Virus record (IMG/VR): IMGVR_UViG_3300032295_003347
From: an uncultured virus (IMG/VR IMGVR_UViG_3300032295_003347)
Lineage: Duplodnaviria > Heunggongvirae > Uroviricota > Caudoviricetes
Strand: one strand, 5' to 3'
Length of the DNA stretch: 20,070 bases
Made by a program: the position numbers and the translations under genes. How positions within the stretch are numbered: the first letter of the stretch is position 1; each line of letters begins with the position of its first letter. Positions 1 to 20,070 of the stretch are shown here, in pieces. The notes under the pieces were generated by a model that saw nothing but the letters and a program-made list of their open reading frames with translations, did not search any database and was not told the DNA's origin.

Positions 1-4
1 AGGC

Positions 5-556
5 GTGGCTGCCGTACGTAACCTTGGCAATGCAGTAGAAGCCTCCCCCTCAACTACCAGGCAACTAGCAGAGATGCTGGTGCCCAATTCACTATTAGCA
101 GGTGGTCTCACCTACATGGGTACTGGAGATCTCGGTCAAGCGGCACTGGCAGCTGGACTGGATTTTGGTGTTGGTGCAGGTGGTGTTGCACTAGCTGGTC
201 GGTTTGCTCCAGGTCGCTCTGGTACGTTGACTTATAGGAACAAAGAAGGTAAAGAAATTTCTCAAAGTCATTATCAACCTTCTATGCCGCAAAATATTGC
301 GATGGGTGCATCGCCTGTGGTATCAACCCTACTTCTTGCGGGCATGCAACCTCCTTATAAACCGCAAAACCAAGAGCAAGTTGCTGCTCAACAAGATGCG
401 CAAAGACAAGCCGTTAATAACCTTCAACAGGAACTAACCGTCCCTGGAACTAACTTCCAAATTCAAGGCTTACCTCAACGTGCATTAACAGGTGAACAAT
501 CTTATGTTGCACCTAACGTCCTTGATCCTTATGGGCTATCCAGGGGCATGATGTAA
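5..556 (+). CDS. Gly/Ala-rich hypothetical protein with hydrophobic segments (possibly 5'-truncated)
   Basis: 183-aa ORF whose frame is open at the window edge; TAA 554-556 overlaps the next ATG (TAATG). Confidence 0.75.
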   Translation: MAAVRNLGNAVEASPSTTRQLAEMLVPNSLLAGGLTYMGTGDLGQAALAAGLDFGVGAGGVALAGRFAPGRSGTLTYRNKEGKEISQSHYQPSMPQNIAMGASPVVSTLLLAGMQPPYKPQNQEQVAAQQDAQRQAVNNLQQELTVPGTNFQIQGLPQRALTGEQSYVAPNVLDPYGLSRGMM

Positions 557-1521
557 TGTTTGCAAAAAATTTACTTTCAGATATTCCAGAAAAACTGCAA
601 CAAGTTAGTCAAAGCTTTGTTTCAGGTGTCAGAAAAGCGGATGCTGTTCAACGTAGGCAGGTTAAAGAAACTGGATCCAACTACGGACAAAGTATTTTCG
701 ACCCTCGGTTCCGCTCTAAACTACAAGGTCAAGGCGTAAGTTTTAAAAACAACCCGGCCGAATTCCTTGGCGCATATGCATCCAGGGGTTTAGTTGATAT
801 TGCTGCTGATGGCACACGCACTTACTTTTGGCGTTACAATCATCCCCTTGCAATTTCTTCTGGGTTAAGCGAACTATACCTAGGTAACTACACACGTTCT
901 GCTACGGGTAAGGGAGCAATTGCTGCAGGTATCAGCTTCCCAGCCATTGCAGCTGCTGGTACTTACGACATTACAAATCCCGGGGAGATGTTCCGTCCCA
1001 AGGGATATGCACAGCGGTATAGCGAAGAAGGAACTGATGATCGTCGTCAAACCACTCAACCAGGTGCTGAGTTATTTGAACGTTTCTTCCTGGGACGTAC
1101 TGGTGATCCTCTTAAGTACGAAACGGCAAAACAAGATATTCCTGACCTAACACCTGAGCGCTGGGGCAACTACCAACGATTCCTGTACCAGGACAAAGGA
1201 CTACTCGGTCTTGGTGTCTTAAAAGGAACAATGGAGAATCTGGAGGGCAACCCAGAGGTTCGCCTTCTTGGCTTCCCCGCCAACATCCCAATGGCAGGTG
1301 GTTTTGTTGGCGGCACACTTGCAGCAAAAGCAGCGTTATCCCAAAAGACTCCCGTTAATACACCCAACCGTCCAGCACGTCGCCTCGCAGGTGGCTTTGC
1401 TGCTGCAGTTGGTGGTTCCATTGGCGGTGTGCTACTTGGTAATGCGGTCAATGAAGTTATCGCAATGGGCAATCGCCCCACCTACCCATCTACTAATACT
1501 TACGATCAGAATATAAGCTGA
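556..1521 (+). CDS. Hypothetical protein with C-terminal glycine-zipper-like segments, putative virion protein
   Basis: 321-aa ORF, translationally coupled; GGFVGGTLAA and GGFAAAVGGSIGGVLLG segments. Confidence 0.8.
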   Translation: MFAKNLLSDIPEKLQQVSQSFVSGVRKADAVQRRQVKETGSNYGQSIFDPRFRSKLQGQGVSFKNNPAEFLGAYASRGLVDIAADGTRTYFWRYNHPLAISSGLSELYLGNYTRSATGKGAIAAGISFPAIAAAGTYDITNPGEMFRPKGYAQRYSEEGTDDRRQTTQPGAELFERFFLGRTGDPLKYETAKQDIPDLTPERWGNYQRFLYQDKGLLGLGVLKGTMENLEGNPEVRLLGFPANIPMAGGFVGGTLAAKAALSQKTPVNTPNRPARRLAGGFAAAVGGSIGGVLLGNAVNEVIAMGNRPTYPSTNTYDQNIS

Positions 1522-1556
1522 TAAAATTAAGGTAATAAATAAATCATAAGGTTCAG

Positions 1557-2357
1557 ATGATCAACGAAATGGGACTGACTCCCTCCAACAAACCGGACCC
1601 TAATGCATTTGAACAGTTGATGAACCTGCTTAACAGCGGTACAACTGCATCTAGAGAATTTATTGATGCAAATCGTGGTGGTCTTGGTAGAGCCGCTCGT
1701 TACGCCCCTGGTGCTTCTGTTGCCGTTGGTGAGCTTGCCCAAGGTGACGTGATGGGTGCTATTGGCGCTGCAGGTGGTGCGTATGCCGCAGGTCAAGCAA
1801 TGAAAGGCTTGGCAGGCGCTATCCCGGCAGTTGGTCTTCCCGGTATGCTTGCCAAAGGTGCGCTGTATGCAGGTGGTAGCCTCCTTGGTTCTAGCCTTGG
1901 TGCACAACTCGGTTCAGGTGTTGGTGCTCTCGGCAACCAGTTAATTGGTGGCACGCAAAACGCGGTGGGTGATGCAGCTAACGCAATCGCTGGTACTCAA
2001 CGTGAAGCAGGTACTGCTGCTGGCACTGGCAAAGAAGCTGGCCTTGGTGGCATGAGTCAACAAGAGCTGAACCAAATGCTTGCCCTTAAGCAAATGGGCG
2101 TGAACATGCCTGCCGAAGCCTTGGAGCGCAGCTTCCAAATCACGAATAAAATGAAAGATCGTGATGTGGGCCGTCAGATGCAAATGAACCAGCAGCTGGC
2201 AGGGTTAACTGCACAACTCCAGCGCAACCAGGGTGCCATGCAACTTGCTGGTAGCGCAATGAATATCGGAGGCCAACTCACCTCGCAGATGCTGACATCT
2301 AATCCTTACCAAGCTTCCGTGCTACAGACCGGTGGCATTCGCGGCCCCCTGGGCTGA
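1557..2357 (+). CDS. Glycine-zipper, Gln/Met-rich protein, putative internal virion/ejection protein
   Basis: 266 aa; GxxxG run GSLLGSSLGAQLGSGVGALG followed by a Q-rich helical tail. Confidence 0.75.
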   Translation: MINEMGLTPSNKPDPNAFEQLMNLLNSGTTASREFIDANRGGLGRAARYAPGASVAVGELAQGDVMGAIGAAGGAYAAGQAMKGLAGAIPAVGLPGMLAKGALYAGGSLLGSSLGAQLGSGVGALGNQLIGGTQNAVGDAANAIAGTQREAGTAAGTGKEAGLGGMSQQELNQMLALKQMGVNMPAEALERSFQITNKMKDRDVGRQMQMNQQLAGLTAQLQRNQGAMQLAGSAMNIGGQLTSQMLTSNPYQASVLQTGGIRGPLG

Positions 2358-2372
2358 TAGGAGGTTATCACA

Positions 2373-2819
2373 ATGGCTAATCTTGCTGGGGCATATCTAG
2401 AGCCGTTTAGTTTTCTAAATTCTCCTGAGTACAAAAGTCTTTCTGACTCTGACCAACAATTTGTTCGAGAGTATAATTTAAATCAATCAAAGTTTTCTAA
2501 CCCAACGGAGGCTCCTCTTCACAAAGCCCTTGGAACTTTGTTGGAACAAAGTGCGTACAATCAAACGCCAGAAGGAAGACAAAAAATTCTGGAACAACAA
2601 CTGGCGCTTGATAAAGCCCGTGGTGAGCAGCAAATGAAATATCGTATGACCAACGATATTATCTCCAATCTAGGTAAAGCTGCCTACTCAGCTTTTGGTG
2701 GCGGGCGCTTACCTTATGACTATGTAGCCCAGGGCATTGGCAATGTTGGTAATGCTTACCTAGCTGGACGCCAAGCTGTTGGCGTACCTGCTCCTGTTGT
2801 TGGACAGCGTTATTTTTAA
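2373..2819 (+). CDS. Hypothetical protein, putative virion protein
   Basis: 148 aa; AGGAGG RBS just upstream of the ATG. Confidence 0.8.
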   Translation: MANLAGAYLEPFSFLNSPEYKSLSDSDQQFVREYNLNQSKFSNPTEAPLHKALGTLLEQSAYNQTPEGRQKILEQQLALDKARGEQQMKYRMTNDIISNLGKAAYSAFGGGRLPYDYVAQGIGNVGNAYLAGRQAVGVPAPVVGQRYF

Positions 2820-2837
2820 GTAAGGTAGAATAATAAG

Positions 2838-3401
2838 ATGATCTGGGACACAAATACTTTTGGGTACGATACAACACCTGTAGCTCAGGATGTATTTAAA
2901 TCTAGTTCGTCTGTTCTAGAAAACAATCCGTTTACCAAAGGGAAAAGTAAGGGTATGGCATTTCCATGGATGGCGGCAGCTGCATTTGGTAGCAGCGCAC
3001 TCGAAGGTATCACGGGCGGTCGGCAAGCAGCTGCAGATCGTGACTTTGCCGCCCGAATGGGTAAACTGCAGGCGGAAGCAAGTTTTCAGGGCGCTTTCCG
3101 CAATGCACAGTTGGGCCAGTGGAATACAACTGTACTCCCTGGAGTTAACTATGAAATTCAAAAACAGGCCCGTAATTATGCAAATAAAGTTTTCAGGCCT
3201 GAAGAAATGTTTTTAGAGTCTGAAGAACAAAAACGAGGGTTTCGTGATATCCTTTCTCCAGAGGGTCGCGAAGTAAGTGCACGTGAACGATCAGATGCTA
3301 TTGCTCGCTCAACAGCAGATCGACGCGCTGTAACAGATGCAATGTTTGGTTCCCCGTCAACTTCTTTCTACTCAAACCCAGCCTGGATGCAGACTGCTTA
3401 A
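2838..3401 (+). CDS. Putative DNA-pilot/internal virion protein
   Basis: 187 aa; MAFPWMAAAAFGSSALEGITGG followed by an Ala/Gln helix resembles small ejection proteins. Alternative start ATG 2955. Confidence 0.7.
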   Translation: MIWDTNTFGYDTTPVAQDVFKSSSSVLENNPFTKGKSKGMAFPWMAAAAFGSSALEGITGGRQAAADRDFAARMGKLQAEASFQGAFRNAQLGQWNTTVLPGVNYEIQKQARNYANKVFRPEEMFLESEEQKRGFRDILSPEGREVSARERSDAIARSTADRRAVTDAMFGSPSTSFYSNPAWMQTA

Positions 3402-3426
3402 AATACAATAAAAGGAATTAGGAAAA

Positions 3427-4344
3427 ATGGGTGGCGGTGGCAGAACAACTGTAGAAGCTCCTAGAGAGAGTGATGAACAACGCGCTTATTATGCGCAGCT
3501 CGCAAGAGATGTTGAAAGTGCGCGCCAGAAAAAAGAACAACAGCAACAAGAAGAAACTACCCGTTTAGCCAACTTACGTACTACAGGTAAAACAAACCTT
3601 GGTACATACTCAGATATTTTCCAAAAACAACTTAAAGCTGGTGCATTAACATCCAGTGCAGCTGCTGATCAACTGAAAGATTACCAGCAGCGTTATGGTC
3701 TTGAGGCTGGTGATATCGAACCTCAGCTACAGGCTATTAAACAGTATGAGCTTGAGCAGCTTCCTACACAAAGGGAAACGCTTGTTCAACGGGCATTTCA
3801 AGACCTTCTGGGACGCAAAGCATCTGATCAAGAATTAAACACACGTCTCGGTGAAATTTCCAAGTCAGGTGGCAGGCTTGATATTAACGCAATTGCAGAC
3901 TCTCTTAAGAGCAGCGACGAGTTTAAACAAAAAGCTGGTCGTAATTATGTACAAAGGTACAACGATATTTACTTTGGCGAGGGTGAAAAGGAAATCGTTA
4001 AAGGCGCTGAAGGTGCGCCTGACTGGCAAAAGAGTACCGGGCGTTACACAATTTCCACTGGCTCACAATTTGCCCCTTCACTTGACGAAGAGACTCAAAA
4101 AACAGTCGGACTTAAGTTTGGTGCAATGCCAGACAAGTTTACTGGTAGTGTAGGCGAAATTGAGCAGATGCAACAGAAGATGCGTCAGCGGGATGAATTT
4201 GCTTACAACTCTGGTCTCACCAAATTACAAGGTCAAATTGATTCTGATATTCAAAAAATCAAAAGGGGAAGCGCCAAAGAGGTTGCTGAAATTTCATCCA
4301 AGACCGGTATCTACGGTAATCTCGTTTCTGGTTTCTTTGGGTAA
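3427..4344 (+). CDS. Coiled-coil protein with DUF4214/phycobilisome-linker-like motif
   Basis: 305 aa, AGGA-type RBS; contains LVQRAFQDLLGRKASDQEL...IADSLKSSDEF. Confidence 0.75.
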   Translation: MGGGGRTTVEAPRESDEQRAYYAQLARDVESARQKKEQQQQEETTRLANLRTTGKTNLGTYSDIFQKQLKAGALTSSAAADQLKDYQQRYGLEAGDIEPQLQAIKQYELEQLPTQRETLVQRAFQDLLGRKASDQELNTRLGEISKSGGRLDINAIADSLKSSDEFKQKAGRNYVQRYNDIYFGEGEKEIVKGAEGAPDWQKSTGRYTISTGSQFAPSLDEETQKTVGLKFGAMPDKFTGSVGEIEQMQQKMRQRDEFAYNSGLTKLQGQIDSDIQKIKRGSAKEVAEISSKTGIYGNLVSGFFG

Positions 4345-4392
4345 TAGTTGGTCTTGTTATAATTGTTTAGTTACCAAACAGAGTAGTTAACC

Positions 4393-4653
4393 ATGCCTCT
4401 TTCTAGCTCCGAGTACAATCGCCTTCTTGGTGAAATCAATGCTGCTCAAGGTGTTGGCGAAGACGTTAAAACTGAGCAACGCAAACGCCTTTTCGAGTCC
4501 GCTTACACCCCTTCCAGTTTTGACATGGGCGAATTTGTGGGTCTTCTTGATAAGCTTGAGTCCTCTAAAATGAAGCAACAACGTCAAAAGTCCGTTGAAG
4601 GCCGTCGTGACATTATGACTGGTGGCCTGGCTGGCATGATGAGCAACTTCTGA
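4393..4653 (+). CDS. Hypothetical protein
   Basis: 86-aa ORF downstream of TGTTATAAT; codon style matches neighbours. Confidence 0.8.
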   Translation: MPLSSSEYNRLLGEINAAQGVGEDVKTEQRKRLFESAYTPSSFDMGEFVGLLDKLESSKMKQQRQKSVEGRRDIMTGGLAGMMSNF

Positions 4654-4663
4654 TTTATTTTCA

Positions 4664-5041
4664 ATGACCGACGAAGAACGGCTGCAATCTTACCGCGATG
4701 CTGCGGGTGCAGCATATGACTACCAACGTAATCGCGGTGAGTACCAGAGTCGTGTCTCTGACATTGACTCCGACTCTTCTTTGGACGCTGATACAAAATC
4801 ACGTCTGAAAAAAGAAGCAGCAGACCGTTTCTATGGCACCGGTCAAGATGAAGCACGTGCTACTTTAGAACTTGGTGCTGAATTTGGCGAGAAAGCCGCC
4901 AAGTACAAAGGAGCTGAAGAACGTGCAACAATCGGAAAAGGGGCAGAAGAAACACGTGCTGGAACAGCGCAGGCTCAAGAGTTCAAGCAACGGGACGAAG
5001 AGCGCGACTACCAGCAATCGCAACGCGGCTATAGATTCTGA
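4664..5041 (+). CDS. Charged helical hypothetical protein with G(A/Q)(E/D)ExRA-like repeats
   Basis: 125 aa; GQDEARAT, GAEERAT, GAEETRAG. Confidence 0.75.
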   Translation: MTDEERLQSYRDAAGAAYDYQRNRGEYQSRVSDIDSDSSLDADTKSRLKKEAADRFYGTGQDEARATLELGAEFGEKAAKYKGAEERATIGKGAEETRAGTAQAQEFKQRDEERDYQQSQRGYRF

Positions 5042-5528
5042 GTTATTTGAAGCCTGGGTCGATAATCTCGATTCATCAACCCAGGAGTCATTCATCTCCT
5101 TTGCTCAAAATAACTACTCCGTTATTGAGTGTTATCTATATTCTCGTTTCCTTGGTTATTGCGGGTCGATTGCGTCCTGCGATGCCTGGGTTTCGTGTAA
5201 CTACCCAAAGCCTGATCACCGTAAGATTCTTCTTACTGAGATTGACGAAATGCTGGAAGACATTCGTAAACTCAGGGAAGATATTGAAACCTTTCAAATT
5301 AAACGTGATGCAGGTGTTGCGCGTATTGCAACGATGCAAAAAGAGCTACGTGGCACAATTGCACAGATTGATACTTTTACCTCTACACGAGATAGAAAGG
5401 GTTTGTTGATGGCCGGTGCAGACCGCGCCATTCGTGAACTCATGTGCATCTTCAAAGATGATCCTATCGAAGCACCTTTGCTTGAGGCATCGATGAGTGT
5501 ATGGGCAAAGATGCAACTAGACGAATAA
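4923..5528 (+). CDS. Helical/coiled-coil protein, candidate terminase small subunit
   Basis: Track ORF 4872-5528. The best start is GTG 4923 with AAGGAG at 4908-4913 (201 aa). TerS role inferred only from size, coiled coil and position upstream of TerL. Confidence 0.6.
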   Translation: MQQSEKGQKKHVLEQRRLKSSSNGTKSATTSNRNAAIDSELFEAWVDNLDSSTQESFISFAQNNYSVIECYLYSRFLGYCGSIASCDAWVSCNYPKPDHRKILLTEIDEMLEDIRKLREDIETFQIKRDAGVARIATMQKELRGTIAQIDTFTSTRDRKGLLMAGADRAIRELMCIFKDDPIEAPLLEASMSVWAKMQLDE

Positions 5529-5560
5529 ATGCATTAAACTAAACAAAAGTAATACACTAT

Positions 5561-5758
5561 ATGGGCGCCGGTAGACGTTCTATTCCAATCGCTGGCTCAA
5601 CGCCTCCCTACAGGGGCGAACAGTCGCGTTCACCCGAAGATGCCTTCCCAAGCCGCAGCGCGTCACAGGGCCCCAGCCAGCCCTCTCGTGACGTACGTCC
5701 CACCATGGGGCGCAGTGGCATTGATATGGGTGCAGGTCGTTCTACCCGTTCGTTTTAA
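5561..5758 (+). CDS. Small Arg/Ser/Pro-rich protein with repeated MGAGR motif
   Basis: 65 aa; MGAGRRS at the N-terminus and MGAGRS near the C-terminus; follows a TAAACT box. Confidence 0.65.
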   Translation: MGAGRRSIPIAGSTPPYRGEQSRSPEDAFPSRSASQGPSQPSRDVRPTMGRSGIDMGAGRSTRSF

Positions 5759-5763
5759 TTGAC

Positions 5764-5922
5764 ATGAGCAAAGGTAAAGTACCGCCCCAGTTCCTGGCAC
5801 ACCTAAAGAAAAAAGAAGCCAAGAACGAAGACGGAACCGAAATGAACGATAAGGAAAAACGTAAAGCAGCTCTGGATAAGGCGCGTAAGTACCAAGAGCA
5901 AAAACGTAAATCTAAAAAGTAG
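5764..5922 (+). CDS. Small Lys-rich protein (52 aa, not in ORF track)
   Basis: Manual translation MSKGKVPPQFLAHLKKKEAKNEDGTEMNDKEKRKAALDKARKYQEQKRKSKK; fills the gap before TerL. Confidence 0.7.
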   Translation: MSKGKVPPQFLAHLKKKEAKNEDGTEMNDKEKRKAALDKARKYQEQKRKSKK

Positions 5923-5953
5923 GTTAGTATTTAGTTACTAACCAGTTAATGCT

Positions 5954-7480
5954 GTGCCTTCTCATCTTCACTTAGCTTATCGACGTAACGCTCAAGCTGC
6001 AGTTAAGAATCACAAGGTACGTAAGCATAAGAACGAAGAGCTATTGCAAAGAGCCCGTGAAGATTTTGGGTTCTTTTGTGAATATGTAGCAGATAAAACA
6101 CCCGCACCACATCACAAACAGTGGCACCGTCACTTTGTAACAAACCAAGATAGTAGCTGCTTGGTCGGCATTGCTGGTCCCAACATTGACTTACTTGCCC
6201 CCAGGGGTAGTGCCAAGAGTACAGTCCTGGGCTTGTTTACTGCATGGGCAATTGGTGTGCACACGACAGCCAAGAAGCCTCTGCAGATTCTTTATCTTTC
6301 CTACACAGTTGATATTGCACGTTCTAAGTCTGCAACCATCAAACGAATCATTGATAGCAAACGCTATCAAGAAGTTTTTCCAACAGTCAAACTTCTCAAG
6401 AACGTAACCAGCAATGAGTACTGGTCTATTGATCACAAATTTGCTGGCATTGATGTTACCGGTGATGAACAATTTACTTTGTGCGCAGCAGGCCTGAAAG
6501 GTTCGGTGACCTCCAAGCGTAGTCACCTCATCTGTATTGATGACCCTACCAAGAGTGCAGCAGATATCTCCAACCCTGACATCAGGAAGATGATGGAGGA
6601 TAACTGGAATGCCGTTATCGCTCCCACGATGTTTGAAGGTGGACGGGCGATCTGCCTTGGTACCCGCTTCCGACATGATGACATTCATGCCACTACATTC
6701 AACGAACAAAACAACTGGACTCAAATTGTTCTTTCCGCAATCCAGGCAAATTCCAAAACAGGTGAGGAGGAATCTTATTGGCCGGAGATGTGGTCACTGG
6801 ATTACTTAAAGGAAAAGAAACGACAGGCACCTATTGCCTTTTCGTTTCAGTACATGAACAGGATTGTTCGTCAAAGCGAGCTGTCCCTGTCTCCAGAGCT
6901 GTTGGTCAAAGCGGAGATCGCAACTGAGTTTGACGCCCTTGGCGTAGGGGTTGATCTATCTGCTGGAACTAAAGAGAAAAATGATTACACCGTATTTGTG
7001 CTTGGTGGCCGCATTGGTGATTGTATTCACATTATTGATTATCGGCGCATGCGCGTCATGGGCAACCTGGAAAAACTGGATGAACTAAAAGAACTTCTTA
7101 ATGACTGGTGCATTGTTGGCCGCGATGAGCAGGGTAACTACTTCCCAACATATTCAACATGTGATGTATGGTCTGAAGCGGTGCAGTACCAGGCATCTTT
7201 GGAGGCCGATTTCAAGCGCGTGTGCCTGAATGGCGATGGTCTTTTTAACTTGATCTGGCACCCGGTCAAAGGATTCCGTGCAGACAAACTGGCACGTTTC
7301 CGTGGCATCATGGGTCTGTTTGAAGACCGTAAGATCATCTTCAACAAGTACCGTAATTTCGACACTATGTTTGAAGAGCTTACCAACTTTGGCGTAAGTG
7401 GGCACGATGATTGTGTCGATTCACTGGTCTGGTTGGTTAACGGTCTAGCTAAAAAGAGCAACTTGCAATTTGATTACTAA
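5954..7480 (+). CDS. terL: Terminase large subunit
   Basis: Walker A-like APRGSAKST, Walker B ICIDD, coupling motif LGTRFRHDD, RNase H-like nuclease residues GVDLS, DYT and HDDCVDS; GTG start. Confidence 0.95.
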   Translation: MPSHLHLAYRRNAQAAVKNHKVRKHKNEELLQRAREDFGFFCEYVADKTPAPHHKQWHRHFVTNQDSSCLVGIAGPNIDLLAPRGSAKSTVLGLFTAWAIGVHTTAKKPLQILYLSYTVDIARSKSATIKRIIDSKRYQEVFPTVKLLKNVTSNEYWSIDHKFAGIDVTGDEQFTLCAAGLKGSVTSKRSHLICIDDPTKSAADISNPDIRKMMEDNWNAVIAPTMFEGGRAICLGTRFRHDDIHATTFNEQNNWTQIVLSAIQANSKTGEEESYWPEMWSLDYLKEKKRQAPIAFSFQYMNRIVRQSELSLSPELLVKAEIATEFDALGVGVDLSAGTKEKNDYTVFVLGGRIGDCIHIIDYRRMRVMGNLEKLDELKELLNDWCIVGRDEQGNYFPTYSTCDVWSEAVQYQASLEADFKRVCLNGDGLFNLIWHPVKGFRADKLARFRGIMGLFEDRKIIFNKYRNFDTMFEELTNFGVSGHDDCVDSLVWLVNGLAKKSNLQFDY

Positions 7481-7510
7481 ACTTATAATTAAAAGAAAAG
7501 CATCAGTGTT

Positions 7511-7804
7511 GTGGGTCCGGAGTACGTAGCAATTGCATTTACGGCAGTTGTCTCTGCCATAACAGGTGGCTCCTGGGCTGCAAACAAAATTCTATTCAGA
7601 GTTCACCAGCGCCTGATTCAGTTATCAGACGACGTGATGACGCAAGAAAATAAGTTGAATAGATTACAGGAGCAGATTGGACGCATGCCAATGGACTACG
7701 TGTTGAAAGTAGATTTTTTACGTGAGATTCAGGAAATGCACGATAACTTTCGACAAATTAACACTAAGCTTGATAAGCTAATGGAAAAGCTTTTGTCAAA
7801 ATGA
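7511..7804 (+). CDS. N-terminal transmembrane plus coiled-coil protein (possibly holin-like)
   Basis: Hydrophobic YVAIAFTAVVSAITGGSWAA followed by a heptad region ending KLDKLMEKLL. Confidence 0.7.
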   Translation: MGPEYVAIAFTAVVSAITGGSWAANKILFRVHQRLIQLSDDVMTQENKLNRLQEQIGRMPMDYVLKVDFLREIQEMHDNFRQINTKLDKLMEKLLSK

Positions 7805-7983
7805 GCTACATTATCGAGGTCCAAGAAGATGAATGCGGTGATCAATTCATCACTCTTCCTGAAGAAATAACTGAAGAGCTTGGTTGGCAGGAAGGTGATA
7901 TTCTTGAATGGAATTTAAAAGGGGATGGAATTGTATTGAGTAGACTGAATGAAATAGCTGGTTACGAAGTACTGGAGGATTAA
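7801..7983 (+). CDS. AbrB/MazE/SpoVT-like domain protein
   Basis: GDQFITLPEEITEELGWQEGDILEW matches the swapped-hairpin pattern; ATGA overlap with the upstream gene. Confidence 0.8.
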   Translation: MSYIIEVQEDECGDQFITLPEEITEELGWQEGDILEWNLKGDGIVLSRLNEIAGYEVLED

Positions 7984-8730
7984 ATGATTCGTTATTACAA
8001 TGGCAATTACGGCAGTTCAGTAGGCAACCAAGCTGGCATGGAAAGTGGCGCAGGCAGGCTTGCTGGATCGCCAGGTTATATGCCATCAGAAAAAGATATT
8101 CAGGATCGCCTGTTTAGGCGTGGTATGGAAACCGATAAAGGGCGCCAAATACAAGAAAATATTCGAAGGATTCGAGAATCTTTTCCAGCTAGTTTGGGTG
8201 GTGTCAAGACAGCTCAGGCTATTCCTGGCGCCCCCGGAAATTTTGGTGGTTTAGATCAAGTAGGTATGTCAGATGCAGGTGGGGGCATGATTCCAATGCC
8301 TGGTTTTGGTGGTGGTGAAATGATGCCAATGCCTGGTTTTGCACCTTCTGATCCTGCACAACAACAAAAAATGCGTGAAAAAGCAATTCAAGATCAACGC
8401 ATGCAAGAACGTGCTGCAGCATTGAAATCCCCAATTAATTACAATCGACCAACGCCATTAAATATTGATGTAGATGCAGTACCTGGGGCCCTAGAAAAAA
8501 TTGGTGGTTCTGCTGTTATTCAATTAGATCCAAGTCAAAAAATTCGATTAGGAGGTGCATTTCTTCCGGGTTATCAAGAGCAAGGGGTACCCATCCCGCA
8601 GGAATACCGAGTAGAAGCAGGGTATTCTACGCCTTCTCTTGGTGTCAATGTTAACTATCGTCCGCGCCGGCAAGGCTCTCCTCTTGGAGGTGGAATGGGC
8701 GGTAATATTGATTTTAAAATGCCATTCTAA
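7984..8730 (+). CDS. Gly/Met/Pro-rich protein with C-terminal amphipathic beta-strand region
   Basis: 248 aa, abuts the previous stop codon; ends GGNIDFKMPF. Confidence 0.75.
   Translation: MIRYYNGNYGSSVGNQAGMESGAGRLAGSPGYMPSEKDIQDRLFRRGMETDKGRQIQENIRRIRESFPASLGGVKTAQAIPGAPGNFGGLDQVGMSDAGGGMIPMPGFGGGEMMPMPGFAPSDPAQQQKMREKAIQDQRMQERAAALKSPINYNRPTPLNIDVDAVPGALEKIGGSAVIQLDPSQKIRLGGAFLPGYQEQGVPIPQEYRVEAGYSTPSLGVNVNYRPRRQGSPLGGGMGGNIDFKMPF
8287..8341 (+). repeat. Two-copy in-frame direct repeat, 33-nt period
   Basis: ATGATTCCAATGCCTGGTTTTG at 8287 and ATGATGCCAATGCCTGGTTTTG at 8320, encoding MIPMPGF and MMPMPGF. Confidence 0.85.
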
Positions 8731-8876
8731 TGAAAAAGAAAAAACTGGTCAAAGAAGCTCTCAAGCACCCTGAGTTGTACACACCAGGGGAGTTAGCTTA
8801 CTTTGACCGGTGGTTGTGGCATAAGAAACAAAAGAAAGCTGCTAAGATCAATACAGATAAAGAGGCTGATACTTAA
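8730..8876 (+). CDS. Small basic protein (48 aa, not in ORF track)
   Basis: MKKKKLVKEALKHPELYTPGELAYFDRWLWHKKQKKAAKINTDKEADT; TAATG coupling at both ends. Confidence 0.8.
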   Translation: MKKKKLVKEALKHPELYTPGELAYFDRWLWHKKQKKAAKINTDKEADT

Positions 8877-11206
8877 TGGCTGCCGACGCTAAATCAAGGC
8901 TCAACGAAATCATTACCGCCTATATCGACAAAGATAGTTCCACTGTCGTCGATACGGGCGTTGTGGCCTCGCATTTGGCGCAGATGAAATTATTCGGCAT
9001 CCGCCAGGGTGTTGAGTTTTTCCCCAGCCAGGACAACTTTGGAAATCAACGCAAAGATTTTATCGACCGTGTAATCAAATACAATCAAATTGATGCACGC
9101 TTAGATTCAATCTGGGATTATTTCCTGTGTGATGGAAAAGGTCTGTTCTACATCAGACCTACAAAAATTAATTATCGTATCTACTACTTCCGGGAGCATG
9201 AGTACCGCACGTTTTACAACGTAGACGGTGACCTGGAAGAGGTGGTGATCATCTACAGCTACAAGGTGCGTCGACCTGGTGGCTTTGGAGCCGAGATAGC
9301 ACAGACAAATATTACCGGCAAAACGCTTGGTGACGGCCAGGCTTCAAGGCGTTACATCAGGCTTTCGATTAAGCGTGACGAAATCAAAGAAACTCACGCA
9401 GAAGGTGAATTATCTTTTGACATGCCGGACTATGCAGTCTCCGGTAAAACAAAATTGTTAAAAAATACGCTTGGTTTTATTCCTTGCGTTGAGATCTTCA
9501 ATAACCCCAAAGGCTTTGCTAACGACGGTGTTGGCGAGTTTGATGCGTTGGCCAATCATATCGTCACCCATGACGAAATGGTTCGCACCATGCGCAAGAA
9601 CGTTCAGTTCTTTGGTAACCCCACACTACTGTCATCTCGTCCCAAGACGGACTTGATTGAGGCCGGTGGGGATTCCACGGTACAGCGTCCTTCTATTGCA
9701 GCAAACTCTGGCTTCACCAGTCCCGCATCCTTGAGTGCTTCGATGTTCAAGGCTGATCCCGTCAGCCGTGGTGTTGATGGACAGATTCGAGTTCCAAGGA
9801 TCATTGCAAACCTGGAGCCGAATGACCGTGTTGGTTACATTGTTCCAGATGCAATCACTGGTGACCAAAATCAATTTGCCCGTCAGTATCGCGAAGAAAT
9901 TCGCACTGCACTTGGCGGTGTGGATGAACTGTCAATTTCAGCTGGTGTTACCGCAACTGAATACAAGTCACTATTTGGTCGTGTATCAGCAACATCCAAG
10001 AAAAAAGCAAATGCTATTTACACGTATGGCATCTGCCGCTGCCTTGAGTTAATTATTTATCAAGAAGAACAACTCTTCCGTCAATCGTTGGCGGCTGCAG
10101 CAGGTATTGAAAAGCCAGTTGATCTTCCTGTTGATGCACCAGAAGAAGAAATTGCTGCCTACAGGGAAGCAATGAAAATCTTTAATGATCAAGTCAAAGA
10201 GATTATGATGGCTTGCGTGGAAACAAAAATGATTCCGCCAGGCGTTCTTGGGTTAATCCCCGATGGCGATGTCACGATGCTTTGGCGTTGGACAGGTCCT
10301 GTGTACGAGGAAACCACTCAGGACACACTTAATAATTCTATTGTGGTTCGCAACCTACAAGAATTAGGTGTTGATAGCATTGAAGCACTGAAATACCTCT
10401 TTCCGTCTAAGACGGATGAGGAGCGGGCCGAGATGTTATCTGGGTTCCCGTTCAGGATGGTGAATGAATTGCAGAATGCTTATTCTCAATTCGCCAAATT
10501 GGTGGGGGGGATGATGCAGACTCCTCACCCTCAATCACCAGACTTACCGATGGCTGCTGATCCTCGTCTGGATCTGACACCCTATCTGTATCGAACCTTA
10601 GAAGCTTTACAAAAGGAGATGAGTTATGCAGGACGCTACCGTCCAATCGATCCCACAGACGAGCCAAGCACCAGCAGCAGTAGCCCCAAGCAGCTACGTG
10701 ATGGCGGCACCGGCACCTCAGGCGGCACCGGCCAGCTACCAGGCAGCTCCAGTGGCTTATCAGGTGGGTACCAGCTACCCCCAAGCAGTACCACAGGCGA
10801 ACCCCAGCTACCAATCCGCCCCTACTCAGTACGCCCCCCAATCCCAACCGGCGGAACAGGCGGGGAACCCGTGGGAATCGGCGTTCAACAAGGTGGTGAA
10901 TCTTCTGAGCGCACCAGTTCAATCCCCGTTCCAGGGAGCACCCTCGCAGGTGCCGACACAGTATACCCCGGCGAACTACGGACAAGTCAGCAGCCCAGCT
11001 ACGCAACAATCGGCTCCCCAGACTTGGTCGCCCAGCCAGGATTACTCTCCCAGCTATTCCCAAACCTCTTCGATGCTCTACGGAGCGGCAGCGGAGCAGG
11101 CCCACGCGGAAGTGGACAGCGCGATCGCGGACTACTACCATATGAGTCCGGAAACCCGGCAGGTACTAAACGCGTTCGGAACCGAAGCTCCCGCCGTACT
11201 AAATAA
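8876..11206 (+). CDS. Portal protein with long C-terminal extension
   Basis: Lies between TerL and scaffold/MCP; GFIPCVEIFNNP...GVGEFDALANHI resembles the SPP1 gp6-type portal core; last ~193 codons overlap the next gene. Confidence 0.8.
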   Translation: MAADAKSRLNEIITAYIDKDSSTVVDTGVVASHLAQMKLFGIRQGVEFFPSQDNFGNQRKDFIDRVIKYNQIDARLDSIWDYFLCDGKGLFYIRPTKINYRIYYFREHEYRTFYNVDGDLEEVVIIYSYKVRRPGGFGAEIAQTNITGKTLGDGQASRRYIRLSIKRDEIKETHAEGELSFDMPDYAVSGKTKLLKNTLGFIPCVEIFNNPKGFANDGVGEFDALANHIVTHDEMVRTMRKNVQFFGNPTLLSSRPKTDLIEAGGDSTVQRPSIAANSGFTSPASLSASMFKADPVSRGVDGQIRVPRIIANLEPNDRVGYIVPDAITGDQNQFARQYREEIRTALGGVDELSISAGVTATEYKSLFGRVSATSKKKANAIYTYGICRCLELIIYQEEQLFRQSLAAAAGIEKPVDLPVDAPEEEIAAYREAMKIFNDQVKEIMMACVETKMIPPGVLGLIPDGDVTMLWRWTGPVYEETTQDTLNNSIVVRNLQELGVDSIEALKYLFPSKTDEERAEMLSGFPFRMVNELQNAYSQFAKLVGGMMQTPHPQSPDLPMAADPRLDLTPYLYRTLEALQKEMSYAGRYRPIDPTDEPSTSSSSPKQLRDGGTGTSGGTGQLPGSSSGLSGGYQLPPSSTTGEPQLPIRPYSVRPPIPTGGTGGEPVGIGVQQGGESSERTSSIPVPGSTLAGADTVYPGELRTSQQPSYATIGSPDLVAQPGLLSQLFPNLFDALRSGSGAGPRGSGQRDRGLLPYESGNPAGTKRVRNRSSRRTK

Positions 11207-11630
11207 CTACGCCCTTCAACTTGAAGGGATGCTTGATAGCGCTGTTGCCTGGGGCGAGCGTGCACAGAACGTGATCGTTGGTTATGCCAACTTTGCGGTC
11301 AACGAGCACCAAGAGAACCTGGCCTACAACGAGATTCTTACCAATCCCGATGTACTCAGTGACTACACCCTGAAGTTCTTTGGTCCTGAAGGTCCGTACC
11401 CCGTGTACGAAAGCGAAGCAGAACTGGAGACCCGTGGTTATCCCACCACCTCTGCTTATGGCCAAGTTGGTGAGTTCCCCGCTCCTCCCGCAGCTGCTGC
11501 TCCTCAGCAACCTGAAAACTTCTGGGGCAACTTCAGCGAGATCATGAATCGTGATCCCCAGAACGCCTGGCGCGTCCTGAACCAAGCTCAGCCTGCCACT
11601 GTTGCAAACAAACTGTTTGTGATGGAGTGA
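10626..11630 (+). CDS. Putative capsid scaffolding protein
   Basis: AAGGAG RBS 7 nt before the ATG; Q/P/A low-complexity N-terminus and acidic helical C-terminus; upstream of MCP. Confidence 0.7.
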   Translation: MQDATVQSIPQTSQAPAAVAPSSYVMAAPAPQAAPASYQAAPVAYQVGTSYPQAVPQANPSYQSAPTQYAPQSQPAEQAGNPWESAFNKVVNLLSAPVQSPFQGAPSQVPTQYTPANYGQVSSPATQQSAPQTWSPSQDYSPSYSQTSSMLYGAAAEQAHAEVDSAIADYYHMSPETRQVLNAFGTEAPAVLNNYALQLEGMLDSAVAWGERAQNVIVGYANFAVNEHQENLAYNEILTNPDVLSDYTLKFFGPEGPYPVYESEAELETRGYPTTSAYGQVGEFPAPPAAAAPQQPENFWGNFSEIMNRDPQNAWRVLNQAQPATVANKLFVME

Positions 11631-11634
11631 GGCC

Positions 11635-12117
11635 ATGCCTGTTGCTGGTAAATACGGACAAGTATTAAACGCAGCAGCGAAGAACCCTGCCGGCGCCTTG
11701 AGAGCTTCTGCTTTAGGTGCCGGTCTTCTTGGTGCAACAGGCTCTGTTATTGGAAACTTGACAGACAAAGAACAAGGCGAGGGCCCTCTTCGTATTCTTG
11801 ACGAAGCAGCAAATGCCGGAACCCTTGCAGCTATCCCCGGTTTAGTTCCTGGTTTTGCTGCCGCCGCTCTTGGTTCGTTGCGGCAACCAAGCATGGCACG
11901 TAGAGCAGTGAAAGCTGCTGGTTCTGCTGCAAACGTACGTCGTGGCCTTGCTACTCAAACAGCATTAGCTACGGCAGCTATTCCGGTCGCTGCTGGACTT
12001 GGTGGATTGGTAGGCGGTGGCTCCTCTAATTTGTACAACGCCATTGGCATCCCTGGTTTCCAAGCAGGAATTAACCCTGAAGCCGCGAACGGTTCCAGCA
12101 ATATGCAGTACGTCTAA
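11635..12117 (+). CDS. Ala/Gly-rich hydrophobic protein
   Basis: 160 aa; GGAG/GAGG upstream; hydrophobic segments and AAGLGGLVGGG. Confidence 0.75.
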   Translation: MPVAGKYGQVLNAAAKNPAGALRASALGAGLLGATGSVIGNLTDKEQGEGPLRILDEAANAGTLAAIPGLVPGFAAAALGSLRQPSMARRAVKAAGSAANVRRGLATQTALATAAIPVAAGLGGLVGGGSSNLYNAIGIPGFQAGINPEAANGSSNMQYV

Positions 12118-12146
12118 TTAAGTATTCTTAACTAAAAATTAGATCC

Positions 12147-12155
12147 TGCTAAAAT
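12147..12155 (+). promoter_or_regulatory. Extended -10 promoter candidate for the capsid operon
   Basis: TGCTAAAAT in an AT-rich gap, followed by an inverted repeat; GGAGG RBS at 12214-12218. Confidence 0.55.
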
Positions 12156-12228
12156 TTGTCTTAGATAAGACAAAAACTTGTCTAAATCTTTCACCCACAA
12201 GTCCCGCGACTCTGGAGGATATTAAAAA

Positions 12229-13395
12229 GTGTTTCTTGATAACGATTTCCCAAAAATTTTGGGTGCGGAACTTTACCGTCCCCATCCTGCTTATATTGCC
12301 GAGATGGCTGTGGAGCCCGTGGTTGTCCACGACTTCACCCGCCAACCCGGTCAAACCGTTCAGTTAGACCGCTACAAGTTCTGGGGTACCCCTGGTACTA
12401 AGGACAGCCGTGAGCGTATTGCCGACCAAACGATCGGTACCGCTAACAGCCGTAACATCACCAAGGAGAAAGTCCTGGTGGTGCTTAAGGAATACACCGG
12501 TCCTGCAGATCCGGGCGATCCTACCCAGCCCTCGACCTTCAAGATTGCTCGTGAAACTCTGATTACCGCCCAGCGTCTGCTGCTGGACACCGGTAACCTG
12601 AATATGTTCCACCAGTCCATCGGTAGCCTGACGCTGCTGGATGACTACCGTCGTTGGCGCGACCGCGTGTTCATTGATGAACTCGCCAAAGCTGAAGCCA
12701 ATGGTGCTGCTGGTACTACCCAAGGTGGTTACTATTTCGCTGGCGGCAAAGTCAAAGATGCTTCCGGTCGTATTGCGTACACCTCTACTGAGTACGACAA
12801 CGAAGTTCAACAGTTCCAGGTGCGTACCGACCTGCTGACCGTTGTTAAGGACCTGCGCAAGCGCAACGTTCCTACTTACGCTGATGGTCTGTATCGCTGC
12901 ATCTGCGATCCTACCTTCATGATGCACCTGCGTCGTGACCCCGACTTCCGTGAGATTGCCCGTTATGCTGGCAACCCCGGTCAGGGCATGTACATGGGCA
13001 ACCCCGGCATGCCTAACAATGCCAGCTTCTACATGGGTCCCCAAGCTGGTCAGGGTTACTTCCTGGCTGGTGAGCCTGTAATGCCGACTGGTGTGCAGTT
13101 TGAAGGCGTTAAGTTCTTCGAGTCGACCAACTTCCCGACCAAGAACGTCAACACTTCCTTCGCTGGTACTGGTGGTACCTACGCTTCCAAGGAAGTGGCT
13201 CAGGGTTACTTCTTCGGTCCTCAAGCCATTGGCGTTGGTATCGGCGGCCCGAACGCTCAGGTGCTCATCAACAACAACGATGACTTCAGCCGTTTCATCA
13301 TCCTTATCTGGCAACTGTACGCCGGCTTCGAAATCCTGAACAAGGACTTCGTGACCACCGCGTTCAGCTATGTGCAGGACGACGGCAACATCTGA
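12229..13395 (+). CDS. Major capsid protein (HK97 fold, possibly N4-gp56-like)
   Basis: 388 aa after the scaffold; strong codon bias; DFTRQPGQTVQLDRY motif; GTG start with GGAGG RBS. Confidence 0.88.
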   Translation: MFLDNDFPKILGAELYRPHPAYIAEMAVEPVVVHDFTRQPGQTVQLDRYKFWGTPGTKDSRERIADQTIGTANSRNITKEKVLVVLKEYTGPADPGDPTQPSTFKIARETLITAQRLLLDTGNLNMFHQSIGSLTLLDDYRRWRDRVFIDELAKAEANGAAGTTQGGYYFAGGKVKDASGRIAYTSTEYDNEVQQFQVRTDLLTVVKDLRKRNVPTYADGLYRCICDPTFMMHLRRDPDFREIARYAGNPGQGMYMGNPGMPNNASFYMGPQAGQGYFLAGEPVMPTGVQFEGVKFFESTNFPTKNVNTSFAGTGGTYASKEVAQGYFFGPQAIGVGIGGPNAQVLINNNDDFSRFIILIWQLYAGFEILNKDFVTTAFSYVQDDGNI

Positions 13396-13429
13396 TCAAT
13401 AAACAATAACTAAACTATAGGAAAAATAA

Positions 13430-14233
13430 ATGACCTATTTGTCCGCTAAGAAAATCTATCCCGGCAACTGGGCTGAACCCCTGAATGGCTGGTATAAGAA
13501 CATCGATGCCGATTATGCCGGCTCTGATGACGGCTCTAAGGGTGGCCCCACTTCGGTGCTGGCCCTCCCTGGCTACCGCTACTTCCAGCAACGTGGTTAT
13601 GTAGCAGTTACTGCTACCTCTGGTTCTGGTCCTGTTGCTTCGGCAAGCGTGATCGTTCCTTCCCCCTACCGGAATGACGACACTCGTACCGACATCACTG
13701 GCATGGTGATCTCTGGTAACAGCACCCTGCCTGCTTACGTGTACCGTACTGCTATCTCCGTGGCTTCTGGCTGGGGTGATGGCCGCGTGGCCTCTGGTGT
13801 GTATGCCGCTACCGGTAACGTGATCTCGTTCGGTCGCGTAAGCTCCAACAACCCCACTGCCGCTTCTGGCGTGGGTGAGGGCGTGATTCAGGCTAACCTG
13901 ACTTCTACCGTCTCTGGCACCCAGGCTGGCGAAATCTACTTCGCTGGTGGCACCGCTGGTTTTGGTACCAACCCCTTCCTGACCATCACCGGCGCCACTG
14001 GCGTTGCTCCTGGTACTGTTAACTACTCTGTTACTTCTGCTACCACCCTTCGGGTGTTTGCAAAGGAAACCGCCAACAGCACCACTACTTCCGGTGGCTT
14101 CTATATCTCCAGTGGCGATGCAAGTGCTGGCCGCACCGGTTACCTGGTCGTGGAAGTGTGCTACATCCAGCCTGATGAAGCTCCTGGTTACGAAGACATC
14201 GATGGCTACCTGACCGGTCGCACTGTCAGCTGA
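13430..14233 (+). CDS. Abundant structural protein, probable capsid decoration/minor capsid protein
   Basis: 267 aa, Gly/Ser/Thr and beta-rich, immediately after MCP with the same high-expression codon bias. Confidence 0.65.
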   Translation: MTYLSAKKIYPGNWAEPLNGWYKNIDADYAGSDDGSKGGPTSVLALPGYRYFQQRGYVAVTATSGSGPVASASVIVPSPYRNDDTRTDITGMVISGNSTLPAYVYRTAISVASGWGDGRVASGVYAATGNVISFGRVSSNNPTAASGVGEGVIQANLTSTVSGTQAGEIYFAGGTAGFGTNPFLTITGATGVAPGTVNYSVTSATTLRVFAKETANSTTTSGGFYISSGDASAGRTGYLVVEVCYIQPDEAPGYEDIDGYLTGRTVS

Positions 14234-14273
14234 TTAGGGTAAACTAGGACCAGAGATTAATTCCCTGGTCCTT

Positions 14274-14684
14274 ATGTTGTATCAGCACAAAAAAACTGGC
14301 GCACGTGTCAAGGTTGTAAGCGAATGGGATAACGGTGATTGGTTCATGGTCGAAGACCAAGACGGTCGCCTTTATACCGTTTACAAGACAGAGATTGAGC
14401 TTGATGAATCTGCTACTAAAAAAGTAAAGACTCTTCAAGTTAAAGATCGTGCAGCGCAAGAAGAGCCTCGCACCTTCCCTCCCGATACCCGGCTAAATGT
14501 AAATTCAGCCACCGCCCAAATGATCGCTGATCACATCAAAGGCATTGGTCTGAAGACTGCTCGGGAAATTAAAGATCTTCAGATGTCTTTATCGGGTGAA
14601 AGATTTAACAGTCTTGAGCAGTTAAAGCAAATTAAACGGGTGGATTGGAATGCTGTAATGGCTGCTGATCTGATTAGGGTTTGA
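14274..14684 (+). CDS. Helix-hairpin-helix (ComEA-like) DNA-binding protein with small N-terminal beta domain
   Basis: RLNVNSATAQMIADHIKGIGLKTAREI...FNSLEQLKQI fits the ComEA/HHH_3 pattern. Confidence 0.8.
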   Translation: MLYQHKKTGARVKVVSEWDNGDWFMVEDQDGRLYTVYKTEIELDESATKKVKTLQVKDRAAQEEPRTFPPDTRLNVNSATAQMIADHIKGIGLKTAREIKDLQMSLSGERFNSLEQLKQIKRVDWNAVMAADLIRV

Positions 14685-14698
14685 TTCTCATCTCAAGT

Positions 14699-14725
14699 AG
14701 CCCTCGGGAAACCGAGGGTTTTCTT
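14699..14725 (+). terminator. Intrinsic terminator ending the capsid operon
   Basis: CCCTCGG-GAAA-CCGAGGG stem with a GNRA loop, followed by TTTTCTT. Confidence 0.88.
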
Positions 14726-14741
14726 GTCTTAAAATACAAGT

Positions 14742-15434
14742 ATGGCAAAGATTACGCGGATAGGTCAGCTCGGTTCCTCTGGTATTTCCAGTGGTCCGCA
14801 TTTACATGCATATGTAAAGAACCTTGTTACTGGCGAGTACGAAAACCCTGAGTATCACCGCAGTAAGTTTACAGGCGTACGAGTTGGTGCCAATAGGGTG
14901 CCTAAGTACATTACAGATAGCAAAGGGGAGTTGATCTTAAACCCTGCAGCGGGTTTAACAAAGACTTCCTCCTGGGGACCACGCAACACAGGCATCCCTG
15001 GCGCAAGCACGTACCATAGGGGCGTTGATTACGGTGGCAAGGAAGGCACGGAGATCTACGTCGAAGGTGATGTTAAGTTCACTCCGCGCCCCAATGCAGG
15101 AGGCTATGGGAATCTTGCTACCTGGACCACAGGAGACAATAAGTACGAGCTTGGTTACGGTCACATGAAAACGCTTGGTGAGGCAACCGACCTGACCAAT
15201 ACAAGCGTGGCTACAACCCCGCGTGTCTCATACGAAGACGCCCAAGCCAAAACAAACGATTTAATCGAAGCGTTTATGCTTGGCACTAACTACCAGCCAC
15301 GCGAGAAGAAGCAAACGAAAGAACCCCAGACATTACTTGGTGCATTTAAGGATCAAATATTGGGCGGGATTTTGCAGAACGCAATGAATCCACTTGCGGG
15401 CATCATGGGTCAAGCTGGTGACACTGTCGCTTGA
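14742..15434 (+). CDS. M23 family metallopeptidase, circularly permuted
   Basis: GSSGISSGPHLH (H20, H22), HRGVD (H92, D96), GGYGN and YGHM (H141). Confidence 0.85.
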   Translation: MAKITRIGQLGSSGISSGPHLHAYVKNLVTGEYENPEYHRSKFTGVRVGANRVPKYITDSKGELILNPAAGLTKTSSWGPRNTGIPGASTYHRGVDYGGKEGTEIYVEGDVKFTPRPNAGGYGNLATWTTGDNKYELGYGHMKTLGEATDLTNTSVATTPRVSYEDAQAKTNDLIEAFMLGTNYQPREKKQTKEPQTLLGAFKDQILGGILQNAMNPLAGIMGQAGDTVA

Positions 15435-15474
15435 TTTGTTGCTTTTATAATAAAAGGTACACTGGAACATAGAA

Positions 15475-15936
15475 GTGCAATTTAGCGACTTCGACAAAAG
15501 TAGAATTAGGTATCATCTGGGATACTTCACTGTTTCTGTGCCAGCGGGTGACTATGCTCGTCTGGAAGAGGCGATGAATACGGTCCCTGATTCTTACTTC
15601 TACGATAAAATTGTTATCCAGATTGGGCGTTGCGATACGGCCGAAAAGAAGACAGAGGTTGCATCCTCTCCTTCCACTCGGATTGAAAATATTGTTGGCG
15701 ACGTTGACCGTACCATTCGGTCGAGCAATGCCAAAGAAGCGCTAAAAGTTTGGGACGAGATTTACCTCTACGAAACAAATCGTTTAGCTGGCATTCTTTA
15801 CGTTCCTAACTACAAAGATCCGTACCAGGCACGTTACCGTTACGAACGCTCTGGTGCAGAATTTATCCAGGCATTACCTGGACCTGCTGATACGGCAGTT
15901 GGTTCCCGTATTTATTTACATGAGGTTTGGAGGTAA
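15475..15936 (+). CDS. Putative head-tail adaptor/head completion protein
   Basis: 153 aa, GTG start; N-terminal DKSRIRYHLGY helix, size and position fit adaptor proteins (inference). Confidence 0.55.
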   Translation: MQFSDFDKSRIRYHLGYFTVSVPAGDYARLEEAMNTVPDSYFYDKIVIQIGRCDTAEKKTEVASSPSTRIENIVGDVDRTIRSSNAKEALKVWDEIYLYETNRLAGILYVPNYKDPYQARYRYERSGAEFIQALPGPADTAVGSRIYLHEVWR

Positions 15937-15938
15937 TC

Positions 15939-16895
15939 ATGCCTATTCCCATTAACCGGAATCCCGATAATACATATGGGATTTTTGGAGCCCTTAAGAA
16001 TTTTATTTCGCCTCCAGGCTACGTTTCACGTGGACCACGTGGCTCTTTGCCAGCGGGTAGAGGGCAGTCAGTAACGCAGCGCCCTGTTGGAGCGCAAGCT
16101 GTGCTAGGGGGCAAGCCTGTGTATTGGGGAGGAAATGATTATGGCTGGCAGCAACTTAATCAAACTGGCAGCAGCGCAACTTTAAATGCGCTTAATACTC
16201 CTTCTGCGCAAGGACGTTTTATTCAAGACCAATCTTCTTCTCCTGCTGCCAAACGTGCTTACCAGCAGGAAGTTTCGCGTGTTGCCCAGCTGACCGCACA
16301 AGACCCTGAACTTCAGCGTTACGAAGATGCTCGCAAAAAAGCAGTTGCTGCTGGCCCTGGCTCTGCCGCCGAACAATCTGCAGAAGACATTGGGATGCAG
16401 ATTTGGGCAAAAAAATATGGCAAGCCAGGAGATCTTGCGTCACGCGTTAAGCCTGGCCAAGCTGGTTACGACGTAATCCAGCGCACCTTGAATGCAGGTC
16501 AGATGGGTGCTCCTGCTGACTTAGGTGCATTCACTGGCACTGCTCCTGCAGGATTCCTTGGGACCTCTGGAGCCCCAGTCACCAGTAGTTACGCAGGTGT
16601 TAAACCTGTTAATTTAGGCATGGGTGCAATTGGTCCTAACGCACTGACCAATGCATATAACATGCAGACCGCAAGCTCTTTCAACCGTTTTATGGAAGGG
16701 CCAACGTTAAGTAGCCAGCCCCTTGGCGCACCAACTGCATCTATTGGTGAAGTCCCAACCTACTCTCAGCTAACCCAACCTCAATCCTATGGGTTAGGTC
16801 CTATCCCTGGACAGGAAGAAACTTTTGGTAGCGACGCCTCTCAAAAGTTTGCTAATACATACGCTAAGAAGCTGCTGAACTTCCAGCCTATTTGA
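15939..16895 (+). CDS. Gly/Pro/Gln-rich hypothetical protein, putative virion protein
   Basis: Track ORF starts at 15927; ATG 15939 preferred because of GGAGG at 15929-15933. Confidence 0.75.
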   Translation: MPIPINRNPDNTYGIFGALKNFISPPGYVSRGPRGSLPAGRGQSVTQRPVGAQAVLGGKPVYWGGNDYGWQQLNQTGSSATLNALNTPSAQGRFIQDQSSSPAAKRAYQQEVSRVAQLTAQDPELQRYEDARKKAVAAGPGSAAEQSAEDIGMQIWAKKYGKPGDLASRVKPGQAGYDVIQRTLNAGQMGAPADLGAFTGTAPAGFLGTSGAPVTSSYAGVKPVNLGMGAIGPNALTNAYNMQTASSFNRFMEGPTLSSQPLGAPTASIGEVPTYSQLTQPQSYGLGPIPGQEETFGSDASQKFANTYAKKLLNFQPI

Positions 16896-16900
16896 TTTAT

Positions 16901-16967
16901 CTGGCAGTGCATTGCATGTAAGCCCAGCCAACTGGACACAGATCTTTGATCTACGGGGGCCAGTGTT
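16901..16967 (+). ncRNA. Candidate structured RNA/leader element
   Basis: CTGGC/GCCAG closing stem enclosing CCAG-CCAA-CTGG and AGATC-TTT-GATCT hairpins in a GC-richer intergenic gap. Confidence 0.35.
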
Positions 16968-16981
16968 GTTGCTTTAAAACA

Positions 16982-17098
16982 ATGATTCTCTGTCCCAAAT
17001 TTGTTAAACGTACTTTGACCTATTTAGCTACGACCCTTGCGCTGCAAACCGTATTTATCCCTGGTCTCAAAGCAAGTTCAAATTGGGTAGGAGAATAA
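16982..17098 (+). CDS. 38-aa signal-peptide-like small ORF (not in ORF track)
   Basis: MILCPKFVKRTLTYLATTLALQTVFIPGLKASSNWVGE; its stop overlaps the AAGGAG RBS of the lysozyme gene. Confidence 0.5.
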   Translation: MILCPKFVKRTLTYLATTLALQTVFIPGLKASSNWVGE

Positions 17099-17108
17099 GG
17101 AGAACAAT

Positions 17109-17780
17109 ATGTCATTAAGTCCCGCTGCTGCTATTGTTGCTCGTAAGTTAAAACAACAAGGTTATAGCAACGCACAAATTGCAGGTGTCCTTGGCAACAT
17201 CTCCCAAGAGTCTGGCTTTAATCCTCGCGTCAACGAGGGTGGTGCAGTTGGTGGTCCCATGGGACGCGGCGGGTATGGCTTGGCACAGTGGACGGGTGGC
17301 CGTCAAACAAATTTAGTTAATTTTGCAAAAACAAAAAAGCTTGATCCAGGTGATGCCGGTCTTCAAGCCGATTTCTTATTGCATGAATTACAAGGACCCG
17401 AAAGTCGTGCAGCCGAATCTTTACGTAAGGCACAGTCACCTGAGCAAGCAGCGTTAGTTTTTCGTCGTGATTATGAACGCGCCGGCATCCCCAAAGATGA
17501 GAACCGGATGCGTGCAGCACGCGACTTAATGCCTAAACTGCAATCACTAGAAGGTGGGATTGATTTTGCACCACCTGCCCTCCCTGGAGAGCAGCAAAGT
17601 GTTGCTTACCGTTTAGCGCAAGCAGGTATTGATCTCACGGGTGAGCAAGAAGACAAAAAAACAACGGCTAATACATTGCTAGACGCATTTAAGCAGCAGG
17701 TTCTTCCTGCAATACTTCCGCAAGGTATTATGAACATTAACGCCGTTAATCCGTTCCAAAATCCATTCCAGGTGCTTTGA
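17109..17780 (+). CDS. Phage tail lysozyme (Phage_lysozyme2-like) peptidoglycan hydrolase
   Basis: AGVLGNISQESGFNP, GYGLAQWTGGR, QADFLLHEL, AALVFRRDYER; AAGGAG RBS. Confidence 0.88.
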   Translation: MSLSPAAAIVARKLKQQGYSNAQIAGVLGNISQESGFNPRVNEGGAVGGPMGRGGYGLAQWTGGRQTNLVNFAKTKKLDPGDAGLQADFLLHELQGPESRAAESLRKAQSPEQAALVFRRDYERAGIPKDENRMRAARDLMPKLQSLEGGIDFAPPALPGEQQSVAYRLAQAGIDLTGEQEDKKTTANTLLDAFKQQVLPAILPQGIMNINAVNPFQNPFQVL

Positions 17781-18076
17781 TGGACCGTCGAGATTACGTT
17801 GGTAGCGATGATGTTTTACCAGGAGATTACAACCGTTATCTCTCTGGTAAAGACTCTGCAAAGCCTAACCCCAGCAAGGATATTCAATACAGACTTGCCA
17901 AGCTGTACAAGGTAGATGATTTTAATCGTCTAGCATCTTCCGTTGCTGGGGCGCCAAGGTCTGAATCGTTCCAGCGTTTTCTCGCTCTTCAGCAAGATCC
18001 TGATCTTCTTGCAAGGGCATCGATGAAGATGCCCAATACACCCTTCGGACCGCTGGGCAGTTTCGCTGAAAGCTAA
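17777..18076 (+). CDS. Hypothetical protein
   Basis: 99 aa; ATGA overlap with the lysozyme stop. Confidence 0.7.
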   Translation: MMDRRDYVGSDDVLPGDYNRYLSGKDSAKPNPSKDIQYRLAKLYKVDDFNRLASSVAGAPRSESFQRFLALQQDPDLLARASMKMPNTPFGPLGSFAES

Positions 18077-18077
18077 T

Positions 18078-18629
18078 TTATTTTTTAGCAAAGGCTTTTT
18101 CAAGCGGCCAGTCTTTATTTAAGCGTTTTTGCATTGACTGGGGAGAGATGCCAACTTCTTTTGCCCAATCAGCAATACACATAGTTTTTCCTTCAAACGT
18201 GTAAAGCCTTGTTGCACGCTTGCCTCCACGGTTACGTGTTTGTTCTTTGTGAGTAGCCCAGCGACAATTTTCTTTACAGTAGTTTTTGTCGTTGTCGATT
18301 CTTTCTAATTCCATTTTAGGCATTGGTTTTTTACCCATATCAGCAAGGAATTGTTCATATTTTTCCCAGCGTGGATCATAAGTAATACCGCGTCCACCAT
18401 AGCGGGAATAGGATTCGTGTTTCAAGTTATTGCACCTATTTTTCATTGCACCCCAAGAAGAATATTCGGCTTCTTGATTTTTATGGCCACCATGCTTGTA
18501 ACTTCCACAACTTTTAGAACAAAAAACATAACCACGTTTTTTTAATTTGCTGCGGCAAGTGGCTCCAACCATGCCCAGTCTTTCAAAGTTGTTGCCACAA
18601 TTTTTACAAACAAAAATGGTTTGGACCAT
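18078..18629 (-). CDS. HNH-type homing endonuclease-like protein with N-terminal Cys4 zinc finger
   Basis: WGAMKNRC, YGGRGI, FLADMG, LERIDNDKNYCKENCRWAT..EQTRN; CKNC and FCSKSC pairs; C-terminal IADWAKEVGI HTH-like segment. ATG 18629 preferred over the track start at 18665. Confidence 0.85.
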   Translation of the reverse strand: MVQTIFVCKNCGNNFERLGMVGATCRSKLKKRGYVFCSKSCGSYKHGGHKNQEAEYSSWGAMKNRCNNLKHESYSRYGGRGITYDPRWEKYEQFLADMGKKPMPKMELERIDNDKNYCKENCRWATHKEQTRNRGGKRATRLYTFEGKTMCIADWAKEVGISPQSMQKRLNKDWPLEKAFAKK

Positions 18630-18694
18630 TAGAATAGGGGAAGTTTCCCGGAGACGCCCTGTCAATATAACAGAGGCAGAGCGTTTAGTCTACA

Positions 18695-19480
18695 TTGAGC
18701 TCGACATCCACGAACAAGCAGCCCTTATTGGTTGATCGCCCGCTTATTGATACGGTGCGGGTTACAACACAAACAGTTGGTAGTGCAGCTACCAATACAT
18801 TGTTTGTGCAGGGTGGCCAGGCACCGTCCATCCTGGTCGACATGGATGCGACCTTAAGTCAAGACAATAGTTCCGGTGGTGTTATTGACTCGATTACCAT
18901 CACGCGTAATGACTACTACCGTGCTGCGGATTACGAAGTAAAAACGGCAACTTCTGGTACGCCCATCTCTCTTGTAAGTGGCCAGACTGTATTTATTTCA
19001 CAGACGGGCATCTTGACTGGCGGTGGTGCGCCCTTCTCCGGTTATGGTTATTACACTTATACAGGCTCTAGCACTCTCACTGGAATCAATACAGCACTAA
19101 ATTACTCGGGTGGTATTGCATCTGGCTTTACATATAATGGTGTTTCTTACGGCTACCAACAGGCTGTGACGTTTGTGTTCTACCACACACGTGGTACAAC
19201 GACGCCTATCCCTGGTTCAGGTGACTATCGCATTTTGTTTGCCAAGACTGTTCCTGCTAACACGCAGACTGTTGACTGTTCAGATCTAATGCCGCAACTG
19301 GCTGTACCTGCCGTGAGTGCAGGAAACACCAATGGTCTTGGTCAAACTGCTCCGCTGCGTAACAAGGGTATTTACCTGGAGCGAGGCGATCGTATTTACG
19401 TTGGTGTGTTCCCTGACGGTCCCAACAGCTCTGGTTATATCCCCGGTGCGCACGTTATTGCGCAAGGCGGCTTCTTCTAA
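18695..19480 (+). CDS. Thr/Gly-rich structural protein, probable tail component
   Basis: 261 aa, TTG start, beta-rich composition, downstream of head genes. Confidence 0.65.
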   Translation: MSSTSTNKQPLLVDRPLIDTVRVTTQTVGSAATNTLFVQGGQAPSILVDMDATLSQDNSSGGVIDSITITRNDYYRAADYEVKTATSGTPISLVSGQTVFISQTGILTGGGAPFSGYGYYTYTGSSTLTGINTALNYSGGIASGFTYNGVSYGYQQAVTFVFYHTRGTTTPIPGSGDYRILFAKTVPANTQTVDCSDLMPQLAVPAVSAGNTNGLGQTAPLRNKGIYLERGDRIYVGVFPDGPNSSGYIPGAHVIAQGGFF

Positions 19481-19483
19481 GTC

Positions 19484-20070
19484 ATGGCCCCAAAGGGCGG
19501 AGATAAGTTCGGATCCTTTGTCAGAGCTTCTGACAGGGATCCTTTTCGTTTGAAACCTATTACAACTGAATTTTCCTCTGGTGCTGTACCAAACTCTTTA
19601 AGTGCAATAAACAGGGAATCGGCGTGGTCACGTTGGCGTAGAGGTTACGAAATTGCAACCGCTTGTTTTTATGACAATGCGTATGAGTATCCTTTTAGCT
19701 ACGTAATTCCAGTACCAGCTGGAACACCTGCTTCCGTTGCAGCAGCACAACCAACCATCCCTGGAACCTTCGTAGGATTCCCTACCAAGAACAAAGAGTT
19801 TGGCATGCACTGGGCTGGGGCTCGCTTGGCGGGATCCTTGCGGTGCGACAACTTGATTGACAAGACGACAGGCACCAGGCTTTACATTGAAATGGTGACG
19901 GAGGATGCTGCGTACTGGTACGTCAAACTGGCTGGGAACTGGAGTACGAGCAATCCACTACCCCCACCGTTTTACGTGGCCCTTCCTGGCGTTCCTAACG
20001 GCCTTAGAGCGATCAATGGTGAGATTCTGGAGGACCGGGTCGTCACTGTTGGCGCACCTCCGATCACCAA
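19484..20070 (+). CDS. Hypothetical structural protein, 3'-truncated (not in ORF track)
   Basis: ATG 19484 (MAPKGGDKFGSFVRASDRDPFRLKPITTEF...) with no stop before the window end. Confidence 0.8.
   Translation, partial: MAPKGGDKFGSFVRASDRDPFRLKPITTEFSSGAVPNSLSAINRESAWSRWRRGYEIATACFYDNAYEYPFSYVIPVPAGTPASVAAAQPTIPGTFVGFPTKNKEFGMHWAGARLAGSLRCDNLIDKTTGTRLYIEMVTEDAAYWYVKLAGNWSTSNPLPPPFYVALPGVPNGLRAINGEILEDRVVTVGAPPIT

What the first reader, a model, noticed from the sequence alone, without database searches (positions are those of the whole stretch)
15310..17780. Two unrelated wall hydrolases share a C-terminal motif: possible virion-loading or export signal
Seen: the M23 tail KKQTKEPQTLLGAFKDQILGGILQNAMNP (about 15330-15392) and the lysozyme tail KKTTANTLLDAFKQQVLPAILPQGIMNINAVNP (about 17673-17755) share KKxT...TLLxAFKxQ(I/V)LxxIL...NP. 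The DNA is also similar (acattacttggtgcatttaag vs acattgctagacgcatttaag). In both, the motif follows a low-complexity linker after unrelated catalytic folds. Inference: an amphipathic helix acts as a modular address tag that docks enzymes onto a common partner (portal, core or ejection channel), i.e. a cargo-loading system for envelope-penetrating enzymes.
Basis: partly seen in the sequence, partly recalled or inferred. Interest (0 to 1): 0.8.

Follow-up and report, generated by a model that had tools for sequence, protein, structure and literature searches.

The report
Two phage wall enzymes, matched tails
In a family of viruses of lake cyanobacteria, two cell-wall-cutting enzymes with interchangeable cutting parts end in related helical tails that change in step, and one enzyme also seems to gain an export signal through a reading-frame shift.

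Summary
The window is an S-EIV1-like cyanophage (capsid protein 86% identical). The shared tail is real (2 of 10,000 shuffles, best of 276 gene pairs) and larger than described: a ~65-residue module of two or three short helices on two fixed gene slots; tail profiles match at 94.6%. Heads swap: permuted M23 or M15-like peptidase in slot 1; Phage_lysozyme2, lambda-R-like, SLT and others in slot 2. The two tails of one genome co-vary in protein but not at silent sites. No partner was shown. New: a conserved 38-codon signal-peptide-like ORF (16982-17098) is frame-locked to slot 2 (41/41 and 53/53 junctions), implying +1 recoding into an exported form. Best reading: a matched assembly module that anchors a peptidase-glycosidase pair, probably in the virion; location and binding are inferred.

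The parts
14699..14720 (+). terminator-like hairpin closing the capsid-gene run, directly before slot 1
   Evidence: same hairpin seen before slot 1 in the 14 loci printed; function inferred
14742..15434 (+). slot 1: circularly permuted M23 peptidase head (residues 1-150) plus tail
   Evidence: Pfam; PDB profile match in permuted order, E 5.9e-17; H20, H92, D96, H141 invariant in 51; model; fold (Z 5.4, rmsd 4.0, 87 aligned)
15231..15431 (+). slot-1 tail: helix 164-181, charged linker, helix 198-215, Asn-Pro
   Evidence: pLDDT block means 34-58
15475..15936 (+). conserved 153-aa gene (phrog_29158), likely head-tail adaptor; anchor for the comparison
   Evidence: adaptor label is a lead only (Atlas 0.90, 139 shared features)
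15939..16895 (+). g22: conserved central helical segment with hypervariable ends; no tail, no co-variation with tails
16902..16978 (+). conserved structured element (inner hairpin with compensatory changes, outer stem) before the peptide ORF
   Evidence: 38 sequences, 6 of 24 pairs with changes on both sides; no Rfam family at gathering level
16982..17098 (+). 38-codon ORF with signal-peptide anatomy, frame-locked to slot 2
   Evidence: present at 94 of 95 slot-2 loci
17084..17108 (+). inferred +1 junction (Trp-Val-Gly codons) and stop-free linker in the slot-2 frame (17091-17108)
   Evidence: recoding itself is inferred
17109..17780 (+). slot 2: Phage_lysozyme2 head (residues 1-148) plus tail
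17580..17777 (+). slot-2 tail: helices 165-171 and 181-202, low confidence
   Evidence: pLDDT below 50 over most of 150-223
17780..18076 (+). g24, 98 aa, present only with one class of tails; candidate third component
   Evidence: 19 of 19 versus 0 of 37 loci, 4 too short to tell

Best explanation
The tail is a helical assembly module that folds on binding and holds a peptidoglycan peptidase (slot 1) and a glycan-cleaving enzyme (slot 2) in one assembly, by binding each other or one equally variable partner (g24 is the best candidate in the window's class). The catalytic heads are exchangeable cartridges. The forms started at each gene's own ATG are most likely low-copy virion proteins used to open the thick cyanobacterial wall at entry: a split, modular counterpart of the single transglycosylase-plus-M23 ejection protein of cyanophage A4. 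Separately, slot 2 is probably also made with a signal peptide by +1 recoding and exported. Shown: homology of the tails, head swapping, co-variation, restriction to two genes, frame lock. Inferred: binding, virion location, enzyme activity, recoding, export.
For: Tail profiles match at 94.6% (E 7.3e-8, 53 columns), controls 1.6% and 0.6%; each slot's HMM ranks the other slot's genes at the top of 15,418 ORFs (15/60 and 15/68 at E<=0.001; the 5 other hits are unlabelled slot genes). Five of 14 slot-1 and 4 of 22 slot-2 tail clusters carry more than one head cluster. Same-genome tails are more alike than cross-genome ones (z 4.0 vs 2.1, 0 of 20,000 permutations, 23 types; stricter draws of about 12, median p 0.017; g22 controls p 0.48 and 0.23) without silent-site excess. 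Tail1~tail2 rho 0.62 (p 0.0005, n 24) across a hypervariable gene in between, head1~tail1 -0.06. Within the g24-bearing class the two slots match at 96.5%, while slot-2 tails of the two classes match each other at 2.5%. Helices have low confidence alone. Genes lie among capsid, adaptor-like and portal-like genes behind a terminator. Other lysin genes without the tail exist (S-EIV1 Phage_lysozyme and glucosaminidase-C39; family 13 at 0.9%). A4 gp28 joins both activities in an ejection protein (PMC12002296, passages).
Against: No proteomics or binding data. A signal peptide tied to slot 2 at 94 of 95 loci points to the periplasm as much as to the virion. No third gene co-varies convincingly (best window rho 0.51 for g13, n 11, p 0.01 among 11 families tested; portal 0.40). 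Related genomes are not independent, and 10% of strict draws miss p<0.05. Slot-2 head and tail are partly linked (rho 0.37). Slot-1 tails against the Phage_lysozyme2 family alone give only 8%. Helical moment of slot-1 tails barely exceeds shuffles (0.52 vs 0.50). Five distant relatives lack slot 1 and three lack both slots, so the pair is accessory.
Confidence: 0.5

Rival explanations
1. The pair acts from inside the infected cell (lysis or wall remodelling): slot 2 is exported by its recoded signal peptide, and the tails pair the enzymes or tether them in the periplasm, slot 1 leaving through a holin or riding along with slot 2.
For: Signal-peptide anatomy in 77 distinct peptides: n-region charge +2 or +3 in 75, Ala at -1 in 77, basic or Gln residue at -2; frame lock; coding-type variation 0.24/0.15/0.47 by codon position.
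Against: Slot 1 has no signal and its upstream spacer is not frame-locked (49 of 57 with stops); only 16 of 77 peptides have RR, 52 KR, 9 neither, so Tat co-export is doubtful; each head type keeps its own ATG; other lysin genes exist; L178 and L175 keep a tail-like end without the peptide ORF (L178 tail only E 0.3).
Confidence: 0.22
2. Both tails bind the same host component (envelope protein or membrane) and switch together with host lineage; they do not bind each other or a virion protein.
For: Explains co-variation with no co-varying phage gene; short apolar-faced helices, net charge about -1 to -2, no transmembrane segment in 127 tails.
Against: No host data for the metagenomic loci; g24 tracks tail class exactly, which suggests a phage-side partner; tails are not cationic like membrane-permeabilising endolysin helices (recalled).
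Confidence: 0.12
3. General address tag docking cargo on a conserved site of portal, capsid or adaptor.
For: Tail independent of head; a variable portal stretch (columns about 150-200) shows weak co-variation, rho 0.40, p 0.03 uncorrected; helical cargo segments bind portal and tail in crAss001 (PMC10172136, passages).
Against: Two carriers only; no new head type among 120 listed homologues; tails far more variable than the proposed partners; no likeness to the scaffold C-terminus.
Confidence: 0.1
4. Relic of an old duplication kept alike by occasional gene conversion, with little function.
For: Low column identity (17%); low model confidence.
Against: No silent-site or exact-match excess within genomes; tail kept on every head type; hydrophobic columns at 0.8-1.0 in both slots.
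Confidence: 0.06

Closest known systems
Synechococcus phage S-EIV1 (KJ410740)
   Same: Same gene order; both slots, tails, g24, RNA element and peptide ORF present.
   Different: Slot 1 is annotated only as M23 peptidase, slot 2 as hypothetical; peptide ORF and element are unannotated. The original paper was not held.
Cyanopodophage A4 ejection protein gp28 (PMC12002296, passages read)
   Same: Lytic transglycosylase plus M23 peptidase delivered from the virion; helical bundles assemble it.
   Different: One 1058-residue chain with N-terminal bundles; here two 210-260 aa proteins with C-terminal tails and swappable heads. No tail likeness in PDB.
Virion-associated lysins in general (PMC6116005, passages read)
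   Same: Glycosidase or endopeptidase domains without wall-binding domain, in structural regions.
   Different: Usually large fusions to tail or core proteins; here small stand-alone enzymes with a shared, co-evolving module and a probable exported form.
T4 capsid targeting sequence; encapsulin cargo-loading peptides (search listing; details recalled)
   Same: Terminal segment on unrelated proteins proposed to direct them into a shell.
   Different: Those are about 10-20 residues with a conserved motif and a conserved partner; this is about 65 residues, variable, on two genes.
Programmed +1 frameshifting in phage structural genes (Listeria PSA; Ty3-type shift without re-pairing) (PMC5009743, passages read)
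   Same: Short upstream frame joined to a +1 frame; rare codons at the site (GGA 0 of 39 Gly, GTA 1 of 25 Val in the capsid gene).
   Different: Known phage cases add C-terminal extensions; 'signal peptide' and 'signal sequence' have 0 occurrences in the held first 300,000 characters. No uniform slippery site here.
Sec-exported and SAR endolysins (PMC6116005 passage; details recalled)
   Same: N-terminal export signal on a muralytic enzyme.
   Different: Here the signal is in another reading frame and the enzyme keeps its own start.

Membership tests
M23 peptidase (slot-1 head) | HxxxD and HxH zinc motifs, catalytic His, M23 fold | tested here: met
   H92-D96, H20, H141 invariant in 51; Pfam above cut-off; PDB halves in permuted order; top VIA rows all M23. 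Second His of HxH is Asp in one subtype.
M15-like peptidase (alternative slot-1 head) | H-x6-D and H-x-H with the M15 fold | tested here: inconclusive
   Motifs invariant in 8; 1LBU only E 0.067; no Pfam hit; family assignment recalled; not folded.
Virion-associated lysin | Muralytic catalytic domain without wall-binding domain | tested here: met
   no further Pfam domain; activity not assayed.
Virion-associated lysin | Present in the mature virion | not testable with these tools
   Only gene position.
Capsid-targeting / cargo-loading peptide | Terminal, after a flexible linker, on unrelated proteins | tested here: met
Capsid-targeting / cargo-loading peptide | Short conserved motif shared across the family | tested here: not met
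   Strict motif 7/67 and 4/60; 17% column identity.
Capsid-targeting / cargo-loading peptide | Several further cargo proteins carry it | tested here: not met
   weak divergent copies cannot be excluded.
Capsid-targeting / cargo-loading peptide | Binds shell, portal or core and is sufficient for packaging | not testable with these tools
   No complex model or experiment.
Sec signal peptide (38-codon ORF) | Basic n-region, apolar core, helix break and small residue at -1 | tested here: met
   (hand criteria on 77 peptides; no trained predictor available).
Tat signal peptide (38-codon ORF) | Twin-arginine consensus | tested here: inconclusive
   RR 16, KR 52, other 9 of 77.
Programmed +1 frameshift | Conserved frame relation and open overlap | tested here: met
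Programmed +1 frameshift | Identifiable shift site with tRNA re-pairing | tested here: inconclusive
   Junction 13-mer in 7 variants; no re-pairing common to all, by inspection.
Programmed +1 frameshift | Trans-frame product detected | not testable with these tools
   Needs proteomics or a reporter.
Transmembrane or cationic membrane-permeabilising helix (tail) | Long apolar segment or net positive charge | tested here: not met
   0 of 127 tails above 1.6 on a 19-residue scale; median charge -1 and -2.

The most novel reading that the evidence does not exclude
A two-enzyme wall-cutting cassette in which co-evolving paralogous tails pair exchangeable peptidase and glycosidase heads, and a programmed +1 recoding event, set behind an undescribed structured RNA, adds a signal peptide to the glycosidase, so that one gene supplies both a virion-loaded and an exported enzyme, the peptidase possibly carried along by its tail.
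Probability: 0.25. Interest if true: 0.85.

Novelty: new variant of a known kind. Interest (0 to 1): 0.68.

Why it matters
How small enzymes are recruited into virions without being fused to tail or core proteins is poorly known; here two natural slots with swappable heads and matched tail classes give a direct swap test in a cultured phage (S-EIV1). A signal peptide supplied by frameshifting would be a form of dual targeting that I did not find for phage lysins, and it is invisible to standard annotation.

Tried and rejected
No whole genome is held for the window, so genome-wide checks used 21 relatives and 20 extra stretches. Gene conversion: rejected. Scaffold C-terminus mimicry and g24 as a headless tail: not supported (below 1.3%), though g24's HMM touches one slot-2 tail type at E 0.66. 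Extra carriers: weak hits only (g4 orthologue L209 E 0.0055 of 1,415 ORFs; L345 87-aa ORF E 0.008 of 240; g16 C-terminus 6.7%); not accepted. Foldseek found nothing for the permuted M23 model; Atlas and PDB gave nothing usable for the tail; capsid and portal-like proteins have no PDB sequence match; two head types stayed unnamed in PDB. For the frame lock I considered and set aside: amber reassignment (TAG ends genes; the slot-2 frame has other stops upstream), an intron joining g22 to slot 2 (g22 stop precedes the element at variable distance; no Rfam intron), tmRNA, an antisense gene (heads differ entirely), long-range pairing between the peptide ORF's ends (consensus fold keeps 3 pairs; duplex -15.5 vs -10.5 +/- 3.1 recoded, 6% reach it; unresolved). 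In six genomes the peptide ORF lies inside g22; its apolar look there could be a shadow-frame effect, so I rely only on the stop avoidance (0 of 42 vs 35-40% elsewhere; about 12 distinct sites). PMC4542033 was a wrong id and irrelevant. Three look-ups of earlier findings returned nothing.
Full report
Setting. The window carries a terminase, a portal-like virion protein, a capsid protein and many low-complexity genes. The capsid protein is 85.8% and the 153-aa gene at 15475 is 85.0% identical to Synechococcus phage S-EIV1, the only match among 50,697 phage records. Gene order is the same. The S-EIV1 paper was not held; I saw only mentions of it.

Observation. The tails align with score 56, reached by 2 of 10,000 shuffles and best of 276 gene pairs. 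The DNA likeness is what the shared residues give.

Two slots. Using the 15475 gene as anchor in 116 loci, I took the gene before it (slot 1; 109 loci, 67 distinct proteins) and the 195-260 aa gene after g22 (slot 2; 95 loci, 60 distinct). Dropped by the length rule: truncated L148 and L175, the longer L153, and L176/L177, which have no slot 1. Slot-1 heads form 6 clusters, slot-2 heads 7. Slot 1: permuted M23 subtypes, an M15-like head (motifs invariant, 1LBU at E 0.067) and an unnamed type. Slot 2: Phage_lysozyme2, SLT, lambda-lysozyme-like (E 3e-22) and unnamed types. Heads change while tails stay: window vs L023 89% tail and 51% head DNA identity; L138 vs L132 87% and 49%.

The tail is one family. 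Profiles of the two slots' tails match at 94.6% over 53 columns; g22 controls 1.6% and 0.6%. Each slot's HMM finds the other slot among 15,418 ORFs: 15 of 60 and 15 of 68 at E<=0.001, 27 and 33 at E<=0.1, with one true outsider. The literal motif is local (7/67, 4/60), the hydrophobic spacing general. Models show confident heads and two low-confidence helices. No tail is transmembrane or cationic.

Only two carriers. Of 55 gene families, only the four slot families score above 80% against a tail profile; the next is 1.3% and the Phage_lysozyme family 0.9%. In 21 records, 19 match, 18 with exactly two genes; the third hit in G007 lies in a broken 59-aa frame; the two misses have tail types I had left out of the profile, and this search uses a loose first filter. 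All 120 listed of 156 database hits have known head types; 24 of 29 representatives fetched were, by eye, slot proteins or fragments. Five distant relatives lack slot 1 and three of them both slots.

The tails move together. Same-genome pairs score z 4.0 against 2.1 (0 of 20,000 permutations, 23 types); composition alone gives p 0.06; stricter draws give median p 0.017, worst 0.16; g22 controls show nothing. There is no silent-site excess (95 vs 88.5 of 238), so this is protein-level matching or very old conversion. Tail1~tail2 rho 0.62, head1~tail1 -0.06, head2~tail2 0.37 (n 24). No other gene matches that after allowing for 11 tests; two small families scored higher on 10-11 partly redundant loci (g24 0.69, family 25 0.76). 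g24 is present with one tail class in 19 of 19 loci and in 0 of 37 others. I infer that the tails bind each other or one variable partner; this could not be modelled.

An unannotated signal. Between g22 and slot 2 lie a conserved hairpin element without Rfam match and a 38-codon ORF found at 94 of 95 slot-2 loci, with coding-type variation (0.24/0.15/0.47, 110 sequences) and signal-peptide anatomy. Its frame is tied to slot 2: 41 of 41 distinct junctions over 8 lengths and, in a second, partly overlapping sample of 120 pattern loci, 53 of 53 distinct junctions (one further hit was not the element; five gave no ORF, one of them L240 with a shift inside slot 2). The slot-2 frame is open from the junction to the ATG in all, over up to 20 codons; 0 of 73 pooled spacers have a stop against 8.5 of 44 classes in the null (0 of 3,000 runs); control spacers are unlocked. 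Where the spacer lies inside g22, stop-making codons are avoided (0 of 42 vs 35-40% elsewhere; about 12 sites in 6 related sequences). The simplest reading is +1 recoding near the Trp-Val-Gly codons, which are rare ones in the capsid gene; I found no common re-pairing site, and the product is not shown. Slot 1 has no such signal; a terminator-like hairpin precedes it.

Mechanism. Most likely (0.5) the tails assemble a peptidase-glycosidase pair in the virion for entry, like A4 gp28 split in two (PMC12002296, passages; general background PMC6116005, and PMC10172136, passages), with a second, exported form of slot 2. Rivals: action from inside the cell (0.22), a shared host partner (0.12), a general tag on a conserved site (0.10), relic (0.06).

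Known or new. I found no description of the tail, the slots or the peptide ORF in searches (listings only) or among earlier findings; the library lacks the S-EIV1 paper and most subscription papers, and no supplements were read. It works like a virion-associated lysin module but fails two defining tests of cargo-loading peptides. Verdict: real, larger and different from what was proposed; new variant of a known kind; interest 0.68.

Noticed in passing
window 16896-17108: Structured element plus frame-locked signal-peptide ORF before slot 2; deserves its own entry.
   Followed up: yes
window 8876-11206 and 10626-11630: Portal-like ORF overlaps the scaffold-like ORF by about 580 bases in another frame; long form is common in relatives (family 8 median 763 aa; 38 scaffold C-termini).
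   Followed up: no
window 15939-16895; L127, L139, L143, L149, L150, L159: g22 has mosaic ends around a conserved helical segment; in six loci it is 470-500 aa and overlaps the peptide ORF and the slot-2 linker in other frames.
   Followed up: partly
L153 4667-5749: Slot-1 protein with an extra N-terminal domain that looks SGNH-like (label recalled) before the M15-like head.
   Followed up: no
window 18078-18665 minus strand: HNH endonuclease inserted after g24; absent in close relatives such as L006.
   Followed up: no
L184 33217-33882 and family 13: Phage_lysozyme gene with an 80-residue C-terminal extension ends in TAG in 28 of 30 cases, while TAG is rare in other late genes.
   Followed up: no
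L184 33903-34223 (family 19): Small protein that resembles NblA (recalled likeness, not tested).
   Followed up: no
window 14274-14684: Helix-hairpin-helix protein, highly conserved, between the capsid genes and the terminator.
   Followed up: no
window 7511-7804: Membrane segment plus coiled coil with weak spanin and lipoprotein hits; possible lysis gene.
   Followed up: no
L345 10944 and L346 10941: In distant relatives the g22-like ORF can start inside the adaptor-like gene with a signal-like leader; may be a shadow-frame effect.
   Followed up: no
L175-L178, L342-L347: Phage contigs of this family are binned into genomes labelled as unrelated bacteria; one lies in an uncultured Prochlorococcus assembly.
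   Followed up: no
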